Positions 1 through 64,000 of a stretch of DNA of 64,000 nucleotides are shown one piece after another. The notes below the pieces were generated by a model. The model saw nothing but the letters and a program-made list of their open reading frames with translations, had not been told where the DNA came from and ran no database searches. The DNA lies in the NCBI GenBank assembly GCA_947644695.1, contig CANSAJ010000003.1:8424-72423 (forward strand), in the 5' to 3' direction. Every line of letters begins with the position of its first letter. Position 1 is the stretch's first letter. Source of the stretch: an uncultured Bacillota bacterium (GTDB taxonomy: Bacteria; Bacillota_I; Bacilli_A; RF39; UBA660). The translations under genes were made by a program, and so were the position numbers.

Positions 1-373
1 ATTTTGAGGCTTCAAATGGTTTTTCTTTAGAGTATTCTAAAATAAAATAGTCATTTCTAATATTTAAAAATTTGTCATCTTCTTTTACTTTTATTAATGG
101 TTCTTTTTCAAATCGTCTATTTAATGCAAATAGAGTTGGATAATCATTAAATGTTCCTGTTTCACTATATTCAAGGCGAATTAAAACATCAGATAGTATT
201 GTTATCCTATATTTTTTTCCTTGAAAAACATACTTTGAATTAGCCTTTCCTAGGTTTATATCTATTTTAAAATGTTCACCTAAATCACTCATATGACTAC
301 TCCTCTTTATTCTATGAATATCTTATCACAAAAAGGAATACTTAACAATATGTAAAGGTTTTTAAATTATTTT

Positions 374-1504
374 TTATTTACTTTGTGTATAACCATATTT
401 ACCATCATCAAATTTTATAAATGCATTAAATATAATTCCTACAATACTTATTATAATTATTATTTTTAAGTCTAATTTTAAAATGTAAAATATTAATAAT
501 ATTAGTGTTCTTGATATATTATTAAGTAGTTCGATAAATCCTATGTATGATGGGGCATCATAATTTTTTCCATATGCATAAGTATTTCTTAAAACAATAG
601 TGTCTAAAGCTGATTTTGCTAACCCTTCTATAAATATAATTGCTAAAAATATGCTTGGATTTATAATATTTATTTTTAATGTGTATACTACTCCTAGTAG
701 AATTGATGATGCTTTTAGGTAATCTTTTTTGTTTTTATCCATTTTTTTACTTAGTATATAAATATATATTACGCTTCCTATTCCACTTATAATGTTAATA
801 AGTCCTAGAAAGTTAAATTCTTTTTTAACATAAATGTAAACAAATAATGGAAATATAGATATACTTATGTATCTTAATTGTTCGATTATAATAAATAAAT
901 AGTTTCTTTTAGGAAATGTGTGTATAACTTTTTTTAAATTTAGTTTTTCTTTTGTTTTTATGTTTATATCTTTTATTTTTATAAGTGGTATTATGCTTAT
1001 AAACATCAGTATAAATACTATTATAGTTAAGGTTACAAAGCCAAATGTATTTAGTATTTTGGCTCCTATGTATGTTGCTGGTATACCACCAATTATACTA
1101 AACATAGCATAAAGGCTTACATTATCTGTGGTTTTTTTGTCTTCAATAATAGTTAATGCATATATGTGTCTTCCTAGCCAATAAAATATCAAGTAAGTTG
1201 AAAATATTAATGCTAGAAAAACGAGTGAGAAAACATGTTTTGTTAATATATTTAAATAAATATATGTAAATGTGAATAATATACTACTTATTAACATTAA
1301 TTTTGTGTATGAGTATTTATTTCCTAATTTCAATGTGAATGGAATTATTAAAATACAAAAAGCATATTTAAATATTAGGAATAGTATTATTCTTTCTATA
1401 GTAAATCCTTTATCAAAAAGAAGTAGAGGAATGAATATCTCTACTAAAAGTTTAGCGAAACTTGTAATAAGTATAAATAAATTGTATTTTTTTAAGTTTG
1501 ACAT
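374..1504 (-). CDS. Polytopic integral membrane protein (about 12 predicted TM helices; MFS/O-antigen-type transporter-like)
   Basis: 376-aa ORF, highly hydrophobic with repeated TM-length segments; no specific family motif recognised. Confidence 0.45.
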   Translation of the reverse strand: MSNLKKYNLFILITSFAKLLVEIFIPLLLFDKGFTIERIILFLIFKYAFCILIIPFTLKLGNKYSYTKLMLISSILFTFTYIYLNILTKHVFSLVFLALIFSTYLIFYWLGRHIYALTIIEDKKTTDNVSLYAMFSIIGGIPATYIGAKILNTFGFVTLTIIVFILMFISIIPLIKIKDINIKTKEKLNLKKVIHTFPKRNYLFIIIEQLRYISISIFPLFVYIYVKKEFNFLGLINIISGIGSVIYIYILSKKMDKNKKDYLKASSILLGVVYTLKINIINPSIFLAIIFIEGLAKSALDTIVLRNTYAYGKNYDAPSYIGFIELLNNISRTLILLIFYILKLDLKIIIIISIVGIIFNAFIKFDDGKYGYTQSK

Positions 1505-1532
1505 ATTTTTATTATGCTCTTAAGAATCATAT

Positions 1533-1961
1533 TTATTCTGTATCTATTCTACTTTTTATTGTGTCTAATTCTTTTTTTGTACATCTTATATCCATTCTTA
1601 TAACTTTAACTCCATTCATTTGATAGTTAGTTGCAAGTTCGTATTTTCCTAAAGATTTCAGATCTTTTGTTACTTTTTCTTCAAGATGTCTTTCCACATT
1701 ATCAATCATTCCAGTATTAAATTTATAGGCTTTGGTAAATATTTTGGTTTGTACTTCTATTTCTATAACTGTTCCATTAATACCTTCAAATAATTCATTT
1801 ATGTTTTTTGAATTTAAATTAGGAAATTTAATACTGTAATAATCTTCTTTGTATTCGTATGTATTGCTCTCTTTAGATTCAGCTTTTATGTTTGTTAAAA
1901 ATAAAAATAAAACCATTGTTAATATGGAAATTGTTACTAATACTTTTTTCATGATAACCAC
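1533..1961 (-). CDS. Small secreted/exported hypothetical protein
   Basis: N-terminal signal-peptide-like segment MKKVLVTISILTMVLFLFLTNIKA followed by a charged soluble domain. Confidence 0.45.
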   Translation of the reverse strand: MVIMKKVLVTISILTMVLFLFLTNIKAESKESNTYEYKEDYYSIKFPNLNSKNINELFEGINGTVIEIEVQTKIFTKAYKFNTGMIDNVERHLEEKVTKDLKSLGKYELATNYQMNGVKVIRMDIRCTKKELDTIKSRIDTE

Positions 1962-2018
1962 CTGTTATTAGTATTAATTTATTATTATTTTTTAAACTTC
2001 CAAATATTGTTAATAGTT

Positions 2019-2666
2019 TTATTTTATTACTAGACCTTTAAAGAATCTGGCAAATAAATCCATAAATAATTCTATGACTTTATAGCTTTTGTAAATTATG
2101 TTTTGTTTTTCTAAATATTTGTCTTCTTCCCAAGAGTGATTTTTCACATTAAATATTCCTTCATAAATTTTGTAATCACTTAAATAATTTGACAATTCTT
2201 TTATAGAACAGTAACCATTTTTTCCTAAATTCGGCATTTTACAAAAGTCTTTTAAAATATGAACTGTAAATTCGCAGCAAGTGTAAGCTTTTTTTATTTT
2301 TACTTTTTTATGAAATGGATAAGCTACTGCAGATAGATAATTATATATGTATTCACTTTTATGGTTATTTAAATGATGTAAATATTTTTTAATCTTTTTA
2401 TATACTTTAGGTTTTAGTGGAATTTTAAATATTTGAACTTTAGTTTCTTTATTATCTATTGTGTATCTAAGGCTAGATTCTTTTACTAATCCTGCATAGA
2501 ATGTTGCATTTTTATATTTTCTTGAAAAAGAATATAAAGTTTTAAAGTTTGAATCAAAGGAGATTGAACAGTGATTATATTCAAATTTTGTCATTTTTCT
2601 TATAAATTTACCTGTTCTTAATGGAGTTTTAGTTAATAATACATATAAGTAATATCTTTTTTCCAT
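2019..2666 (-). CDS. Hypothetical protein (215 aa)
   Basis: Uninterrupted ORF with typical codon usage; no recognisable motif. Confidence 0.4.
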   Translation of the reverse strand: MEKRYYLYVLLTKTPLRTGKFIRKMTKFEYNHCSISFDSNFKTLYSFSRKYKNATFYAGLVKESSLRYTIDNKETKVQIFKIPLKPKVYKKIKKYLHHLNNHKSEYIYNYLSAVAYPFHKKVKIKKAYTCCEFTVHILKDFCKMPNLGKNGYCSIKELSNYLSDYKIYEGIFNVKNHSWEEDKYLEKQNIIYKSYKVIELFMDLFARFFKGLVIK

Positions 2667-2732
2667 ATTGTTTCTCCTCTCTTATAATTATTATATAATG
2701 TGATTATTAAAATTTCTATTATTTATATTTAA

Positions 2733-3752
2733 TTATATATCTTTTTTGTTTTTTAATTTATTAATTTTTATATATTTTTTAATTTTAGTTAATATTACTC
2801 CAGATGTTAATGTCATTAATGATACTAAGATATAATTTATAATAGAATTTTGTGTTATTATTTTTAGGTTTAGAATATTACTTAAAAAATGTATTATAAC
2901 AATAAAGAATGGGTGGATTATATAAATTAATAAGGATAAATATCTCAAGTCTTTGTTAGTTTTGTTATTTGTATTAATTAATCTAAATAAATAGAACATT
3001 AGTGGTATTAACATTATATACATGCTAGTATGTTTCATTAGATTAAAATGGTATACAATAAATCCTTCTATTAGCATTAGTACTAAGAATAAAATTGTAA
3101 ATAGTAAGTCTTTTTTCCTATTTTGTTTTGTATTATGTATCTTTAAATAATATCCCATATATAAAAATATAGGCATGTAGAATATTCCATTTCTCGTATA
3201 GTCAAATATTTTAAATATTATTTCATAGAATTTGTTTATTATAAAAATATTATTTATTAAATAGTAATAACTGTCACCAAATAACCCAATTATATAAAGT
3301 AATATAATTAATGGAATTAATAGTTTTTTATTTATTTTTTTTATTAAAAAATAAGTTAACCATAATCCTAAAATTAAACCTGGAAAATACCATAGATGAT
3401 ACATTGTACCTTCTATAAAAATTAATTTTAAAATTCCGAATAATCCTAAGTTATTAAAGTGATGTGCATATATGTTAATTGGTAAATAAAATAACATACT
3501 TATCAAATATATTAATAAGATTTTTTTTGTATATTTGATTAGCGTTTCTTTATTTTCTATAGATTTAGTTAATATAAAATATCCAGTTATTATTAGAAAA
3601 AATGGTACTCCTATTCTACAAAAGACTTGAGTAAATAAAAAATCTAGTGGTTCGCTAATCGATGATAAAGGAAAGACATGTATACCTATTATAAGGAAAG
3701 CTATTATAAATCTATATGTGTCTAAATTTAAATTATTTATTATTTTTTTCAT
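2733..3752 (-). CDS. Acyltransferase family 3 (OatA-like) membrane protein
   Basis: About 10 TM segments; N-terminal RIGVPFFLIITGYF motif characteristic of the acyltransferase-3 family. Confidence 0.65.
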   Translation of the reverse strand: MKKIINNLNLDTYRFIIAFLIIGIHVFPLSSISEPLDFLFTQVFCRIGVPFFLIITGYFILTKSIENKETLIKYTKKILLIYLISMLFYLPINIYAHHFNNLGLFGILKLIFIEGTMYHLWYFPGLILGLWLTYFLIKKINKKLLIPLIILLYIIGLFGDSYYYLINNIFIINKFYEIIFKIFDYTRNGIFYMPIFLYMGYYLKIHNTKQNRKKDLLFTILFLVLMLIEGFIVYHFNLMKHTSMYIMLIPLMFYLFRLINTNNKTNKDLRYLSLLIYIIHPFFIVIIHFLSNILNLKIITQNSIINYILVSLMTLTSGVILTKIKKYIKINKLKNKKDI

Positions 3753-3989
3753 ATATTTATTTTATCAAATATTATATAAAAAATCTTTACTTTAATATTA
3801 AATAGCTAATTTTTTCCAATCAATTAATGTATAACTTATAATTTATTACATATAATATTAGTGCAATGATGTTTATTTTATTTATTTGAAATATTTTATC
3901 ATTGTGTAGTTTGCGGTTTATCCGTGATGTTTGTTAGTACGTAAAGGCTAACTGTTTGAAAGATCACTTAGGTGATTTTTCTTTTTAAA

Positions 3990-5874
3990 TCTAACTTTAA
4001 GAGCTTCTACAATTTATAATAATCGAGTAGAGAAAACTTTTCATTTAAAGTATAATGAATACTTTTCCCCCTCACACCACCAAGCATATCGTTCGGTACT
4101 TGGCGGTTTAATTTGTAATAATATGTACTTTTAAATAGTGGTCTAGTAAATTTACTAGACCTCTTTTATTTAATCTTTCTTTAGATATTGCTTCTTTTAG
4201 TACCCATGTATTTCCAATAAAATATAAACCTCTTCTACAATTTGCTGTCATAAAAGCATTGTAATGGTCTATTCCTAGTTTTCTTAAAGATGTATATCTT
4301 TTCTTGATTTTCTTCCATTGTTTCCATATGACTACTCGTATCTTTCTTCTAATTCTTGCATCTAATTTATCAAGAAGTACTTTCATATCTGCAATTCTAA
4401 AATAGTTAACCCATCCATATATTAAATATTTTAATTCTTCTAATCTTTGGTTTAATGATATTCCTCTTTTCCTAAGAAGAATTTGATTTAATTTATAGAT
4501 TAATTTCTTTACTGATTTAATATGTGGCTTAGGTCTCCATATATTTTGATTAATCTTTTTGTAAAATCCAAAGCCTAAATATTTAATATCTTTTGGTCTT
4601 GCCACTTTACTCTTTTCTACATTTATTCTTAGTCCTAATTTCTTAGTTATAAATGTACTTACACTTTCCATCACTCTATTCGCTGCTTTCTCACTTTTTA
4701 CCATGATTAAACAATCATCTGCATACCTTACAAAATTTAAACCTCTTGCTTCCAATTCTTTATCTAATTCATTTAACATAATATTAGATAACAATGGACT
4801 TAAGTTTCCTCCTTGTGGTGTTCCTTTATGTGTTTTCTGTACAACTCCATCTTCCATTACTCCACTTTGCAAAAACTTTCTTATTAATGATATTACATCA
4901 TTATCTTTGATTGTTCTATGTATAATTGCCATTAATTTATCTTGGTTTACCTCATCAAAGAAAGATTGCAAATCTATGTCTACTATCCAGTCGTACCCAT
5001 CGTTAAAACATTCAAGCGCTTTTATAACTGCCTGTTCACAACTTCTTCCTAGTCTAAATCCATAAGAATTATTTGAAAATTGTTCCTCATAAATAGGTGT
5101 TAATACTTCTACTATTGCTTGTTGTATTACTCTATCTATTACACATGGTATTCCTAGTTTTCTCATTTTTCCATCTTCTTTTGGTATATAGACTCTTCTT
5201 ACAGGAAGTGGCTTATATTTTCTATTTCTTATTAATGTAAATATTTCTTCTTTATGTTCTTTGATATATGAAAATATTTCTTCAGTAGTTACTCCATCTA
5301 TACCACTTGCTCCTTTATTTTTGTAAACTTGCTTATATGCTTTGTTTAAATTATCTTTGGAAAGTATTTTCTCTAAAAGTTCCATATCTGTTCCTCTCTT
5401 TCTATTATCGTACATAGATTAACGTCTTTTATAGGATTTATTCTGACTTTTAATCTATTCCAGTATTAGTAATTAGAACTACAAATTATTCAGTCCTTCC
5501 TAATTTCTTAGTACTACGACCTCTGCTGACTTCTCATAGTTAACCTTTTTCGAACACAGATTTTCTCGTACTCCTCGTCGTTTCCCTTTCTATGTCTATG
5601 AGACCTCCCGCGGTAAGACATATATCTTTCCTCAATTAGCCACTTATTTTACTGCATAAAGTTACGAGTATCTATTTGGACTTTAGTTTGTATTGCAACC
5701 TTATCCGTTTACACAGCCTTATAATAAGTTTCTGTTCGTTAGCCCTCGATTTTGTTTCGCACTTCCTTTAGCCCCAAGCCTCACGACTGATGCTTTGCGT
5801 TTCCCTAACACTTCGCTGATACCTACGCGTGTAGTGGACTTTCACCACCTAGATATATGCCATGCACGGCACAC
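3990..5874 (-). mobile_element. Group II intron (3' boundary approximate)
   Basis: Minus-strand sense begins GTGTGCCGTGCATGG... at 5874 (GUGYG 5' consensus), followed by domain-I-like sequence (GTGCGAAACAAAATCGAGGGCTAACGAACAG). RT/maturase ORF lies in domain IV. Directly after the ORF stop there is a domain-V-like hairpin CCGCCAAGTACCGAACGATATGCTTGGTGG (about 4075-4107) and a G-rich domain-VI-like tail. Confidence 0.85.
4108..5415 (-). CDS. Group II intron reverse transcriptase/maturase (intron-encoded protein)
   Basis: 435 aa; RT domains 0-7 including a YADD active-site motif (RYADDCLIM), a maturase X domain and a C-terminal basic region; N-terminus LLEKILSKDNLNKAYKQVYKNKGASGIDGVT is typical of LtrA-like IEPs. 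Confidence 0.95.
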   Translation of the reverse strand: MYDNRKRGTDMELLEKILSKDNLNKAYKQVYKNKGASGIDGVTTEEIFSYIKEHKEEIFTLIRNRKYKPLPVRRVYIPKEDGKMRKLGIPCVIDRVIQQAIVEVLTPIYEEQFSNNSYGFRLGRSCEQAVIKALECFNDGYDWIVDIDLQSFFDEVNQDKLMAIIHRTIKDNDVISLIRKFLQSGVMEDGVVQKTHKGTPQGGNLSPLLSNIMLNELDKELEARGLNFVRYADDCLIMVKSEKAANRVMESVSTFITKKLGLRINVEKSKVARPKDIKYLGFGFYKKINQNIWRPKPHIKSVKKLIYKLNQILLRKRGISLNQRLEELKYLIYGWVNYFRIADMKVLLDKLDARIRRKIRVVIWKQWKKIKKRYTSLRKLGIDHYNAFMTANCRRGLYFIGNTWVLKEAISKERLNKRGLVNLLDHYLKVHIITN

Positions 5875-5969
5875 AATAAAAAGATATTGATTTTTAGTCA
5901 CGGCTCATGCAAAACTAATATATCATAAATCCCCATAAATTCAAGGTTTTTTCACTATTAAAATTTTAT

Positions 5970-5992
5970 TTTGTTAGCAACGTGTTAGCAAC
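5970..5992. repeat. Putative attL core (23-bp direct repeat copy 1)
   Basis: Identical to 45759-45781; contains the internal duplication GTTAGCAAC x2. Confidence 0.55.
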
Positions 5993-6010
5993 AAACAAGC
6001 TTTAAAATTT

Positions 6011-6496
6011 ATGATTTGTAAATACTATAAAGTTAAAAAGAAAAATAATAAAAAAGAAAAGCGAATTTATTACTACTGTAATAAACAAAGAATAGAAATA
6101 AACTATAGCGAATGTAAAAATTGTTGCTATAAAGAATATAAAGAACAAAAGACTATCAGAAAACGCACTTACAAACTAGCTAAAAAAGAAAAAGAAAGAT
6201 TTAGTATAATTTATTCTAAATTAGATAAATGTTGCTTACATCCATTAAAAGAAGCACAAAAAAACGAAGTGTATGATGGGGCATATAGACAATTATCTAT
6301 TAAACATGGTATGGTGATTCCATTTTGTGATTTATGCCATAAAAGGTTTCATAAAGACAGATTCTTTGCTCTATATTATAAATCATTATTTCAAAAAGAA
6401 TTTGAAAACATCCATAGCCAAACTGAATTTCTAAGAATTTTCAAAAAGAATTATATATATTTATATGAAAAAGAAAAGAAAATGAAGGGAGGTTAA
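6011..6496 (+). CDS. Cys/Lys-rich hypothetical protein, possible zinc-ribbon (prophage moron)
   Basis: 161 aa with C-x11-C-x2-CC and C-x2-C-H-x3-H spacing; plus strand, opposite to the rest of the prophage; no obvious SD, so the start is uncertain. Confidence 0.4.
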   Translation: MICKYYKVKKKNNKKEKRIYYYCNKQRIEINYSECKNCCYKEYKEQKTIRKRTYKLAKKEKERFSIIYSKLDKCCLHPLKEAQKNEVYDGAYRQLSIKHGMVIPFCDLCHKRFHKDRFFALYYKSLFQKEFENIHSQTEFLRIFKKNYIYLYEKEKKMKGG

Positions 6497-6500
6497 TGAG

Positions 6501-6758
6501 ATGAAAAAAATACTATATGATAGTCTAAGTCAAGATATAGATGAATTATACGATATATGCAAAGATTTAAATTATAAAGCATACATTAATAATACAGGTG
6601 TTATTATTAAAACGCCACACAATGTATATATTATTGATTCAATAAATATTAATTATTGGAATATATCATATAAAACAAGTGGATTTAAAGTTAAAAATAC
6701 GCCACTAAAAGAAGTACCAGACGTAATACGAGCTTTTGAAAATGACAGGTACAAATAG
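6501..6758 (+). CDS. Hypothetical protein (85 aa), prophage moron
   Basis: Strong RBS GGGAGG 8 nt upstream of ATG; followed by the hairpin terminator AGAAAGATttgATCTTTCT at 6791-6809. Confidence 0.55.
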   Translation: MKKILYDSLSQDIDELYDICKDLNYKAYINNTGVIIKTPHNVYIIDSININYWNISYKTSGFKVKNTPLKEVPDVIRAFENDRYK

Positions 6759-6790
6759 ACTACTAAGCTAATTTAAAAGTGTGTTATAAT

Positions 6791-6812
6791 AAATACCAGA
6801 AGAAAGATTTGA
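6791..6812 (+). terminator. Rho-independent terminator after the moron operon
   Basis: 8-bp stem AGAAAGAT/ATCTTTCT with a 3-nt loop, followed by an A/T-rich tail. Confidence 0.45.
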
Positions 6813-6982
6813 TCTTTCTAATAATATTATATTTTACATATAATATTAAAGGACCAAAAAGAGATACACCCACTTTTTAGTTAGGTGTACTCAGTCCAAA
6901 TTTAATTTAGTGTTGGCACCTAATCGCAATGGTAGGTGTCTTTTTTTAGTTGTTAAACAACCAATTCCCCGAATTAGTAGGA

Positions 6983-7045
6983 TTAGTCGTCTAAAAACTT
7001 TATTAATAAAGTTAAGATGACTATTAGAGCAATTAAATACTCCAT
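6983..7045 (-). CDS. Candidate small hydrophobic peptide (20 aa, MEYLIALIVILTLLIKFLDD), type I toxin-like
   Basis: AAGGAG SD 7 nt upstream of ATG; a single TM-length hydrophobic core with an acidic C-terminus; embedded in a region flanked by inverted repeats (6869-6883 / 7105-7119). Confidence 0.3.
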   Translation of the reverse strand: MEYLIALIVILTLLIKFLDD

Positions 7046-7260
7046 CCCTATACTCCTTCATAGGACTTCACCTCCTCCATATTTCTATATAGACCGAAGT
7101 GTAACACCTAACTAAAAATGTATCTCTAATAGATTATATAATACATAATAATAAATTAACAATAAAAATTAATCTATTGACAATATAATAACTATAGTTT
7201 ATTATATCAATTACAAATTTAGAAATGAATTTGTTGTATCACAAATGTGCTTTTTTGCAC

Positions 7261-7301
7261 AAAAAATAAGGTAGATATGTTTGATTACATACCTACCTTT
7301 T
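7261..7301 (-). terminator. Bidirectional rho-independent terminator at the end of the lysis cassette
   Basis: Stem GGTAGATATGT/ACATACCTACC with loop TTGATT, flanked by an A-run on one side and a T-run on the other; directly after the endolysin stop codon. Confidence 0.65.
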
Positions 7302-8012
7302 TTATATTTTTTTAATTTGACCAATAGATACCCAACCTCTAGGTTTAGTATCTTTTATTTCTCTACCATTTAAAGGTTCATTACTTAAATGGTATGCTCT
7401 AGGACTATCTGTTTGAATTTTAGTTATATATTTAATGTTACTTGAATCATTGATATCACCATTATAATATGCAGTTCTAGAACCACCTCCAAAAGAATCA
7501 GCTGTTGCATAACCTGTCAAAACTAATACTTTATCGCCTACTTTATAAGTATCATCTGTTTTTGGCTGTTCTTCATTTTTTTCCTCATAAATTGGTTTAG
7601 TCAAATATTCTGTTGGATCTATTCTATCGTTATCTCTATATACTTCAAAATGTAAGTGTCTTCCATTTACTGATCCACTCTCTCCTATTACAGCTAGGAT
7701 TGTATTTTCATCTACTTCTTGTCCTACATTTACTTTGATTGTTCCCTTTCTTAAATGTGCATATCTACTTTTCATTCCGTTTGGATGCTCTATAAGCACA
7801 TAGTTTCCCCAACTTTTATCAGCTAGTGGTAAGGTCCCTAATCCATCTTTTATATCTATTACTTTTCCTTTACAATTAGCATAGATGTTATTCTGTACTT
7901 CATCTACTCTCCAACCTAAATCCACTCCATTGTGTCCCTTATATCCTTGCCATCCACAAGTTATTCTATTTTCACTATCGTTTATTACTCTACTCATCTT
8001 TCTTTTCCTCAC
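7302..8012 (-). CDS. Endolysin: M23 (LytM) peptidase domain + C-terminal SH3b-like cell-wall binding domain
   Basis: HNGVDL ... GNYVLIEHPNGMKSRYAHL ... GRHLHFEV are the M23 zinc-binding motifs; C-terminal YKVGDKVLVL... is SH3-like; adjacent to the holin. Confidence 0.8.
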   Translation of the reverse strand: MRKRKMSRVINDSENRITCGWQGYKGHNGVDLGWRVDEVQNNIYANCKGKVIDIKDGLGTLPLADKSWGNYVLIEHPNGMKSRYAHLRKGTIKVNVGQEVDENTILAVIGESGSVNGRHLHFEVYRDNDRIDPTEYLTKPIYEEKNEEQPKTDDTYKVGDKVLVLTGYATADSFGGGSRTAYYNGDINDSSNIKYITKIQTDSPRAYHLSNEPLNGREIKDTKPRGWVSIGQIKKI

Positions 8013-8175
8013 TTTCTTTTTTAGTAAAATAAAAAGTTAATATCATTGTAATCAACGGTATTAACTCGTTAGCACTTATTTTATTTTGGAAGAAACCTAT
8101 TATTAAAGCTACTACCATTAAAATTGTTATAATTGATTTTAAATCTATCAATTTAGCAAATCTGTTTTTTATCAT
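7990..8175 (-). CDS. Holin (61 aa, two TM segments, charged C-terminus)
   Basis: Small size, two hydrophobic helices, KKESEEKKDE tail; overlaps the endolysin start. Confidence 0.6.
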   Translation of the reverse strand: MIKNRFAKLIDLKSIITILMVVALIIGFFQNKISANELIPLITMILTFYFTKKESEEKKDE

Positions 8176-8507
8176 AATTTTCCTTCTTTCTTTAATTTTT
8201 CAACCTTATGATCGATATAAGAATTACCACCTAATTCATGATATCTCCTGTTTGTTTCGTAAAATCTTTCTTCTTCTACTTCATCTATAACATTGTTTTG
8301 TTCAACATCACTTAAAAATCTTACTAAAAAGTTCTTGTCAGATGTCAATTCCAAGTCGTTTATTCTCTCTTTTAGTGGCTCAATTTCATCTTTTAAAGCA
8401 TGCTTAAGCCACCTTTTAATTCGTATACATAAGTACTCTATTGAACCAATTAAAGCCACTAAAAAAGCAAGTATACCTGCTACTTGTGTAATTGTCATTT
8501 TTTCCAT
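8172..8507 (-). CDS. Lysis-cassette-associated membrane protein (N-terminal TM + coiled coil)
   Basis: 111 aa; N-terminal TM QVAGILAFLVALIGSIEYL; translationally coupled to the holin. Confidence 0.35.
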   Translation of the reverse strand: MEKMTITQVAGILAFLVALIGSIEYLCIRIKRWLKHALKDEIEPLKERINDLELTSDKNFLVRFLSDVEQNNVIDEVEEERFYETNRRYHELGGNSYIDHKVEKLKKEGKL

Positions 8508-8517
8508 TTTTACCTCC

Positions 8518-8958
8518 TTAAATTTTATATCCTATTACAGCATAAATATATAAATCTTTCGTTGTGTCTATTGTCGGTTTAGTTTCATGAGTATAATAAA
8601 AATATCGCAATGATCTTGCAAATGTCATTTTATTTCCTGAAAATTTATACCATAAAGAAAAAATTCCCATAGCATTATTTTGGTCATGCCAAACACGAAA
8701 AATAGGGTGTTCCCCTGTTCCAATATAATTCACATAAAAAGTATTCGTTGTAATCATATCTGATTTCCCAGAAATAACATCAATTCTTTTATAATTACTT
8801 ATACTATCAGATAATGTGATACTCACATTAGTTCCACTGGAATTTTCATATAGAATTATTCCTCCTAAAGAATTTTTTAAAATCATATCATTATGTATTA
8901 TTACATTACTATCTAAATATTTATTATTTATTCCATCATTTCCGTAAATATTTGTCAT
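8518..8958 (-). CDS. Phage tail-fibre-associated hypothetical protein
   Basis: 146 aa, lies between the tail fibre genes and the lysis cassette. Confidence 0.35.
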   Translation of the reverse strand: MTNIYGNDGINNKYLDSNVIIHNDMILKNSLGGIILYENSSGTNVSITLSDSISNYKRIDVISGKSDMITTNTFYVNYIGTGEHPIFRVWHDQNNAMGIFSLWYKFSGNKMTFARSLRYFYYTHETKPTIDTTKDLYIYAVIGYKI

Positions 8959-8974
8959 AATTTTAAATTATTAT

Positions 8975-9394
8975 TTAAGCTATTCGTACATACCTATATG
9001 CTGTGATATATGGCTGTAAATTATTGTGAGATTTATCAGTAACAACTCCATTACCTCTGCTATTTTCATAATTTGCCCATCCATTTAATGGTCCTGACCA
9101 ATTAGTATTACCATAACCATTAGTTCTATTTGCCCTCACCGTTATTGATCCTGGTAATTCTTCAGTTATTAATTTATGAGTTTTCTCTCCTCCAGTCTTT
9201 TTAACTAAATTAAATTCTGTTTGGGATGCATCTACTCCCACTATTACTCTACCTACACCATATTCTTCCCATGTTCCACCATAAATTTCACTCGGATTAA
9301 TTTGTACAGCACTTTCCAATATATAACCCACATGAAATGAAGGTCTAGGATAGTATTTTACTCCTTTTGAGTCTATCAAATAACCTTCATTCAT
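8975..9394 (-). CDS. Phage tail/baseplate accessory protein (hypothetical)
   Basis: Best start is ATG 9392-9394, preceded by AAGGTG SD; the ORF track's GTG at 9403 is a less likely start; Gly/Asn/Trp-rich. Confidence 0.4.
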   Translation of the reverse strand: MNEGYLIDSKGVKYYPRPSFHVGYILESAVQINPSEIYGGTWEEYGVGRVIVGVDASQTEFNLVKKTGGEKTHKLITEELPGSITVRANRTNGYGNTNWSGPLNGWANYENSRGNGVVTDKSHNNLQPYITAYRYVRIA

Positions 9395-9458
9395 AAATTT
9401 CACCTTCTTGGAGATAACACTTAAATAATAAGCTTACCTCCTTTCGACATAAAGTACC

Positions 9459-9510
9459 TTTGTTTGTTTGTTTGTTTGTTTGTTTGTTTGTTTGTTTGTT
9501 TGTTTGTTTG
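9459..9510. repeat. Perfect tetranucleotide repeat (TTTG)13 (minus sense (CAAA)13)
   Basis: 13 uninterrupted TTTG units counted directly, 52 nt, intergenic between the tail-fibre gene stop (9579) and the next tail gene start (9394). Confidence 0.95.
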
Positions 9511-9514
9511 TAAC

Positions 9515-9542
9515 ATTATATCAAATATAGGTACTCCGTCAA
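9515..9542 (-). promoter_or_regulatory. Near-consensus sigma-A promoter (TTGACG-16nt-TGATATAAT) firing into the (CAAA)13 repeat
   Basis: Minus sense TTGACGgagtacctatatttgaTATAAT, with the -10 at 9515-9520 and the -35 at 9537-9542; extended -10 TG present. Confidence 0.5.
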
Positions 9543-9578
9543 TATTATTATTATTATTTTTCATTTTTGATTCCTCCA

Positions 9579-11018
9579 CTAAATAGTTTTTATTTTTTTG
9601 AATGCTAAAAACTCATTTGCATCTTTATCATAAACTGGAGTATGGTGCTGAAAATGCTCTTCTCCCCAGTCATGATTTGGTATACCAGTTGTTACTGTTT
9701 GTTCTTTCGTATCTTCCGATAATTTATCTATTACTGATAATTTAAATCTATAATTTTTTTTATAATTATACAATTCTCCACAATCAATTGTAGTTTCTAC
9801 TATATTATTTTCATTAAAGGTTGGTGTGATATTTCCACCTAATACCCATTCGCTATTGTAAACATCCTCTTTATAAAACCATTTTGCATTTAATACATTT
9901 GATATATTACCAAACGATTGATTAAAAAACTTACCAAAATAAGTAAGTTTTACATTTGAACTAGTTTGCGAAACTCTATATGCATTTAAATTTATTTGTG
10001 GATCAAAATATTCTATTAAATTACCTGTTGTGCTGATTATATTAGTATTAGTAAATCCTCTACTGTTAGTAACTGTGATTGTTACACTTTTTGACTGTGT
10101 ATTAAATATTATTGGGTTATTCCCTACAAACGATATACCATTAATAACTCTAGATGTTATTGTACTATGATCTTCACTTGTTGATGATGAAGTTAACGTT
10201 AATGTAGCTTGTATATTGCTATACCCTTTAATAACTTTATTTTCTGATCCTGTTAATGAAACTGTTGTTATGTTAATATCTTTTAAAGTTCCGCTTATCG
10301 AAGGCTTACATCTACTCTCTAAACAATTTGCTGTAAATACTCCTGTTTTAGTTCCAATTAAACTAGTTCCACTATACGTTTTTAAAGTAAATGTTCCTGT
10401 TTTATATTTTCCAGTAAATTCATTATAAAATGCACTTGGTAATGTAAATAAAATATTAGAATTGTTAAACTTATATTCTGTGGTCTGAAGTGTTCCATTA
10501 GAATTTATATATTTATCAATACTACCAAACGTCACTTTTAACGAATGCTTAAAACTACTAGATGCTGGATTTAATGAAATATTGTAGCTATCTTCAATAT
10601 AACCACTCAGGTTTGGACAAGTAGTTGCTCTTGGAATAGTTGATAGTGCCATACTACTTGATATATGACAATCACCAGGTGTGTAATAATTACCTGTAAT
10701 TTCTGTAAAATCACAATTTAATTCTACAGTTTTTCTACCATCAGCATTATGATATACTTCTTTTCTCCCACTAGCCCAAAGATTTTCACCAGTGCTCATT
10801 GCACCTCTCAATTGTTCTGTATCATATACAGTTTCTCCATTTATTTTTGCCACTAATCTAGACATATAATCATCAAAATACCAGTTTTGAGTAACTTCCA
10901 TTTTGATTACCCAATCAACATAAGTTCTATTTGTAGTTATATAGTCGCTTGGTACATATTCAGTTGCTTCAAATATCAAGTAATGATGCCCTTTTGCACA
11001 TAATTGTCTTAATTTCAT
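9579..11018 (-). CDS. Phage tail fibre / receptor-binding protein
   Basis: 479 aa, Ser/Thr/Asn-rich beta-type composition; last large gene of the tail module. Confidence 0.55.
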   Translation of the reverse strand: MKLRQLCAKGHHYLIFEATEYVPSDYITTNRTYVDWVIKMEVTQNWYFDDYMSRLVAKINGETVYDTEQLRGAMSTGENLWASGRKEVYHNADGRKTVELNCDFTEITGNYYTPGDCHISSSMALSTIPRATTCPNLSGYIEDSYNISLNPASSSFKHSLKVTFGSIDKYINSNGTLQTTEYKFNNSNILFTLPSAFYNEFTGKYKTGTFTLKTYSGTSLIGTKTGVFTANCLESRCKPSISGTLKDINITTVSLTGSENKVIKGYSNIQATLTLTSSSTSEDHSTITSRVINGISFVGNNPIIFNTQSKSVTITVTNSRGFTNTNIISTTGNLIEYFDPQINLNAYRVSQTSSNVKLTYFGKFFNQSFGNISNVLNAKWFYKEDVYNSEWVLGGNITPTFNENNIVETTIDCGELYNYKKNYRFKLSVIDKLSEDTKEQTVTTGIPNHDWGEEHFQHHTPVYDKDANEFLAFKKIKTI

Positions 11019-11030
11019 TAATTAATCCTC

Positions 11031-12572
11031 CTAATTATCAATATAAAAAGAACCTGTTGCTTTTCCAAATATTTGATTTTCATATGCTTCAAATCTTGTT
11101 CTTGGTACAACTAGATATTTTTCTACAGTCATATTTTTTGATTTCACTATCGTCTCTTGTGTATCTACATCATATCCTGCAAATAATAAACTTGAATTAC
11201 TTCCTTTTTCAATTACTGATATTCCATCAGAATCAACCGTTGTTGATGTTTTTGCATTAGTTTTATCAATATGCATTCCTTCGATATCTACAGTAACTCC
11301 TGTTTCAGTAACAACTTTATCTACCCCGTTTACTTGTAAATCTTGTACTATTTTTATTGTAGCTTGCGTTGATGTTTGAATTTGCTCCACTTTTTCAGTT
11401 AGTGTAATTATATCGTCATTAGAAGGAATATTATCCAATTTACTTATTAATTCTTGATATGTATTATTATTTGTTATATTTGAATTATCTACTGTGTGTT
11501 TTATATTTTCTATTTTTTCTACTGTATCACTTATTTCTCCACTATTTTTATCCGCTTTTCTTTCTACCCTTACTAGCTCATTTTTTATAGAAGTTGCATA
11601 CTTAAAATTGGTTGAGGTCTCATTCAGCTCTTCAGCTGATAATTCAATATAATAATTATTCGAATCAGTTACATCTCCCGCTAAATAAATTATTCTTTTT
11701 TTCATTATAGGGGCTATTATTTCATTACCCCAGATATCTTTATATTTAATTTTATCTCCAAGTTTAATTGATAATTTATTATTAATATGATGAGACTTTA
11801 AATTAAATATTAAATATTGCATTCCTACAATTCTATTATAAATAGGTATAATATTTTGATATCTATTATCTTCTGAAGAAATTGTATCTTGTGAATCCAA
11901 TATGTAATTATTATCAATTCTAAATTCCACAGGATTTGTCGGTTTTTCTAGTGGATAAAAAACATTATCTTCAATACTTCCTCTACCTAGTACTACGGTA
12001 TTAATTGGACTTGTCAACTCTTTTTCAGTTGTAAGTTCTATCCAATCTTTTACTTCATGTATTATATCGGTAAACCATTTGAAATAAAAAATATCTTCTT
12101 TATCTGTTTCTATCCAACTAGCACCTGCTTGCGCTATTGTTTGAATTACATTTCTATTACTAGCATTTTCTTCAACATAAGGTTGTTCATTTAGTTGTAA
12201 ACTACTATTTGGAAAGTCCGAATTATCATACTCAACATCACAATCATCAAATATTGAATTTCTCCATTCTTTTAATGTACATGGAAAAATATGTTTTGTT
12301 TTATCGTATTTTTTATCTAATTTGTATTTGATATCATAACATTCTAATTTAATATTAACTTTTTCTTGTACTGGTTTAACATCATAAATATAAAAAGAAC
12401 CATGAATAGTTTTTATCCATAATCCTTTTAACGAACTATAATTGTTACTTTCATTTATTAATTGTATTGTGGCCGTCCCTAATTCACAAGTACCAACTAT
12501 GTTATTAGCGCCGACTGCTGTCGTTTCATATTCAAATGTTTGTAAAAATTTATCATCATAACCTTCTATCAT
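11031..12572 (-). CDS. Phage tail protein (distal tail/tail-associated)
   Basis: 513 aa, directly downstream of the tape measure and the small tail component. Confidence 0.5.
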   Translation of the reverse strand: MIEGYDDKFLQTFEYETTAVGANNIVGTCELGTATIQLINESNNYSSLKGLWIKTIHGSFYIYDVKPVQEKVNIKLECYDIKYKLDKKYDKTKHIFPCTLKEWRNSIFDDCDVEYDNSDFPNSSLQLNEQPYVEENASNRNVIQTIAQAGASWIETDKEDIFYFKWFTDIIHEVKDWIELTTEKELTSPINTVVLGRGSIEDNVFYPLEKPTNPVEFRIDNNYILDSQDTISSEDNRYQNIIPIYNRIVGMQYLIFNLKSHHINNKLSIKLGDKIKYKDIWGNEIIAPIMKKRIIYLAGDVTDSNNYYIELSAEELNETSTNFKYATSIKNELVRVERKADKNSGEISDTVEKIENIKHTVDNSNITNNNTYQELISKLDNIPSNDDIITLTEKVEQIQTSTQATIKIVQDLQVNGVDKVVTETGVTVDIEGMHIDKTNAKTSTTVDSDGISVIEKGSNSSLLFAGYDVDTQETIVKSKNMTVEKYLVVPRTRFEAYENQIFGKATGSFYIDN

Positions 12573-12988
12573 TCGTTCACATCTCCATATCCTGCAAACT
12601 CAATAGTAAATGGTTCATATATAATATTATCAGTATTATTGTCTTCTGGATACCGATAGATGGCTGGATTAGGTTTTTGCGCATAAAATTCACGTGTTAT
12701 AAATTGATTAAGGTATTTTTCAAAATAATAGATATTAATTTTCACTAATTTTAGTAAGCTAAATAAAGGATATAATTCTTCTTGAGAGTGTCTATCCATA
12801 ATCTCAAGAGAAGCGGCTGGTATTTCTCCAGCACGTACTCTAACCAAATAAGCAGTTGTACTGCCACGTTCTGCTGTTTTTTCTACATCATTAAGTGTAG
12901 GTCCTTGAACTCCTTCTGGTAACCATTCATATGGTATTTCAAAAGCAGGAATAATTCCCGATGGGTCACTTATTTTTATTCTATCCAT
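12569..12988 (-). CDS. Phage tail component (hypothetical)
   Basis: 139 aa; overlapping start/stop with neighbours in the tail operon. Confidence 0.4.
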   Translation of the reverse strand: MDRIKISDPSGIIPAFEIPYEWLPEGVQGPTLNDVEKTAERGSTTAYLVRVRAGEIPAASLEIMDRHSQEELYPLFSLLKLVKINIYYFEKYLNQFITREFYAQKPNPAIYRYPEDNNTDNIIYEPFTIEFAGYGDVNE

Positions 12989-12997
12989 GTTTTCCTC

Positions 12998-15793
12998 CTA
13001 ATTAACAAATAATGGTTTACCCATTTCTTGCTCAGTAAGTCTTATTGCTTCATAACAAACTTGTTTAAAACTTCTATCGCCAAATTGTGCTACTATAGTA
13101 AAGTTTTTGAATACTATTTCTCTAACTTGTGCAGTTAATGCATCTAATTTATCGAGGTACTCGTTTAAAACTTCTCTATTTGCTTGCTTTATTGTTTCAA
13201 GGGGTGCCTCTATATTTGTTCCATGTCTTTGATCTCCAAGAATTGCTGCAAATTTTTGCCTGGGTGGAATCACTGCTCCTTTAGCAAGTTCAGGAATTTG
13301 CGGAACTGATGCACGCCAAGATAAAAAGCTAAAAGGACTTATTCCTAAAAAGCTTACATTTTGAATTTTATCTAAAGCTTTATTTAAACCATTAAAAGGA
13401 ATAGAAACCACTTTGTTTATTCCTCTTATTATCGCATTAACTACAGCTTTAAACGCATTTACTATTCCATCTTTTATTCCATCAAAAATTTTTCCGCCTG
13501 TTGAAAATACTTCTTTTACTTTTTGCCATGCATTACTAAATGTATTCTTAAAAAATGATGCAACTGTTGAAAATACATTTTTTATTCCTGACCATGCTTG
13601 AGAGGCACCATTTTTTATATTAGACCACATATTAGAAAAAAAGTTTTTTATAGGAGTAATTACATTTTCATTAAACCAATTTCCAATTGATGAGAATATT
13701 TCACAAATTCCATTGTAAATATTTTGAAAAAGGCTTATGACAAAATCAAATAAATTTTTTATACCATTTATTAATCCTTCCATAATATAAATTCCAACAT
13801 TTTCAAATACTGTAGACGGGCTATGGATTCCAAAAAATTCTAATATTTTATTAAATAATTCACGAAATGCACCTATTACAAATTCAATTGCACCTACAAT
13901 ACCATTTGCTAAACCTATTAATATATCAGTAGCTAATTGTTCCCAGTTAATATTGGTTATAAAATTCCATATAGCATCTACAATTTTTTTACCTAATTCA
14001 CTCCAATTTATCTCTAAGAATAATTCTTGAATTGTATTAAACATACTATGTAAAGATTCAGATAGTTTAGTTGCTACAGCCGCCCAATCTATGCTTAAGA
14101 GTAAATTCCCTATACCTTTAAATGAGTTCCATATTGTTGTAATAATTGAACTACCAATTCCACCCCAATCAATACTAGTAATTGTATCAGATATTTTTTT
14201 ACCTAATTCATTCCACTTTATTTGAATAAGATAATCACTAACTTTGAATATTGCATCACGTAATCCTATACTAAAATTTGATAATACTTTAGGCCAATCT
14301 ATGTTTAAAAACATCTCTTGAAAACCTAAGACTGCTTCTCCAAATACTGATACAAGCCCTACCAACATTCCTGACCAATCAATATTAACTAAAAATTCAC
14401 TTATATTTGATCCGATTTTTGACCAATCTATGCCTTTAATTTTCTTTATAAGCCAATTTAGACCATCTATAAATCCTTGACTTATATATTTAGCAAGGCC
14501 TCCCCAATCTCCATTTGAAATTAACTCTTTCAATCTATTTAATATATTTAACAAAGTTGAATTAACATTATTAAGCCCACTATAGTCAATATTATTAACA
14601 TTTCCTGAGCCACTTCCTGTTGCATCTTTTCCTATTACATCTAATTTATCTATCTTACTTAATGAACCACTAGCATTATCTCCACTTTTTGCAGTGTCAT
14701 TTAAAGCTCCAGATAATTTCTTGGCATCAGATGTAGCATTTTTTAGGCTTGTTCCAAATATAGATGCAATAAAATTTGCGAATGTTGCTGTTAATTGATT
14801 TAATGCTTGCATCAATGTATTAATCATTGGAAGTATTGTATTATAAATTGGAGCAAATGCTGTAATTAGATTTCCTTTAATCTGCGCTAAATTTGAATTA
14901 AAGATGTTATTAGTTTTTAACATAGAAAGAAGACTATCTCTTAGTTTTGTTAAACTATTTCTTATTAAACTAAAAATCATTGCTGTTCCAATTAATCTAG
15001 TCATTTTAGTTTTAAATTTATCTAATCTATTTCCTATATCTTTAATCTGTTTTGAAACTCCATTTAAAGTTCCTTTACTTACTGTTTTAGTAAAATCTTT
15101 GGCTAATTTCCCTGTATTTTTTAGAGCATTTCCTGTTTTAGATAAACCTGTTCTTATTGGCTCTGTTTTATCTTTGTATACTGCTTTTTCTATTGATTCT
15201 TTTAAATTATTTGCTGTATTTTTAGATTCAGACATCTTATCATTTAAAATTTGAAATTTAGTTTTGGCTTCATTTATATCATTTTGTAATTTTGGATCAA
15301 CTTTATTTAACTCTTCATATTGATTTTTTAATTCACTTAGTTTTTCTTTTGTTTCAACAATTTCTGAATTTAAATTAGATCTTTCCTTTAAAACAATACT
15401 TCTTGATTTTTCATCTTCTGGACTGAACTTCTTATATTGTATTGAATTTCCATAAATATCATTTCCCTCTGTTAATATACCTTTTGAATCAATGTCAAAG
15501 AATATCTTTTCTGTTTTTTCTAGTTGACTATTTAAAGTTTTTAATTTATTTTCTGCCTCTTCTATATTTTTACTTATTTGGCTTAAAAAAGGACTTTGAC
15601 TTTTATCTTGTAACTCGATTAATTTATTTTTAACTTTATCAAGTGCAATTTCTTGACTTTTAATACTATCAACAGTTTTGTTATATTGCGTTATTAGTTT
15701 TTTAGTATCATCTGTAATACTTTTAAAATCTTTTTCTATTTTTTTATAATTTAATCTAGTATCAACTACTACAGCACCTTTCTTCTCCAGCAT
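12998..15793 (-). CDS. Tail tape measure protein
   Basis: 931 aa; N-terminal coiled-coil region, central hydrophobic segment, and many W-containing periodic repeats (IDWxx, INWxx). Confidence 0.85.
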   Translation of the reverse strand: MLEKKGAVVVDTRLNYKKIEKDFKSITDDTKKLITQYNKTVDSIKSQEIALDKVKNKLIELQDKSQSPFLSQISKNIEEAENKLKTLNSQLEKTEKIFFDIDSKGILTEGNDIYGNSIQYKKFSPEDEKSRSIVLKERSNLNSEIVETKEKLSELKNQYEELNKVDPKLQNDINEAKTKFQILNDKMSESKNTANNLKESIEKAVYKDKTEPIRTGLSKTGNALKNTGKLAKDFTKTVSKGTLNGVSKQIKDIGNRLDKFKTKMTRLIGTAMIFSLIRNSLTKLRDSLLSMLKTNNIFNSNLAQIKGNLITAFAPIYNTILPMINTLMQALNQLTATFANFIASIFGTSLKNATSDAKKLSGALNDTAKSGDNASGSLSKIDKLDVIGKDATGSGSGNVNNIDYSGLNNVNSTLLNILNRLKELISNGDWGGLAKYISQGFIDGLNWLIKKIKGIDWSKIGSNISEFLVNIDWSGMLVGLVSVFGEAVLGFQEMFLNIDWPKVLSNFSIGLRDAIFKVSDYLIQIKWNELGKKISDTITSIDWGGIGSSIITTIWNSFKGIGNLLLSIDWAAVATKLSESLHSMFNTIQELFLEINWSELGKKIVDAIWNFITNINWEQLATDILIGLANGIVGAIEFVIGAFRELFNKILEFFGIHSPSTVFENVGIYIMEGLINGIKNLFDFVISLFQNIYNGICEIFSSIGNWFNENVITPIKNFFSNMWSNIKNGASQAWSGIKNVFSTVASFFKNTFSNAWQKVKEVFSTGGKIFDGIKDGIVNAFKAVVNAIIRGINKVVSIPFNGLNKALDKIQNVSFLGISPFSFLSWRASVPQIPELAKGAVIPPRQKFAAILGDQRHGTNIEAPLETIKQANREVLNEYLDKLDALTAQVREIVFKNFTIVAQFGDRSFKQVCYEAIRLTEQEMGKPLFVN

Positions 15794-15801
15794 TCACCTC
15801 C

Positions 15802-16380
15802 TTATTTTTTAGTTTTATGAAACTGTTCAAAGAATTGTTTTTTCAATTTAGATTCTACTTTTTTAGTAGGTTCTAACTCTACTATATCTTTGATTTTTTT
15901 ATAATTCTGTTTTTCTTCGTCAGTAAGCTTTCCTTCTTGTTTTCTTGTACGATAATACATTAACTCTCCAAACATACAATCAGGACTCATATCCATAAAT
16001 AAGGATATAAACTTCCACCAATGAAGATTTTCTTTTTCTTCTATATCAATGTGATGTGTTTGATTTATACCACTAAAAATAAAGTTACCATCTTTACTAA
16101 AAGAATAAGTTCTAGGCTTTTTAACATTATTTTCTTCTTTAGGTTCTGCTCCACAATCAATAAACTTAATACCTTTTATTATAGCTTCTTCTAAATCACA
16201 TTCTGGTATTTCCTTTTTATAAAGAGCATGAACTAAAACATAAACTTGTTCTTCATAAAGTAAATCATTATCTTCAAATGCTAGAATAATATTTAAAACA
16301 GTTTTATAATCATAATTAATATCATAAATATTTTCATTTATTTTAATTTTAGTTGGTAGTTTTTGTGTAAGAATATTCAT
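15802..16380 (-). CDS. Tail assembly chaperone (G/GT-like, putative)
   Basis: Position between the major tail protein and the tape measure; overlapping partner ORF at 16380..16841. Confidence 0.4.
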   Translation of the reverse strand: MNILTQKLPTKIKINENIYDINYDYKTVLNIILAFEDNDLLYEEQVYVLVHALYKKEIPECDLEEAIIKGIKFIDCGAEPKEENNVKKPRTYSFSKDGNFIFSGINQTHHIDIEEKENLHWWKFISLFMDMSPDCMFGELMYYRTRKQEGKLTDEEKQNYKKIKDIVELEPTKKVESKLKKQFFEQFHKTKK

Positions 16381-16841
16381 TATCCCATCACATCATCATT
16401 TTTACTTGGAATATAGCTATTAACTCTTTCAGATTTATATACTTTTATATATGGTAATATAAATTCAATTAAAGGCATAAGACTTTCTAGATCATTTGTT
16501 CCTTGCGTAAAACAATTTATTACTTTTTCACCAAAGATTTCAGTTAACTCATTTATAACTTTTTCAATTATTTCATTTTCTATATTTGTAGCTTCTAACC
16601 ACTTATTACATATTTCTGAAAACTTTGTAAAATCTTCAATATTCTCTATTTTTCCCTCTGGAATATCATCAATTTTAATATTATTTACTTTATTAGCTGC
16701 TTCTGTTATTTCTTTTAAAATAATAGATAGTTTACTCATTATTCTAGAATCTTTAGGATTAAATATAATTTCTCCTAATTTATTTCCATTTTCATCTATA
16801 ATATCTTCCTTTACAAAATTTGTTTTAACTGTTAAAGCCAT
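16380..16841 (-). CDS. Tail assembly chaperone (putative)
   Basis: Acidic 153-aa protein directly upstream of the tape measure region. Confidence 0.4.
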   Translation of the reverse strand: MALTVKTNFVKEDIIDENGNKLGEIIFNPKDSRIMSKLSIILKEITEAANKVNNIKIDDIPEGKIENIEDFTKFSEICNKWLEATNIENEIIEKVINELTEIFGEKVINCFTQGTNDLESLMPLIEFILPYIKVYKSERVNSYIPSKNDDVMG

Positions 16842-16895
16842 TAAATCATCTCCTTCATAAAATTAAAAAATAAAGAGGGGTTAATCCCCTCAAAC

Positions 16896-17447
16896 TTATG
16901 CTTCAGTTGTTTTAGTAAATGCTTTTGTTGTTGGATTAAATGTTCCGTGTTCTTTGTTACCTTTCCAATTTAATGTAATAGGACTTTGTAAATTTGAAGT
17001 ATCTCCACCCCAAGACTTAAGATCTACTACAGCACTTTCTGTAAATGCTCCATAGTTTCCATCGGTTTCTTTATCAGCTAAGGTTACTTCCATACACTGT
17101 AGTGTTGCTTTATCGCCTGTCAAATCATATTTAAACATGTTATAAAGTATAGTAGATAATACATCATTACCTCTTACTACTACAGGATCTATTTCAGTTG
17201 TTTGAGCACCTTTAGAATGTTTAATACTAGTTTTACCTAGAACATTTTTCTTAGACTCTACCTCATTGTTTAATTCACGTGTTAATTCATCATTATCTTC
17301 TCCGAATGGCACCCAGTCTGGTGTAGTTCCATAAACAATACCATTTTCATCACATGAAGTAATATTAGCATTGAAAAATGTAATATGTTCCTCTCTTTCA
17401 AATTCTTTATTTCCATCTAATTTTTTTAATGTGTTTGTATCTGCCAT
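16896..17447 (-). CDS. Major tail protein (putative)
   Basis: 183 aa; positioned after the head-tail joining genes; strong upstream terminator/RBS. Confidence 0.5.
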   Translation of the reverse strand: MADTNTLKKLDGNKEFEREEHITFFNANITSCDENGIVYGTTPDWVPFGEDNDELTRELNNEVESKKNVLGKTSIKHSKGAQTTEIDPVVVRGNDVLSTILYNMFKYDLTGDKATLQCMEVTLADKETDGNYGAFTESAVVDLKSWGGDTSNLQSPITLNWKGNKEHGTFNPTTKAFTKTTEA

Positions 17448-19122
17448 ATGCTTTCCTCCTTCTTATCGTATAGTAATGTACATCTCATTTCATATCTTGC
17501 TAGTGTGTTATTGTTATTTGTGCCATATAAAAAGCCACCAGTATCAACTTTTAAACTAGTAGCGATTTCGTTGTCATTCAACTTTGGTAAAATACCTTTT
17601 CTTGTGTTTTGATATATCCACTCAGCAAGATTTTCAAACAAATGTAAATTTTCTATATTTTTAATATCTTTTAATGGATTAAATAATGTTTTAGTTGCTA
17701 TCACAAATTGACATTGTCTATGTGATTTAGTTCCTAAGACATTCTTACCTAATATTAATGACGATTCTAATTGTTCTAGCGACCAACATTCGTTATCATT
17801 AGAATCATAATTCAAATAATCCACATTTATTTTAGCTAGCTCTCCTAAATATGGACAATCTTTCAAATATTCTTTAATACAATCAATTATTGCCTTATTT
17901 TCTTTATTTTCCATTTATTATATTTCCAACTCCTTTGATCAACTCATCCATTTCAGATGTAATCATTCTATCAAACCATTTAGAACCTCTTAAACCACCT
18001 TGATGATATACTAAGTCCCGTCCTTTAGGATCTATAATTTTTTGTATATTTGGTCTACTCCAAAATCCAAAATTAGGACTAAAAAACGCTCCCTTAAGTG
18101 TAATAGGATCTACCATAAGTTTCCCTTCATATAAGTAATTAGCATCTGGTGTATCCCATATTACTACTCCACTACCTATTTTATTAGCATGTGGTGTATG
18201 AATATGTTTTCCAGGTAAATATGGTTCAGAATGATATAATATAAAACTATCTATATATTTTTGCACTTTACCGTCTTCGTTAAGTCCTATTGATTTCATC
18301 ATTTCTTTTACTGGGAGTAAATCTAAATGTGCTTTAATATTCAATCTGTTACCTCTATGTTTTGCAAATCATCACTACCGTAATTATTGATTGATATAGT
18401 CTTAATTAGAAAATAATCAGCATTTGTTTTTTGAATATCTGATAAGTCATTGATGTTTTTAAATTCACCAATAACAACTATATCATTATTTTTTAAAGTG
18501 TAGTTATTACTTTTATCTTCTAACCTTTTATAACTATCAATATCAAGATAATCTTTCATCGCAATATTAGAAATGATAACATCATGAACTGGCATATATT
18601 TTTCTCCCTCACCTTCAGGAGATATTATCTTTTTAGTAATAACAAAAACGTCTTTCACAACTTTTCTATAAAACGTATCATTTACTAGATTAAAGATGGT
18701 TATTGTATGTGGGAACATATTCTTTTCCCCCTAAACATTAAACCAGTATGAACTAAATATTCATAACATATTTTATAGCATTCTCTATCTAGTTCTGATT
18801 CACTTAATATATGCTGTGATTGTAAATTAGATTTATTCACATAACTTTTTGAATGTGGTCCTACTGTTTCACTTGCCACTTCTTTAGATGAATTATCTAG
18901 GATATTTGTTTTTAATAAATCTTGTTTATAAATTAATTCTGCAATTTCACATACAGTATTTCTAATATTATCACTTAGAATCAATTCGTTAATTCTATTA
19001 GATGTGTAATAATTTACTTTACTGCTTGCTTTTAAAGAATATTTTTTAAATGAAGACTCAGGTATGCTAGAGTCTTCATAAGTTTTACTATAGTATTCAT
19101 AGTCTACTAACTCGGTTAGCAT
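17426..19122 (-). CDS. Four head-tail joining / head completion proteins (ORFs 17426..17914, 17904..18344, 18341..18718, 18700..19122)
   Basis: Four overlapping small ORFs (125-162 aa) between the major capsid and major tail genes, the canonical connector/adaptor block. Confidence 0.45.
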
Positions 19123-19135
19123 ACCTTATCATCTC

Positions 19136-20134
19136 CTATTCAGTTTTGGCTATTTTAGCAACATTTTTAGTTGTTGTACTAGCAACTTTGATATTTCTAA
19201 ATACACCAGCCTTTTTAGTCTTCTTTAAAACTACTGCTGCAACCATCTCAACATCGCCTTCTTTAATTGTTCCTGGTTCTTTTAAATTTGGCAATGCCGT
19301 ATTAACTATTTTATTTCCTGTTGGCGAAACAGCATGGAATCCATCTTTGGCTATATTAATAGCATAAAGTGAAGTCATACCATTAGCATCTACTGGTACA
19401 CATGGCTTAGTTTCAGTTCCATCAAAATACTCTTCTAAGTCTACTAGAGGAATATTATCCCACATATCTATACTTCTACCAAACGCATCTTCTGATTTAG
19501 TATAATATCCAGCACGTCTAGCTATACCTTTCATTTTTGTAATAATTTTGCTATTACCTAAAAACATTGTAGGTTTACCATCCATTTGAGAAACAAAATC
19601 ATCCATCATGTCTAAAAACGCTTGATAGTTTTCATCCATTTTAGCACTATCACTTAAATCGATTTCGCTATCAACATTATATTCAGTACTTGAACCTGTT
19701 ACTAAAACATCTAATCCATCAAACTCTAATTCATTTTTGGATTTATCTCCATTTATAGCAGTATAATGAAATAAATTAATTGCTCCTTTAATTTTTTCTT
19801 GCATTTGGAAGTCAAGCTCATCTACTGCTCCACTTGTGTTGATTATTACACGGTCAAGTTTAAAATTACCTCCAAATATTTTTAGATCAGCTGTCGCCTT
19901 ATCTCTTTTTGCCTCGTTATTTGTGTATTCACTATTTATAGCACGAAATCCTGCTGTTGATGGTGTTGTTAATTTTACATAACCATAAGTTAATGTACTA
20001 CCACCAGTACCTGGCGATACTGCATTGTCAAATAATAATTTATCTAACAATAAAGACCCTCTTCTAAATTCGTCAATGACTGCTTGGTCTACTTTATCAG
20101 CCATTCCTACTTTACTTTCTGCTAAAGTAATCAT
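19136..20134 (-). CDS. Major capsid protein
   Basis: 332 aa, immediately downstream of the scaffold gene; a very strong RBS is expected. Confidence 0.65.
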   Translation of the reverse strand: MITLAESKVGMADKVDQAVIDEFRRGSLLLDKLLFDNAVSPGTGGSTLTYGYVKLTTPSTAGFRAINSEYTNNEAKRDKATADLKIFGGNFKLDRVIINTSGAVDELDFQMQEKIKGAINLFHYTAINGDKSKNELEFDGLDVLVTGSSTEYNVDSEIDLSDSAKMDENYQAFLDMMDDFVSQMDGKPTMFLGNSKIITKMKGIARRAGYYTKSEDAFGRSIDMWDNIPLVDLEEYFDGTETKPCVPVDANGMTSLYAINIAKDGFHAVSPTGNKIVNTALPNLKEPGTIKEGDVEMVAAVVLKKTKKAGVFRNIKVASTTTKNVAKIAKTE

Positions 20135-20147
20135 TAATAATCATCTC

Positions 20148-20744
20148 CTATTTTTCATCATATTTTTCTTTTAAAGCTGAGGTTAAATCATATTCTTTTA
20201 ACTCTTCTTTACTTGGCAAACTGCCTTGTGCTTGCCCATTACTTTGTGGAATTTCTTCAAACAAGTATTTATGAGTGTCACTAATAATTTTTATTTGGTC
20301 ATTAAAACCAATTATTGTATCGTTTTTTTCATCATAAGATAGTTTACTCATATCTAAATGTGCTTTTAACCCTACGCTATCGATAGTCTTAGAATTTGCT
20401 ATTGCCAAATCCAATTTAGAATTAAATTTAACTTGCTCTAACTCTTTTTTATGAGTATCTTCTAATTTCTTTTGTTCCTTTTGTAAATTTTCAATAGTTT
20501 CATTTAATTTTGTTGGATCAACTTTCTTTAACTCTTCAACACTTTTGTTTAACGTATCCACTTGACTTTTATAGTCATCACGTTCTTTCTTAAGGCTTTC
20601 ATTTTCATTTTTGACTCCATTGATTAATTCACCATGTTTGGCCATAATCTTATCTTGGATTTCTTTTTCCAATTCTAAACCTTTTAAAAATTCATTCACA
20701 ATAATCTCCTCCTTAACTTTTTTATAGGTGGTCTGTTCCACCAT
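20148..20744 (-). CDS. Head scaffolding protein
   Basis: 198 aa, E/K-rich coiled coil, located between the Mu-F-like gene and the capsid gene. Confidence 0.6.
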   Translation of the reverse strand: MVEQTTYKKVKEEIIVNEFLKGLELEKEIQDKIMAKHGELINGVKNENESLKKERDDYKSQVDTLNKSVEELKKVDPTKLNETIENLQKEQKKLEDTHKKELEQVKFNSKLDLAIANSKTIDSVGLKAHLDMSKLSYDEKNDTIIGFNDQIKIISDTHKYLFEEIPQSNGQAQGSLPSKEELKEYDLTSALKEKYDEK

Positions 20745-20983
20745 GTGAATTTAATTATTTACTAGTCCTTAGGTTGCTATGTCACACCAAAAAACCAGTA
20801 GAAATACTGGCTAGTACTATTTTTAAGCACTAAAATAAGAGTAATTTCTTACTCTCTATTTACTACTTACAAATGTATTTAATTTGGTATATTCCTTGAC
20901 TTTTTGCATAAAATATACTATAATGTAAAAGTAATTACATTTGAAGTTGTACATGAACCCTTTGGTTTGTGCCACAACTTCTT

Positions 20984-22561
20984 TTATTTTGTAAATTCTT
21001 TTATTAAAACATCATTATTTTTTAAAATTACTCTTTTTACCCATTCATATCTTTTGTTAGATAATATTTTTTCTATATCTTCTATTGCATTTTCTGAAGT
21101 CATATCTGTTTTATGTAAATCAATAATAAAATGTTGTGCTTTTTCTTTTTGTCCTTTAAATTGATTCACCATAGTAGTTCCTAGTGTATTTCCTTCTGGT
21201 TCTTTTATTTCCCATATTACTTTTGATGTTTCTTCTATAAAATCTCCGGTTTTTATAGAAGGTGGATTTAATACTCTAGGCAGCATTTTTACATTTACCT
21301 TATTATTTTCGGCATACCATGTTGCTATATTAATTTCGTTTTCGGTATGGTCTAAAATTATGTTTTTATTATCAACAATATATTTTTTTCCATCAGAACC
21401 AATAACAAAGTCTTGATTAGTACAACTAACAGTCTTATCTTTTAAATTACTAACATATTCTCTATTATAATCTCTAGTTAACTTATTATCTTTTAACCAT
21501 TTATCAAATTCAGCGTTAACTTTCTTTAATTTATGACTTACTTTATCATATTCTTCTGAATCTATATCTTTAGATGCAACTTTTTCTCTTTTTAGTTTAC
21601 GTATTTTTCTTTCAAATGCTCTTTGTTTTTGATGTAATTTATATACTTCTGCATTTTTAATTTCATCAAGTATAGGATCTACTTTTTCCCATTCCCAAGT
21701 TGGTCTAAAATCATGTCCACAATTTATTCCCTTAAGCCCTAACATTTCACCATAACCTGTTGCTTCATAAAAATTGGGATATTCTTCACTTGAACCCTCC
21801 AGCATATATTTCTTACCTTGCCACTCAGCATGCGCTTCATAATCATGTTTCATGTATTTAGTTCTAACTCTAGCACCCAAATGTTGGTCAACATAGACTA
21901 AATTAGTTTCTAAATCTTTAGCATGTTCTAATTCAGAATCTCCAATTAATTTATTCATTCTAGTTATTACATCACGTCTAACTACTGCCTCTATTGAAAT
22001 TGTTTTACCACTTTCATAAGTAGCGCCTTTTATACCTTCTCTAGCAAATTCTTTTATACCTTCTCTTATTGACTCAGTATACGTTTTTATTCCACTAGCA
22101 GTTTCTATATAAGCTTTATTAAGTATTTTCATATAAGCTTCTTTAGTACTTTCTATTGCTTTAGTATCAATTAATCTCATTATGTTTTCAGTATCTTTAA
22201 GTGCTTCATCAATCAAATTATTTATTGATACACTTTTAAATAAATCTTTGGGATTGACATTTATTAACCCTTTATCAAAGTAACCTTGTAATATTTCTAA
22301 ATCTTCAATGTGTGTTCCGGATTTAGCTGCTATTTCTTTTAACACTTTTTCTATTTTTTTCTTATTGTTCTTGATTATTTTTAAGTTATCTCTATCTAAA
22401 GTACCTAAATCAGCGATTTTTTCTAAATACCATTCTAATGAGCCTTGAATACTTTTATAAGTTGTAAGCCTTTCTATAACTTTTCTAATAAGGTCTAATT
22501 CTATCTCATCATAAATATCAATAAGTGGCTTAAGTAGTTTATCAAATTGTATCTTATTCAT
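20984..22561 (-). CDS. Phage head morphogenesis protein (Mu F / SPP1 gp7-like minor capsid)
   Basis: 525 aa; conserved INCGHDFRP-type motif (HPNCRC-like) in the central domain; follows the portal gene. Confidence 0.7.
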   Translation of the reverse strand: MNKIQFDKLLKPLIDIYDEIELDLIRKVIERLTTYKSIQGSLEWYLEKIADLGTLDRDNLKIIKNNKKKIEKVLKEIAAKSGTHIEDLEILQGYFDKGLINVNPKDLFKSVSINNLIDEALKDTENIMRLIDTKAIESTKEAYMKILNKAYIETASGIKTYTESIREGIKEFAREGIKGATYESGKTISIEAVVRRDVITRMNKLIGDSELEHAKDLETNLVYVDQHLGARVRTKYMKHDYEAHAEWQGKKYMLEGSSEEYPNFYEATGYGEMLGLKGINCGHDFRPTWEWEKVDPILDEIKNAEVYKLHQKQRAFERKIRKLKREKVASKDIDSEEYDKVSHKLKKVNAEFDKWLKDNKLTRDYNREYVSNLKDKTVSCTNQDFVIGSDGKKYIVDNKNIILDHTENEINIATWYAENNKVNVKMLPRVLNPPSIKTGDFIEETSKVIWEIKEPEGNTLGTTMVNQFKGQKEKAQHFIIDLHKTDMTSENAIEDIEKILSNKRYEWVKRVILKNNDVLIKEFTK

Positions 22562-23934
22562 TATTCCTCATCAGGTGGTGTTACTTCAGTTTCTTCTTCA
22601 GGTTGCCTTTTCTTGATTTCTTTATCAAACTCAATCGCTTGTTCTTTACTCATTTTATAAACGTCTTGATAATATTGAACACTGTCAATTAAATCAACAT
22701 TAAATTCGCTCATTGCTTGTGCTCTTATCTCTTTTTTATCTTCTACTATTGAGTCATCGAAATCAACTGTGGTTTCTCCTGTATATAATCTCCCTGTTTC
22801 AAGATAATAGATTGCTTTTACCATTCCTCGAATTGCTTTTAATAAATTCTTTTCGTGTTTTTTTACCGTTTTATATAACTTAGATTGTGTAGATATTACT
22901 TGTGTAGTATTTGTATATACTTTTCCATCTTTGAATGTAAAATAGTCACTTCCAAACCCACAAGCATCACCAAACAAATTAAGCGCTGTTTGAAGTCCAT
23001 CTATATAAGAAGTAGTTCTTAATTCAACATTGCTTATTTCAATAGGTTTACCTTGCTCAGCATCTTCTGGCAAAGGATAAAATTCAGTCTGTCTTTTATC
23101 CCAGTATGGTACCATTTTTCCATCAGGTCCTAATTTCATTTGAGTTACACTTGTTTTAACGAATACTCTATTCTTTCCCGTTTCAAATTCGTTTCTAAAT
23201 CCATCATAAATTATATCCACGGTCTTATTTTCCGATATAGCATTACCAAAAATACTTATTCCAAACGGACTAAACAAATCAATATTGTTTTTTATTTTAG
23301 GCTTTATTATTTGGAATAGTTTTTCTTCGCTATATTCAATTTCTTTGATTCCTTTTGGTACTTTCTTATCTTTTATTTTTTTATCTTTTGAGATACTAAA
23401 GTATTTGTTTTGTATTTTGTATCTTTTATCATTTTGCAATTCGTGAATATTTACATAATAATTATTTTCTCCTATCTTGCTAGCAAAGGCACAATCTATT
23501 ATATTTCCACGTTTTACCTTTAAAGGAAAAATCATAGGTCCTATAACATAGTCAATTTTTGTTCGATTGCTTTCTTTAAACTCAACAAGAGCACCTGTCC
23601 CAAGTGCTCCATACATTTCGATTAATTCATTCATATTATCTACAAAGTCATTTTCTTCATCTTCTAACACTGGCTTTATTATTTCATCAGCATCAGTTGT
23701 TATGAAAACATTATCATTCATAAGCAGATCAGCCATACACTCACAAGCTTTTTTTGGCATTCCTAATGTATAACGTTCCATATCTATATATTCGTTACCT
23801 GTATAATATTGATAATTATGAAAATCTTTTACATTTCCTGAATACCATTCAAGCCAAGCATTCATATGACTATACATTTCTTGTCCTATTACTTTGTATC
23901 CTAAATTATTTAAAAATTGTAATATTGCATCCAT
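22561..23934 (-). CDS. Portal protein
   Basis: 457 aa, acidic C-terminus; position between TerL and the Mu-F-like gene. Confidence 0.75.
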   Translation of the reverse strand: MDAILQFLNNLGYKVIGQEMYSHMNAWLEWYSGNVKDFHNYQYYTGNEYIDMERYTLGMPKKACECMADLLMNDNVFITTDADEIIKPVLEDEENDFVDNMNELIEMYGALGTGALVEFKESNRTKIDYVIGPMIFPLKVKRGNIIDCAFASKIGENNYYVNIHELQNDKRYKIQNKYFSISKDKKIKDKKVPKGIKEIEYSEEKLFQIIKPKIKNNIDLFSPFGISIFGNAISENKTVDIIYDGFRNEFETGKNRVFVKTSVTQMKLGPDGKMVPYWDKRQTEFYPLPEDAEQGKPIEISNVELRTTSYIDGLQTALNLFGDACGFGSDYFTFKDGKVYTNTTQVISTQSKLYKTVKKHEKNLLKAIRGMVKAIYYLETGRLYTGETTVDFDDSIVEDKKEIRAQAMSEFNVDLIDSVQYYQDVYKMSKEQAIEFDKEIKKRQPEEETEVTPPDEE

Positions 23935-23938
23935 TTTA

Positions 23939-25294
23939 TCACATCCTTACATCAATCATAATCTTTTGATATTTTTCACTTGAATATTCTTGTGCATCCA
24001 AGTTATCAATATTTGATGTTCCATCGTCTAATCTTACATCATCATCCGATTCTTCATCCCACACAGCATTTTCGTATGCTTCTATTGTTTCCGTGCAGCA
24101 ATCTATTATGAAATATCTTAATTGTTCCATCATTGACAAGTAAAATCTAATCCGATCTATTATTTCTCCTTTAACTGCATTTTCTATACTCAAAGGTATT
24201 CTATTTTCTCTAAGTACCGCTTTCAATCCTCTTATCAATACTTGTTCTGCACTATCACAATAAACTGTAGTTAACATGGGATATTCTTTTAAACATTCCA
24301 ACACAAACACCAAAAATTCTTTTTCAAGTTCTTTTGGTGTTAATTCTCTCTTTATACGTCGTTCTTTAAGTGTTATTAGCTCTCTATATCCCTGTGTATA
24401 ACCTGTTAAATTGAAAGCAGTACTTGATTTATTTCCGCCAAAGTCAACACCCATGGTTACATGAATGAGTTTCTTTCTTAATGAATGATCATATTTACCG
24501 ATTTCGTCTTTATGATACCAATCTTCTTGAGTGATAATATTCTTATCGGTAAATGTAGTATATATTTTACCTTCTGCTGTCACCCATAATCCTAATATAT
24601 TTCTTTGATAGAATACTCCAGAGAACATTCTTTTAAATCTTTCTTTTACTTTTTCCGACAATGTTAAATTATCGTCCATTGTAAAATGTAAATATAATAG
24701 ATTTTTTTCTTTTCTTAAATCAACGTATTCTTTTTTAAACCAATGAGTCGGATTTTTTGGATTACAATTATACCAATACTTAGCACCTTCAATGCTGCAT
24801 CTAGCTTCTGCTTGAGTTACAAATGATTGTGGCATTAATGCTACTTCATCAAAAAAGACACCTGCTAGTGTCATACCTTGTATTAAGTCTTGTGAACTTT
24901 CATCTTTACCACCAAACATATAATAATTGTTTGTAATAGAACCTTTAGTAACTATAAGTAAATTATCTGTTCTTCTTTCATCAACTTTATATCCTAAACT
25001 TAAAGACTGTGACTTTAATGTGTTTATCACATTACGTCTTAATGACCCAATTGTCTTACCACATATTGCAAAATCTTGACCATCAAACTTCTCCATTGAC
25101 CAGTTTAGGAATGCTGGAGCCATTGAAATAGTTTTGCCACTTCTTACTGCTCCATCTGCTATTATTCCGTCATAATCTTTTACTGGACTATTATCACACC
25201 ACCAAGTTAGTATTTTAAGTTGTTTCTTTGAAAATCGTTGCCATTTAAAGTGTTTCTTCATCATCTTCACTCCAAATCTCGCTAGATTTATCAT
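23939..25294 (-). CDS. Terminase large subunit
   Basis: 451 aa; Walker A-like DGAVRSGKT; C-terminal nuclease-like acidic motifs; overlaps TerS. Confidence 0.85.
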   Translation of the reverse strand: MINLARFGVKMMKKHFKWQRFSKKQLKILTWWCDNSPVKDYDGIIADGAVRSGKTISMAPAFLNWSMEKFDGQDFAICGKTIGSLRRNVINTLKSQSLSLGYKVDERRTDNLLIVTKGSITNNYYMFGGKDESSQDLIQGMTLAGVFFDEVALMPQSFVTQAEARCSIEGAKYWYNCNPKNPTHWFKKEYVDLRKEKNLLYLHFTMDDNLTLSEKVKERFKRMFSGVFYQRNILGLWVTAEGKIYTTFTDKNIITQEDWYHKDEIGKYDHSLRKKLIHVTMGVDFGGNKSSTAFNLTGYTQGYRELITLKERRIKRELTPKELEKEFLVFVLECLKEYPMLTTVYCDSAEQVLIRGLKAVLRENRIPLSIENAVKGEIIDRIRFYLSMMEQLRYFIIDCCTETIEAYENAVWDEESDDDVRLDDGTSNIDNLDAQEYSSEKYQKIMIDVRM

Positions 25295-25763
25295 TTAATG
25301 CGTTTATAAATGAATTTATATCATTCTCATTATTAGGATTAATCTCATTAGGTTTATCTCTCCATTTATCAGGCTTTCTATTTTTAAGCCAAAATATTTG
25401 CGCTGTTGTATCAGCTGGAATATGAATTTCATCATATACTTCAATAACTTCTTCATATTCATTAGTTTTAAAACCTTTTTCATTATATTCTACTCGCTTT
25501 ACTTTAACATTCTTCAATACTTTAGCATTATAACCTTTAGTTTTTTTAAACAAAGCATTCTCTACTTCATAATCAACTATCTCTTTATTCTTTTTTATGG
25601 TGTTAAGAATGTCGGGATATTTCTTTTCCCAGTCATATAAAGTTTGTCGCTTGATTTTACAATTATTTGCTATTTGTTCATCAGTTAATCCATCACGCGC
25701 CCAACCAGCTAGCAAAGTTAAGCCTTCAGGAGTTAACCACTTCTCAACCTTGCTTTTAGCCAT
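25245..25763 (-). CDS. Terminase small subunit
   Basis: 172 aa; N-terminal HTH TDEQIANNCKIKRQTLYDWEKK typical of TerS. Confidence 0.7.
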   Translation of the reverse strand: MAKSKVEKWLTPEGLTLLAGWARDGLTDEQIANNCKIKRQTLYDWEKKYPDILNTIKKNKEIVDYEVENALFKKTKGYNAKVLKNVKVKRVEYNEKGFKTNEYEEVIEVYDEIHIPADTTAQIFWLKNRKPDKWRDKPNEINPNNENDINSFINALNDKSSEIWSEDDEETL

Positions 25764-25784
25764 TTATACTACTCTCCTTTAGTT

Positions 25785-25964
25785 TCTTCTTTTTTAGGTT
25801 CTATATATTTTTTTACTATTCCTTGTTTAGATAATTTCTCGTATCTTTCTTTAGTTATTTTATAAACATATCCAGGTTGTAATAATCCCAAGTGTTTATT
25901 CTCCTTATCCTTAAAATTTGATATCATTACTTCTACTTCTATCATTTATCATCTCTCCTATCTT
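25785..25964 (-). CDS. Small hypothetical protein (59 aa; MIEVEVMISNFKDKENKHLG...)
   Basis: Not in the ORF track (below its size cutoff) but has AGGAGAG 7 nt upstream of ATG. Confidence 0.35.
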
Positions 25965-25972
25965 ATATTTAA

Positions 25973-26046
25973 TGGTTACGGGTGAAAGATTTGAACTTTC
26001 ATTAATTGCTGCTGAGACAATTGTGTTTCAATTACACTAACCCGTG
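25973..26046 (-). tRNA. tRNA-like gene (74 nt incl. CCA), anticodon loop CUCAGCA giving anticodon CAG; non-canonical
   Basis: Minus sense CACGGGT-TA-GTGT-AATTGAA-ACAC-A-ATTGT-CTCAGCA-GCAAT-TAAT-GAAAG-TTCAAAT-CTTTC-ACCCGTA-A-CCA. Conserved U8, A14, A21, U33 and a TTCAAAT T-loop are all present. There is a C1.A72 mismatch, a pyrimidine at position 37, and a class-I (short variable arm) structure despite a Leu-type anticodon. Confidence 0.5.
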
Positions 26047-26353
26047 ATATAAAAAAAGAACATATCTCTACGTCCTTAATCCTAAGATAAATAAAAATTT
26101 AAACTTCTAGTATCATTATAGATACTGTACCAACAATATAAGGTTAGACTTTTTCGGATCTATCTCTAACCGCACTGTCATTTATATTGCCAATACACTA
26201 CCTATGAAGATAGCGTGCCATAACTTATGCTTTTGCATTTTCTATGGTCTTTAATAGTATAGGGGCGGCTAGTGTGAACTAGCATGAAATAATCTTATAA
26301 TTATTCCATGATACCATTTTACAACATATACCGTGCCATCGGAGTGCCATCTT

Positions 26354-26803
26354 TCATGAATTTAAGAAATCAGCAAATATTCGCTTTGCTTGTCTAACAC
26401 TAAAACCAGTAAGTTCGCTTATCAATTCCCAAGTTCTAGGTTTGCCATTATGATCACTCGCATACTTCTCATCTTCTCTTAAAATAATTACTTTAGCTTC
26501 ATCTTTATTTGCTAGTGCAATACTTCTTATTCTTTTTATAATTAAAGCCTCATAACTATTTATAGATTGCAGTAATGCTATTATCTTCGTATCTAGTTCC
26601 TCATTTTTAATAACATAATGAGAAAACTTATCAAAAGAAGCATGAGAAGAATCAACTATAATATCTTTTAATTTAACAGATTGTGGTTGAGTCTTATAAA
26701 GAGTTATTTTTTTATTAGTTAATTCTAAATCTAATTCATCATTTAAATCTCTTAATATTTTCTTAGCTTCTCTAATAGTTAAATGTTTTTGGACCATTAT
26801 CAT
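26354..26803 (-). CDS. ArpU-family / sigma-70-like phage late transcriptional regulator
   Basis: 149 aa; C-terminal region-4-like HTH ELISELTGFSVRQAKRIFADFLNS; sits at the early/late boundary next to the packaging genes. Confidence 0.65.
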   Translation of the reverse strand: MIMVQKHLTIREAKKILRDLNDELDLELTNKKITLYKTQPQSVKLKDIIVDSSHASFDKFSHYVIKNEELDTKIIALLQSINSYEALIIKRIRSIALANKDEAKVIILREDEKYASDHNGKPRTWELISELTGFSVRQAKRIFADFLNS

Positions 26804-26807
26804 AGTA

Positions 26808-27530
26808 TCACACTCCTAAAATTTCTCTAATCTTTTGTTTTCCTTTTTCATTGTATCTAAACGTTGAAACTTGCTTATTGCTATATCGCGACTTGTCTAG
26901 CACTTCTATTCCATATTCTTCCGTTTTAAGATTATTCTTATTTGATATTTTACCTATAGCATTTGCAGATATTCCAATTTCATTAGCAATTTCAGTGGCA
27001 GTATAGTATTTTTCTTCTAGTTTAGGTCTAGGCAATGTATTTTCTCCAAGTACAACTTCTAAAGCATTAACTACCAATAAATCTTTTGATATATTTGATA
27101 AGTTATACTTTTCAATAGTGTTTAAAATAAAATTTGCCTCTCTTACTTTTGCATTTTTTAGTCTTGCATCTGCATTTTTGCTTCGAATTTCTATATTTCC
27201 CTTATGATTAATTCTAATATATTCTTCCATTTTGTTAAATGCCTCTATGTACTTTAACTTCCATTCATCTGCTTTTGCTCCTGTAAATCCCATTACTAGA
27301 AAACTAAATCCATCTCTTGTTAGTAAGTATTCTTTTCTCAATTCTCCTTTAGAATCCTTATATTCATTAGGTATAAAGTAACGAAGCCAATTTTGGCTTG
27401 GTTGCCTATTTTGATAATTTTCAATACTTCTTAACACCTTACTATGTTCTTTTTTAAAATTCTCTGCTACTTCTCTACTACTTACAACCATTACCCCATT
27501 TTTATCTTCAACATTTATTTTTTCTATCAT
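26808..27530 (-). CDS. Phage regulatory protein Rha (N-terminal) + KilA-C-like antirepressor domain
   Basis: VVSSREVAENFKKEHSKVLRSIENY is the Rha signature; C-terminal YYTATEIANEIGISANAIGK is KilAC-like. Confidence 0.7.
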   Translation of the reverse strand: MIEKINVEDKNGVMVVSSREVAENFKKEHSKVLRSIENYQNRQPSQNWLRYFIPNEYKDSKGELRKEYLLTRDGFSFLVMGFTGAKADEWKLKYIEAFNKMEEYIRINHKGNIEIRSKNADARLKNAKVREANFILNTIEKYNLSNISKDLLVVNALEVVLGENTLPRPKLEEKYYTATEIANEIGISANAIGKISNKNNLKTEEYGIEVLDKSRYSNKQVSTFRYNEKGKQKIREILGV

Positions 27531-27666
27531 TTTTATTTCCTCTTTCTTTCTATTATTTTTATTTCAACCTTAACCCTCTATCTTTGTAATGTAATTAAAT
27601 ATGCTAAGAATGCTACTATCCCATAAAATACAATAATATCTTCTATCGTAGAAGTATCTAATTATC

Positions 27667-27936
27667 TTATTTTTCATAATTCGGGAACTCCTTTACTTTT
27701 GTTATTCTAAAATTTGACTTTTGTCTTTGATCTTTTTCAACAAACTTTCTTGCCACTCTCATTAATAGCCCTATTCTTCTCATATCTTTCTTTGGATTTA
27801 CTATCATAAGATAGCCACCTAATTGTTCCATATAATCTAATATTGGCTTACCTTTCCAACATCTTGCAAATACTAAATGTATTGTTGTTTCATTTTCTTT
27901 TAAATTATAATTTTTCATAATAATAAAAATCTCCAT
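27667..27936 (-). CDS. Hypothetical protein, paralog of 33862..34110
   Basis: 89 aa; about 70% identical to the second copy, both located upstream of Rha-type genes. Confidence 0.5.
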   Translation of the reverse strand: MEIFIIMKNYNLKENETTIHLVFARCWKGKPILDYMEQLGGYLMIVNPKKDMRRIGLLMRVARKFVEKDQRQKSNFRITKVKEFPNYEK

Positions 27937-28144
27937 TTCTCAAATAAATTTTTGGCTAACTCACTTGAAAAATAAAGACTTATTTGGTACAATATAAAAG
28001 GATTTACTTTAAGTGAGTTCAAAGTATGAGATAAGTTGATTCTGCCAAGAATTATGCAACTTATCTTTTATTATACTTACTTTTCGTATCATCACCTCTT
28101 CAATAATACGAGTATATTATATTATCTAGATAATGTCAATTATT

Positions 28145-30162
28145 TTATTTTTCTAATTTGTCAAGAAAATCATTAATACAATTAATAATGAATTTCTTTT
28201 TTGTTTGATTAGTAAACTTTAATGCTAATTCAAATTCTTTCATTAATTCTTTAGGTATATCTACATTTAATTGTTTATAATGTTTTTTTCTATAATCATT
28301 TATATAAGATGTTTCATCATAAATTATTCCTCGTGCTCTATTATAGTAATATTCGCAAATTTGTCTTGCTTCTTCTTTATACTTATCATCCTTTAAATAA
28401 TTTATTGACAACAAATCTTCTATACATTTTCTATATAAGCCTGGCTCTTTTTGATAATCCAAAGATATGGTATCAATAAACCACTTAAACTGTTGTATAT
28501 TATTTTTTTTGCTCTCACTTTCTAAAGTATCTAATAAATTTTCTAATTGAAACTCTATTAAACGTTTTTTTTCGGTTTCTTCCATATTGTACTCTCCTTG
28601 TATAAGATAAGTATAACATAAATCTTGGTTTTTATTATAAAATTTTCAAAGAACATTTATTTTAAAGTCTTTATTGACTACTCCCACTCATTATTATCTT
28701 TTCTTTTAGCTTTAAATAAAATCTCTCTCACTATTACACCTCTTAAATTCCACTAACTTGATATATTCTCACTTCTTCTTTGTGTATTTTTTTAACTTCA
28801 TTACTTAAATATATCTTATTACCATCTACTTCTATAAAATCTTTAGAGCCTTCACGATAAACTATATATTCTTTTCCGTCTTTTAGTCTTATTGTAAAAT
28901 ATCCTGTTTTTAAATCTATATTAGTTAACACATAATCTTCTAAAGTAATTTCACGCATTATTTATTCTCCTTTTTTGGGTAAACTTTTACTTCACCATAT
29001 TTGTTTAACATCTCTATAAGTTTAACTATTTCACCAAGACTCAATTTCATCACTACTTCCTAAAACTTTATCAATGTCATTTTCACAATAAGTAATTAAA
29101 TTATCTATTATTTCTTTAAGAATATCTTCACTTATAGTTATTTTCTTACTAAATATTTCCCATTCATTCCATATAAAAGAATAACTTTTTCTAATTATTT
29201 TAATTTTATAATAATCATCATCAAAACTAATAAAATGTTTTATGTCCTTTAATTCTTCAAGTTTATCTAACTTGTTTTTTAATTGCGTCCTATTCATTAT
29301 TTCTCATCTCCTAAAACTTTATCTATTATTTGTAAAATATCTTGATATTTTGGTACTTGTCCATAAGTGCATTCCTGAATATCTTTTGCTATATATTTTC
29401 TTATTTTATTTAGTACTTGTTTTAAATTAGTATTTTCTTCTTGAATTTCAACTATTTTTTTAACAAAGTCTATTCTTCCATATTCTTTTGTAGATTTATA
29501 CATATCATCAATTTGCTTTCGTTTAATATAATATTTTAAACTATCTACACTATCTTCTTTGTTCATTTGTTGTCTCCTTGTATTTTTTGAAAATTCCTAA
29601 TAATTCATTCAAATCATTTCTTCCTTCAAATTCTCTATGTTTATAATCAGGTGCTTGCATTCTACTTTTGTTATAGATAAATTCTTCTAACTCATCAATA
29701 AATCCATCTCTTTGTTTGAGTTGGTTTTCTAATTGCCTTATTTTATCTTTTGATCTTTCATCACAATACATAAACATTAAAGTTAAATCTTCTGGATTTT
29801 CATATTGTTTTATTTGTTCTTTTAGTTGTTGATTTTCTTGTTCTAATAAGTCTATATAATTAGTAACTTCTATGTATTGAAAAGCATTTGGCAAACTATT
29901 TAATTGTGCTAATACATATCTTTTTCTTTCTTCTTTAGTCATACTTACCACTCTTTACTTTTTCTAGTAAATCAATAACTCGTGTTTTAATACATCTATC
30001 TATATCATCTTTTCCAGTTAATAAATTTTCTAAATATTTTATTAAGTTTTCTTCATTTTTAACGATTCTTTCAATTCCATTTTTAACATTGCATCCTGTT
30101 GATTGACACATTTCAAAATTAATACATCTTTTGCAATTATCTTCTATTAATTCTTTAGTCAT
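28145..30162 (-). CDS. Run of six small early-region hypothetical genes (28145..28585, 28743..28958, 29031..29297, 29297..29566, 29550..29951, 29935..30162)
   Basis: Tightly packed, mostly overlapping minus-strand ORFs of 71-146 aa. The last is Cys-rich (CKRCINFEMCQSTGC); no family recognised. Confidence 0.4.
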
Positions 30163-30760
30163 TGTTTATGCACCTACTATTTATAAATCTTATTACATCT
30201 TTTAAGTTTGCATTTTCATCTAAAGTTTCTTCACAATCGAGCGCACTTGTGATGCTAGTAGTTTTATCAGATGACATCGCATTAGATTTCAGAGAAACTA
30301 CTGGACGTACTCCGCGCGCAAGGTTGACGTTAGTGTAACTCAAGTAGCCAGGGTTGCTAGAACCGTGCACGTAGAACACGAACGCATAAAAATCATCTTC
30401 ATCTGTATTTGATGTCATTGTCCAATACCAGTCGCTAACATTATGTAAATCATCATCTAATCCTTCTACTTCTTTTTTTGTTAATAATCTAACCTCTCCA
30501 TCTATTTCTATATCACTTAAATATTTTTCTTTAAATTTGTTATTTAATATTCTTCTAATAACACTATTTTCCCATGAGTCATCTGTTACATCGTTGTTGT
30601 ATCTAACTCTATTTTCAATCGATAACCTTTTGCCATCTATAATATTTTGTATTACCTCTTCACTTAACACATCTGTAGTTGTTAAATAGTCTTTTCCGTT
30701 TTCTTGTTTATAACATCGCCACTCTATTCCGTTAATATTTTTTGTTTCTTTAATTTCCAT
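30155..30760 (-). CDS. DUF6273-like domain protein (paralog 2 of 3)
   Basis: IEWRCYK ... SWENSVIRRILN ... VRLLTKKEVEGLDD ... WYWTMTS ... GVRPVVSLKS matches, from memory, the YW..S...GVRP[AV]..L domain common in Firmicutes and phage proteins. Confidence 0.5.
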   Translation of the reverse strand: MEIKETKNINGIEWRCYKQENGKDYLTTTDVLSEEVIQNIIDGKRLSIENRVRYNNDVTDDSWENSVIRRILNNKFKEKYLSDIEIDGEVRLLTKKEVEGLDDDLHNVSDWYWTMTSNTDEDDFYAFVFYVHGSSNPGYLSYTNVNLARGVRPVVSLKSNAMSSDKTTSITSALDCEETLDENANLKDVIRFINSRCINND

Positions 30761-31064
30761 TTTCTATCCTTTCTATTTGTCTATCTATTTTATAATTCAT
30801 TACTTCTTGTATCTCTTCATCTGTTATTCCAAAATATAATTGTATTTGTTTCAACATAAATAAATTGTCTGCTAATTCTTCTTTCACATGATTTCTATAA
30901 TAATCTAAATTAGCATTCATTTTTTGCCAACTATCATATTTACCAACTCTATAACCTTCTGCGTTTATAACCGCTTCATTAAGTTCAAATTGTTCAGTAC
31001 TCATATATTTTAATTGATTTAATATTCCATAATGATTTACTACTTTTAATATTTTATCTTTCAT
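30750..31064 (-). CDS. MazG-like nucleotide pyrophosphohydrolase
   Basis: 104 aa; EQFELNEAV ... EELADNLFMLKQIQLYFGITDEEI pattern of all-alpha MazG/NTP-PPase proteins. Confidence 0.6.
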   Translation of the reverse strand: MKDKILKVVNHYGILNQLKYMSTEQFELNEAVINAEGYRVGKYDSWQKMNANLDYYRNHVKEELADNLFMLKQIQLYFGITDEEIQEVMNYKIDRQIERIENGN

Positions 31065-31384
31065 TATACATTTACCTTCTTTAGTTTTAATTTACATAGT
31101 AAATTCTTTCTTCGTTCTTTTTTCTTACCTTCTTTCAAATCTCTATATTTCTTTTTTAAATTATTGTATTTTTCATTTAGTTCTACTATCTCGCTCATTT
31201 GCATATGTTTTACTAAGTATAAGTGTCTTATAGTATCTTCCTTTGTTTTTAACTGCAATGCTCTATTATCTTTCTCAAATTTCTTTAATAATTCTATATT
31301 CTCTCTTTTTAAATGCGTATTTTCTTCTTTCAATTTTGGTAAACTTTTTATATCTTTAACAAAGTCAATTATTTTCCATAACAT
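31064..31384 (-). CDS. Basic coiled-coil hypothetical protein
   Basis: 106 aa, K/E-rich. Confidence 0.35.
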   Translation of the reverse strand: MLWKIIDFVKDIKSLPKLKEENTHLKRENIELLKKFEKDNRALQLKTKEDTIRHLYLVKHMQMSEIVELNEKYNNLKKKYRDLKEGKKKERRKNLLCKLKLKKVNV

Positions 31385-31424
31385 AATTCTTATTTCCTTT
31401 CTTATTTACCAAAACCCCTGAGAT

Positions 31425-31969
31425 TTAAACTAACTTCCATTTATAATTTTCATTTTCAAATTTATTACTTTTTATTTTTGAAGATAAATAGCCAATATTT
31501 TTACCTATTAATTTACTTCCTTCTGCTAAACTTGATGGATATATAATTGTTCCAGTTATTTTATCTTCTATTTTAACTTTTATTTGATTTTGCAATCCTG
31601 TTCTAAAAGCATGTTGTATATTTTCTTTAAGACTTATTAATTCTAAATTATCTAAATTATTATTTAATCTATTTCCATCTTTATGATTAACTGTTAAATT
31701 GTGATTTTCTATATTTTCATTTAAAAATGTAAATGCTACTAATCTTGCAACTAACATAGTATTTGGTTTGCCATCTTTCCACAAATCAACTCTATAACCA
31801 GTTTTATAAACATTTTATTATTTTTTCCTTTGGGAATTAATATTCTATTTTTCCAATGTCTAATATTATGCTTATTAGTAAAAGTTATTTTGTTATAAGT
31901 CCGTACTCTACCACAATTACTTACTTGATAGCCATCAAAGTTAGGAATATCTTTCCATATTTCTTTCAT
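31425..31969 (-). pseudogene. HNH homing endonuclease (NUMOD4 + HNH_3), split by a frameshift at an A-run near 31795
   Basis: N-terminal ORF MKEIWKDIPNFDGYQVSNCGRVRTY is a NUMOD4 signature. The second ORF has the VNHKDGNRLNNNLDNLE HNH_3 core. The reading frame ...NVYKTGYRVDLWKDGK is restored by adding one A in AATAAAATG. Confidence 0.65.
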
Positions 31970-31980
31970 CGTTTTACCTC

Positions 31981-32409
31981 TTAGAAAGGAAGTTGACTAT
32001 CATCTAGCGCTACTTCTTGTCCAAAATCTTTGTAAGGGTCTACATCTTCTTGTTACCCACTTTGTTGTTCAATTTCGAAATTGTTTTCTCTTTTCTTTTC
32101 CATAAATTCAACATTCTCTACTACTATTGTAGAATAGTATTTATTTGTACCATCAGGTTGTGTTACTTTATTATTTTGTATTCTTCCCTCAATACCTATC
32201 TTATCTCCCTTTTTACAGTATTCGTTTATTAACTCTGCAGTTTTATTAAATGCTGTTATATTTATGAAATCGGCAACTCTTTCACCATCTTTATTTTTAA
32301 ATTCTCTATTTATTGCTATAGTCATGTTCACATATTTATTATTACTATTCTCTATGATTTTTAACTCTGGTTCACGTACTAATCTGCCTAAACCTATAAA
32401 TCTATTCAT
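31981..32409 (-). CDS. ssb: Single-stranded DNA-binding protein, interrupted by an in-frame TAA (32053-32055) that cuts off the conserved acidic tail
   Basis: OB-fold SSB sequence through ...NNFEIEQQSG*; reading straight through the TAA gives QEDVDPYKDFGQEVALDDSQLPF*, the canonical SSB C-terminal D-D-x-L-P-F tip. Confidence 0.75.
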
Positions 32410-33100
32410 TTGTGCTCAACTCTCTTTTCATTATTTTATTTCTATCTCTAATTAATTCATTTAATTTATCTGCAAGTTCCTTATTTGTAGCATTTCTTTT
32501 TACTTCTTCAATTTCTTCACAACCAAGTGTGTTTGTGATGCTAGTAGTTTTATCAGATGACATCGCATTAGATTTCAGAGAAACTACTGGACGCACTCCG
32601 TACGCATAGTAGACGTAAGTGCCATACAAGTAGCCAGGACCACTAGAACCGTGCACGTAGAACACGCGCGAGTAACCACTAGAATTACCGCTATACGGAC
32701 TCATTGTCCAATATCCATATTCTCTTTTTGTTTTTAAAATTTCTATGTTTAATAACTCTACTTCTTCTTTAGTTAATAATCTCACATAATCTCTTGTAGT
32801 TATTTTTTTACCGTCTAATTCTACATCTATTTCCATTATGTTTAAATCATTTATATTTAAATCTTCAGTAAATTTAGTGTTTAATACTTGCCTTATATAA
32901 CTATCTCGCCACCAAGGATTTGAATAATCTTTATTAAATCTTACGTCGTAATCACTATCTATATATTCTTTGTTAGTAAAATATTTTTTTATTTGATCAT
33001 TTGTAAAACTATCTTTTAATAACAATAATTTTTCTTTTTCATTTTCTTTTATTACATACCACTCTAAATCTTTATACTCAACTATTCTCATTTTTCTCAT
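32402..33100 (-). CDS. DUF6273-like domain protein (paralog 3 of 3)
   Basis: LEWYVIKENEKEKLLLLKD ... WWRDSYIRQVLN ... VRLLTKEEVELL ... GYWTMSP ... GVRPVVSLKSNAMSSDKTTSIT; shares a ~65-nt identical stretch with paralog 2. Confidence 0.5.
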   Translation of the reverse strand: MRKMRIVEYKDLEWYVIKENEKEKLLLLKDSFTNDQIKKYFTNKEYIDSDYDVRFNKDYSNPWWRDSYIRQVLNTKFTEDLNINDLNIMEIDVELDGKKITTRDYVRLLTKEEVELLNIEILKTKREYGYWTMSPYSGNSSGYSRVFYVHGSSGPGYLYGTYVYYAYGVRPVVSLKSNAMSSDKTTSITNTLGCEEIEEVKRNATNKELADKLNELIRDRNKIMKRELSTNE

Positions 33101-33248
33101 CTCTTTTCTTAATAATAAATTTTTTTATATCTTTTCCTATCATAATTGCTAAGTCTAAATTATTCTTTTCACAGTAATTTTTTAAATAATCTAATATGTT
33201 ATCTATGTTTTCTCTATCTTTCATATAAAATCACTCATTTCCATTTAT

Positions 33249-33741
33249 TTAACTCTTCTTATTTTGTTTCAATCTTTCTAAATGTCTCTTTTTAGAACAT
33301 TCAGTACAATATACCTGTAAATCACAAAACGTTTCAAGATCTTCGTCTTTTTCTTCTACTTCAACTAATAACTGTTGTAATGCTTCCTTAAAAGTAGTTG
33401 GCAATACTTTAGGATTACTTTTAATATATTCTTCCATTTTGTTAAATGCCTCTATATATTTTAATTTCCACTTTAATGCTTTAGTTCCTGTAAATCCCAT
33501 TACCAATAAACTAAACCCATCTCTTGTGAGTAAATATTCTTTATTAGATTTTCCACTATCATCTTTATAATTGTTTAAAATAAAGTACTGAACGGAATTT
33601 TCCGTTGAGTTCATTTCTTTGATTAGACTTTCAATTTTTTCAAGAACATCACTATGTCTTTTTTTCAAAATTAAGTGCTACCTCTCTACTACTTACAACC
33701 ATTACCCCATTTTTATCTTCTATATTTATTTTTTCTATCAT
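33249..33741 (-). pseudogene. Second Rha-family gene copy, N-terminus frameshifted by one extra A in a poly-A run (~33665)
   Basis: 33669-33741 is near-identical to 27470-27540 and encodes MIEKINIEDKNGVMVVSSREVALNFEKK then a stop; the downstream ORF MKKRHSDVLEKIES... continues the Rha sequence in another frame. Confidence 0.6.
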
Positions 33742-33861
33742 TTTTCTTTTCCTCTTTCTATTATTTTTTATCTAACTAATGTAGTTATATAGCTAAGTAT
33801 CGCTACTAAGCCATAAAATGCTATTATGCACCACTTACTATCAAAAAACTTGTCTATCCAT

Positions 33862-34110
33862 TTATTTTTCATATGCTGGAAACTCCTTTACTTTGCTAAT
33901 TCTAAAATTTGATTTTTGATTTTCCTCTTTTTCAACATACTTTCGTGCTACTTTCATTAGCTTTCCTATTCTTCTCATATCTTTCTTTGGATTAACTACC
34001 ATTAAGTAGCCTAATGGCTCTACACAGTCTATGAATGGCTTACCATCCCAACATCTTGCAAATACTAAATGTATTGTTGTTTCATTTTCTTTTAAATTAT
34101 AATTTTTCAT
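33862..34110 (-). CDS. Hypothetical protein, paralog of 27667..27936
   Basis: 82 aa; NYNLKENETTIHLVFARCW.GKP ... VNPKKDMRRIG ... KSNFRI.KVKEFP.YEK shared with the first copy. Confidence 0.5.
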   Translation of the reverse strand: MKNYNLKENETTIHLVFARCWDGKPFIDCVEPLGYLMVVNPKKDMRRIGKLMKVARKYVEKEENQKSNFRISKVKEFPAYEK

Positions 34111-34265
34111 AATAAAACCCTTTCTAGCTTTTACTCACTAAAAAAGGTTTATCTTTTTACTAATTTCTAGTATAATTAAAGACGAGCTCCATTAGTGAGT
34201 TCAAACCGTAGATAGATAATGTGTATTACGTTCGTCAAAACAAGCACATTTCTATCTTTTTTCTT

Positions 34266-34442
34266 TTACTTTTTAATTTCTTCTTTTTTTACTAAATATC
34301 TTATAAATTCTGCTATATTCATGTTGTAACTTTTTGCTTTATTTGTTAATTCTTGATGTTCTTCTTTATCAAGTCTAATTGTTAGACGAATATCTTTTGG
34401 TAATCCTGTTTGATAATGAGGACCCCTTTTATTTTTATCCAT
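34266..34442 (-). CDS. Ribbon-helix-helix (CopG/MobC-like) DNA-binding protein, 58 aa
   Basis: Below the ORF-track cutoff; MDKNKRGPHYQTGLPKDIRLTIRLDKEEHQELTNKAKSYNMNIAEFIRYLVKKEEIKK has the beta-strand + two-helix RHH pattern. Confidence 0.5.
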   Translation of the reverse strand: MDKNKRGPHYQTGLPKDIRLTIRLDKEEHQELTNKAKSYNMNIAEFIRYLVKKEEIKK

Positions 34443-34657
34443 CACAACTCCTTTCCATTACGTTCGTCTGTATTAACGATAACACCGACGCACATAATTG
34501 TAAAGATAGAAATTAAATTTGTGCATCTATTTGACAACTACACCATCTTGTGTGGTTTTTATTATTAAATTTTCAAAGAACAGTTATTTTATAGACTTTA
34601 TTGACTTTTTTTATTTTGCATATTCTTTTAATTCTTCTAGTATTTTATTTATATCTA

Positions 34658-34999
34658 TCATATTAAGAAATCCCTCATTTCCATTTGTTTAAGCTCTGAT
34701 ATCAGCTTAAATACACTTACTGATTTACCCGTGTATTCACATATTTTCTTTTCATTTAAAGCTTCTACCCTACCTATTTTCATTAATTCACATAAACGAG
34801 GACTTGAGAAGTTTCGCTCATCTGTAGGGGGATATCCCAGCTTTTTCATTTGTACAGATATTTCCTTAGCTGTTAACCCTTCTGGAAATCGAGACAATAT
34901 GTATTCTATCTGTTTATACCTTTTTTCTTTATCAACACTATCTATAGATTCTCTTCTAGTCTCGTATGTAACTATTTGTCCAGGTAGTACTTTTGTCAT
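34658..34999 (-). CDS. Hypothetical protein (113 aa), possible winged-helix
   Basis: ORF with the early-region codon pattern; GLTAKEISVQMKKLGY resembles an HTH. Confidence 0.35.
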   Translation of the reverse strand: MTKVLPGQIVTYETRRESIDSVDKEKRYKQIEYILSRFPEGLTAKEISVQMKKLGYPPTDERNFSSPRLCELMKIGRVEALNEKKICEYTGKSVSVFKLISELKQMEMRDFLI

Positions 35000-35176
35000 A
35001 ATTACCTTCTTTCATTTTTTATTTTTAAATTTCTTAGTTTAGTATCTTATACTATTTTAACTATTTCACCTATTGTCATTATTAAAAAGAATATTATTAT
35101 TGATAAAATTGCTATATTTCCTAAAAGCGACATCTTAGTTACTGTTTCATATTTTGTTATTTCTGCCATTATCATT

Positions 35177-35650
35177 TTATCTACTCCATTCCTCTATCAT
35201 TTTTTCTATTTCTTTATCTTTTAAAGTCATAATCCCTACATTGTGACAATCCTGTGTTAATTGGTCTATAAGTCTACTCATTTGTTTTGTATCATATGTA
35301 GAACTTCCATAATAAGCTAATACTGTTGTACAACCTTCTATTTTGCTTATATCCGCTTCACACACCCAGCCAATGCCTTTATTACTCCACTTTTCTAAAA
35401 ACTCTTTTAATGCTTTGTTTTGAATACATAATGGTGTATAAGCTCCTACTTCTTTGATATGTTTTCGGTAGATTTCTTCTTTAGGTAATCCTAACTTTTC
35501 AGCTAGTTCCTGGAGAGTTTTCCAATAATAAGAATTTGCATTAAGACTTCTTTTCTTTTTATTTTCTATATATGTGAATTTATATTCTTTTGTTTGATCT
35601 AATTTAAATAACTCTCTTACAAAGTCTTGTGGTTTACTTATGTAATCCAT
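35177..35650 (-). CDS. NinB (lambda Orf)-like recombination mediator
   Basis: RSLNANSYYWKTLQ matches the lambda NinB RSLDQNRKLWA core; located beside the annealase and nuclease genes. Confidence 0.6.
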   Translation of the reverse strand: MDYISKPQDFVRELFKLDQTKEYKFTYIENKKKRSLNANSYYWKTLQELAEKLGLPKEEIYRKHIKEVGAYTPLCIQNKALKEFLEKWSNKGIGWVCEADISKIEGCTTVLAYYGSSTYDTKQMSRLIDQLTQDCHNVGIMTLKDKEIEKMIEEWSR

Positions 35651-36234
35651 AATCCACTCTCCATTTCCTCTATGCTTGGAAATTTACCTTTTTCAATGCA
35701 ATATTCTAAATATCTTAATTTAGGTAAAAATTCATTATTTATAAATTCTTTGTTGTATTCAATCTCATATTTATTTAATCGTTTTAAATCAATTTGATTA
35801 AAATAATTTTTATAATCTTTTTCTAATAATCCATAAGCATCTATTTCAGCCTCATGGATACCACTAGCATACATCTGAACTTGGACTTGATTTATATAAT
35901 CTTTATGCTTATCTAAATTAAAGCCTTTTTCATACTGATATGTTTTTATTTCATGTATTTTTCTACTTGTATTAGCATCTAGATTTACTCTTAATCTACC
36001 TATAATTATTTGTTTATCTTTTTCAAGATTTGGTATATTAAGTGCATCTATTATTTTATGTTCGTAATTTGTTCCAGCTAATGTAAATTTGTTGTCAAAA
36101 TGTCTACTTATTACTCCTAACTTTATCAACCACCACTTTTGAAATGTTTTAGTATTCCAGTTACCTATAACATATTTAACGTCACTAGCTCCAATATAAC
36201 CACTTCTATCCTTATTTTTTATCAATTTTATCAA
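35638..36234 (-). CDS. Putative PD-(D/E)XK-type nuclease (YqaJ/lambda-exo-like recombination exonuclease)
   Basis: 198 aa; SGIHEAEIDAYGLLEKDYK resembles the D..E.K nuclease core; positioned between the SSAP and NinB genes. Confidence 0.35.
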   Translation of the reverse strand: MIKLIKNKDRSGYIGASDVKYVIGNWNTKTFQKWWLIKLGVISRHFDNKFTLAGTNYEHKIIDALNIPNLEKDKQIIIGRLRVNLDANTSRKIHEIKTYQYEKGFNLDKHKDYINQVQVQMYASGIHEAEIDAYGLLEKDYKNYFNQIDLKRLNKYEIEYNKEFINNEFLPKLRYLEYCIEKGKFPSIEEMESGLWIT

Positions 36235-36892
36235 TCGCTTTCTCTAATTTATTTAAAATATTGTAATAACATAGATAAGCTTTTAGTCCATCACTGTCAA
36301 TGTTCAATTGTTCTGCAATTTCCTCAAAAGTTAATCCCTGTTGCATTTTAGAAGTTATTTTTTCTTGCACTCTTTCAGCTATTTTCATAATATTGTGTTT
36401 AGTTAAGTCCAATTCCCAATCATCTTTTTCATTTTGTTCTTCTTCTTTTAGCCATAAATTAAAGCCTAAGCCCGTTCTTATAGCTACACCTTTAACAAAT
36501 AATCTAGTTTGACAATTCCATAATCTTTGTTGACTCATTGAATTATCTTTAACTGGATTTGCTCCATTAGTAACTGGTCCTCTTTGAATAAACTCTAAAT
36601 CGTCTATTACTACTTTTACTGCAGTTTCATATACTCTGTTAGTATTTCCTTTACTATCTTCAAAAACTTGTTCTGTCATAAATAAACTGCTTCCTGTCTT
36701 TTTATTTACTACTGGTTCAAAATATACTTTTTCAGCACCATTTTCATAAAGTAAATCTACCAATTTAGCCCAGTTTAAATAATCTGCTCCATCTCTTTTT
36801 TCTGTCCATTTACTTACATCTAATTCTCTTAATTCTTTATAACTCTTTAACATATTTTTCCTCCATTTACTCTTGAGAGAAGTTTCTCTCAA
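36212..36892 (-). CDS. Single-strand annealing protein (Rad52/Sak-like)
   Basis: 226 aa; N-terminal DYLNWAKLVDLLYE segment typical of Sak/Rad52-family phage annealases; partnered with nuclease and NinB. Confidence 0.45.
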   Translation of the reverse strand: MRETSLKSKWRKNMLKSYKELRELDVSKWTEKRDGADYLNWAKLVDLLYENGAEKVYFEPVVNKKTGSSLFMTEQVFEDSKGNTNRVYETAVKVVIDDLEFIQRGPVTNGANPVKDNSMSQQRLWNCQTRLFVKGVAIRTGLGFNLWLKEEEQNEKDDWELDLTKHNIMKIAERVQEKITSKMQQGLTFEEIAEQLNIDSDGLKAYLCYYNILNKLEKAIDKIDKK

Positions 36893-36903
36893 GTATTTTA
36901 TAT

Positions 36904-37329
36904 TTAACCTATAATTTCATAAGGATTTGCTTCTGTACCTTCACCTAATATTTGTATATCAGATTTTAGAGAAATCACTGGACGTACTCCAGACTTATTA
37001 CTGACGTAATAGTAAGGCAAGTAATCAGGATTGTCAGAATCACCCACGAAGAACACGGTTGCGTAGGAACCATCTTCATCAATATTTGATGTCATAGTCC
37101 AATACCACTTTGATATTTCATGAAATTCATCATCTAATCCTTCTACTTCTTCTTTTGTTAATAGTCTTACAAAATAAGTTTTCATTTTGTTTAAGTTTTT
37201 TTCTTCACTATAACACTTGTATAAAATGTTATTTATTTTAATATAATCTCCTTTTTTTATAGTTTTCTTTCCTTCTAATTTTTCTAATCTGTTAAATATA
37301 TCTTTTATTTGAGCTTCTATCTTTCCCAT
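36904..37329 (-). CDS. DUF6273-like C-terminal domain protein (paralog 1, short form)
   Basis: VRLLTKEEVEGLDDEFHEISKWYWTMTSNIDEDGSYATVFFVGDSDNPDYLPYYYVSNKSGVRPVISLKS. Confidence 0.5.
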   Translation of the reverse strand: MGKIEAQIKDIFNRLEKLEGKKTIKKGDYIKINNILYKCYSEEKNLNKMKTYFVRLLTKEEVEGLDDEFHEISKWYWTMTSNIDEDGSYATVFFVGDSDNPDYLPYYYVSNKSGVRPVISLKSDIQILGEGTEANPYEIIG

Positions 37330-37331
37330 AA

Positions 37332-37749
37332 TTATCTTCCCTTTCTTAAAACTCTAGTTAATATCTCTAATCCTGTTAACCATTCACAATTTTCTTCTAG
37401 CATCTGATTCTCCCAATTTTCTACACTATCTTTTGGACCTGTATAATCTTCTGTGTGTAAATTTTCTATGTAGTCATATTCATCTTCATATATTTCATAA
37501 TCTGTTGTTATTAAATATATCTTCTTTAAATCTAGTTGATAAAGCGATAAAATTTTATTCAGCATTTAAAATCTTCCTCGCTTTCATGATTTCGTCAAAG
37601 AAATTATATTGTTTCCACAATCTTTCTCTTTCTTGGTAAAGTTTATTAAATGTCTCAAAGTTTTCGTAATCTGTTAAGATATTATCTATCGATTTATTTA
37701 CATCTTCTATTTTTTTATAAATCTCACTTTTCTTTTCTACAATATTCAT
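37332..37749 (-). CDS. Two small hypothetical proteins (37332..37565, 37555..37749)
   Basis: Overlapping ORFs of 77 and 64 aa downstream of the helicase gene. Confidence 0.35.
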
Positions 37750-37859
37750 AATTCACACTCCTAACTTTTTGATTATTTTATCTAGTTCCTTTTCATATTC
37801 TTTTCTAGATAAATCTTTAATTTTTTTCTTCTCTTCTTCATATTTGGACCATTTATTCA

Positions 37860-39077
37860 TTAGAGATTCACCTCTTTAAATACCTGCTTTGTTTTAAAAT
37901 ATTTCATTTTTGTAATTCCTGTAGAACCATTATCGTTTTTTGCTATATCTACTTTCATAATAGGTTCTAAATTTTCTCTATCAGTTTTATTTTCATAGGA
38001 TAATAGTATTATCTTTCTACTAGAATTTTCTAACTCTCCACTATCTTTAAGCATATTTAATGTTATTTCCTCAGCTTGATATGCACCTCTATTTAGTTGA
38101 CTTGCAGCTATAACTGTGCAGTTATACTCTAAACATATTTTTCTAAGTTCTTTTATTACTTCCGTTATTTCTTCATAAATACTTCTTTTATTTTGATACT
38201 TTACAAGTCCTATATGATCTATAAAAATTACTGTATGCCTATTAGAATTTTTAAGCTTACTTATATATTTTTTTATTTCTGTTACATTATTAACTGAATT
38301 AATTATTGATATTTTTGATGTTTCAATATTGCTAATAGCTTTATTCATTTTTTGCTGTTGATATTCTGTAGGATTATCTATACCATATACTGCAAAATCT
38401 CCATTGATTGCTACTAAACGTCTATAAATATTAGATTTACTCATTTCTAAGTTGAAATAAATACATTGATATCTAGTCATTAAATCATTCATCAAGTTTA
38501 ATAAAAAGCCACTTTTTCCTACCCCAGTAGTAGCTCCTATTACAAGCAGATCATTTTGTAATAATCTCAATTCACTTGATAACTTAGGAAAATTTTTAAA
38601 TTCTATTCCTACCTTTGATGTTTTTAAGTTTTCTTCTATTTCTTTTCGATTTATTACCTCATTTTTTAAAAGTGCTGTTTGATTATCTAATTCTACTATC
38701 TGCTTTATGTAAGTTTCATAGTTAATATTTTTTCCATCTAATTTTTTGTTAAGCTCAATTATTTTATCTTCTTTATAAAACTTTTCTATAGACTTTTCAC
38801 TTTCTTCAAGTTGTTTGATTGAATTTAAGTTATCAAACCACTCATCTAATAGTTCCATGTAATAATCAAGCATTTTGGCGCTAGTTATTCCTTCTAGTGA
38901 TATATGTCCATAATCTCTGTAATAATTCGTTATGTAACTAAATAATTCTCTATGCATTTGCGTACTTAACTCAATAGGCTTTATTTGTACTAAGTCGATA
39001 AAATTTTCTTTGTTAATCAACAATGCCAAGTACTCTCTTTCTATTTGTTCTCTATTTTCTCTACATACTATTTGCAT
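37860..39077 (-). CDS. Replicative DNA helicase (DnaB-like)
   Basis: Walker A GATTGVGKSGFLLNLMND, Walker B VIFIDHIG, RecA-like C-terminal domain. Confidence 0.8.
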   Translation of the reverse strand: MQIVCRENREQIEREYLALLINKENFIDLVQIKPIELSTQMHRELFSYITNYYRDYGHISLEGITSAKMLDYYMELLDEWFDNLNSIKQLEESEKSIEKFYKEDKIIELNKKLDGKNINYETYIKQIVELDNQTALLKNEVINRKEIEENLKTSKVGIEFKNFPKLSSELRLLQNDLLVIGATTGVGKSGFLLNLMNDLMTRYQCIYFNLEMSKSNIYRRLVAINGDFAVYGIDNPTEYQQQKMNKAISNIETSKISIINSVNNVTEIKKYISKLKNSNRHTVIFIDHIGLVKYQNKRSIYEEITEVIKELRKICLEYNCTVIAASQLNRGAYQAEEITLNMLKDSGELENSSRKIILLSYENKTDRENLEPIMKVDIAKNDNGSTGITKMKYFKTKQVFKEVNL

Positions 39078-39748
39078 TAAAATGTTCTCCTAGGTATTTT
39101 TTCTTCTTTAGGAGATTTTTTGTCTTTAAGTTTAATTTCTTCTAACGTTCTATATCTTAAAGAAATCCAACTATCTACTATTCCATAAAAATAACTTAAA
39201 GTAGTAATTCCATTAGCAACACATAGATCAATTGCATAACATAAAACGTCGTCGTCGTAGCATTTTAAGTATTCTTTTATTTTCTCAAAATTAGTTCCAT
39301 TTACTGTTACTAAAAAATTATCTTCTATATAACTAAATATATTTTTACTACTACTACTATTTTTTATTTCTTTAGTATTTATTATATTAGTATTTATATA
39401 TGAGTCATTTACTGACGCGTCGCTAGATGACACGTCATTTACTGACACGTCGCTAGATGACACACCCTTTTCTTTTAAAATATAAATATAGTCCACATTT
39501 TTTGTATTATTGTTTTTTATTATATCTAAATATCCAGCTTCTTTTATTCGTCCTATTTTTGCACTAATATTTCTACGATTACATCCTAATTTCAAACCTA
39601 AATATCCTTGATTAATTTTCCACCCATTAGGTAAAGAATATAAGTAAATAAGTAGCCTAAAATCTCCATCACTAAGTTTGTTTTCTTGAATAATAGAATT
39701 AGGGATATTAGTGAATTTATTTCTTATTTGGCTTTTTAATATCGCCAT
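39077..39748 (-). CDS. Phage replisome organizer / DnaD-like replication initiator containing the putative origin
   Basis: N-terminal HTH FRLLIYLYSLPNGWKINQGYLGLKLG; C-terminal DnaD-like YAIDLCVANGITTLSYFYGIVDSW; internal iterons at 39406-39465. Confidence 0.6.
   Translation of the reverse strand: MAILKSQIRNKFTNIPNSIIQENKLSDGDFRLLIYLYSLPNGWKINQGYLGLKLGCNRRNISAKIGRIKEAGYLDIIKNNNTKNVDYIYILKEKGVSSSDVSVNDVSSSDASVNDSYINTNIINTKEIKNSSSSKNIFSYIEDNFLVTVNGTNFEKIKEYLKCYDDDVLCYAIDLCVANGITTLSYFYGIVDSWISLRYRTLEEIKLKDKKSPKEEKIPRRTF
39406..39465. repeat. 2 x 30-bp tandem direct repeat (iterons) inside the replication initiator gene: putative ori
   Basis: CATTTACTGACGCGTCGCTAGATGACACGT / CATTTACTGACACGTCGCTAGATGACACAC; GC-rich island containing the 8-bp palindrome GACGCGTC, next to an AT-rich stretch. 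Confidence 0.55.
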
Positions 39749-39784
39749 AATTTTTCTCCTCTTATTTTAAATTCAACCAAAACC

Positions 39785-39934
39785 TCCATTTAATTACAAA
39801 ACTATAAATCTTATAATTGTATTAATAACTGTAACCCCCATTGCTGTCATTACTAATAATTCAGCATATTCGTACTCTTTATGTTGTTCTTCACTATCAT
39901 AAAAGTACCCTATTATTCTTTTTTTCATTCTATT
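39785..39934 (-). CDS. Small membrane protein (49 aa), hypothetical
   Basis: MKKRIIGYFYDSEEQHKEYEYAELLVMTAMGVTVINTIIRFIVL with a C-terminal TM; below the track cutoff. Confidence 0.3.
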
Positions 39935-40184
39935 TTGCTCCTTCTAATTCAAACAACTCATTTACAACCCCTGTAAGAGACTTTTCTATGTCTTTAAGCT
40001 TATTGCTTATCACATAGTTTAAAGTCGTGTATTCGTTCAATAAATAGCTTATAGACCAATTATCCATATAAATATTCTCTCTATATCTATCTGCCTGAAA
40101 ATGTTGATCTAATATCATCGTTAAATCTTTTACTACACTTACTTCTAGTTGTAAATTTTCTACTTTTCTTGTTATTTCTTTCAT
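39930..40184 (-). CDS. Hypothetical protein (84 aa)
   Basis: ORF in the early operon. Confidence 0.4.
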   Translation of the reverse strand: MKEITRKVENLQLEVSVVKDLTMILDQHFQADRYRENIYMDNWSISYLLNEYTTLNYVISNKLKDIEKSLTGVVNELFELEGAK

Positions 40185-40342
40185 AATAAAAACCTCCTAT
40201 CAATAGTCAGCTCAAACTATCAAAAAGAGGTTCCCTTTTTTATTATAATTTAGTATAATTAAAGAGGCCTATTTTCGAATAGTCCGAAACTGTATTGGTA
40301 ATGTGTCGTGTCGGTCAAAACAAAGCACATTATCAATCTTTT

Positions 40343-40576
40343 TTATTTTATCCAAGATTGTTCAATAAGGTATCTAATAGCCTCAGATTTACTATTAAAT
40401 CCTTTTTCTTTTACTAGTTTATCTAGTATTTTTAAATGCTTATCATCAAGTCTTACAGTATATTTTTCCATACTTTTTTCGTATAGTCTTCTACCCGACC
40501 CTTTATCGCCTTTCGTACTCGCCTCACTTTCTATGTCGGTCAATGTTATTTTATCATTGTCAGTCATAGAAATCAA
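40343..40576 (-). CDS. Ribbon-helix-helix (CopG/ParD-like) DNA-binding protein
   Basis: YTVRLDDKHLKILDKLVKEKGFNSKSEAIRYLIEQ is a classic RHH. Confidence 0.6.
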   Translation of the reverse strand: MISMTDNDKITLTDIESEASTKGDKGSGRRLYEKSMEKYTVRLDDKHLKILDKLVKEKGFNSKSEAIRYLIEQSWIK

Positions 40577-40592
40577 CCTCCTTTCGTTTATT

Positions 40593-40778
40593 TTACATTT
40601 TTAATTCATTCATTGCTTCTGATGCTGCTAATGAACTTGTATCTTCTAAATAAGGGTCAAATTCTACAATTAATTTACCATTTAATGTCCAGTATTGAAT
40701 TACCGTTCTTACTGGACTTTCTTTTCCATTTCCTTTTATTATTTCAGTTCTAATTACTTTAATTACTTTTGCTTTCAA
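40593..40778 (-). CDS. Hypothetical protein (61 aa)
   Basis: Small ORF with an SD upstream. Confidence 0.35.
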   Translation of the reverse strand: MKAKVIKVIRTEIIKGNGKESPVRTVIQYWTLNGKLIVEFDPYLEDTSSLAASEAMNELKM

Positions 40779-40905
40779 TTAAACCTCCATATTAAAGATT
40801 GAAATGTTTGTTTTGACATTACACATTGTTTTCATTAAATTTAAATTTTCAAAGATCATTTGTTTTAACGTGTTTATTCACGATTGTTTTTTTCATCAAT
40901 TAGTG

Positions 40906-41202
40906 TTATAATTCTTGCAAAGGAACTGTGTTAGTTTCTTTTTCTTTTGTATCACCTCTTTCTAATATTTTGTCTAACATTTCTTTTAATTCTTTGTACT
41001 TACTATTTGTCCCTTCTATATAATCCAATAGAAGTCCAGGGCTAATGTGATAAGTATATTTTTTATTTGATATTTGAATTGCACTTCCTATTGGCAAAGT
41101 CTTTTGTTGAAGTCCAGCGTATATAAATGGTTTACTAACGTTTAGTAACTTTGCTGCGACTTCTACTGGGACATTTGTATAATCTTTTAAAAGTTCTTTC
41201 AT
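40906..41202 (-). CDS. Excisionase-like HTH DNA-binding protein
   Basis: VEVAAKLLNVSKPFIYAGLQQKTLP is an HTH_17/Xis-like motif; AGGAGAA SD present. Confidence 0.45.
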   Translation of the reverse strand: MKELLKDYTNVPVEVAAKLLNVSKPFIYAGLQQKTLPIGSAIQISNKKYTYHISPGLLLDYIEGTNSKYKELKEMLDKILERGDTKEKETNTVPLQEL

Positions 41203-41631
41203 AAATTCTCCTATTCGTGATTTTTAAGTGTTGCTGCACTTATATAACAGTATCGGTTACTGTTTATTGCTTAAAAATGTTTGTTTTTCTAACTATTTAT
41301 TGATATAATCTACCTACCCAGTAGTGGGTGAAAGGAGTTGATGCTTTATCAAGCGTTTAATAACTTTCTCCCTGGCTAGTTGCTGAAATGCTTCACATCC
41401 TATGGGGAACTATTTCTCTTAGAGAAGTAGCAGAGAAAGAAAACTCCTATATTGTGAACAGTTACAGTTTGGTGCTTTCAACACCAGATGCTGAGTGAAT
41501 CTCATTTATTGATTTAACTACAAACGCGTTATAAATGATGATACAAAATGCGGTAATTGAATTAGTATAAAACTCGCTGCATTCAGTTTTGAAAGGATTG
41601 TTTGCAGTTGTTAGAAAGAATTAGATGATGG

Positions 41632-41853
41632 TTAAAGATTATCTAGTTCTTTTAATTTGTTTAAATCTATTTCAAATACTATACCCATAAGGATTAATTC
41701 CTCAGCAGTAAATTTTCTATTACCATTTAATGACTGAGTTATTTTAGTTCTACTTACGCCTGTTTTCTCTTCTATCTCTTTATGAGTTATTTTTCTTTCT
41801 TTAAAGTATTGTTTTAAATAGTTAGATAACATATTACCCTCCTTCTTCTTCAT
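41632..41853 (-). CDS. XRE-family HTH transcriptional regulator
   Basis: KITHKEIEEKTGVSRTKITQSLNG is an HTH_3 motif. Confidence 0.6.
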   Translation of the reverse strand: MKKKEGNMLSNYLKQYFKERKITHKEIEEKTGVSRTKITQSLNGNRKFTAEELILMGIVFEIDLNKLKELDNL

Positions 41854-41881
41854 TTATATCATCATAGATTTTCACTCAACC

Positions 41882-42103
41882 TTATTGAGTTTTTGACTTA
41901 AAAAAATAAGAAGAAATGTCTTTTATATCTATATCTAGTATATTACAAGCTCTCGTGATTTCACTTTGTCTAAAATCAATTTTATTATTAAGCTTTAAAC
42001 TAATAGTTCTTTCTGAAAGTCCCATTTTACTTGAAAATACTGAGTTGCTATCTAATTTTTCTTTTATTCTTCCAAGTAATTTTGAATAATCATACTCTTT
42101 CAT
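41882..42103 (-). CDS. Cro-like XRE-family HTH regulator (divergent from the repressor)
   Basis: SKMGLSERTISLKLNNK HTH; divergently transcribed from the cI-like gene across the operator region. Confidence 0.6.
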   Translation of the reverse strand: MKEYDYSKLLGRIKEKLDSNSVFSSKMGLSERTISLKLNNKIDFRQSEITRACNILDIDIKDISSYFFKSKTQ

Positions 42104-42122
42104 TTTTTCCTCCTTTCAGCTT

Positions 42123-42236
42123 AAACTCAATCTGCTTGAGTAATTAAAGTATAGCATATCAAAAAATACCTGTCAACAAGAAAACTCAATTATTTTGAAT
42201 TTTCTTGTTGAACTTTTGTTTACGACCTGTTATAAT
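42123..42236. promoter_or_regulatory. Lysogeny switch region: operator palindromes + PRM-like promoter
   Basis: Palindrome ACTCAAtctgcTTGAGT (42124-42140). A 12-bp inverted repeat TCAACAAGAAAA ... TTTTCTTGTTGA (42173-42211) overlaps the -35 TTGAAC (42208-42213), which is spaced 17 nt from TATAAT (42231-42236). Half-site ACTCAA recurs. Confidence 0.55.
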
Positions 42237-42260
42237 GTACACAAAGAAAGGGGTGAACTA

Positions 42261-42662
42261 ATGAAAACATCAAATACTTCCCAAAGACTGAAAGAAATTA
42301 TGAACATAAAAGGTTTAAAACAAATTGATATTTTAAATAAAATTGAACCAATTTGTAAAAAGTATGAAGTAAAAATGGGAAGTAATGATTTGAGTCAATA
42401 TGTAACTGGAAAAGTGGAACCTTCTCAAAAAAAATTGAGTGTTCTTGCTGAAGCCTTAGAAACTAATGAAGTATGGCTTATGGGTTATGATGTTACAATG
42501 GAACCAAATCTCAGCGAAAATAAAGAAAATACATTTGACGAATTAGAATTGTTATTTAATAAAGCAAAACCACACTTATCAGAAGATGACAAAGAGACAA
42601 TGAAGTTTCTAATGCAAAAGACTATTAATAATTACGAAAAGAGTAAAAATCAGGATAAATAA
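42261..42662 (+). CDS. cI-like XRE-family repressor (ImmR-type)
   Basis: Start taken at ATG 42261 (SD AAAGGGGTGA), not the track's 42195, which overlaps the promoter; HTH QRLKEIMNIKGLKQIDILNK; C-terminal dimerisation region. Confidence 0.7.
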   Translation: MKTSNTSQRLKEIMNIKGLKQIDILNKIEPICKKYEVKMGSNDLSQYVTGKVEPSQKKLSVLAEALETNEVWLMGYDVTMEPNLSENKENTFDELELLFNKAKPHLSEDDKETMKFLMQKTINNYEKSKNQDK

Positions 42663-42753
42663 TAATTGAAATTTTAAGTAAAGGAGTATAAAGTACTTTC
42701 ATTCGGGTATTGACTTTAATACATTTATATTATAGAATGTATATGTATTGAGC

Positions 42754-42778
42754 TTCGGTATCCCGTGTGGACCGAAGA
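42754..42778 (+). terminator. Rho-independent terminator after the repressor gene; left arm of the Abi-flanking inverted repeat
   Basis: CTTCGGTatcccgtgtggACCGAAG followed by ACTTTTTATATT. Confidence 0.55.
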
Positions 42779-42789
42779 CTTTTTATATT

Positions 42790-43749
42790 ATGAAAGATTT
42801 TAAAACAATAGATAATCAAATTGAACTTTTAAAAAATAGAGGATTAACTTTTAAAGATGAAGAAAAATCAAAAGATATTCTTATTAAAAATAATTATTAT
42901 AACATTATAAATGGGTACAAAGAACCATTTATAACCGATGGAACTAAGGATAATTTTATAACTAATACAACTTTTGAAGAAATATATGCACTATATATTT
43001 TTGATAAAAGAATAAAGGATGTTTTCTTAGAATATATTTTAAAAATTGAAAATAATTTAAGATCATTAATTGCTTACTATTTTTCTATGTTTCATGGTAA
43101 TGATAATTATTTAAAATTAGATAACTTTGATAATTTGGATAATATTTCAAATACACTTACAGAAACTAAAAGTAAAAAAATAAAATCAATTCAAGAATTA
43201 ATAGGAACTATACATAAAGAAATAGCTAAAACTATGACTTCTAAAGACTATATAAAACATTATATAATTGATTATGGTTTTGTACCACCATGGGTTTTAG
43301 TTAATATTCTTACATTTGGACAGTTAAGCAAATTTTTAGAATCAATGAAACAAAATGAAAGAATAAAAGTATCACAACACTTTAATATACTAGAAAATGA
43401 ATTAGTTCAATATACTAAATTACTGTCATATTTTAGAAACTTGTGTGCTCACGATGATAGAATTTTTAATGTCAAATTACCAAAATACTTATATATTCCT
43501 GATAATGAATTGCATATTCAATTAAATATTTCTAAAAAACAAGATATGTATTCTTCTGGTAAAAATGATTTATTTGCTTTGTTAATTACTTTAAAAATCA
43601 TGCTAAGTGAAGATGAATTTAATACTTTATATAACAAAATTTATGGAAGAATAAAAAGTTTAGAGCATAATTTATCTAGTATAAATATTAATAAAATACT
43701 AGAAAGAATGAATTTTCCTAGTAATTGGAGAGATATAAAAAAGTTCTAG
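42790..43749 (+). CDS. Abi_2 family (AbiD/AbiF-like) abortive-infection protein
   Basis: Start at M15 of the track ORF; the N-terminus MKDFKTIDNQIELLKNRGLTFKDEEKSKDILIKNNYYNIINGYKEPF matches the Abi_2 signature (...QIELLK.RGL.I.DE......L....YY.L.GY); about 320 aa as expected. Confidence 0.65.
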   Translation: MKDFKTIDNQIELLKNRGLTFKDEEKSKDILIKNNYYNIINGYKEPFITDGTKDNFITNTTFEEIYALYIFDKRIKDVFLEYILKIENNLRSLIAYYFSMFHGNDNYLKLDNFDNLDNISNTLTETKSKKIKSIQELIGTIHKEIAKTMTSKDYIKHYIIDYGFVPPWVLVNILTFGQLSKFLESMKQNERIKVSQHFNILENELVQYTKLLSYFRNLCAHDDRIFNVKLPKYLYIPDNELHIQLNISKKQDMYSSGKNDLFALLITLKIMLSEDEFNTLYNKIYGRIKSLEHNLSSININKILERMNFPSNWRDIKKF

Positions 43750-43768
43750 GTCCACACGGGATACCTAG
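43746..43768 (+). repeat. Right-arm hairpin of the Abi-flanking inverted repeat (GGTCCACACGGGATACC)
   Basis: CTAGGTccacacgggatACCTAG; its loop is the exact reverse complement of the loop of the 42754-42778 hairpin; the Abi stop codon TAG sits in its stem. Confidence 0.6.
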
Positions 43769-43857
43769 ACACTATCATTAATATTATGTAAAAATTTAGA
43801 AAAATAATACAAGAATAAGTACAGAAGTATCGTACTTTACTATGGTGAGGTGAAGAT

Positions 43858-44187
43858 ATGAATATTAAAAACTTATTATTGGAGGTTATTACTGATAAAG
43901 AACTATTAAATTATTATAACGCTACTGTTATATATGAAGATACTCCTACATCTGTTAGAGGCTGTGTATTCAATCATGATGGTGTGTATTTTATAATAAT
44001 TAACAAGAACTTATCATATTATAAAAGAAAAAAGACACTACTCCATGAATTATCTCATATTGAGTTAAGTCAGTTGTGTCAAAAAGAAAAAGATCTTTTT
44101 GCTTTTCACATAGACAAATATGAAGATGAAGCTAATAAATATTTAAAAGATTTAGAAAAAGAAATATATAATTTAGAAAAGAGGTAA
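43858..44187 (+). CDS. ImmA/IrrE-family metallopeptidase (repressor-cleaving antirepressor protease)
   Basis: 109 aa with HEXXH LLHELSHIEL; typical partner of an XRE repressor in prophage immunity regions. Confidence 0.65.
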   Translation: MNIKNLLLEVITDKELLNYYNATVIYEDTPTSVRGCVFNHDGVYFIIINKNLSYYKRKKTLLHELSHIELSQLCQKEKDLFAFHIDKYEDEANKYLKDLEKEIYNLEKR

Positions 44188-44191
44188 AACT

Positions 44192-44596
44192 TTGAGAATA
44201 ACTATAGGATATGATTTTGATAAAATGGAACCTATTAAAAATATAAAAAATATTACTATTAATGATCAAGAAAACGATATTTTAAAAAATATTATATCGA
44301 TTTTAAGTAATAATTATAATGAAAAAGATTTTAACGTTATTGCTGAAACTCGCAATTATACAACACTTAAATATAAAAATAATGATATTGCAAGAATAAA
44401 ATATACAGATAAAGCTAAATGGTTAAGTGTACTCATATTAGATAATAATTTAATAAGAAAATATGAAAATGATCCACTATTTAGTAAACAAAAAAATAAA
44501 AAGCAATTTCAATGGAAATCTGATTTTAATGAGAATAATATTAATAGTTATATTGAAATTTTAAACAAAGCATGCGAACAAATTGAAATACAATAA
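44192..44596 (+). CDS. Hypothetical protein (134 aa, TTG start)
   Basis: ORF between ImmA and int, followed by a GC-rich hairpin. Confidence 0.4.
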   Translation: MRITIGYDFDKMEPIKNIKNITINDQENDILKNIISILSNNYNEKDFNVIAETRNYTTLKYKNNDIARIKYTDKAKWLSVLILDNNLIRKYENDPLFSKQKNKKQFQWKSDFNENNINSYIEILNKACEQIEIQ

Positions 44597-44600
44597 AAAA

Positions 44601-44636
44601 AACTCCCCTACTATGCAGCAACATAGTAAGGGGCGG
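44601..44636. terminator. GC-rich hairpin (CTCCCCTACTATG...CATAGTAAGGGGCGGAG), bidirectional terminator-like
   Basis: About 11-bp stem in AT-rich surroundings, preceded by A7 (a T-run on the opposite strand). Confidence 0.45.
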
Positions 44637-44750
44637 AGTATATAATACTCCTTAAGAAAAATATCACTACACGAATAGGAAATTTTTCTATGTTTTAATT
44701 TTAGCATAGAATCAATTTCTTTTCAATAAAAGAAAGGAATGTGATTTACA

Positions 44751-45758
44751 ATGAAACGAGCAAATGGTATGGGCAGTGTATATAAACTTTCAGGAAAAAG
44801 AAGAAAACCCTACGCTGCCTCAGTTACAATAAATGGAAAGAGAGTTGTACTAGCTACCTTTCCAAAACCTAAACTAGCAATTGAATATTTAAGTAATTAC
44901 ATATGTAATCCATACGATATAGATTATTCAAAATATACAACACTTCAATTATTTGAAGAATGGTTTCCAACTTATAATAAATCCGATAGTTCAAAGAATA
45001 ATTATAAAAATGCTTTCTATCAACATTCTAAACCAGTACATAATAAAGCATTTATTGAATTGAGAAAAAAAGATATACAATATTTAGTTGATAATAGCAA
45101 TCTCAAATACACCGGAAGATCATACATAAAAATAGTCTTTTCAGCACTTTTTGAATACGCAAAGGAAAAAGAATTAGGAGTCAAAGAAAATTACGCTAGA
45201 GGCGTCAAATTAGGCGATAAGAACATATCTGTTATGCACAAATCTCTTACAGACAAAGATTTTGAAACTGTTTGTAATAATTCCGACAAAGAATTTGTTG
45301 ACATAATTATGGTTTACTTATATACCGGAGCACGGCCAAGTGAACTTTTAAAAATTACTAAAAAAAATGTTTTTTTAGAAGAAGATTATATGGTTGGCGG
45401 AATTAAAACAAAAGCAAGTAAAGACAGAATAATGCCTATTCATCCAAAAATTAAGAAAATAATTGAAAAACATTATCATAAAAATTCAATATACCTTTTT
45501 GAAAATATAAAAGGAGAACAAATAACATATAAAACTTTTGTTAAGAAATTTAAAGAAGCATTAAATACTTTAAATTTAGAAGAAGAATATAAACCACATG
45601 ATACAAGACATACATTCTCTACTAGAGCAAAATTATCTGGAATGGATGATTTATGTAGAAAATTAATTATGGGGCACGCTATTAATGATTTAACCGACAA
45701 TATTTATACTCATATACCTAAAGAAAAATTAATTGAGGAGGTGAAAAAATTAAAGTAA
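44751..45758 (+). CDS. int: Tyrosine site-specific recombinase (phage integrase)
   Basis: 335 aa; C-terminal catalytic region HDTRHTFSTRAKLSG ... LIMGHAINDLTDNIYTHIP (R, H-x-x-R, Y); the stop abuts the 23-bp att repeat. Confidence 0.85.
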   Translation: MKRANGMGSVYKLSGKRRKPYAASVTINGKRVVLATFPKPKLAIEYLSNYICNPYDIDYSKYTTLQLFEEWFPTYNKSDSSKNNYKNAFYQHSKPVHNKAFIELRKKDIQYLVDNSNLKYTGRSYIKIVFSALFEYAKEKELGVKENYARGVKLGDKNISVMHKSLTDKDFETVCNNSDKEFVDIIMVYLYTGARPSELLKITKKNVFLEEDYMVGGIKTKASKDRIMPIHPKIKKIIEKHYHKNSIYLFENIKGEQITYKTFVKKFKEALNTLNLEEEYKPHDTRHTFSTRAKLSGMDDLCRKLIMGHAINDLTDNIYTHIPKEKLIEEVKKLK

Positions 45759-45781
45759 TTTGTTAGCAACGTGTTAGCAAC
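45759..45781. repeat. Putative attR core (23-bp direct repeat copy 2)
   Basis: Identical to 5970-5992. Confidence 0.55.
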
Positions 45782-45894
45782 GTCTAAAATTTTACACGAT
45801 TTTACACGATTTTCGATATAAATGTTCGTGTATATAAATTTGACAGCAAAATAAAACAAGCCCTGTATTTATAAGGCTTGTACAAGTTTTAACT

Positions 45895-45940
45895 TGGTGG
45901 ACCGTTAGGGATTCGAACCCTAGACCCATCGATTTTTAGT
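45895..45940 (-). pseudogene. Orphan tRNA 3' fragment (T-arm + acceptor 3' strand + CCA; no 5' half)
   Basis: Minus sense ...TAGGGTTCGAATCCCTAACGGTCCACCA: a T-stem-loop GGTTCGAATCC and the acceptor 3' strand plus CCA are present, but no matching 5' acceptor strand (GGACCGT) exists nearby. This pattern is typical of a duplicated att core of a tRNA-integrating element. Confidence 0.5.
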
Positions 45941-46088
45941 CAATATCCTTTTTTAATTATCTTAATATCAAAAATTAATATTTATTTTTTATCTCCTTTG
46001 CTTTTAAAAATTGCTAGTAATATAAATAGAATTATTAATAATATAAATGGAATAATTACTTTTAGAATGAGATTGATATTTAGCATAT

Positions 46089-48146
46089 TTAATCTTTAAT
46101 TATATTTTTACTGCAAAGGTAAGTTATTAAGAAGTAGCCACCATATATAAATATTAAAACTGCGGCAGTCATTATAATTGAAATAAGCAATTTTTCATTT
46201 CCAAATGTTTCTAATATATAATTACAGAAAATAATACCAAATATAGAGTGAATTATGGCAATTAATAGTGGAAATGTGAAGAATATTCCAATTTGTTTAA
46301 ATAGTGCTTTTTTTATTAGTTTTTCATCTGCACCTATTTTTCTTAGCATTTTATATCTTTCTTTATTATCACTACTTTCTGTTAATTCTTTTAGTGCTAA
46401 TATTGCAGCACTTGATATTAAGAAAATTATTCCTAAGTATAGCCCAATAAATGTTGCCATTGCGCCTAGACCTGTGCTTGCTTCATATATAGAGATTTTT
46501 GTTATAACATCAAGCGTAGTATATTCTAAATATGGATGGTTGTTTAGTTTTAGTAAAAAGTTTTCGATTTCTTTTTTCTCTTCTTTTGTATCACCATTAT
46601 AGTCTGCGATTAATATACTTTTGTAAGCTAATAAATTTTCTAATGCTTCATCTGGTAGTACAAATATACCTTCATTAGTATGATTTGATGATATGTGTAT
46701 GAATCCATCTTTATGAACATTATATTTAGGTTTATATTCTTTACCATTTAATTTAATAGTAGTATTAAGTTTTAAAGCTTCATCTCTTATTAAAGACCAT
46801 GAGTCAAAATTAGATACCAATACATATTCGTCTTTTTTTAATGTTAATTCTTCGAATCCATATCTTTTCGCTAAGGTATTATAGTCACTTAATTTAATTA
46901 ATGTTTCTCCTGTTTTGTAAGCTAGATATGGATAGCCTTCTAACGCCTTTAAATAATAGTCTCCTAATGTCTTTTCTACTGTTATTTCTTCTGTTCTATA
47001 TATATCATATTCAAATATATCTTTTAAGTTTTTATCTATATTATAGTCTAGTTTTTCTAGTGATTCTTTTATTCCTATTTGAGTATCTTCATATTCTTCA
47101 ATTGAATGTCCAGAATTTAAATAATCTTCTTTGTTGTAAACTCTTTCTTTTTTTATTTCAATGTCTACTGGTACCAATGTTGTAAGGTTTGCGGTAATTG
47201 AGTTTTTAAGTGATATAGCACTTGATAATACACATATAGTTACAAATAACATTATTGATATAATACTCATACTTATTACAGTAGTGTTAATTTTGCTGCT
47301 TATTTGTTTTATTATAAAACTATTAAGTCCTTTATAGTAAATATTTTTTAATTTAGTGAAAACTCTTATTAATAATCCTGAGATACTAAAAAATAATAGT
47401 AGAGTACCAATTATTCCCATTAATATTGGTATAAATATATAGCTAGCTTCTGATAAAAGCTGTATTCCTGCTGTTACTAAATAATATGCTATTCCTAAAA
47501 TTATGACTGATATAATAAAAATAATAGTGCAGAATAAGGGATTTTTTAGTTTTATAGTCTCATTCTTTTTAAATCCATGTATAAGATCTATTAGTTTGCA
47601 TTTTGATATATTTATAGTATTAAAAATCATTACAATTATAAATATAATACTAAAATATATTAATGTTTTTATTGCAGCACTTTTTGAAAATATAAATGCA
47701 AATTCTGTAAGGTCTGCTTCAAACATATTTGCTACTAGAAGGCTCATGAATTGTGATAAAAATGTTCCAAGAGTAAGTCCTATTAAAAGAGAGATTAATC
47801 CTATAAAAAGTGTTTCTAACAGTAGAATTTTAGATATTTTTTGTTTACTCATTCCAAGTGTTAGATAGATTCCAAATTCTTTTTTTCTTCTTTTTATTAA
47901 AAATCTACTCGCATATATTATTAAAAATCCTAATATAAAAGATACGAAGACACTTACTCCAGATAGTATGTTATTCATTAATTTTATTATATCTTGTGTA
48001 TTTGATGATACTTGCATCATTACAGTTTGACTTTCTAAAGCATTGAATATATAGAATATTGATACTCCTAAGATAAGAGTGAAAAAATATATGGCATAAT
48101 CTTTAATACTCTTTTTTATGTTTTTTAGTGATAATTTATAGAGCAT
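46089..48146 (-). CDS. BceB-type ABC transporter permease (FtsX-like, peptide-antibiotic resistance)
   Basis: 685 aa, 10 TM segments with a large extracellular loop between TM7 and TM8; N-terminus MLYKLSLKNIKKSIKDYAIYF typical of BceB/VraG. Confidence 0.75.
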   Translation of the reverse strand: MLYKLSLKNIKKSIKDYAIYFFTLILGVSIFYIFNALESQTVMMQVSSNTQDIIKLMNNILSGVSVFVSFILGFLIIYASRFLIKRRKKEFGIYLTLGMSKQKISKILLLETLFIGLISLLIGLTLGTFLSQFMSLLVANMFEADLTEFAFIFSKSAAIKTLIYFSIIFIIVMIFNTINISKCKLIDLIHGFKKNETIKLKNPLFCTIIFIISVIILGIAYYLVTAGIQLLSEASYIFIPILMGIIGTLLLFFSISGLLIRVFTKLKNIYYKGLNSFIIKQISSKINTTVISMSIISIMLFVTICVLSSAISLKNSITANLTTLVPVDIEIKKERVYNKEDYLNSGHSIEEYEDTQIGIKESLEKLDYNIDKNLKDIFEYDIYRTEEITVEKTLGDYYLKALEGYPYLAYKTGETLIKLSDYNTLAKRYGFEELTLKKDEYVLVSNFDSWSLIRDEALKLNTTIKLNGKEYKPKYNVHKDGFIHISSNHTNEGIFVLPDEALENLLAYKSILIADYNGDTKEEKKEIENFLLKLNNHPYLEYTTLDVITKISIYEASTGLGAMATFIGLYLGIIFLISSAAILALKELTESSDNKERYKMLRKIGADEKLIKKALFKQIGIFFTFPLLIAIIHSIFGIIFCNYILETFGNEKLLISIIMTAAVLIFIYGGYFLITYLCSKNIIKD

Positions 48147-48903
48147 CGTTTAAGTCTCCTCCAAGTAATGTAACCACATCGATAATTTTGTCAAAGAATT
48201 CTTTTCTAGATTTTTCTCCTTTGTTTAATTCAGAAAATATACGTCCATCTTTTATAAAAATTACACGAGTAGCATATGAGGCTGTAAATGCATCATGTGT
48301 TACCATTAGTATAGTAGCATCTAATTCCTGATTTAAGTAATTAAATCTTTCTAAAAGCATTTTTGCTGATTTAGAGTCTAATGCTCCTGTAGGTTCATCT
48401 GCTAATACTAGTTGTGGATTAGTTATAATTGCTCGTGATGCAGCTACCCTTTGTTTTTGTCCTCCACTCATTTGATATGGATATTTTTTTAATATTTCTT
48501 TTATGTTTAGATCATTAGCTACTTTTTTAATTCTTGTTTCTATTTCACTTGCATTAATATTTTGTATTGATAGTGCTAGTGCGATGTTTTCATAAGCTGT
48601 TAGTGTATCTAATAAATTAAAGTCTTGGAATATAAAACCTAGTTCCTCTCTTCTAAATTTGTTAAGAGCGTTTCCTTTCAATTTAGTTATGTCTTCATTA
48701 CCTACATAAATATGGCCACTTGTGACTTTATCTATTGTTGATATTACATTTAAAAGCGTTGTTTTACCACTTCCACTTGCTCCCATTATTGCGACGAATT
48801 CTTTTTTTGTTACTTCTAGAGATATATCATCTATTGCTTTTGTTAGACTAGATTTATTTCCATAATATTTTTCTACATGATCTAGTTTTAATATTGTTTC
48901 CAT
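48136..48903 (-). CDS. ABC transporter ATP-binding protein (BceA-like)
   Basis: Walker A GASGSGKTT, signature LSGGQKQRVA, Walker B LVLADEPT. Confidence 0.85.
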   Translation of the reverse strand: METILKLDHVEKYYGNKSSLTKAIDDISLEVTKKEFVAIMGASGSGKTTLLNVISTIDKVTSGHIYVGNEDITKLKGNALNKFRREELGFIFQDFNLLDTLTAYENIALALSIQNINASEIETRIKKVANDLNIKEILKKYPYQMSGGQKQRVAASRAIITNPQLVLADEPTGALDSKSAKMLLERFNYLNQELDATILMVTHDAFTASYATRVIFIKDGRIFSELNKGEKSRKEFFDKIIDVVTLLGGDLNDAL

Positions 48904-48990
48904 ACAATTTCTCCTTTCGTTACATATTCTAATATATAAATGAATTTATGTCGCATTTTTAATATTATTTTAACTTACAGTTTTGTAATG

Positions 48991-50010
48991 TTATTTTACA
49001 ACTTCATAGTATTTATTTTTAGATACAGTTATATAAACTTTTGTATATTGATTTTTTTCACTATCGATTTTAATTGAATGGCCTAATTTATCACATAAAT
49101 TCTTTACTATGAATAGGCCCATACCTGTGGATGAACCATTTATTCTTCCATTTTCTCCCGTGAAAGATTTTTCAAATACTCTTCTAATGTCACTTTTACT
49201 TATACCTATTCCATTATCTTCTATAACAATACTTACAGTTTCTTTATTTTCTATTGTATATATTTTTATAAATGATTCTTTATTGTTGTCTTTATATTTA
49301 ATGCTATTACTTATAATTTGATTTATAATAAATTCTAACCATTTTGAATCTGTATATATTTCTTGTTGTATATTTTCTACTATTAAATTAATATTACTTT
49401 CTAAGATGAAGTCTTTATTTTTTAATGCTACTGCTGTTATAGATTTTTTAAGATTTACTTTATTAATTAAGTAATCTTTATTGGCATTTTCGCTTCTAAC
49501 ATAATAAAGTATTTGTTCTAGATAGTCATCTATTTTCTTTATTTGTCTTTGAGAGTTTTTACTAAATTTATCTTTATGATTGTGTACTAATAAAGTTAAG
49601 CTTGATAAAGGTATTTTAACTTCATGTATCCACATTTCTATATAATTTTTGAATGTATATACCTGTTCTTCATAATTTTTAATATTTTCATTCATGGATT
49701 TATTTATTTCGTACATAGCATCATATATTAACTTATCTTCATAAGAACTTGGCTTTTTAAGTGTTTCTAAAACTAAATATGCTTTGTCTAAATTACTAAT
49801 GTTATTTAGTAATGTATTTATAAATTGTTGTTTTTTATAAAAGTTTTTTGTTGTTATAAATATAAATGGAATAAAGTAAATTATTGTTAAACTTATTATT
49901 AATTCGATTTTTGATTTAAATGCAAGTAACAATAGTAAGATTAAAAAATATATAAATATAGAAAATGTTATTTCAATTATTTTGTCTTTTAGATATTTTG
50001 TAAATTTCAT
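48991..50010 (-). CDS. Sensor histidine kinase (BceS-like, intramembrane-sensing)
   Basis: Two N-terminal TM segments with a short loop, an H-box, and HATPase_c motifs (IEDNGIGI, GMGLFIV). Confidence 0.8.
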   Translation of the reverse strand: MKFTKYLKDKIIEITFSIFIYFLILLLLLAFKSKIELIISLTIIYFIPFIFITTKNFYKKQQFINTLLNNISNLDKAYLVLETLKKPSSYEDKLIYDAMYEINKSMNENIKNYEEQVYTFKNYIEMWIHEVKIPLSSLTLLVHNHKDKFSKNSQRQIKKIDDYLEQILYYVRSENANKDYLINKVNLKKSITAVALKNKDFILESNINLIVENIQQEIYTDSKWLEFIINQIISNSIKYKDNNKESFIKIYTIENKETVSIVIEDNGIGISKSDIRRVFEKSFTGENGRINGSSTGMGLFIVKNLCDKLGHSIKIDSEKNQYTKVYITVSKNKYYEVVK

Positions 50011-50666
50011 ATTAATATATAGCCTTGACCTTTCCTTGTTTGTATATTATCTTCTAAGCCTAAGCTTTTAAGTTTGGTTCTTAATCTGCTAATATTTACA
50101 GTTAGAGCCCCATCGTTAATGTATTCATTATTATCCCATAAGTCCGTCATTAATTCGTCTCTAGTTACTATTGTGTTTTTATGATTTAAAAGATAAGTGA
50201 ATATTATCATTTCATTTTTAGTTAGTATTATTTCTATTTTGCCATTTGTTATTGTTCCCTTTTTTATGTTTATTTTGCAATTTTCATAATTAGTAATACT
50301 CATATTATTTTCTATTCTTTTTATTATAGCATTTATTCTTAATAAAAGTATTGTAGGGTTATATGGCTTGTTTATATAATCGTCTGCACCATAGCTCATG
50401 GATAGTACTTCATCTGTTTCAGTATTTCTGCTTGTTAACATTATTATTGGAGTGTTTATAACTTTTCTTAATTCTTGAAGTAATACTTCTCCATTTGTAT
50501 ATGGAATATTTATATCAAGTAAGATTAAATCTGGAGATAATTTTATTATTTCTTCTTTTGCATTTTTAAAATCTTTTAAAACAATAGGAGTATAGCCAGC
50601 ATTTTGTAATAAATTACTTAGTTCTTCGCACATTAATTTATCATCTTCAATTATTAGTATTTTCAT
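50007..50666 (-). CDS. OmpR-family response regulator (BceR-like)
   Basis: Receiver domain (DLILLDINIP) + winged-helix C-terminus; 4-nt overlap with the kinase gene. Confidence 0.85.
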   Translation of the reverse strand: MKILIIEDDKLMCEELSNLLQNAGYTPIVLKDFKNAKEEIIKLSPDLILLDINIPYTNGEVLLQELRKVINTPIIMLTSRNTETDEVLSMSYGADDYINKPYNPTILLLRINAIIKRIENNMSITNYENCKINIKKGTITNGKIEIILTKNEMIIFTYLLNHKNTIVTRDELMTDLWDNNEYINDGALTVNISRLRTKLKSLGLEDNIQTRKGQGYILI

Positions 50667-50758
50667 GATAATTACCGCCTTTTTGTTTATATTATAACAC
50701 TTTATATTTATTTTAACCTTACAATGTTGTAAGAAAAAAACATCTATAATGATGCATT

Positions 50759-51766
50759 TTATTTATTTTGGTCTAACCATTCTATTGTGTCTTTTAGTGT
50801 TTCTCTTATGTTTCTTGGATTATAGTCTAAATATTGTTTTGCTTTGTCATGTGAGAAGTTTGAATTTGAGTTTAGAGTATATAATGAATATTTTGTAAAT
50901 AAGGGAGTTTTACGTTTTAAATTATAATACATTTCATAAAATGGAGTTATTAGTTTTACTAGCCAAAGTGGTATTATAAGTTTTATTTTTTTTATGTTTT
51001 TTAATTCACATATAATATCTGCTAGTTCTTTTATTTCATATTTTTTATTTGATAATATAAAGCATTCTCCTGATATATTTCTATTAATACATTTTAATAT
51101 TCCAGATGTTACGTCTCTTACATCAACAAAATCATATCCACCTTTTACTAAAGTTTTTAGATTACCATTTTTTATTTCTTTTATTAGTTCTGTTAAATGA
51201 CTATTGCCATAGTCAAATGGGCCGATTATTCCAGATGGATGTACTATGCAAGCATTTAGATTATTATATTTAACCATGTTTAATACATAATTAGCTGCTT
51301 CTGCTTTTGTTTTAGCATATAAACCGATTACTTTATTTTTATCAAAGTTAGTTATTTCAGTCATTATTTTGTTATTAGGTTTTTCAGGTATAGCATGAAC
51401 ACTACTGACGTAGATTAATTTTGCATTTTTTTCTAGTACTTTTTTGACTATGTTTTTTGTTCCATTAACATTTACTTCATAAACATCTTGATTATGTTTT
51501 GATTTTATATATACTATTGCAGCACAGTGTATAACTACTAATTCTTGGTTTTCATTAATGTTAAATATCTCTGTTAAAGTATCATATTCTCTTACATCTC
51601 CATAATATATTTTACAGTTAAAATCTTTTAAAATATCAGTATTTTGGTTTGGTAATATTAAAGCTCTTATTTCAAATTCTTTATTCAATGAAAGTTCTCT
51701 TATTATATTATTTCCTAAAAATCCATTAGCGCCTGTTATTATAAATATTTTTTTTATTCTTTTCAC
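50759..51766 (-). CDS. NAD(P)-dependent epimerase/dehydratase-family oxidoreductase
   Basis: N-terminal Rossmann motif ITGANGFLGNNI; 335 aa. Confidence 0.7.
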   Translation of the reverse strand: MKRIKKIFIITGANGFLGNNIIRELSLNKEFEIRALILPNQNTDILKDFNCKIYYGDVREYDTLTEIFNINENQELVVIHCAAIVYIKSKHNQDVYEVNVNGTKNIVKKVLEKNAKLIYVSSVHAIPEKPNNKIMTEITNFDKNKVIGLYAKTKAEAANYVLNMVKYNNLNACIVHPSGIIGPFDYGNSHLTELIKEIKNGNLKTLVKGGYDFVDVRDVTSGILKCINRNISGECFILSNKKYEIKELADIICELKNIKKIKLIIPLWLVKLITPFYEMYYNLKRKTPLFTKYSLYTLNSNSNFSHDKAKQYLDYNPRNIRETLKDTIEWLDQNK

Positions 51767-51903
51767 CTTCTTAAAGTTTTATTATACTTAATATTATAGC
51801 ATATATTAATAAATTAAATTCAAAGAAATTGGTGGTAATAGAAAAAGATTAACAATTTATTTTTTAATAATCTTTAGTTTCCTTTTAATTATCATTTTAC
51901 TGC

Positions 51904-53868
51904 TTATCTATTTTTTTCAATAAATTCTTTTATATAATCTGCTGTTTGTTCAACTCCAAGTTTATCAACATTTATCATAAGATCATAGTTTTCTAAATTA
52001 TACCATTCTCTATTAGTATAATATTTATAATGTTTTTCTCTGGATTTATTAATACTTTTTATTTCTTTTAGTGCATTAGCTTTTTCTAGTCCGTAATATT
52101 TTACAGCTCGGTTGATTTTTGATTTATCATCACTATATAAAAATATTTTTAATGTATATTTATTATCTTTTAAAATATAATCAGCACATCTACCTACTAT
52201 TACAAATGATTCTTTTTGTGCTAATTTTTTTATTACATTACTTTCAGCGATGAATAAGCGGTCATCATTTTCACTTTTTCTTTTTGTTTCATCTCTTTCA
52301 GTTATATATTTCTGTGATAATCCAGATTCTTTAGCTGATAATGATATTATTTCTTTGTCATAAAAGTTAATTCCTAAGGAATCTGCTAATAGTTTGCCTA
52401 CATATCTTCCTCCTGATGCATATTCACGTGAAATAGTTATTATTATATGTTTTCCATTATATTTATTTTTACATGTTGGTTCTTCTATTAAGTTTAGGTC
52501 TTTATTTTTACCTAAGTTTTTGTATTCTGAACCTACTAGGAAGATAGCTATTATAAAGCATAAAATATCTGAAATACATCCTGCATATAAAACTCCATAT
52601 ATTCCTTTTTTCAAAACAATACATAGAAATAATGATATAGGTATTAATAATATTATTTGTCTTATAAATGATAAAGCTGTTGCTTTTTTTACTTTTCCTA
52701 AAGATTGTATAAGTATGCTTCCAGTCATTTCAAATGCATTTAAAGCAGTTAGTAAAAGAAATGAGTGACACATTAATTCTGCAAATTCCATGAATAATTC
52801 GTAATTAGGGTCTGTACTAGATATAAATATTCCTGCTAGGTTTTTAGGAAATAAGACGAATATTAAATTAAATATAATTCCTACTGTTAAATTTATTATT
52901 AAGACTTTTTTTATAGTTTCTTTAACTCTTATTTCATTTCCTGAGCCATAGTTAAAACCTACAATTGGTTGTGCGCCTATTGATATACCCAGAACAGTAG
53001 ATATAAATAGACTATTTATTTTAGATATAACTCCATAAACAGATAATGGTATATCTTCTCCAAATTTAGATAAAGCTCCATATTTTGTCATCATATTATT
53101 CATAAATACAAATAGTACTAATACTGTTCCTTGTGTTATGAAAGAAGATAATCCTAAAGATAATATTTTAAAGATATTTTTATCTAGTTTAAAAGATTTT
53201 TTATTTAATGTAATAGATTTGAATTTTTTTAAATATAATAATGCTATTATAAATGATACTATTTGTCCTATGATAGTTGCTAATGCTCCACCTTTTACTC
53301 CTAATTTAAATATAAAAATGAATATAGGGTCTAAAATTATGTTTATAATTGCGCCTATTATTAACATTATCATTGAGTATTTTGGAGAACCGTCAGCGCG
53401 TATAATGTTAGAAAGTGAAGAATATATAATCATAAATGGAGCACCTATAATAATAATTCTTCCATAATCTAAGGCATATTTATAAACATTGTCAGTGCAT
53501 CCAAATAGGTATACTAATTTTGGTAAAAATATGTACGATGTTACACTAAGTAATATTGATATTATGAACGTAATAATTAATGATTGGCCTATACTTTTTG
53601 AAGCTTCGTCTTTTTTACCTTCTCCTAATTTTAAAGACATATTTGATGCTGCACCTGTTCCAACTAAACTTGCGAAAGCATTAAATATTATTATTAGTGG
53701 AAATATAACATTTGTTGAACCATTTCCTAAAGTTCCTACACCTTTTCCTATGAATATTTGATCAACTATATTATATATTGAATTTATTAACATACTAATT
53801 ACACATGGTATAGAAAATGATATTAATAATTTATTAATGTTTTCTTTTCCTAAATCTAATTTTTTCAT
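51904..53868 (-). CDS. MATE efflux transporter fused to a C-terminal cytidylate-kinase-like domain
   Basis: First ~450 aa is a 12-TM MATE; the C-terminal ~200 aa (IIITISREYASGGRYVGKLLADSLGINFYDKEII...) is a cytidylate-kinase-like P-loop domain in the same frame. Confidence 0.65.
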   Translation of the reverse strand: MKKLDLGKENINKLLISFSIPCVISMLINSIYNIVDQIFIGKGVGTLGNGSTNVIFPLIIIFNAFASLVGTGAASNMSLKLGEGKKDEASKSIGQSLIITFIISILLSVTSYIFLPKLVYLFGCTDNVYKYALDYGRIIIIGAPFMIIYSSLSNIIRADGSPKYSMIMLIIGAIINIILDPIFIFIFKLGVKGGALATIIGQIVSFIIALLYLKKFKSITLNKKSFKLDKNIFKILSLGLSSFITQGTVLVLFVFMNNMMTKYGALSKFGEDIPLSVYGVISKINSLFISTVLGISIGAQPIVGFNYGSGNEIRVKETIKKVLIINLTVGIIFNLIFVLFPKNLAGIFISSTDPNYELFMEFAELMCHSFLLLTALNAFEMTGSILIQSLGKVKKATALSFIRQIILLIPISLFLCIVLKKGIYGVLYAGCISDILCFIIAIFLVGSEYKNLGKNKDLNLIEEPTCKNKYNGKHIIITISREYASGGRYVGKLLADSLGINFYDKEIISLSAKESGLSQKYITERDETKRKSENDDRLFIAESNVIKKLAQKESFVIVGRCADYILKDNKYTLKIFLYSDDKSKINRAVKYYGLEKANALKEIKSINKSREKHYKYYTNREWYNLENYDLMINVDKLGVEQTADYIKEFIEKNR

Positions 53869-53959
53869 CTTTTCCTCCTTTTTGACTAAAATAGTTTATC
53901 ACAAAAAAAAATTTAGTGTAAGAAAAAATTTATTTATTCACTAAATTTTTTATTTTCTA

Positions 53960-54371
53960 TTAGCTATTGGTTTTTGTAATTATTGGTTTTCCATCTTTAT
54001 CTATTATTGGTGTTATAGCAAGTCCGTATCCACTTTTTATTAATAGATAATTAACTCCTGTTTCCATGTCTACTAATATTTGTTTTACACCGTCTTCTTT
54101 TAAAGAACTTCCTTCTTTTGAAACTGATATAAATCGGTTATATTTATTACTCATCTTCCTTCTCCTTTTCATTAGTTAATAATTCTAATGCTTTTTTATA
54201 TAAAGGGTCTAATTCACAGCCACAGTTTCCACATTCAGCATCTGCTTCTTTTATCGCAGATATTAATTCATCTGTATTTTCTTTTCCATCTAACCATGCT
54301 TGTGATGGTGTAGCGATTAAATCCCAACCTGAAGATACAAATTTCTCCATGATTTCTTTTAATTCATTCAT
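53960..54371 (-). CDS. Two small hypothetical proteins (53960..54172 and 54147..54371)
   Basis: 70 and 74 aa, overlapping; the second has a CGNCGC motif. Confidence 0.35.
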
Positions 54372-54463
54372 TTAATTTAAGTTCCTTTCTAAATAAATAT
54401 ATTTATATTATATCACATACTAACTTTCTTATATTTATTTATTACAAAAAATGTAAACTTTTA

Positions 54464-55129
54464 TTAGAATTCATTTTCTAATATATTATTTAGAAATTCA
54501 GTAATATCAACCTCTTTATCTTTAAAAATAACTTTGTTAGGACTCTCATTATTTATTAATAAAATTCCTTTAAGTATATCGTATTCTATATAACAGCAAT
54601 CATTTATTTTTAAAGTTTTATCTTTTAATTTTATTTTAGGTATATCAAAAATCATTGCGAGTTCGCTTCCTATATTTTTTTCTTTTACTCTAAATAAGCG
54701 ACCACAATATAAGCATAAATGAGTACTATGCGGAGTATAAGCGAATTTTCCATTGTCAGAATGATAACGTTTACAATGGTTACACTTTACTAATTCTAAA
54801 GGTAAATCATTTAATTTTGATAGTAATATTCCACCTAAATCTTTATAAGTTAAAATACAATCATCATATTCTAGAGTTCCATTAAATATAGAGTCATTTA
54901 TTATTATTTTAGGTATAACATTTTCTATTATATTTTCATATATAATTTTTATACTTTTTATATTATTTTCTTTAATATTTAATTTATTATCGTATATTTC
55001 TTTATCTTTACAAAGACATTTATTTAGTTTATTTCCTAGTTTGTCATAAGCAAAAGACTTATGAACTGTACAATAATATTTGGTTATTCCTTGTCTTGAT
55101 TTTCCAATATATTCTATATTACATTTCAT
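54464..55129 (-). CDS. Cys-rich hypothetical protein (221 aa)
   Basis: C-x2-C / CNHCKRYH / CLYCG motifs suggest a zinc-binding fold. Confidence 0.4.
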   Translation of the reverse strand: MKCNIEYIGKSRQGITKYYCTVHKSFAYDKLGNKLNKCLCKDKEIYDNKLNIKENNIKSIKIIYENIIENVIPKIIINDSIFNGTLEYDDCILTYKDLGGILLSKLNDLPLELVKCNHCKRYHSDNGKFAYTPHSTHLCLYCGRLFRVKEKNIGSELAMIFDIPKIKLKDKTLKINDCCYIEYDILKGILLINNESPNKVIFKDKEVDITEFLNNILENEF

Positions 55130-55176
55130 TATTTTACCTCCATTTTATAAAACATATTACTTAGAATATAATTAAA

Positions 55177-55476
55177 CTAATACTTTTTAATTAATTTAGA
55201 TATTAATGCTTTACATGTGTTCATTTGAATGCAAGCATAAAAATTATTGGTTACTTCTTTTCCTTTTCCTATAGTTGTTGCGTTATTTGCATCTTCTTCT
55301 GTTTCCCATAATACAAAATCAGTCCAAGTGTCTCCGTCTTTATAGTGTTCCCAGGAAATAAATCCTGCAGCTTTAGAAATAATTTCATCATGTAATTTTT
55401 GAGTTAATTCTATAAATTGTTCTTCGTTTATATCTTTCTTAAGTTTATAGGAAAATATCCATGCTGTTTTATTCAT
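55177..55476 (-). CDS. Small hypothetical protein (99 aa; possibly a stress-responsive alpha/beta-barrel/ABM-like fold)
   Basis: Size and composition only. Confidence 0.3.
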   Translation of the reverse strand: MNKTAWIFSYKLKKDINEEQFIELTQKLHDEIISKAAGFISWEHYKDGDTWTDFVLWETEEDANNATTIGKGKEVTNNFYACIQMNTCKALISKLIKKY

Positions 55477-55478
55477 TA

Positions 55479-56486
55479 TTAATCCTCCTTTTTATTTATG
55501 TAATATTTATCAAATATTTTTGTTATTTTATCTAAATCAAAACCTTGTTTTATCATTTTTTCTTTTCTTTTATTATACATTTGTATAAATATTTTTTCTT
55601 TTTCTTCTTTAACAGCATAGTGTACTTTTCTATGACATAGTGGACACACAGCTATAATATTAAATAGACTATCAAGTTTTGTATGTATAAAATCTTTTTG
55701 TGCATTTAAAGGAATGATGTGGTGACATTCTAAATATTGGTGTTCTCCTGATGCACATGTAAATGTTTTATGGCTACAATCAATTTCACAATTATAATGA
55801 GCTAATTCCATTCTAGTTGCTTTTAATTTAGGGTCTGTTTTTACTCTTCCCTTTTTACTACTTTTGTTAGGTTTATTTTCATAAGTAAAGACTTGTTTTT
55901 CTATTTCTTCTATTTCTTTTTTGCTGTATCCTTTTATTAAACCACGACTTATTTCTTCAAATTGTTCTTGTTCCTCTTCAATTACTTCTAATTCTTCTAT
56001 TTTATTTGATGTTTCATTTCTGTGTACTTTAACAATTTCATTAATTTTTTTATCGTTAATTTTTTTTAAGAAAAAATCAGCTATATGTTCTTCCATTGGA
56101 TATAAATATCCCATTTTAGCTAATCCAGCTTTTGTGAAAGGATTTTTATCAAGATCTATTTTTGACATATATTTGCTTTTATAATCAATGTAATGAAATG
56201 ATTCTGATAATTCGTGATATTCTATATCTACTTTAAAGCCTATTTGGTTCCATTTTCCTTCTAAAGAAGCAGGTATAACAGATTCATAACCATTACTTTT
56301 TGCTATTCCTATTGCCTTAATAAATCCTTTTTTATTACAAAATATTATGTCGCCTTTTTTTACATTTTCAACATTAGACCAGTGATCACAAGATGATCCT
56401 TTTGCATTATATTTAGGTGCGTATATAAAATTACCTTCTAACTCTTCTTTAAAAGACTTACCCTGATTAACAAACCAAAAATTCAT
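55479..56486 (-). CDS. PUA/EVE-like N-terminal domain + C-terminal HNH nuclease (candidate modification-dependent type IV-like restriction endonuclease)
   Basis: C-terminus HYNCEIDCSHK ... EHQYLECHHIIPL ... NIIAVCPLCHRKVH is a full HNH motif; N-terminus FWFVNQGKSF ... VKKGDIIFCNKKGFIKAIGIAKS resembles EVE/PUA-like modified-base reader domains. Confidence 0.5.
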   Translation of the reverse strand: MNFWFVNQGKSFKEELEGNFIYAPKYNAKGSSCDHWSNVENVKKGDIIFCNKKGFIKAIGIAKSNGYESVIPASLEGKWNQIGFKVDIEYHELSESFHYIDYKSKYMSKIDLDKNPFTKAGLAKMGYLYPMEEHIADFFLKKINDKKINEIVKVHRNETSNKIEELEVIEEEQEQFEEISRGLIKGYSKKEIEEIEKQVFTYENKPNKSSKKGRVKTDPKLKATRMELAHYNCEIDCSHKTFTCASGEHQYLECHHIIPLNAQKDFIHTKLDSLFNIIAVCPLCHRKVHYAVKEEKEKIFIQMYNKRKEKMIKQGFDLDKITKIFDKYYINKKED

Positions 56487-56890
56487 AATTTCATCTCCTT
56501 AATGTATTTAGCTAAAGGAATATCAGCTGGAGCTAAGTCATAATTTAATAGTTCATTTAAATCTATATATTTATACTCTGAATGATCATGCAAATTAAAT
56601 TCACCTGAAATATATTTACATTTATATAATTTTAAATCTACTATTTTTGTAGAATATTCACATATACTATTTGTTATAAATTTTTCTGCTTTAATTTTTA
56701 ATTCAAATTCTTCTTTTATTTCTCTTTCGATGGCATTAGTTTCAGATTCTCCAAGTTCTACTTTACCTCCTGGAAATTCCCATTTACCTAATACTTCTTC
56801 ATCTCCTGTTTTGCGTTTTGCTAGTAAGACTTTTTCTTCTTTAATTATTAAAGCTGCGACTACAATTACTCTTTTCTTCATGCGTTCCAC
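56483..56890 (-). CDS. NUDIX hydrolase
   Basis: Nudix box GKWEFPGGKVELGESETNAIEREIKEEF; ATGA overlap with the downstream EVE-HNH gene. Confidence 0.8.
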   Translation of the reverse strand: MERMKKRVIVVAALIIKEEKVLLAKRKTGDEEVLGKWEFPGGKVELGESETNAIEREIKEEFELKIKAEKFITNSICEYSTKIVDLKLYKCKYISGEFNLHDHSEYKYIDLNELLNYDLAPADIPLAKYIKEMKL

Positions 56891-56993
56891 CTAAATAAAT
56901 TGTATCAAACTTTTAGTTAAAAGTCTGCGGTTTTAAATTAAAGTTATTATATTTTAATTATTCCTAGAATTAATTAAAAATTTTTAAAATTAT

Positions 56994-57536
56994 CTATATC
57001 CCAAATTCTTTTGCGTATTCAACTATACCTTCTATTTCTAACTCATTTAATTTTATAGCCATAAAATTTTCTGGTGATACTTTAAAGGGTGCTTTTATGT
57101 TATATGTTATAGATGGAAGATAATTAAACTTTGAATAATATTTTTGATCTCCTAAAACAATGGAGTAATGATAATTTAAATTTCTTGCTATTTCATGACC
57201 TCTTTCAATTAAATTTTTTCCTATTCCTTTTCTTTGGTATTCGGGTAATACCGCGAGTGGAGCTAAACAAATTTCTTCATATTTTCCTATCTTTATTTTT
57301 GTAAATAAAATATATCCCACTATTTTATTATCTAAAACTGCGACTAATGATAAATCTGGAATAAAATTTTCACTTTTTCTTAATGCTACGACTAAATCTT
57401 GTTCGTTTCCATCGCTATGTTCGGCTGTTTCAAAAGCGACTTTTACGACATTATATACTTCGTTAAAATCTTTCTTTGTTTCTTTTCTTATTTCTAGCAC
57501 TGTATTATCCTCCAACTCTTTAATATTTATTTTCAT
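56994..57536 (-). CDS. GNAT family N-acetyltransferase
   Basis: QRKGIGKNLIERGHEIARNLNY acetyl-CoA binding motif. Confidence 0.7.
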   Translation of the reverse strand: MKINIKELEDNTVLEIRKETKKDFNEVYNVVKVAFETAEHSDGNEQDLVVALRKSENFIPDLSLVAVLDNKIVGYILFTKIKIGKYEEICLAPLAVLPEYQRKGIGKNLIERGHEIARNLNYHYSIVLGDQKYYSKFNYLPSITYNIKAPFKVSPENFMAIKLNELEIEGIVEYAKEFGI

Positions 57537-57592
57537 GTAGTCTCTACTAATAAAAATTTAAAAATAATCTTGCGTATATATTTTAATTTAAA

Positions 57593-58012
57593 TTAGATTA
57601 TATCAAAGCTTTCTGTTTTTAAGTCACAATAATATCTACCACTAGCAGCAGTAAATTTTAAAACACAATAGTCTGGGTCGGTTACACCTTTTTTATAAAA
57701 TATTGTATCTCCTTTTTTCCAAATCATATTTTTGGTTTCTTGATCTGTTAATACTTCCATTTTACCTTTTAACATAACACCAATATATTTTATTAATCCT
57801 TTGTGATAAAAATAAATACTAGCATTACTATTATTTTTATATTGACTAACTCTCATAGATGAAGTATTAGTAGAAAAATAAAATTCTTTTAGTCCAATTC
57901 TTTTTCTTGGTTTTAGCATTGCTTTTACATTAGGATAATTTTCATCATCTATAGAACATATAAAACTGACTTTTTGTTTATCAATAAATTTTTCTATTTT
58001 CTTTAAGTCCAT
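57593..58012 (-). CDS. Pyridoxamine 5'-phosphate oxidase-like FMN-binding split-barrel protein
   Basis: 139 aa with the small split-barrel family pattern. Confidence 0.5.
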   Translation of the reverse strand: MDLKKIEKFIDKQKVSFICSIDDENYPNVKAMLKPRKRIGLKEFYFSTNTSSMRVSQYKNNSNASIYFYHKGLIKYIGVMLKGKMEVLTDQETKNMIWKKGDTIFYKKGVTDPDYCVLKFTAASGRYYCDLKTESFDII

Positions 58013-58050
58013 AATATCATCTCACTTTAAGATTATATCACATTAATTTA

Positions 58051-58775
58051 TTAATTACTTTTATAATCAATATTAGCTAGTCTTGCTTTTTTGCACAAAT
58101 TTTTTGTCTCTATTTTATATTGTTTTCCATCTTTTATTGTATATGTTCCACATTGTCTAAACTCAAAATTAACATTTTTTCTCATACACTGCTTTCTAAT
58201 ATCTAATACCCAATCATAGTTAAATACTCTAGCCTTTATATCAGATTCTCCACCTACTACAACTAGTTCAATATCATCAAGATATTTTTCTATATCTATT
58301 CTTTCTAATAACGGCTGTGCAGTTATACATTTGTGTTTTACTGGTAAGTCTTTAAATATTGATAATTTAGAGTCTGCATTTTTTGATTTTCAATGGTACA
58401 ACATACAACTACATTATCATATCCATTATTCCAATCATCTGGAATACATTTTAAAAATCTATCAATTCTTTTTGTTAGAAATATAAAAGTACAGTCTTGT
58501 CTTTCTTTTATCATTTTCCAACATTCATTTCTCCATTCATCCGCCTCTTCAATAAAAAAATCAGATGAAAAGCATAAATAGACAATTCCTGATTTCATTT
58601 TATAATTGCCTTTTTTTGTTTTCATTATTGGTTTTTCAAAATCTTTTGTTTTTATAATTTCATTTGTATTTATATTTCTTTTTGTGTCACCTTTATGAAT
58701 ATAGCAATGTAAACAACCATCACTACATTTTTTACAACCTCTCCATGGATTCCACATTGCCATAATTTTCACCAC
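58051..58775 (-). pseudogene. DUF5131 (phage Gp37/Gp68 family) gene, frameshifted at an A6 run near 58385
   Basis: N-terminus MWNPWRGCKKCSDGCLHCY is the family signature. After the track ORF stops (...ENQKMQTLNYQYLKTYQ*) the -1 frame continues as ENQKNADSKLSIFKDLPVKHKCITAQP ... VVVGGESD ... FEFRQCGTY to 58051. Confidence 0.6.
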
Positions 58776-58777
58776 TT

Positions 58778-59230
58778 CTAAAATCTTGATTTTTCATAAT
58801 TATATGGAATACTTGTTCCAACTACTACATCTTCTATTTTTTCAATGATTAACCAATCGTCCATGTTTCCTTGATGATCAAAATCTAGAGGTGTTATTTC
58901 TTCTACATCTTTAAATTCAACTAAACATAAACATTTCTTGTGCCATCTTTCTTTTTGTTTGTTAGTTAGTTGTAATTTACTATTATTGTCTTCGATTGTT
59001 TTTGTTATTTCTTCATCACTTAATTTAACATAGTTTTGAACATCTGTTACTACAGCTTTTGCTGTTATTTTTTTACTTCCTTTTTCCATAAAATAAAGTT
59101 TTTCATCTTTAAATACTCGACTATGTGGTATTTTTCTTCCCGAGGCACATCTTATAATCATTGTTTTATTACCTTCTAAAATTTTATTTAATACTTTTTC
59201 TTTATTGTCACAATATACTAAATGAACCAT
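58778..59230 (-). CDS. ASCH (PUA-like) domain protein
   Basis: 150 aa; KTMIIRCASGRKIPHSRVFKDEKLYF ASCH-like beta-barrel pattern; 4-nt overlap with the DUF5131 gene start. Confidence 0.5.
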   Translation of the reverse strand: MVHLVYCDNKEKVLNKILEGNKTMIIRCASGRKIPHSRVFKDEKLYFMEKGSKKITAKAVVTDVQNYVKLSDEEITKTIEDNNSKLQLTNKQKERWHKKCLCLVEFKDVEEITPLDFDHQGNMDDWLIIEKIEDVVVGTSIPYNYEKSRF

Positions 59231-59243
59231 AATTTCACCTTTC

Positions 59244-59999
59244 TTACTTATTATTGCATTTAATTAGTTTTTCAAATGAATTAGCATTTAAAATTGTATT
59301 TGAAATAAATTCTCCTTTATAGAAATTTGCCCAGTTATTAAATATGCAGGGAACATTTTTTGCTTTTTCTAGTGAATCTATTTTTATAAAATTTATTTTA
59401 ATGTTATTCTTTTTTGAATATTCAGTTAATTCTTTTACTTCATATTCTACATAAGGGCATTCATTGCTATAATAAATTGTAAATTCTTGATTATCAATTT
59501 TCATAAGTTTAGCGTTATCATTAAATTTAGGAGTCTCATCATCATTAAATTTTAATGCTAATAATTCATAATCTCCAATAGTGTCTACTACTTTAAAGCC
59601 AAAATGCTGAAAGAATTTCTTTTCTCCAATAAATGGTTTTTTCTTTTTAGAAGTTAGAGTACATATTCCACTCATTCCTTTTTGTTTAGAATCATTAATT
59701 GCATATTCTAGCAATTCTTTAGCAATACCATTTCCTTTGAAACTTCCAGCGATCCATAAACAGTAAATATATTCATAATTTTTACCACTTATTGGAACCC
59801 AAGCGGTTTCTATTGGCTCGTATTCAATGAATATTTTTCCTCTAGCGTTTAGTTTTCTAAATACATGTCCATCTCGAAGTTTATTTTTAATCCATTCTTT
59901 TTTACTATCAACGCCATCTTGATGTTTTGGATCACCAATAGCACAACATATATGCTCTTCATCTATATTTTCTGGTGTTAAATTTATATATTCATTCAT
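59244..59999 (-). CDS. GNAT acetyltransferase with YoaP-like C-terminal domain
   Basis: GNGIAKELLEYAINDSKQKG motif A; a C-terminal ~100-aa extra domain. Confidence 0.55.
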   Translation of the reverse strand: MNEYINLTPENIDEEHICCAIGDPKHQDGVDSKKEWIKNKLRDGHVFRKLNARGKIFIEYEPIETAWVPISGKNYEYIYCLWIAGSFKGNGIAKELLEYAINDSKQKGMSGICTLTSKKKKPFIGEKKFFQHFGFKVVDTIGDYELLALKFNDDETPKFNDNAKLMKIDNQEFTIYYSNECPYVEYEVKELTEYSKKNNIKINFIKIDSLEKAKNVPCIFNNWANFYKGEFISNTILNANSFEKLIKCNNK

Positions 60000-60002
60000 T
60001 TT

Positions 60003-60575
60003 TTATTTTACTCCTTCTAATGCTTTTATTCCATTTATAATTATTTCTAGTGATAAATCAAAACTTTCTTTAATTGATATTGGATTCCCAAACGCATTAT
60101 TGTTTACTAATAAAGAAAAACCTTCTAAGAAACTTCTTAAAGTTCTTACAATGTGATTTATATTATCTTCACTAATATCTAGGGAGCTCATTACTTTGAA
60201 TATCATATTAAATAGTCTCTTAGTAGCATTATCTTTTTTATCATTTTCATATTTGTTGTACCAAAGCATTGCAGTAAAGATTCCTTTATTATTTGTAGAA
60301 TAATCATAGAAGGCATAACACATATTTTTTAAAGCATCATATCCTGAAACTCCAACAGCAGAATCAATTATTTTCTCTTCCATTTGTTTCCAACCATAAA
60401 TCATTAATCTTTGTTTGATTTCATCAAGACTTTTTATATGATTATATAAAGATGGTGATTTGATATTTAATTCTTCGGCTATTAGTTTTAAAGAAAGATT
60501 ATCTAATCCAACTTTATTAGATAACTTTGCAGAAGTTTCAATTATAAGTTCATCACTAATAATATTTTTTGACAT
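60003..60575 (-). CDS. TetR-family transcriptional regulator
   Basis: N-terminal HTH LSLKLIAEELNIKSPSLYNHIKS. Confidence 0.8.
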   Translation of the reverse strand: MSKNIISDELIIETSAKLSNKVGLDNLSLKLIAEELNIKSPSLYNHIKSLDEIKQRLMIYGWKQMEEKIIDSAVGVSGYDALKNMCYAFYDYSTNNKGIFTAMLWYNKYENDKKDNATKRLFNMIFKVMSSLDISEDNINHIVRTLRSFLEGFSLLVNNNAFGNPISIKESFDLSLEIIINGIKALEGVK

Positions 60576-60672
60576 TGTTTTCTCCTAACTAATCTAATTA
60601 AGATTATAACTAATTTAATTAGTCAGGTCAATAAGTGAAAATTATATCAATTAAAAAATAGAGTTATAAACT

Positions 60673-61137
60673 CTATAGTAAATTCATTAATATGTATGTT
60701 ATAAATGGACTAGCATACATTATTATATATACTAATGTTATCCATGGCTGATACTCAATATAGAACCTTTTAAAGGTTAATGATAATGGATGTTTTATAA
60801 GTACCCATCCTACTAAATCAATTACTATGGCAGATGTTCCCCATAATATTGACGTTTCAATTACATTTGCTAAAGTTATTGTATCTAAGCTTTTGAAATA
60901 CATATAAGCAAATATTGGCAAAATTATTAGATTATATATAGGATGCCATGGTTTTGTTTTGTTATAAGCTTCTCCTAAGCCTTTGCCTTTTCCTCCACTT
61001 TCTTTCATAGATTTCATGTGTAAAACTTTAATATTAAATACTGTGTGAAGAAAACCAATCCATGTTATTATTATATATCCTATAAAAAAATATAATAATG
61101 AAGAAAATATTTTTCCCATTTTCCATCCTCCAATCAT
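60673..61137 (-). CDS. Integral membrane protein (4 TM), hypothetical
   Basis: Hydrophobic 154-aa ORF adjacent to the TetR gene. Confidence 0.45.
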   Translation of the reverse strand: MIGGWKMGKIFSSLLYFFIGYIIITWIGFLHTVFNIKVLHMKSMKESGGKGKGLGEAYNKTKPWHPIYNLIILPIFAYMYFKSLDTITLANVIETSILWGTSAIVIDLVGWVLIKHPLSLTFKRFYIEYQPWITLVYIIMYASPFITYILMNLL

Positions 61138-61190
61138 TTTGATAAATTTCTATTTATAAAAATTCATAAATATTTTTGCAGAAATTGTAT

Positions 61191-61571
61191 TTATTCGCTA
61201 GATAATTTTATTAACTGATTAAGTTGCCAATTTCTTTCTTCTTTTATTTTTTCAGCATCATCGTTATATAAAATGTTTATAACTTTAATTGCATAATCAC
61301 TTGTTACCATAGAATGCTCTTTCATGTGTCCACTTGCTACAGCTTGTCCTATTACACGAACTATATTTTTATCTTGCCATAGTTCATTTATATTAAAGCC
61401 TTCTTCTATTTCAGGATATTTACTAATATCATAATTTGTTATTTCTATTATATGTCTAGCAATTTTTAAAGACCATTTTTCCAATATTGTTTGTTCTTGA
61501 TTTTCATACAATTGATCTATTTCTTTTCTAATTTTATTATTATCAATATTTTTTATTTTTCTAACTGTCAT
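61191..61571 (-). CDS. Hypothetical protein (126 aa)
   Basis: ORF with an RBS. Confidence 0.4.
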   Translation of the reverse strand: MTVRKIKNIDNNKIRKEIDQLYENQEQTILEKWSLKIARHIIEITNYDISKYPEIEEGFNINELWQDKNIVRVIGQAVASGHMKEHSMVTSDYAIKVINILYNDDAEKIKEERNWQLNQLIKLSSE

Positions 61572-61768
61572 TTACCTCTCCTATTATTGCTTGATTTCAT
61601 TAAGTGAATAAGTCATAAACTGATTACTAAAAATACTTATTTTATGTGAGACTTGATTTTTTATTTAAAAATAAATTTATTAATTAGGTTTGTTAATTCC
61701 TTTTTATTTTCTTGAAATTGTTTTTTTCGATGACCATTAGCTCCAGATGGATGTGGAAAGCCTAATAA

Positions 61769-62395
61769 TCATTGTTCTCTTTTTAATAAATTTTCTTTTA
61801 TCATTTGAATTAATATTTCTTCAACAGCTTTTCCTAATGGAATAATTAGTGCATTTGACAAAACTTTTGCTTCTTCATAAAAATATTTTTTAACATAATT
61901 ATACAAGACTTCACTTTCCATTATTTTAGGAGATGAGCCAGTATAGTTTTTATCGTTTATAAATACAGGATACGGAATAAGTGAGGTCGTGTGTAATAAA
62001 TAATCCATATTTGCAAACAACTCTGTGCAAGAATCTAAATGGAGTTGTTTATTTAAGTGTAACTCATCTAACATTTCAATAAGATTTTTCTTCATACTTC
62101 CTGCAAACCTAGAATTCTTTTTATATTGTAGCTTTATTTGATTAGATTCCAAACCTGCTAGTAACCCAGTTTGTGCTGTTTTGTACGCGATACTTGTTTA
62201 TGTCCATCCAGGAGTTATTCCAACTATGAATACTTTAGCTTTATTATTTATTATTTATTATTTCATTATGGGGAGCATAGTATATTTTCATATTGCCTTT
62301 ATTATAGAGTTCAAATTTTTTAATCAAAATATCTTCCTTATTAAAACTTGTCAATATTCTAATTTGATCGAAATAATTCTCAAACATTTTATCAC
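61769..62395 (-). pseudogene. Hypothetical gene (possibly UDG-superfamily-like), frameshifted near 62200
   Basis: Upstream frame MFENYFDQIRILTSFNKEDILIKKFELYNKGNMKIYYAPHNEIINNKAKVFIVGITPGWT* ends where the track ORF (TTG start, ...TAQTGLLAGLESNQIKL...) begins in another frame. Confidence 0.35.
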
Positions 62396-62452
62396 CTTAT
62401 TATAAATAACCAATTGTATGTTATTTCATATCAGACATTATATTATACATGG

Positions 62453-63319
62453 TTAGTTTTTACAATCTCCATCTGTATATTCCATAGAATAATCACCAAT
62501 AAATATATTTCTATCATTATTAATGGTATTACATATTATCATTGTGATATCTTTGTCTTCTGATTTGTAAATCTTTGTTCCACCATCTTTTAAAGTATCT
62601 TTTAACTCTAATTTGTCAGAAATATGTTTAATGCTTTCATCAAATGTTTGAAGTGTAGTTGTTATGTAAGTTTTTAGAGTAATATCTTTGTCTTGTTCTT
62701 TAATATAGAACTCTTCAAGATTACCAGCTAAATAAATTGTACGATTATCAAAAGTATAATAATTATTAAATCTAATATCATTATGTATTTGTGGTTTAGT
62801 TATGTAAAAATCAAAATTATTTTTATTGCTATTTGAATCACTTTGGTTTTTTCCGATAGTAAATTCAACTGCTATGTTAAACGATTCGTATTTACCTTCT
62901 TCATATTCATAGTTTATACTTTTTATAATTCTATAACTTCCAGCTGAAAGTTTACCATATTCATAATCCCAATTAAGTTCAATTTCTTTGATTTCTTTTG
63001 AGTTAAGATGAAAAGCAGGTAATGTAAAATATAATTTAACCTTTATTTTATGCCATTCTCCATCTTTTTTAATCTCTATTTCATAAGGATTTCCATATTG
63101 AAAGTTTTTATCACTATTATTGGTTAAAACTAGAGTAGCACCTGTATTGGTTAGTGTTCCGTCTTTAATAGACAAAATAACATCATTATTTTGTGAAATT
63201 TTAATATTAGACTTATTTCCTATATCAAACTCATTTTTTCTACTTTCGCAACCAACAACTCCTAAAACTAAAATACTACTTATTAATATTGAAAATAATA
63301 TTTTTCTCATTTGCACCAC
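62453..63319 (-). CDS. Lipoprotein (signal peptide + lipobox LGVVGC), hypothetical
   Basis: MRKILFSILISSILVLGVVGCESRK. Confidence 0.5.
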   Translation of the reverse strand: MVQMRKILFSILISSILVLGVVGCESRKNEFDIGNKSNIKISQNNDVILSIKDGTLTNTGATLVLTNNSDKNFQYGNPYEIEIKKDGEWHKIKVKLYFTLPAFHLNSKEIKEIELNWDYEYGKLSAGSYRIIKSINYEYEEGKYESFNIAVEFTIGKNQSDSNSNKNNFDFYITKPQIHNDIRFNNYYTFDNRTIYLAGNLEEFYIKEQDKDITLKTYITTTLQTFDESIKHISDKLELKDTLKDGGTKIYKSEDKDITMIICNTINNDRNIFIGDYSMEYTDGDCKN

Positions 63320-63468
63320 TCCATTTCAAAAACTACTTTTGATATAAAACATTATATCATTAAAAAAGTAATATCAAAACTCTTCAATAAAATTTATCTA
63401 TTCTAACAGATACATCACAATAATAATATTTAAAATAGTTAGTGCTTTATACTTAATTATTTTTCTAT

Positions 63469-64000
63469 TTACTCTATCTTATTTGATAAATTATTAAGTG
63501 GTATTTTTTTAATTATATTTTTAATACCTATAAAAATTGTTGCAGAAACTAGAATGCCTAGTGAATTTAAAATAATATCATTAACATCAAATGCTCTTCC
63601 AAAAATAGGTTGCATTATTTCTATAATTAAAACAAACATGATTCCTTTTAAAAGTATATTTTTCCATGTTGGTTCTTTCTGTGATAAAGGATATAAAATA
63701 CCAAAAGGCAAAAACATTAAAAAGTTCCCTATAGTTTCTTCACCAATGTTATTTATAAAGTTTAATGTAAAATTAAAATCTCCATTAAATAAACCTAATG
63801 AATGTCCTGGATCTCTATGATATATTAATCTATACCAAATTACATTCATTAAATCTAATCCAACAACCAAACAGATTAATCCTATTATATAACATATAAA
63901 AATATAAAAAAATATTTTTTTGCTAGTATGTGTTGTTTTGTCATTTCTAAATTTTATAAAAGCATAAATTATACTTAGTAATAATGATATAGGTAATGCT
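63469..64000 (-). CDS. VanZ-family membrane protein (5' end beyond the window; ORF open to the edge)
   Basis: GRAFDVNDIILNSLGILVSATIFIG is a VanZ motif; the reading frame continues without a stop upstream of M63870 to position 64000. Confidence 0.55.
   Translation of the reverse strand, partial: ALPISLLLSIIYAFIKFRNDKTTHTSKKIFFYIFICYIIGLICLVVGLDLMNVIWYRLIYHRDPGHSLGLFNGDFNFTLNFINNIGEETIGNFLMFLPFGILYPLSQKEPTWKNILLKGIMFVLIIEIMQPIFGRAFDVNDIILNSLGILVSATIFIGIKNIIKKIPLNNLSNKIE

Follow-up and report, generated by a model that had tools for sequence, protein, structure and literature searches.

Host range in gut phages is usually attributed to recombination, diversity-generating retroelements and invertible segments. 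The general kind of locus considered here, the phage contingency locus, is already known. In Campylobacter Fletchervirus phages, the genes for receptor-binding proteins contain hypermutable poly-G tracts (Sorensen et al. 2021, Cell Rep 35:109214; as cited in PMC12823448 and bioRxiv 10.1101/2025.10.21.683753), and Gomez, Barrick and Waters (bioRxiv 10.1101/2025.10.21.683753) have described contingency loci from coliphages, T2/T4 among them, as short homopolymers of at least 6 nt, mostly within ORFs and under-represented in tail-fibre genes, in an account that describes neither tetranucleotide repeats nor a leader-ORF design. Among bacteria, uspA2 of Moraxella catarrhalis has an (AGAT)n tract of approximately 12–19 units upstream of its ORF, with expression graded by unit number (PMC7302503 and its reference 21), and Haemophilus influenzae possesses tetranucleotide contingency loci, including CAAA tracts in or upstream of YadA-domain genes, in which the repeat, situated in the regulated gene's own 5' coding region or upstream of it, drives ON/OFF switching (PMC2651432).

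The locus described here is a (CAAA)13 tract in an apparently complete prophage of 39.8 kb, carried within an analysed stretch of 64 kb (hereafter the window). Like the Fletchervirus tracts, which generate mixed progeny through slippage, it is a phage simple repeat in a host-recognition module, and the same effect is proposed here; the poly-G relatives (L005, L007, L048, L118 and the L013 type) closely resemble those tracts. The Fletchervirus homopolymers lie within receptor-binding-protein ORFs, and those phages are lytic and infect a Gram-negative host. Here a tetranucleotide occupies a separate leader ORF between the halves of a split tail protein, accompanied by a ladder of three stops, an embedded promoter-like site and conserved hairpins in the leader, and the phages are temperate ones from low-GC gut metagenome contigs. 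With the coliphage loci it shares the concept of slippage-prone phage repeats as a means of bet-hedging. With uspA2 it shares a tetranucleotide repeat upstream of the (here presumed) regulated ORF; uspA2 is a bacterial surface-protein gene whose repeat acts at the mRNA level, and the accessible part of PMC7302503 makes no mention of a translated leader ORF. The Haemophilus influenzae loci have the same repeat class, the same CAAA unit and the same 4-nt frame steps; unlike in these loci, it is the frame of a separate short ORF that changes here, and the position of its stop is the presumed output. On sequence comparison we favour, with moderate confidence, the reading that (CAAA)n is a slipped-strand tract within this leader ORF, whose unit number would set the frame and hence the expression of the tail-tip gene that follows.

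Results

Repeat tract and split tail protein

The tract was reported by Tandem Repeats Finder as TTTG x13.2 with 100% matches on the plus strand at 9459-9511, corresponding to (CAAA)13 at 9510..9459 on the minus strand, and the perfect tract claimed in the first-pass annotation of this DNA was thereby confirmed. It is the sole simple repeat of at least 16 nt within the window, and thirteen perfect tetranucleotide units would be far above chance at 26% GC. A long perfect tract whose unit is not a multiple of 3, as in SSR contingency loci, is hence present, with a DUF859 tail gene on one side of it and a 139-aa gp10-C-terminal-like tip gene on the other.

9459-9510, minus strand: perfect (CAAA)13 tetranucleotide repeat, read by the leader ORF as (QTNK)n
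9579..11018, minus strand: tail protein gene, 479 aa, DUF859 (Pfam PF05895, E 1.6e-24; PHROG 372 'tail protein', E 4.9e-48)
8975..9394, minus strand: tail-tip gene, 139 aa (Pfam PF21939, E 1.2e-21; PDB 2fkk gp10, E 2.7e-15)
8518..8958, minus strand: 146-aa gene following the tip gene, family not assigned, no Pfam or PHROG match

Both tail proteins correspond to parts of a single 618-aa tail protein encoded by one fused gene in Streptococcus prophages. In BLASTP against the Javan244 representative, the 479-aa protein aligned over residues 40-172 (E 5e-9) and constitutes the N-terminal part, while the tip protein matched residues 486-618 (E 4e-24), the C-terminal 133 aa of the fused protein. The lengths add up (479 + 139 = 618 aa) and the repeat sits at the junction. 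The PF21939 domain (T4 gp10 C-terminal domain) was matched over profile positions 6-139 of 139 and makes up the entire tip protein; by the PF21939, 2fkk and Javan244 matches, the downstream gene does code for a tail-tip domain. The AlphaFold model of the protein, of low confidence (pLDDT 63.5), adds nothing. The possibility that the 139-aa gene is a truncated pseudogene was ruled out by over 300 homologues that stand alone as proteins of 130-160 aa.

Leader ORF and three-stop ladder

The tail gene ends in a TAG (9581-9579) that shares bases with the GTG at the opening of the leader frame. The leader ORF itself is preceded by the Shine-Dalgarno (SD) motif GGAGGA at 9577-9572, begins after a 7-nt spacer at the ATG at 9564, and runs through the repeat exactly as the first-pass annotation had described it.

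9421..9564, minus strand: leader ORF containing the repeat, 47 aa at 13 units, MKNNNNNIDGVPIFDIML(QTNK)4QRYFMSKGGKLII followed by the stop
9387..9406, minus strand: tip-gene SD and ATG with the overlapping leader stop TGA (ATGAATGA), the overlap being used at n = 0 mod 3

Frames were simulated for unit numbers 0-30, and three outcomes alternate. With n = 0 mod 3 (e.g. 12) the leader stops at TGA 9389-9387, overlapping the tip ATG at 9394 (ATGAATGA); with n = 1 mod 3, the state of the window at 13 units, it stops at TAA 9423-9421; and with n = 2 mod 3 (e.g. 14) it stops at TAA 9436-9434, within GGAGGTAA. The outcomes predicted earlier for 12, 13 and 14 units were all reproduced, but the early stop does not lie in an SD region as had been supposed: GGAGGTAA is the 5' arm of a hairpin at 9441-9410 and not the downstream SD. 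The stop-start overlap characteristic of translational coupling arises solely at n = 0 mod 3, and the window, with n = 13, differs. The tip gene has an SD of its own (AAGGTGA, 9406-9400, before the ATG at 9394) and, since this SD is reasonable, may not depend on coupling.

The tail gene, the leader and the tip gene use three different frames. Fusion of the leader or the tail gene to the tip gene through a change of unit number was rejected, as all frames stop before or just inside the tip gene at n = 0-30, and a programmed frameshift or long-range bypass was weighed by reasoning alone, with nothing found in favour. An exact look-up of the 47-aa leader product of the window gave no match.

Unit numbers and repeat types in related phages

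The leader cassette recurs in approximately eight related gut-phage lineages, with a strong SD before the leader ORF in nearly all of them, located at or overlapping the stop of the upstream tail gene. The ladder of three stops (early, middle and overlapping the tip start) was found in every lineage examined, whatever the repeat type, and the overlap frame exists in all of them, as ATGnnTRA or ATGnTAA also in L029, L031, L036, L040, L050, L152, L196 and L199, and as an overlap of 8 nt in L013-type phages, L043 and L079.

The number of CAAA units in this set ranges from 4 to at least 22 (window, 13; L029, 14; L031, at least 22; L036, 4; L043-45, 6). Among the IMG/VR loci, the 11 members of group X have 7, 9, 10 or 14 units, group Y has 7, 13 or 14 and group Z has 8, 12 or 14. 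Unit number differs between close relatives, as in contingency loci: L187 has 7 units and L228 has 10, with 400-nt flanks that are 100% and 93.7% identical, and L146 has 10 units and L152 has 14, with flanks that are 92% identical. This evidence comes from the loci of relatives; in the lineage of the window itself, the other contigs end inside the repeat. Most short-read contigs break in the repeat; these breaks were discarded as evidence of heterogeneity, as k-mer length explains them. The occurrence of the leader with different unit numbers in related phages, which was beyond the reach of the first-pass annotation, backs the idea of a slippage-prone tract in a translated leader ORF before tail-tip genes.

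In more distant relatives other repeats take the place of the tract, in leaders that are homologous or analogous. Poly-G leaders were found in L013 and L015-18, with G8, G9 and G10 among contigs having 99-100% identical flanks, poly-G counts from assemblies being error-prone; leaders with the ladder also contain G9 (L040-42), (TA)15 (L050) and (TCAA)13 plus (CA)8 (L079 and L081). The leader is better conserved than its flanks: lineages with 60-79% identity in the flanking genes have 79-98% identity in leader nucleotides. A nucleotide profile of the leader recovers solely the (CAAA)n lineages A-E, and the poly-G and (TA)n leaders are tied to the (CAAA)n ones just by layout and short motifs. Across 80 IMG/VR loci, simple repeats were approximately 8-fold enriched at -250..+60 nt of gp10-C-type genes (7 in 24.8 kb versus 8 in 241 kb).

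Stop states could be resolved at about 20 (CAAA)n loci, of which the window and L180 alone have the stop in the hairpin loop, about 11 the middle stop and 6 the overlapping one. The binomial probability of this skew is approximately 0.005-0.02 assuming equal frames and independent loci, an independence that is overstated for loci related by phylogeny. In group X a change of exactly three units (7 to 10) keeps the frame. The earlier assignment of 13 units as uncoupled and 12 as ON was not supported, the commonest state in assemblies of relatives being a stop 13-37 nt before the gene and not the overlap.

Exact flank searches of IMG/VR and JGI metagenomes gave no match, GTDB representative genomes contained distant relatives alone (at most 38% identical), and the phage GenBank collection contained no DNA-level relative.

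Leader hairpins

Two structures are predicted between the repeat and the tip gene.

9410..9441, minus strand: hairpin P1 (GGAGGTAAGCTTA / TAAGTGTTATCTCC), from folding and covariation
9446..9458, minus strand: small stem P0 (GGTACTTTATGTC), RNAalifold consensus, directly 3' of the repeat

With reference to the ladder, the 5' arm of P1 holds the early stop TAA (9436-9434) and its loop holds the 13-unit stop (9423-9421). In the covariation analysis 98.3% of cells were paired versus 90.6% in shuffles, and 0 of 500 shuffles reached the observed value; P1 shows double changes at 4 pairs, and slid controls were just 33-53% paired. Some of the compensatory changes alter the leader peptide, which argues that the constraint is on structure. 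The closing pair of P0 is GC, CG, UG or AU across 11 leaders, and the stem is weak in the window. Taken alone, the fold of the window leader is not significant (z = -1.4).

In lineages B-E, P1 is followed by T5-7, and in group X a further hairpin, P2, is followed by T5; since a T run follows in most relatives, their hairpins look like terminators. The window has P1 without P2 and without a T run, and hence without the intrinsic terminator of an attenuator. A simple terminator scan flagged neither P1 nor P2 among the leader hairpins, and Rfam gave no match to the leaders of the window, L029 and L043 at gathering or relaxed thresholds.

Embedded promoter-like site

The first-pass annotation had also pointed to a near-consensus promoter on the minus strand immediately upstream of the tract.

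9515..9542, minus strand: sigma-A-type promoter-like site, TTGACG (9542-9537), 16 nt, TG-n-TATAAT (9520-9515), 11/12 matches

The elements TTGACG-16-TATAAT, with the TG motif, are as described and match at 11 of 12 positions, but a match of that quality is common by chance here: 8 were observed in the window versus 7.5 expected, and with the TG motif added, 2 versus 0.38. As an 11/12 match is not rare in this AT-rich window, the evidence for a promoter is its conservation in relatives. The 11/12 geometry with TG is shared by the window, L029 and L133, and its spacing and conservation are consistent with a sigma-A promoter, with a predicted transcription start at approximately 9508, in the first CAAA units. 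In lineages A, B and D and in groups X, Y and Z the repeat is preceded, at a distance of 32-33 nt, by the motif TATTGAC[AG], which the leader ORF reads as ATT GAC (A and B) or TTG ACA (X, Y and Z), and the -35 and -10 hexamers are constant while the spacer between them varies. Lineage E is without the promoter, its leader ORF starting with ATGTTA right before the repeat.

Discussion

In the frame-switch reading that we prefer, a short and presumably efficiently translated leader ORF bridges the DUF859 shaft gene and the gp10-C-type tip gene. Provided that the tract slips at a useful rate in the host, each unit (4 nt) gained or lost would shift ribosomes to another frame, in which they would terminate early at P1, some tens of nucleotides short of the tip gene, or 4-8 nt inside it. 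The distance travelled by the ribosomes would decide whether the leader hairpin or hairpins fold and whether ribosomes are delivered to the start of the tip gene. The change of frame would in this way alter expression, unit number setting up to three expression levels for the tip domain and perhaps for the following gene too; the outcome would be mixed phage progeny with differing tail tips, and adsorption or host range might change with them. Transcripts from the embedded promoter would be without the start of the leader ORF, and the frame switch gives no account of them.

If true, a widespread slippage switch before tail-tip genes would constitute another route of receptor bet-hedging for temperate phages, at a site where short-read assemblies systematically break and which gene callers pass over. 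Also rare would be the mode of action, in which a simple repeat works through the place where a leader ORF stops, and not through the frame of the regulated gene or promoter spacing. The switch has a searchable signature, in which a strong SD precedes a short ORF that carries a simple repeat and whose stop codon overlaps the start that follows. This signature could help to find variable host-recognition genes, and the predicted heterogeneity in phage preparations would be relevant to phage therapy and to the linking of viromes with hosts.

Ribosome position on a leader ORF, with respect to a terminator-like hairpin and to the start codon that follows, decides downstream expression in trp-type attenuators and at overlapping ATGA junctions, and in known attenuators physiology (charged tRNA, antibiotics) fixes that position. 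In the present case, unlike in these systems, unit number would fix it in a genetic and heritable way. A more far-reaching proposal, which we put forward tentatively and regard as doubtful, is that of a portable 'repeat-programmed leader' cassette placed before the exchangeable tail-tip genes of gut phages, in which unit number would give three heritable host-recognition expression states and, in the (CAAA)n branch, a constitutive promoter would yield a (CAAA)n-led small RNA in lysogens. Such a genetically set attenuator is, to our knowledge, a mechanism without description in phages or bacteria. The content of the cassette can be listed as a translated ORF, a tract of (CAAA)n, (TCAA)n, (CA)n, (TA)n or poly-G, the ladder, and covarying terminator-like hairpins.

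Tract length itself, and not frame, might be what matters. The sigma-A promoter would then fire, the transcript would open with (CAAA)n followed by P0 and P1 (in relatives also by P2 with a U run), and the number of units would tune the amount, stability or translation of tip mRNA; in a variant, the short terminated product would itself be the functional small RNA. We consider this unlikely, even though a near-consensus extended -10 promoter adjoins the repeat in the window, L029 and L133, TATTGAC[AG] is kept at its distance despite the differing leader reading frame, the hexamers are invariant around a variable spacer, the hairpin and T run of relatives would end such a transcript, and uspA2 (AGAT)n provides a precedent (PMC7302503). 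The promoter is missing not only from lineage E but also from all the poly-G, (TA)n and (TCAA)n leaders, which nevertheless have the ORF ladder; its -10 element matches poorly in Y and Z and has lost part of its sequence in D; matches of 11/12 are common by chance in AT-rich DNA; and the frame-preserving differences of three units, with the depletion of one frame state, suggest that translation matters. The two mechanisms can coexist.

Less probable still are two further explanations. The leader ORF could itself be the phase-variable gene, encoding a small protein such as an assembly factor with a variable (QTNK)n linker (approximately 50-110 aa in relatives). It has a strong SD, it is annotated by gene callers, it is open to the tip start in several relatives (74 aa in L029, 59 aa in L036, 49 aa in L043 and 79 aa in L196) and its N-terminal part is alike within groups X, Y and Z; across lineages, however, that part varies from 0 to more than 20 residues, with just 'ML' before the repeat in E, the compensatory changes that keep P1 alter encoded residues, and other repeat types encode unrelated peptides with the same stop ladder. 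No Pfam or PHROG family was matched, and a leader-peptide search of 5.8 billion proteins, swamped by low-complexity candidates, returned one homologue. It is similarly improbable that the repeat is functionless, a self-propagating product of slippage tolerated in leader or intergenic DNA, with a stop pattern that reflects AT-richness. Stops are frequent at 26% GC, so two closed frames are expected, and the short alleles of 4 and 6 units seem stable (n = 6 in 3/3 samples). Against this, long perfect tracts are kept at the same site though neighbouring proteins are 50-77% identical, the equivalent site has given rise to no fewer than four other types of repeat, repeats are enriched approximately 8-fold just upstream of tip genes, every lineage has one frame that runs without a stop for some 25-40 codons as far as the tip start, and the frame states are non-uniform.

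The 146-aa gene behind the tip gene deserves separate mention. Pfam, PHROG and a word-indexed homologue search were all without a match to its product, and in BLASTP residues 1-64 showed 38-40% identity to ORFs of L013-L018 and L075. In the poly-G lineage the counterpart is a 150-aa ORF that likewise follows the tip gene, the likeness being in the N-terminal 64 aa. The 146-aa protein is a probable second distal-tail component, possibly co-regulated with the tip gene.

Tail-tip junction carrying the repeat

The window has a GC content of 26% and carries a 39.8-kb prophage flanked by a 23-bp direct repeat, TTTGTTAGCAACGTGTTAGCAAC, at 5970-5992 and 45759-45781, the copies of which are probably the attL and attR cores. 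The prophage encodes an integrase, a repressor, a helicase, a terminase, a portal and a major head protein together with a tape-measure protein, tail proteins, holin-like genes and an M23 peptidase. Inside a short leader ORF of the tail module, Tandem Repeats Finder (TTTG x13.2, 100% matches) and direct reading of the sequence both show a perfect (CAAA)13 tract; no other simple repeat reaching 16 nt exists within these 64 kb.

Features of the prophage and the leader
44751-45758: integrase gene
9579-11018: DUF859 tail protein gene, 479 aa, upstream of the repeat
9577-9572, minus strand: Shine-Dalgarno (SD) sequence GGAGGA, 7-nt spacer, leader-ORF ATG at 9564
9542-9515, minus strand: promoter-like site, TTGACG, 16 nt, TG-n-TATAAT
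9510-9459, minus strand: (CAAA)13, translated as (QTNK)n
8975-9394: tip gene, 139 aa, downstream of the repeat (Pfam PF21939, E 1.2e-21; PDB 2fkk, E 2.7e-15)
8518-8958: 146-aa gene after the tip gene, no family assigned

The T4 gp10 C-terminal-type domain spans the entire tip product. In the Streptococcus prophage Javan244, a single 618-aa protein matches the DUF859 protein at residues 40-172 and the complete 139-aa protein at residues 486-618, and because one protein there holds both parts, the window version is a split one (479 + 139 = 618 aa). By this comparison, the repeat-bearing leader lies exactly at the shaft/tip junction of the split tail protein. The 146-aa protein resembles, at its N-terminus, the product of the ORF after the tip gene in another lineage.

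Elsewhere in the region, a group II intron adjoins the left prophage end (4108-5790; Rfam domains D1-D4 at 5493-5790, reverse transcriptase/maturase ORF at 4108-5415). Inside the prophage, a tRNA-Leu(CAG) gene (25973-26046) separates the terminase region from the early genes; it is unusual in a genome of this GC content and may assist phage codon usage. The lysogeny end has an abortive-infection-type moron gene (42748-43749, PHROG 2158) beside a repressor-like gene (42195-42662). Two small membrane-protein-like genes at 7990-8507, with products of 111 aa (PHROG 13632) and 61 aa (PHROG 13256), both of unknown function, are flanked by the tail-tip genes and the M23 peptidase gene and are probably a holin pair; the first contains a terminator-like hairpin at 8481-8466.

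Reading frames and leader structure

The first-pass annotation had described the SD, the small ORF and the promoter-like site, all of which were found as described, and had proposed different ends of the ORF for 12, 13 and 14 units, which our simulation of 0-30 units reproduced.

Leader-ORF stops by number of CAAA units (n), minus strand
n mod 3 = 0 (e.g. 12): TGA 9389-9387, overlapping the tip-gene ATG at 9394, ATGAATGA
n mod 3 = 1 (e.g. 13, as in the window): TAA 9423-9421
n mod 3 = 2 (e.g. 14): TAA 9436-9434

Exact-protein and homologue look-ups with the tip protein retrieved four further lineages (B-E) that keep the cassette despite tip proteins only 50-77% identical to that of the window. 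Scanning IMG/VR for (CAAA) tracts with 7 or more units yielded 115 loci, 17 of which fall into three more groups (X, Y and Z) of the same architecture.

Repeat number among related phage loci
Lineage A (window): 13
Lineage B (L029): 14
Lineage C (L031): at least 22, the contig beginning within the tract
Lineage D (L036): 4
Lineage E (L043-45): 6, identical in three samples
Group X (11 loci): 7, 7, 7, 9, 10 (six loci), 14
Group Y (3 loci): 7, 13, 14
Group Z (3 loci): 8, 12, 14

Close relatives are separated by whole-unit differences, L187 and L228 having 7 and 10 units with flanks 100% and 93.7% identical, and L146 and L152 having 10 and 14 with 92% identical flanks. Short-read contigs mostly end in the tract; this was rejected as a sign of heterogeneity, as k-mer limits account for the breaks. 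In L180 and L227 of group Z a short second repeat, (GAAA)2-3, directly follows the tract, and in L199 a deletion takes out most of the leader. One relative contig is adjoined by spore-coat genes, and the source of another is a mouse gut metagenome.

From repeat to tip gene the leader is 79-98% identical between lineages, against only 60-79% for the flanking genes. RNAalifold on 11 leaders predicted two stems, a hairpin of 12 bp (P1) and, directly 3' of the repeat, a stem of 4 bp (P0), both supported by pair counting: pairing cells amounted to 98.3% versus 90.6% in shuffles (0 of 500 reaching the former value), five leader pairs had changes on both sides, and slid controls paired at only 33-53%. 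Folding z-scores were -2.1 to -4.6 in relatives, but the window reached just -1.4. T5-7 follows P1 in lineages B-E, T5 follows a second hairpin, P2, in group X, and owing to these T runs both look like terminators; a simple terminator scan flagged neither, and an Rfam search of the leader returned no family match.

In all lineages examined, the frames leaving the repeat run into a ladder of three conserved stops: an early one at P1, a middle one 13-51 nt ahead of the tip gene, and one 4-8 nt inside it (ATGnnTRA, ATGnTAA and similar). Almost everywhere the leader ORF has a strong SD, located at or overlapping the upstream tail-gene stop. Of the roughly 20 (CAAA)n loci that were resolved, two (the window and L180) show the P1-loop stop, about 11 the middle stop and six the overlapping stop, a non-uniform distribution (binomial probability about 0.005-0.02) whose test overstates independence given that the loci are related. 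Tracts of 7 and 10 units, both present in group X, share a frame. The window is without the second hairpin and T run present in relatives, and therefore just 26 nt separate its P1-loop stop from the tip-gene ATG.

Interpretation of the repeat

The reading best supported, and one we consider somewhat better than an even bet, is that the tract acts as a slippage-driven, frame-based switch or tuner of tip-protein amount. Repeat number would determine the point at which ribosomes leave the leader ORF with respect to the tip-gene start and the conserved hairpin(s), and this position would in turn govern how much tip protein is made. A phase-variable small protein or a repeat without function are both improbable explanations.

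An unlikely but appreciable alternative, compatible with this frame-based model, is that the putative promoter embedded in the ORF drives either a 5'-UTR mechanism dependent on tract length or the synthesis of a small RNA. This promoter abuts the repeat in the window, L029 and L133 (TATTGAC[AG], 16-17 nt, TG-n-(T/G)ATAAT, nTTA), and its -35 part is conserved in D, Y and Z. Transcription is predicted to start at about 9508, at the first CAAA units, and tuning of a 5' UTR by tract length has a parallel in uspA2 (AGAT)n. The ORF reads the promoter sequence in different frames in A/B and X/Y/Z (32 versus 33 nt to the repeat), which argues for a constraint at the DNA rather than the peptide level. 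However, the promoter is missing in lineage E and in every non-CAAA leader, and an 11/12 match is by itself not rare in this DNA, which weakens a central role for it. In group X (GCATTC-GTAA-GAATGC, L133 4437-4453) and group Z (GAACTTT-TTGG-AAAGTTC, L180, between TTGACA and the repeat), an inverted repeat makes up the promoter spacer and could act within the leader ORF as an operator or RNA stem.

Other repeats and known systems

Phage simple-repeat variation as such is already known; examples are poly-G tracts within receptor-binding-protein genes of Campylobacter phages (Sorensen 2021) and short homopolymers in coliphages (bioRxiv 10.1101/2025.10.21.683753). Nothing that our literature searches turned up describes a leader ORF with tetranucleotide repeats before tail-tip genes, the three-stop ladder, or a leader-repeat cassette in temperate phages of the gut.

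Among more distant gp10-C-type genes, different simple repeats occupy the equivalent short leader ORF or the gene 5' end. These include poly-G in L013 and L015-L018 (G8, G9 and G10 among contigs with 99-100% identical flanks), G9 in L040-42, G8 or G9 at the gene start in L005, L007 and L048, an in-frame G8 immediately before the tip domain within a long fibre gene in L118, (TA)15 in L050, and (TCAA)13 plus (CA)8-9 (254-305 and 472-489) within one 105-aa leader ORF in L079 and L081. Across 80 IMG/VR loci, simple-repeat density was about 8-fold higher at -250 to +60 nt of the domain match (7 repeats in 24.8 kb versus 8 in 241 kb elsewhere). The L079/L081 leader ORF is followed by four small paralogous tail-tip genes, all beginning M(K/Q)IN.DL, an arrangement that suggests exchangeable tips under a single switch.

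(CAAA)n also recurs in a separate, unrelated role on IMG/VR contigs of 40-50% GC: in L205, L168 and some 30 more of the loci L128-L242, 8-20 units directly after the ATG determine whether a DPPY-motif ORF resembling a DNA methyltransferase (MFKQAPLPFVGQKR...) is in frame, so that these loci have the look of phase-variable methyltransferase genes of phages.

What the first reader, a model, noticed from the sequence alone, without database searches (positions are those of the whole stretch)
25973..26046. Prophage-encoded tRNA-like gene with non-canonical identity features
Between TerS and the ArpU-like late regulator lies a 74-nt sequence that folds as a near-perfect cloverleaf. It has U8, A14, A21, U33, a TTCAAAT T-loop, a 5-bp T-stem and an encoded CCA. 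It also has a C1.A72 mismatch, which is otherwise a hallmark of bacterial initiator tRNA. Its anticodon loop CUCAGCA gives anticodon CAG, a Leu codon, yet it has a short class-I variable arm and a pyrimidine at position 37. It could be a phage tRNA for a codon rare in this AT-rich host (CUG), a degenerate tRNA, or a tRNA-like structural element such as a packaging or att-related site.
Basis: seen in the sequence. Interest (0 to 1): 0.55.

Follow-up and report, generated by a model that had tools for sequence, protein, structure and literature searches.

The report
Phage tRNA(CAG) with initiator-type end
This is a real, strongly conserved prophage tRNA gene whose top base pair is deliberately left unpaired, as in the bacterial start tRNA, and which reads CUG; phages that carry it appear to begin their tail tape-measure gene with CUG, so it may be a natural start tRNA for a non-AUG codon.

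Summary
It is not degenerate. It belongs to a discrete family of at least 17 diverged sequences in 25-29% GC phages. In 13 aligned members 99.6% of stem positions pair, 11 of 20 pairs show compensatory changes, and the 19-56 elbow pair covaries. Several features are invariant: anticodon CAG, an unpaired 1:72 (C.A or A.A, never U1), A73-CCA, G30-C40 and a short variable loop. Position 37 is never G. The tRNA forms a module with a small gpFI-like ORF at the head of the packaging operon and is tightly embedded in that mRNA. CUG is a very rare sense codon in these phages (about 1.3 per 1000). It is no commoner in carriers than in non-carriers and behaves as Leu, so codon supply is a weak explanation. 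In all three carriers where the region is available, CUG sits at the ribosome-binding-site-proximal start of the tape-measure gene, and two of them have no canonical start. Five relatives without the tRNA have ATG (four) or ATA (one) there. My leading reading (about 0.4) is an initiator-type tRNA for a CUG start. The main rival (about 0.33) is an unusual CUG elongator.

The parts
25973..26046 (-). 74-nt tRNA with anticodon CAG, class I (4-nt variable loop), encoded CCA
   Evidence: ARAGORN; Rfam tRNA 53 bits; family covariance model R1 88 bits; covariation; sequence checked
26012..26014 (-). Anticodon CAG, in loop CUCAGCA with C at position 37 (26011)
   Evidence: CAG is invariant in all family members, including those found without using the tRNA sequence. 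Position 37 is U, C or A and never G.
25976..25977 (-). A72 (25977), unpaired opposite C1 (26046), and discriminator A73 (25976): an initiator-type acceptor end
   Evidence: 1:72 is C.A or A.A in every family member while all other stem pairs are kept
25769..25945 (-). 58-aa ORF that always accompanies the tRNA and starts 27 nt after the CCA; predicted fold resembles the C-terminal domain of lambda gpFI, a packaging accessory factor
   Evidence: Found only in tRNA carriers among TerS-ascertained loci; 39 homologues; AlphaFold2 pLDDT 88; Foldseek top hit 2LSM at probability 0.98, TM 0.6, weak E-value
25245..25763 (-). Terminase small subunit, the next gene of the same operon
   Evidence: PHROG 309, E 1e-47; related loci
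23939..25294 (-). Terminase large subunit
   Evidence: Pfam Terminase_6N
26047..26353 (-). 307-nt non-coding spacer upstream of the tRNA; predicted to be structured, with no sigma-70-type promoter on this strand and a U-tract just before the tRNA
   Evidence: z = -4.0, 0 of 100 shuffles fold as well
15788..15803 (-). Start region of the tape-measure gene: SD AAGGAGGTGA (15794-15803), ATG (15791-15793), CTG (15788-15790)
   Evidence: Homologous starts are SD + 5 nt + CTG with no canonical start in L200 and SD + 8 nt + CTG with the ATG out of frame in L168. tRNA-less relatives have ATG or ATA.
12998..15793 (-). Tape-measure protein gene (931 codons), the candidate client of the tRNA
   Evidence: similarity to the phiCD38-2 and C. 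perfringens phage tape-measure proteins

Best explanation
The element is a functional phage tRNA. It belongs to a discrete family that combines a class-I body, the anticodon CAG and an initiator-type acceptor end (unpaired 1:72, A73, CCA, G-C-rich positions 4-6). SHOWN: the cloverleaf and the elbow pair are under purifying selection. The anticodon, the 1:72 mismatch, A73 and G30-C40 are invariant. The gene sits inside the late packaging operon as a fixed module with a gpFI-like ORF. There is no room for its own promoter, so it must be cut out of the polycistronic transcript. INFERRED: RNase P and 3' processing release it when late genes are transcribed. A host synthetase charges it; LeuRS is the only anticodon-independent enzyme that uses A73, and MetRS is the alternative given C34 and A35. 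The unpaired 1:72 makes it a substrate for the formyltransferase and a poor ligand for EF-Tu. It then pairs perfectly with the CUG that lies 6-10 nt after the strong Shine-Dalgarno sequence of the tape-measure gene and starts that protein. Tape-measure synthesis would therefore depend on a phage-made tRNA.
For: (1) Covariation: 259 stem cells are 99.6% paired, 11 of 20 pairs are compensatory and 0 of 500 shuffles match this. The 19-56 pair swaps to A-U and U-A. (2) 1:72 is C.A or A.A in every member and never U1-A72, although U would be the AT-favoured repair. This mismatch, with the 2:71 and 3:70 pairs, is the major Fmt determinant (PMC5389676). Some members have the exact initiator acceptor stem CGCGGG/CCCGCA (L122). 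(3) The nearest relatives by the family model are phage tRNAs with the same acceptor end and anticodon CAU, some with GGG/CCC anticodon stems. (4) G30-C40 is the only invariant anticodon-stem pair and 29-41 is A-U or G-C in 12 of 13 members. In E. coli the middle G-C pair suffices, and au/GC/gu initiators occur naturally (PMC5389676). (5) Demand for CUG in elongation is negligible and is not raised in carriers. (6) CUG sits at the start of the tape-measure gene in 3 of 3 carriers; L200 and L168 have no in-frame canonical start. The count is 0 of 5 in tRNA-less relatives, which have ATG four times and ATA once. No other orphan SD+CUG start was found. (7) Position 37 is never G, so the m1G37 typical of CUN-reading elongators is absent. 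(8) Initiators with changed anticodons do initiate at the matching codon in vivo (PMC6393288).
Against: 31-39 is U.G, U-A or C-G, the reverse orientation of the initiator's G31-C39, and the window itself has U29-A41. U11-A24 is elongator-like, where initiators have A11-U24. No synthetase is known to charge such a tRNA: E. coli LeuRS does not charge a type I tRNA-Leu (PMC6614811), and MetRS needs CAU (established knowledge). In the window an in-frame ATG directly precedes the CTG. The L168 case could be a 1-nt assembly error. There are only three carriers with this region, and two of them are related. Non-AUG starts (ATA, ATT) also occur in tail genes of relatives without any tRNA, so a CUG start could simply be a weak start read by the normal initiator. 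The same 1:72 mismatch occurs in phage tRNAs with CUG, CCU, UGU, UAU and UUC anticodons, which argues for a more general cause. One relative (L123) has the small ORF without the tRNA.
Confidence: 0.4

Rival explanations
1. It is an unusual elongator. The tRNA is charged with Leu by host LeuRS through A73 and delivers Leu at the rare CUG codons of late genes, which the AT-rich host may read poorly. The 1:72 mismatch and the pyrimidine at position 37 are tolerated quirks.
For: The anticodon CAG is invariant. Phage genes of at least 120 aa contain 12 CUG codons. CUG sites align with Leu in homologues at 77%, like other Leu codons. [quoted passage not shown] U11-A24 and the Y31:R39 pair are elongator-like. 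The gene is expressed with the late genes.
Against: CUG is only about 1.3 per 1000 codons and is no more frequent in carriers than in AT-rich non-carriers. An unpaired 1:72 is the classical barrier to EF-Tu use, yet here it is the most strictly kept feature. There is no long variable arm and no G37. E. coli LeuRS cannot charge a type I tRNA-Leu (PMC6614811). One phage (L118) carries a normal type II Leu(UAA) tRNA next to it. This reading does not explain CUG at the tape-measure start.
Confidence: 0.33
2. Its main role is in cis, as a processing signal. The tRNA is an intercistronic RNase P / 3'-end processing element ('tRNA punctuation') that separates upstream transcripts from the packaging-operon mRNA and sets that mRNA's 5' end. 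Any decoding role is secondary.
For: In 9 of 13 lineages the tRNA 5' end lies -4 to +5 nt from the stop codon of an upstream ORF, and the CCA lies 13-27 nt from the next start codon. Canonical tRNAs in the same slot have gaps of 30-81 and 40-179 nt. There is no promoter or terminator on the tRNA strand. The linkage to the first packaging gene is fixed.
Against: A pure processing element would not keep an invariant anticodon and anticodon loop across at least 17 lineages. L123 keeps the operon without the tRNA. The window copy has a 307-nt spacer instead of an abutting ORF.
Confidence: 0.12
3. It is an anti-defence replacement tRNA. Its atypical anticodon loop (U, C or A at 37), class-I shape and acceptor end make it insensitive to a host tRNA-targeting nuclease or toxin, as proposed for other phage tRNAs.
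For: Phage tRNAs with anticodon-loop changes evade anticodon nucleases (PMC10264068, PMC11555353). Relatives carry Lys(UUU), Asn(GUU), Trp(CCA) and Glu(UUC) tRNAs in the same slot. These are known nuclease targets (my own knowledge).
Against: Depleting a CUG reader would barely harm a phage that uses CUG once per thousand codons, so a host gains little by targeting it and a phage gains little by replacing it. The tRNA does not correlate with the phage's own MuF toxin domain.
Confidence: 0.08
4. It is mischarged and recodes CUG. The body resembles phage Gln- and Met-type class-I tRNAs, so the tRNA could insert a non-Leu residue at CUG.
For: The scaffold is shared with phage tRNA-Gln(UUG/CUG) and CAU tRNAs. 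For example, the L191 Gln acceptor stem is identical to L049's except at nucleotide 1.
Against: CUG sites behave as Leu or other hydrophobic positions. GlnRS/GluRS need U35 and MetRS needs U36 (established knowledge).
Confidence: 0.04
5. It is not a functional RNA: a decaying tRNA pseudogene, a chance cloverleaf, or a DNA-level pac or att site.
For: The window copy has a weakened D-loop (one G instead of GG) and C at position 37.
Against: Rfam scores it at 53 bits. The family keeps 99.6% pairing with compensatory changes, including a tertiary pair. The module occurs with different terminase families. The integrase lies at 44751-45758.
Confidence: 0.02

Closest known systems
Bacterial initiator tRNA (tRNA-fMet)
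   Same: Unpaired 1:72 (C.A), A73-CCA, G-C pairs at 4:69 to 6:67, G2-C71 and/or C3-G70 in many members (exactly CGCGGG/CCCGCA in L122), invariant G30-C40, and a class-I body. The nearest sequence relatives are phage CAU tRNAs with this acceptor stem.
   Different: The anticodon is CAG, not CAU. Only one of the three anticodon-stem G-C pairs is kept and 31:39 is in the reverse orientation. It has U11-A24 instead of A11-U24. Position 37 is usually U.
Engineered initiator tRNAs with changed anticodons (for example the amber initiator i-tRNA-CUA)
   Same: An initiator acceptor end combined with a non-CAU anticodon. Such tRNAs initiate at the complementary non-AUG codon in vivo, and when unformylated they also enter elongation (PMC6393288).
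   Different: Those are laboratory constructs that keep the three G-C pairs and are charged with Gln or Met. This is a natural, phage-borne family with an unknown amino acid.
Type I tRNA-Leu(CAA) of Streptomyces coelicolor
   Same: A bacterial-world tRNA with a Leu anticodon, a short variable loop and A73 (PMC6614811).
   Different: That tRNA has a normal paired acceptor stem and needs a specialised LeuRS domain. E. coli-type LeuRS does not charge it.
Phage-encoded tRNAs for codon supplementation or defence evasion
   Same: A single tRNA gene carried by a temperate phage near the packaging genes. Relatives carry other tRNAs at the same slot. The anticodon loop is atypical (PMC10264068).
   Different: The cognate codon is almost unused in the phage, and the distinctive feature is the acceptor end rather than only the anticodon loop.

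Membership tests
tRNA (Rfam RF00005, cloverleaf and L-shape) | Covariance-model score above the gathering threshold | tested here: met
   53 bits against 29
tRNA (Rfam RF00005, cloverleaf and L-shape) | Four helices maintained by compensatory change in relatives | tested here: met
   99.6% of 259 cells paired; 11 of 20 pairs compensatory; slid controls about 40-55% paired
tRNA (Rfam RF00005, cloverleaf and L-shape) | Tertiary elbow pair 19-56 and conserved U8, A14, U33, U54 and A58 | tested here: met
   A19-U56 in L116/L117 and U19-A56 in L118. The invariant positions are listed. Several members have a mismatch at 19-56.
Bacterial initiator tRNA | Unpaired 1:72 | tested here: met
   C.A or A.A in all members
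Bacterial initiator tRNA | G2-C71 and C3-G70 (Fmt determinants) | tested here: inconclusive
   2:71 is G-C in 8 and A-U in 5 members; 3:70 is C-G in 5 and U-A in 8; both are present only in L111 and L122. The window has A2-U71 and C3-G70.
Bacterial initiator tRNA | Three consecutive G-C pairs at 29:41, 30:40 and 31:39 | tested here: not met
   Only G30-C40 is invariant; 29:41 is A-U 10, G-C 2, U-A 1; 31:39 is U.G 10, U-A 2, C-G 1. The middle pair alone can suffice in E. coli (PMC5389676).
Bacterial initiator tRNA | Anticodon CAU | tested here: not met
   CAG in all members
Bacterial initiator tRNA | A11-U24 | tested here: not met
   U11-A24 is invariant
Bacterial initiator tRNA | Formylation, IF2 binding and P-site entry | not testable with these tools
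   Needs biochemistry
Bacterial elongator tRNA-Leu | Long variable arm (type II) | tested here: not met
   4-nt variable loop in all members
Bacterial elongator tRNA-Leu | Discriminator A73 | tested here: met
   Invariant
Bacterial elongator tRNA-Leu | Paired 1:72, and G37 (m1G37) in CUN readers | tested here: not met
   1:72 is always unpaired; position 37 is U, C or A
Bacterial elongator tRNA-Leu | A15-U48 and G18G19 | tested here: inconclusive
   A15 is invariant, but position 48 is U, A or C, and GG is present in about half of the members
Bacterial elongator tRNA-Leu | Leucylation by LeuRS | not testable with these tools
   E. coli LeuRS fails on a type I tRNA-Leu (PMC6614811); the host enzyme is unknown

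The most novel reading that the evidence does not exclude
Temperate phages of very AT-rich Bacillota encode a natural alternative initiator tRNA. It has an initiator-type acceptor end on a CAG anticodon, is made only with the late operon, and starts the tape-measure protein at a CUG codon. This would give the phage private control over one essential tail gene. More broadly, phages may recycle initiator-type tRNA scaffolds with new anticodons (CAG, CUG, CCU, UAU and others).
Probability: 0.35. Interest if true: 0.9.

Novelty: new variant of a known kind. Interest (0 to 1): 0.7.

Why it matters
Bacterial initiation is thought to rely on one initiator tRNA that reads AUG and, through mismatches, GUG, UUG and rarely CUG. 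Initiators with other anticodons are known only as laboratory constructs. A natural, conserved, phage-borne tRNA that pairs perfectly with a CUG start would be a new way for a virus to gate expression of a structural gene, and it would be a ready-made orthogonal initiation part. If it instead proves to be an elongator, it is still a rare natural class-I tRNA with a Leu anticodon that works with an unpaired 1:72 and a pyrimidine at position 37, which would challenge the usual EF-Tu and LeuRS rules. There is also a practical point for annotation. Gene callers truncate the tape-measure gene in these phages: in L200 the call starts 13 codons downstream. They also call a spurious 31-aa ORF just upstream of the small ORF, where the tRNA lies (L196-L201).

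Tried and rejected
1. Link to the phage's own toxin. The MuF/gp7 protein ends in a CdiA_C toxin-like domain, but other CAG-tRNA carriers have an ADP-ribosyltransferase or an unknown domain there. Rejected.

2. A conserved CUG in the co-inherited small ORF. None is conserved; there is one CUG in 14 sequences.

3. Higher CUG usage in carriers. Not seen.

4. CUG reassignment. CUG sites align with Leu like other Leu codons.

5. General enrichment of CUG in codons 2-6. Six were observed against 1.9 expected, but relatedness and one spurious ORF reduce this to a weak signal.

6. The L095 'CUG start'. A well-placed SD+ATG lies 27 nt downstream.

7. Searches that found nothing useful:
- Two viral scans with tRNA patterns gave nothing or only contigs already held, and the metagenome scan added only duplicates.
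- blastn of the tRNA against cultured phages found nothing.
- tblastn of the small ORF against phages and plasmids found nothing.
- The tail-chaperone query against viral contigs found nothing.
- The tape-measure N-terminus homologue search found nothing.
- A PDB sequence search with the toxin domain found nothing.

8. Host identification. It got only as far as an uncultured, very AT-rich Bacillota MAG; one flank protein clusters with a Thomasclavelia cocleata protein.

9. A T-box partner. No T-box leader is present in the window.

10. A -1 nucleotide pairing with A73 (tRNA-His style). Nucleotide -1 is not conserved.

Full report
**1. The observation.**
ARAGORN finds one tRNA in the 64-kb window, at 25973-26046 on the minus strand, with anticodon CAG. 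The Rfam tRNA model scores it at 53 bits against a gathering score of 29, E 1.5e-8.
- U8, A14, A21 and U33;
- T-loop UUCAAAU and a 5-bp T-stem;
- an encoded CCA;
- C1 opposite A72;
- anticodon loop CUCAGCA with C37;
- a 4-nt variable loop.

The thermodynamic fold gives the cloverleaf. The context needs a small correction. The genes run on the minus strand in this order:
- a Rha-type regulator (26808-27530);
- a 149-aa ORF with no family match (26354-26803);
- a 307-nt non-coding spacer;
- the tRNA;
- a 58-aa ORF (25769-25945);
- terS, terL, portal and a MuF/gp7-like protein, followed by the tail genes.

**2. It is a selected gene, not a relic.**
Identical copies occur on two metagenome contigs. 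Loci fetched through the neighbouring TerS protein contain homologous 72-75-nt CAG tRNAs. Loci fetched through the small ORF, a route independent of the tRNA sequence, almost always have one 13-27 nt upstream of that ORF. Thirteen distinct sequences were aligned (A5).
- 99.6% of 259 stem cells form standard pairs, and 11 of 20 pairs show changes on both sides.
- 0 of 500 shuffles reach the observed values. Sliding the partners drops pairing to about 40-55% (six-sequence version).
- The 19-56 elbow pair changes to A-U in L116/L117 and to U-A in L118.

A covariance model of the family separates members (84-96 bits) from all other tRNAs in the same phages (46 bits or less). One sister, L020, scores 63 bits; it has anticodon UUC and also C1.A72. 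Later scans added further members (L168, L178, L126, L196-L201).

**3. What is conserved.**
Several features are invariant:
- the anticodon CAG, U33 and (in the 13 aligned members) A38;
- G30-C40 and U11-A24;
- A73-CCA and a 4-nt variable loop;
- an unpaired 1:72, which is C.A in most members and A.A in several.

U1, which would pair with A72 and is the mutation favoured in AT-rich DNA, is never seen. Position 37 is U in most members, C in the window and A in three. It is never G, so the m1G37 of CUN-reading elongators cannot be made.

**4. Genomic setting.**
The tRNA is one half of a two-gene module. Among the 81 loci ascertained through TerS or the upstream 149-aa ORF (L010-L090), the small ORF occurs only in the six that have the CAG tRNA. 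Among loci ascertained by the small ORF, only L123 lacks the tRNA. The module precedes different terminase families, Terminase_6N and Terminase_3.

The small protein is predicted with confidence (pLDDT 88). Its best structural match is the C-terminal domain of lambda gpFI, a packaging accessory factor (probability 0.98, TM about 0.6, weak E-value).

In 9 of 13 lineages of mismatch tRNAs (the CAG family plus L020), the stop codon of a small upstream ORF lies -4 to +5 nt from tRNA nucleotide 1, and the CCA lies 13-27 nt from the next start codon. Canonical Asn, Lys, Trp and Ile tRNAs at the same slot in GC-richer relatives have gaps of 30-81 and 40-179 nt. No sigma-70-type promoter or terminator lies on the tRNA strand in the window. 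The tRNA is therefore made as part of the late polycistronic transcript and must be excised from it. That last step is inference.

**5. Tests of the decoding explanations.**
- CUG accounts for 12 of 9,406 codons in phage ORFs and 4 of 6,755 in the flanking host ORFs.
- Carriers use it at 0-2.1 per 1000 codons and AT-rich non-carriers at 0-2.2.
- CUG sites align with Leu in homologues at 77%, within the range of other Leu codons, so CUG is not reassigned.
- No CUG is conserved in the adjacent ORF.
- All carriers are 25-29% GC. The host is an uncultured, very AT-rich Bacillota.

Codon supply is therefore possible but weakly motivated. Leucylation is not assured either. Type I tRNA-Leu is very rare in bacteria, and E. 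coli LeuRS cannot charge the Streptomyces example (PMC6614811). One phage (L118) carries a normal 85-nt type II Leu(UAA) tRNA right beside the CAG tRNA.

**6. The acceptor end points to the initiator.**
A scan for the scaffold that left the anticodon and position 1 free returned 63 distinct phage tRNAs.
- 33 have U1-A72; these are mostly Gln(UUG).
- 30 have an unpaired 1:72. Their anticodons are CAU (8), CAG (7) and CUG (7), plus CCU, UGU, UAU and UUC.

Some of the CAU members have the exact initiator acceptor stem and GGG/CCC anticodon stems (for example L164, L162 and L195). By the family model, the closest non-CAG relatives are CCU, CAU and CUG tRNAs with this acceptor end, at 70-78 bits. 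L151 differs from the family in the anticodon arm by little more than CAU against CAG.

[quoted passage not shown] The same paper reports that of the three G-C pairs the middle one, G30-C40, suffices in E. coli, and that au/GC/gu variants occur naturally. In this family G30-C40 is the only invariant anticodon-stem pair, and 29:41 is A-U or G-C in 12 of 13 members. PMC6393288 shows that initiators with a changed anticodon initiate at the matching codon, and that when unformylated they partition between IF2 and EF-Tu.

**7. A candidate client.**
I scanned the carriers for CUG preceded by a Shine-Dalgarno sequence. The tape-measure gene was the only consistent hit.
- Window: AAGGAGGTGA-ATG-CTG-GAG-AAG-AAA-GGT....
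- L200, a relative of the window phage: AAGGAGGTG-TTTTA-CTG-GAG-AAA-AAA-GGT.... There is no in-frame ATG, GTG or TTG between the upstream stop and the CTG. The conserved peptide LEKKGAVVVDT begins exactly at the CTG. The deposited gene call starts 13 codons downstream.
- L168, a more distant carrier: AAGGAGGTG-TTATATGT-CTG-GCT-ATT-AAA.... The ATG is out of frame and the next canonical start is 84 codons downstream.

Relatives found through the adjacent Gp15-type chaperone have no tRNA in the sequence examined: the whole genome for three of them, and the first 21-26 kb including the terS region for phiCD38-2 and vB_CpeS-1181. They open the homologous ORF as follows:
- phiCD38-2: SD+ATG, MADGSIIIDT;
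- BG3P: SD+ATG, MADGTIVIDT;
- MT835524: SD+ATG, MADGSIIFDT;
- Dulem virus 35: SD+ATG, MAKKADGSVYINT;
- vB_CpeS-1181: ATA.

The count is 3 of 3 against 0 of 5. There are caveats:
- two of the carriers are related to each other;
- the window has an ATG next to the CTG;
- L168 could carry an indel;
- non-AUG starts (ATA, and an ATT ahead of phiCD38-2 gp18) exist without any tRNA.

**8. Interpretation.**
Shown: this is a real tRNA family, embedded in the late operon, under strong selection for its fold, its CAG anticodon and an unpaired 1:72.

Inferred and ranked:
- An initiator-type tRNA that starts the tape-measure protein at CUG (about 0.4).
- An atypical CUG elongator, probably Leu (about 0.33).
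- A mainly cis-acting processing element (about 0.12).
- A defence-evasion tRNA (about 0.08).
- A mischarging or recoding tRNA (about 0.04).
- A non-functional or DNA-level site (about 0.02).

The main arguments against the leading reading are the missing first and third G-C pairs in initiator orientation, U11-A24, the unknown charging enzyme, and the occurrence of the same mismatch on other anticodons.

**9. Novelty.**
I found no description of such a family in the searched literature. No cultured phage or plasmid in the local collections carries the module. I rate it a new variant of a known kind (phage tRNA / initiator-type tRNA). It deserves experimental follow-up.

Noticed in passing
window 4108-5790 (-): Group II intron: RNA domains at 5493-5563 and 5618-5790 (Rfam D1-D4 models, 49 and 119 bits) and an RT/maturase ORF at 4108-5415 (TIGR04416, E 1e-125). 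It lies just beyond the prophage's late-gene end.
   Followed up: no
window 20984-22561 (-): The MuF/SPP1-gp7-like minor capsid protein ends in a CdiA_C (PF18451) toxin-like domain. The same position holds an ADP-ribosyltransferase domain in L092 and an unassigned domain in L095, so this is a MuF-type polymorphic toxin. It is not correlated with the tRNA.
   Followed up: partly
window 26047-26353 (-): The 307-nt non-coding spacer upstream of the tRNA folds far better than shuffled sequence (z = -4.0). It has three ATGGCAC motifs, GC-rich hairpins and a U-tract just before the tRNA. It may be a late-operon leader or a termination/antitermination element.
   Followed up: partly
L030 2766-2838 and L081 27-100, with other TerS-related loci: GC-richer relatives carry one canonical tRNA upstream of terS. 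The Lys(UUU)/A73 and Asn(GUU)/G73 versions are near-identical scaffolds in which the anticodon and the discriminator changed together, an apparent natural identity switch.
   Followed up: no
L124-L195 (for example L151, L164, L170, L150, L192, L149, L142): A wider set of phage tRNAs has an unpaired 1:72 with A73, carrying CAU, CUG, CCU, UGU, UAU and UUC anticodons. Several also share U31.G39 and U37-A38. Some CUG (G.A) members lie on contigs of only about 5 kb (L144, L158, L159, L167, L187).
   Followed up: partly
L203 ~13578 (vB_CpeS-1181) and L202 16958 (phiCD38-2): Likely non-AUG starts in tail genes of tRNA-less Clostridium phages. One is ATA after a strong SD, at the position where the BG3P tape-measure gene has ATG. 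The other is ATT after GGAGGGAGGG, ahead of the annotated gp18.
   Followed up: partly
L092 ~4706, L095 ~769, L114 ~2402, L118 ~2404, L020 ~2695: The stop codon of a small upstream ORF (often a hydrophobic peptide of 25-40 aa) abuts or overlaps tRNA nucleotide 1. RNase P cleavage would therefore end that mRNA at its stop codon, or even within it (L092, L020).
   Followed up: partly
L122 29-655: An RNA ligase (PF09414) gene lies about 1.7 kb upstream of the tRNA module in one carrier. This is reminiscent of phage tRNA-repair genes.
   Followed up: no
window ~37332-37565 (-) and 15788-15793 (-): Two window genes open with ATG-CTG, where about 0.08 would be expected from CUG usage. This was noticed post hoc. 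The enrichment of CUG in codons 2-6 across carriers is weak once relatedness is taken into account.
   Followed up: partly
L196-L201 (for example L196 9811-9906) and L200 10489: Deposited gene calls place a spurious 31-aa ORF just upstream of the small ORF, where the tRNA lies, and start the tape-measure gene 13 codons downstream of the conserved CUG.
   Followed up: yes

Follow-up and report, generated by a model that had tools for sequence, protein, structure and literature searches.

An AbiD/F-family HEPN RNase gene of a Bacilli prophage is bracketed by two convergent hairpin units, candidate copies of its RNA antitoxin

The window analysed, a 64-kb stretch of DNA from an uncultured Bacillota bacterium, carries a prophage gene, abi, with a small hairpin just ahead of its ATG and an inverted copy over its stop codon. 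The same arrangement was found in about 38 gut Bacilli genomes whose Abi proteins are at least about 44% identical. By analogy with known AbiF systems, the two hairpins are most likely two copies of the RNA antitoxin of Abi, and with moderate confidence we read the locus as an Abi module resembling type III toxin-antitoxin systems, in which two convergent hairpin units give sRNAs and the 5' unit is an attenuator as well. If the hairpins are antitoxins, this layout would be new for a known toxin/RNA-antitoxin defence system. The features concerned are listed below by position in the window.

42261..42662, plus strand: cI/ImmR-like HTH repressor (HTH_3, E=0.0016, weak), context gene
42700..43812, no single strand: conserved abi module (5' promoter, 5' hairpin, abi, inverted 3' hairpin, antisense promoter-like region)
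42710..42738, plus strand: sigma-70-like promoter TTGACT-17-TAGAAT (consensus scan, 10/12 matches)
42744..42791, plus strand: 5' hairpin unit (covariance-model match, 64.4 bits, E=2.5e-12)
42790..43749, plus strand: abi gene, 319 aa, AbiD/F-family HEPN RNase by Pfam, PADLOC, phmmer and AF2/Foldseek
43731..43779, minus strand: 3' hairpin unit (covariance-model match on the minus strand, 57.8 bits, E=1e-10)
43783..43812, minus strand: promoter-like region of the 3' unit (CATAAT 43788-43783, weak -35-like TTGTAT 43812-43807, 18-nt spacer)
43858..44187, plus strand: ImmA-like M78 metalloprotease (Peptidase_M78, E=2.6e-7, exceeding the cut-off; HELSH), context gene
44751..45758, plus strand: tyrosine integrase, prophage end (Phage_integrase, E=1.4e-21), context gene

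The initial annotation had placed an Abi_2 gene between an ImmR-like repressor and its ImmA protease, and the domain matches agreed with this position: HTH_3 (weakly), Peptidase_M78 with its HELSH motif and Phage_integrase all fall in one lysogeny module, as in an ImmR/ImmA immunity pair. The DNA of the repressor gene also resembles that of the 'CI-like repressor' of Streptococcus phage Javan94 (blastn, INPHARED). The start earlier given to abi, 42748, is a TTG codon that over-extends the reading frame across the hairpin; as the N-termini of homologues read MKEFKTI..., the true start is the ATG at 42790. The remark that abi has no Shine-Dalgarno sequence holds for this ATG, as read from the sequence.

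Membership of the Abi_2 family was confirmed by HMM search (PF07751; score 158.9 bits, cut-off 25.6, E=2e-46, match to positions 2-184 of the 184 in the profile), and PADLOC matched the protein to AbiD (E=3e-63). The HEPN R-phi-xxx-H motif was found as RNLCAH at residues 216-221, invariant across 37 homologues. When the protein was compared by phmmer with PDB entry 8VZ6, 'PbAbiF dimer bound to ncRNA' (E=6e-15), R216 and H221 aligned with the catalytic R210 and H215 of PbAbiF. The AF2 model (pLDDT 92.8) was searched with Foldseek, where 8VZ6_A was the sole significant match (E=1e-9, TM 0.74/0.79) and EsCas13d came second, weakly. Identity was 28% to AbiFCd and about 21% to PbAbiF. Homology and modelled fold place Abi among the HEPN RNase toxins of the AbiD/F (Abi_2) family. 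As regards close prophage relatives, blastn of the INPHARED phage collection gave short patches only, and the homologues that tblastn found in phages and plasmids did not exceed 37% identity, with no Lactococcus record among the matches listed.

The inverted repeat described by the initial annotation was recovered exactly: GGTATCCCGTGTGGACC at 42757-42773 (plus strand) and its reverse complement at 43749-43765 (minus strand) are the sole two copies in the window, with 0 matches expected from 100 shuffles even when 3 mismatches were allowed. The repeat extends to 28 nt with 89% complementarity (42757-42784 / 43738-43765), so that the T-runs, both directed into abi, are part of it. Each arm forms a local hairpin and, as had been noticed, the outer stems are unlike, CTTCGGT/ACCGAAG on the left (42753-42777) and CTAGGT/ACCTAG on the right (43746-43768). 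The 5' hairpin consists of a stem (42753-42759 / 42771-42777), an AUC bulge, inner CC/GG pairs and a GUGU loop, the register of the inner 2-bp helix being ambiguous between a GUGU and a CGUGU loop. It is followed by the tail ACTTTTT (T-run 42780-42784), which ends 5 nt ahead of the ATG, and it folds at -13 kcal/mol (z=-3.1). A large fold across 42663-42795 (z=-2.9) was set aside because promoter DNA, which would not be transcribed, takes part in the pairing. In the 3' hairpin (stem 43768-43763 / 43751-43746) the bulge and loop are identical to those of the 5' copy, and the tail is AACTTTTTT, with its T-run at 43742-43737 on the minus strand. The abi stop codon, TAG at 43747-43749, sits inside this stem, and the Lys codons that end the reading frame are what the T-run complements; by construction, the last ~30 nt of the abi mRNA would be complementary to the RNA of the 3' unit.

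Promoter boxes are kept in position ahead of both hairpin copies, and inward T-runs follow both. Among 42 distinct 5' copies, the -10 box ends 13-14 nt ahead of the stem in 38 and a -35-like hexamer stands at the matching distance in 40; in the window, transcription of the 5' unit would start at about 42745. On the other strand, a -10-like hexamer ends 8-9 nt ahead of the stem in 27/38 distinct 3' copies (most other offsets about 1-3, the highest 10); the -35 of the 3' unit is not canonical, and this promoter is absent from the consensus-scan list. By eye, both copies show a 7-bp stem with 4-5 G-C pairs, followed by (A)ACTTTTT(T) in their own orientation. The consensus terminator scan did not list either hairpin; their apical part is probably longer than the loop that the scan allows. 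At the sequence level, the order of promoter, structured hairpin, T-run and ATG that AbiF-type systems require is present in about 40 distinct 5' copies. The architecture of the 5' unit is thus evident from its sequence and termination at its T-run is predicted; the unit is probably both a ~40-nt sRNA and an attenuator.

The distribution of the hairpin was followed with a covariance model of 55 instances run over 642 kb. It gave 92 matches, only two of them in the window even with the filters off, and nearly all lie on the plus strand just ahead of abi or on the minus strand at its stop codon, in about 38 species-level genomes. Compensatory changes were found in 7-8 of the 8 outer pairs, with 91-92% of cells paired (0/500 shuffles equal), and RNAalifold independently finds the same helix. 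Among Abi proteins of 44-75% identity, the stem sequences vary freely and the bulge and loop are kept. The initial annotation had argued from the two local copies that conservation of loops rather than stems speaks against plain terminators, and across the ~38 genomes this was upheld, as the stems covary while the bulge and loop persist. Within one locus, the 5' and 3' cores are more alike than between loci (0.72 vs 0.65; 0/10000 permutations). The over-extended N-termini of homologues show one nucleotide motif in all three reading frames, and the 'N-terminal extensions' (FGIPCGPKTF) and C-terminal tails (SPKSTRDT) of Abi proteins in databases are annotation artefacts, since the hairpins were read through.

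It could be that the hairpins are intrinsic terminators only, which insulate a toxic gene from read-through on either strand. The left one would halt transcripts that come from the repressor promoter, the right one would halt those from the antisense direction, and the RNA itself would have no function. Both do have G+C-rich stems followed by 5-6 T and directed inwards, and it is plausible that a toxin gene should be insulated; termination already forms part of the antitoxin reading. We consider terminators alone unlikely, given the kept bulge and loop beside freely changing stems and the co-variation of 5' and 3' cores within loci. Moreover, each hairpin begins about 7 nt past a transcription start inferred from its own conserved promoter-like boxes, and these genomes do not use the motif as a general terminator, with 2 matches in 64 kb and the others at abi flanks.

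Related to this was the condition, set beforehand, that the same hairpins in related phages without any inserted gene would speak for pure terminators. A few solo copies without abi were indeed found, which formally points that way, but they are not like generic terminators: as they retain the conserved loop, the -10 box and the T-run, they look like orphan sRNA units.

The folding strand was read from the wobble pairs. The 5' copies hold 31 G·U against 1 A·C, and the 3' copies, read on the minus strand, 15 G·U against no more than 2 genuine A·C. The G·U pairs thus show both copies folding in the direction in which each is read, which for the 3' copy is antisense to abi; the promoter and the transcript of the 3' unit are predicted. 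In one clade (L017, L021, L026 and L040) the inner helix of the 3' hairpin is unlike that of the 5' copy, and therefore the two copies there are not strictly equivalent ligands.

In Firmicutes type I systems, the 3' end of the toxin gene is often met by a convergent antisense RNA. The 3' unit could likewise be a cis-antisense RNA that pairs with the 3' end of the abi mRNA and leads to decay of this mRNA, the 5' hairpin being an attenuator only and no protein being bound; its convergent orientation, its folding on the antisense strand and its overlap with the last codons and the stop would fit. Complementarity to the mRNA is, however, automatic, whatever the sequence. That the 3' core is nevertheless kept among loci, and varies along with the 5' core of its own locus, argues for an additional reader beyond mRNA pairing. 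In addition, solo copies have no abi mRNA to pair with, and homologous systems work through RNA-protein binding (PMC12373285). We regard this type I-like reading as quite improbable as the whole explanation; as the antisense sRNA automatically complements the 3' end of the abi mRNA, an antisense effect is inseparable from protein binding.

The boundaries of the module were taken from blastn of the window against about 35 loci, in which the matching segments start at 42680-42750 and end at 43787-43821 irrespective of the neighbouring genes. The module encodes Abi only, and its neighbours vary among loci. When related prophages were compared, as the initial annotation had suggested, ImmR and ImmA were found adjacent in one of them (L012; 51% identity to the repressor and 56% to the ImmA described here), with the abi module after ImmA, and in another (L009) the module follows an S24-type repressor. 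The module behaves as a moron whose landing sites are intergenic spacers in the lysogeny modules of prophages, here the repressor/ImmA spacer, which supports the earlier proposal that abi is a prophage moron.

By contrast, the part of that proposal in which the repeats mark a mobile or invertible cassette did not hold. As DNA-level sites, the repeats would be terminal inverted repeats of a cassette, inversion sites, or arms whose pairing in the mRNA circularises or loops out the gene. In favour of such sites one can cite the perfect 17-bp repeat, extended to 28 bp, around a single gene and the different intergenic positions of the module in related prophages. The repeats are, however, not the outer ends, because homology between loci runs on for about 45 nt outside each of them; no transposase, invertase or other recombinase accompanies the module, which always has one and the same orientation with respect to the outer promoters. 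Long-range pairing of the 5' and 3' arms also fails, as the cores differ in many loci (about 10% identical in some clades) and each copy folds locally. Between the two copies the outer stems, too, differ in a systematic way, and therefore mutual complementarity is not the conserved property; compensatory stem changes and the G·U asymmetry indicate selection on single-strand folding. Terminal inverted repeats, an invertible segment and mRNA cyclisation were rejected on the module boundaries, the constant orientation and the non-identical cores, and a role as DNA sites is very improbable. The repeat is a family-wide feature and not a footprint of mobility, and the idea of a protein recognition site, once suggested, stands for an RNA site and falls for a DNA site.

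The hairpin is absent from Rfam. Searches over 42000-46200, the 146-nt leader and the whole window gave chance miRNA-like matches only and none to abiF. For RF03085, the abiF motif, there was no match at E<=10 in 42000-46200 or the 146-nt leader and none at or above the gathering score (37 bits) window-wide, while phiC2, used as a positive control, scored 37.6 bits; the RF03085 consensus, CCCGCCAAGCC...GGCGGG, is unlike the present hairpin. None of 20 distant Abi_2 loci matched RF03085 at the gathering score. In other Abi_2 clades the layout was looked for by comparing, without gaps, the two flanks of the gene, and no inverted repeat rose above shuffled controls in loci of at most 42% identity or in phiC2. 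A metagenome scan with RGTATCCCGYGTGGACY gave mostly chance matches in G+C-rich soil contigs, and of the 80 loci to which the covariance model was applied only 13 passed.

Under the antitoxin reading, the locus would be a self-contained defence module, about 1.1 kb in length and carried by a prophage, operating like AbiF type III toxin-antitoxin systems. The repeat arms would be two copies of one small RNA, in which a 7-8 bp stem leads through an AUC bulge and two C-G pairs to a GUGU loop. The 5' copy would be made from a strong promoter, and its hairpin and U-run would stop most transcripts at about 40 nt, ahead of the ATG without a Shine-Dalgarno sequence; as most transcripts would end before the ATG, the sRNA would be abundant and the toxin mRNA very scarce. 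The 3' copy would be transcribed from the opposite strand by its own weak promoter in the abi-immA spacer and end within the last abi codons, giving a second ~40-nt sRNA with the same core. Judging from PbAbiF/AbiFr and AbiFCd/RCd22, each monomer of the Abi dimer may be bound by one hairpin RNA, and its RNase would thereby be blocked. An infecting phage that halts host transcription or degrades RNA would then free the toxin, and infection would be aborted. Points against the antitoxin reading are the mismatch to RF03085, the protein identities of 28% and about 21%, the lack of a canonical 3' -35 and of a consensus-scan call for that promoter, the deviating inner helix of the 3' hairpin in the clade of L017, L021, L026 and L040, and the automatic complementarity of the antisense sRNA to the abi mRNA. 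As a broader and tentative proposal, which we hold to be possible though doubtful, a whole clade of AbiD/F HEPN toxins would be controlled by this uncatalogued hairpin RNA, made from a pair of convergent promoter-hairpin-terminator minigenes, one on either side of the toxin gene and overlapping it, with the stop and the last Lys codons within the antisense terminator; solo minigenes in other prophages and phages would be orphan antitoxin decoys that disarm Abi in superinfection.

The module was compared with known systems. As in ToxIN/AbiQ type III systems, an RNase toxin would be inhibited by an adjacent small structured RNA that is over-produced by means of an intervening terminator. There, however, the toxin fold is unrelated (ToxN/AbiQ, not HEPN), the antitoxin is a tandem direct-repeat array processed by the toxin, and no convergent copy is known. 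Phages can escape ToxIN/AbiQ through RNA mimics. In par (Fst/RNA II) and other Gram-positive type I loci, a convergent small RNA ends in or at the 3' end of the toxin gene, but such RNAs act by base-pairing with the mRNA of a toxin that is itself a small membrane peptide, whereas the convergent RNA here has the same sequence as the 5' leader hairpin and not its complement. AbiF-type systems were reportedly shown in 2025 to be RNA-antitoxin (type III) systems and likely Cas13 ancestors. To our knowledge, only two RNA partners of AbiF-type proteins have been characterised so far, and Rfam holds a single motif.

AbiFCd/RCd22 of C. difficile prophage phi027 and phage phiC2 is similarly a prophage-borne Abi_2 HEPN toxin system in which a sigma-A promoter, a structured ncRNA and a Rho-independent terminator precede a promoterless toxin gene, with two copies of the RNA motif per system (PMC12373285). 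RCd22 terminates before abiF, neutralises the toxin by binding and is described as type III TA-like (PMC12373285). Its two abiF motifs (RF03085) stand in tandem within a single upstream RNA, whereas here one copy is upstream and one is inverted at the stop codon. The present hairpin is unrelated to that motif in sequence and structure (the proteins being 28% identical), AbiFCd lies in the lysis module and the present gene in the lysogeny module, and phiC2 has no flanking inverted repeat.

As far as PMC12737573 and PMC12373285 describe it, PbAbiF/AbiFr (8VZ6; Zilberzwige-Tal et al. 2025) forms a homodimer to which a cis-encoded ncRNA binds in two copies, with single-stranded bulge nucleotides blocking the active site. 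Abi finds its best match in PbAbiF, in structure as well as in sequence, and no other match was significant; the catalytic R...H is aligned, and the present hairpin also has a conserved bulge. In contrast, the identity is only about 21%, the RNA here is a far shorter single hairpin and, compared with what those sources describe, its two copies lie on opposite strands, one at each gene end. Lactococcal AbiD1, AbiF and AbiD belong to the same protein family; their upstream region is more conserved than the gene, a strong promoter and a terminator are also required for cloning, abi transcription and translation are very weak, and a structured element lies at the translation initiation region (PMC11381338, PMC13064643, PMC2661086). 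The function of AbiD1 and AbiF needs a strong upstream promoter and a terminator (PMC11381338). These reviews describe no downstream inverted copy, and in AbiD1 a phage protein binds an mRNA motif and so activates translation (PMC11381338, PMC13064643, PMC2661086).

Judged from its sequence, the locus would define a second RNA partner, and a well-supported one, in a large clade of AbiD/F proteins from gut Bacilli, with a layout unlike both characterised systems, with the copies on opposite strands at the gene ends and the antisense copy overlapping the stop codon. At about 1.1 kb, this compact system is suited to asking how HEPN toxins recognise their RNAs, how many RNA copies are needed per dimer and whether orphan copies in phages may serve as anti-defence decoys.

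The abortive-infection gene (abi) is embedded in a prophage region, in which the following features were identified:

41882-42103, minus strand, cro-like gene (DUF739)
42261-42662, cI-like HTH repressor, flanking abi
42710-42738, sigma-type promoter TTGACT-17-TAGAAT found by sequence scan, upstream of the 5' hairpin
43788-43783, minus strand, -10-like CATAAT of the 3' unit
43812-43807, minus strand, -35-like TTGTAT of the 3' unit
43858-44187, ImmA-type M78 protease, flanking abi
44751-45758, tyrosine integrase, further right

When the enclosed ORF was analysed by profile search, it matched the Abi_2 family (E=2e-46) and the PADLOC AbiD model (3e-63), confirming the family assigned in the initial annotation. 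The start proposed there (42748) was not retained, as the TTG at this position reads through a hairpin, and comparison with homologues placed the true start at the ATG at 42790, giving a product of 319 aa. This ATG does lack a Shine-Dalgarno sequence, as had been claimed, whereas the adjoining genes carry clear ones. The only relative that phmmer found in the PDB was 8VZ6 ('PbAbiF dimer bound to ncRNA', E=6e-15), and R216 and H221 of the RNLCAH motif were aligned with PbAbiF R210 and H215, mutation of which inactivates PbAbiF (PMC12373285). When the AlphaFold2 model (pLDDT 92.8) was searched with Foldseek, 8VZ6_A alone matched significantly (E=1e-9, TM 0.74/0.79), with Cas13d in a weak second place.

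The 17-mer GGTATCCCGTGTGGACC is present at 42757-42773 (+) and 43749-43765 (-), the perfect inverted repeat described around the gene, and no third copy with up to three mismatches was found in the whole 64-kb window (shuffles, 0 matches). Complementarity between the repeats reaches 28 nt at 89%, including the T-run on either side, and each of them is part of a local hairpin, with the unlike outer stems noted previously (left, CTTCGGT/ACCGAAG; right, CTAGGT/ACCTAG). A covariance model run with all filters off gave only two hits in the window, of 64 and 58 bits, the next-best score being 17 bits.

Spurious extensions at the N-terminus (FGIPCGPKTF, RYPVWTEDF or SRVDRRLF) are seen in many database homologues with 50-75% identity; they are the three reading frames of the single nucleotide string CGGTATCCCGTGTGGACCGAAGACTTT, and the C-terminal tails SPKSTRDT of some correspond to TCCACACGGGATACC. 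Therefore, on both sides of the gene it is a nucleotide motif that is conserved, better than the protein. The false extensions and tails (P0001, P0008, P0012, P0018-P0035 and other homologues) result from gene calls that run on through the conserved hairpins, and they are a systematic annotation artefact of the clade.

The distribution of the motif was followed in 80 loci from species-representative genomes, mostly MAGs of uncultured gut Bacilli, 'Tenericutes' and Erysipelotrichaceae, and in 21 loci from viral contigs. Wherever the Abi protein was at least ~44% identical to that of the window, a forward copy of the motif stood 15-45 nt ahead of the ATG and an inverted copy at or just past the stop codon. 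The flanking repeat was absent from loci with Abi proteins of 42% identity or less and from the C. difficile phage phiC2. The covariance model, built from 55 distinct instances, produced 92 hits in 642 kb, nearly all of them in pairs, with one (+) hit shortly before abi and one (-) hit at its end, a pattern seen in 38 loci. One locus, L029, departs from this arrangement: its 5' copy was not detected, its 3' copy (3415-3463, -) has lost the T-run, and a third hairpin unit (3604-3652, +) lies forward, 180 nt past abi, with a TTGACT-17-TATCAT promoter, before an 82-aa membrane-like ORF.

The consensus hairpin is made up of a stem of 7-8 bp, a bulge of 3 nt (AUC; in some lineages UAC or UUC), two C-G pairs and the loop GUGU, and it is succeeded by GAC and 5-8 U. 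With the structure specified by hand, two-sided changes were observed in 7/8 outer pairs and 91% of the cells paired, levels of pairing or covariation reached by none of 500 shuffles, and sliding the partner dropped pairing to 25-54%. The model-fitted alignment (85 distinct rows) supported 8/8 pairs with 92% pairing. RNAalifold found the outer helix independently; the detail of the inner 2-bp helix is uncertain, because the same program places it one register over.

The folding strand was indicated by the wobble pairs. The 5' copies contain 31 G·U pairs versus 1 A·C, and the 3' copies, in minus-strand reading, 15 G·U versus at most 2 genuine A·C pairs; 14 further A·C cells result from one sub-family being mis-registered by one nucleotide. 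The same 15 pairs would be A·C mismatches on the strand that is sense for abi. Therefore, selection has favoured folding of the 3' copy as an antisense RNA of abi, as is also supported by a T-run that follows it on the minus strand only and is the complement of the C-terminal Lys codons. The abi stop codon itself is inside the 3' stem, TAG in the window and TAA/TAG in CCTAAG/CTTAGG stems elsewhere.

Promoter-like signals accompany both copies. Of the 42 distinct 5' copies, 38 have a -10 box that ends 13-14 nt ahead of the stem, and 40 have a -35-like hexamer at the corresponding distance. On the minus strand, 27 of the 38 distinct 3' copies have a CATAAT/TATAAT-like box ending 8-9 nt ahead of the stem, against mostly ~1-3 counts, and 6-10 at a few positions, at other offsets; a non-canonical tGTATtttt block is conserved at the -35 position. 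As the consensus scan did not call a promoter for the 3' unit in the window, this minus-strand promoter is a putative one, suggested by the conserved boxes.

About 35 loci share DNA homology with the window over the stretch of about 42700-43812, whatever genes adjoin, so that it passes each hairpin by ~45 nt. Therefore, the conserved unit is promoter-hairpin-abi-hairpin-promoter, with the repeats internal to it, and the earlier proposal that they are a footprint of mobility or inversion was abandoned. Long-range pairing of the two copies, also proposed, fared no better as a conserved feature. The cores are identical in the window, L020 and L031, but most loci show one to three differences between them (such as loop GUGU versus GCGU or ACGU), and in L017, L021, L026 and L040 the inner helix of the 3' copy is unlike that of the 5' copy. 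Selection for mutual complementarity does not fit, since the two copies often fail to match although each hairpin is retained. The cores nevertheless resemble each other more within a locus (0.72) than between loci (0.65; 0/10000 permutations), and lineage-specific oddities recur in the two copies of the same locus, such as the unpaired A of the L016 group, the CCUAYGCGGG of L043 and the U-A that takes the place of a C-G pair in L036. A common reader of both hairpin RNAs would fit this pattern. Judging from these comparisons, the inverted repeat is best read as a recognition element, as one of the initial readings had it, and not a mobility or inversion footprint.

The module occupies varied sites in lysogeny regions and behaves as a moron, in line with the initial annotation. 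In L012 (Candidatus Fimihabitans) the homologous repressor (51% identity) and ImmA (56%) are adjacent and the module follows ImmA, in L009 it follows an S24-type repressor, and its setting in L045 and the P0009 loci is a decayed prophage, where an HTH repressor precedes it. Therefore, the view that abi is wedged into the ImmR-ImmA pair was right. The putative 5' terminator between immR and immA may uncouple their co-transcription. In L012, an unrelated 17-nt inverted repeat (ACGTTACTGCGCCAACA at 2812-2828 and TGTTGGCGCAGTAACGT at about 4034-4050) lies outside the module on both sides; its downstream copy belongs to a terminator-like hairpin, and it may be a trace of module insertion. In the P0009 loci of mouse-gut genomes (L109-L114, about 2000-2800), where the prophage is decayed and its integrase fragmented, a metallo-beta-lactamase-fold gene with a weak Pfam match to Anti-Pycsar Apyc1 adjoins the module.

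In some contigs, a hairpin with a T-run and a -10 box at 3'-type spacing was found where abi was undetected by tblastn, and further copies also stood apart from abi:

L002 7828-7876 (= L134), solo unit between a serine recombinase and an S24 repressor, human-gut prophage
L003 1332-1380; L148 7403-7450; L158 793-840, solo units like that of L002
L154 5635-5683, solo hairpin with a 5'-type promoter and a T-run, without abi
L006 410-458; L166 10633-10681; L178 5488-5536; L182 4836-4884; L189 144-192, hairpin core in a longer element

In the last group, from phage contigs, the core CCTGGGTATCCCGTGTGGACYCAGG is contained without a T-run in a longer conserved element (...TCAATTNTATTTAAACAGGTAAGGTGTAAC...), which in L006 is upstream of a large-terminase-like ORF. 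The solo copies show that a hairpin unit can exist by itself; they are perhaps remnants, or orphan antitoxins serving as anti-Abi decoys.

Other elements of the window were also recorded. A 39-bp near-perfect palindrome, TCAACAAGAAAATTCAAAATAATTGAGTTTTCTTGTTGA (42173-42211), lies between the divergent cro-like and repressor genes and overlaps the two promoter-like sites that diverge from there. It is listed by the terminator scan as well, and probably serves as operator of the genetic switch. A 134-aa ORF between ImmA and the integrase (44192-44596, +), for which no Pfam or PADLOC match was found, is followed by a strong minus-strand hairpin with a T-run (44605-44632). A group II intron (4108-5790, -), within what looks like the late region of the prophage, matches Rfam group-II-D1D4-3 at 5618-5790 (119 bits) and D1D4-1 at 5493-5563, with a 435-aa ORF on the same strand (4108-5415).

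The 5' half of the module agrees point for point with the known picture of the AbiF/AbiD family. [quoted passage not shown] PbAbiF is a homodimer with one ncRNA per monomer, the RNase site being blocked by bulge nucleotides (PMC12737573). Lactococcal AbiD1, AbiF and AbiD require a short upstream promoter-plus-terminator element that is conserved more than its genes (PMC11381338, PMC13064643), and the abiD1 mRNA, scarce and poorly translated, is activated by a phage protein that binds a structure in the initiation region (PMC2661086). The window hairpin is not the curated abiF motif, since RF03085 gave no hit at E<=10 in the window locus (phiC2 control, 37.6 bits) and its consensus is unrelated; no match of the hairpin to any other Rfam family was found. 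The layout differs as well: RCd22 carries its two motifs in tandem in an upstream RNA, whereas in the window the second copy lies in inverted orientation at the 3' end of the gene, overlapping its stop codon, an arrangement that we did not find described in the AbiF-family papers cited here.

We propose that each unit would yield a ~40-nt hairpin sRNA, from 42745 to 42784 (+) for the 5' unit and from about 43776 to 43737 (-) for the 3' unit, and that the 5' hairpin would also attenuate transcription into the SD-less ORF, so that the toxin stays scarce. The sRNAs would bind the Abi dimer and block its HEPN site, and loss of the labile RNA upon infection would free the RNase. The sequence and model data establish the protein family and fold, the covarying hairpins with the strand on which they fold, and the extent of the module; from these, the transcription starts, termination, binding and neutralisation, and a role in defence are inferred. 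As a predicted system, the module is best filed as an AbiF-type RNA-antitoxin variant whose RNA motif is uncatalogued and whose two copies are laid out convergently.
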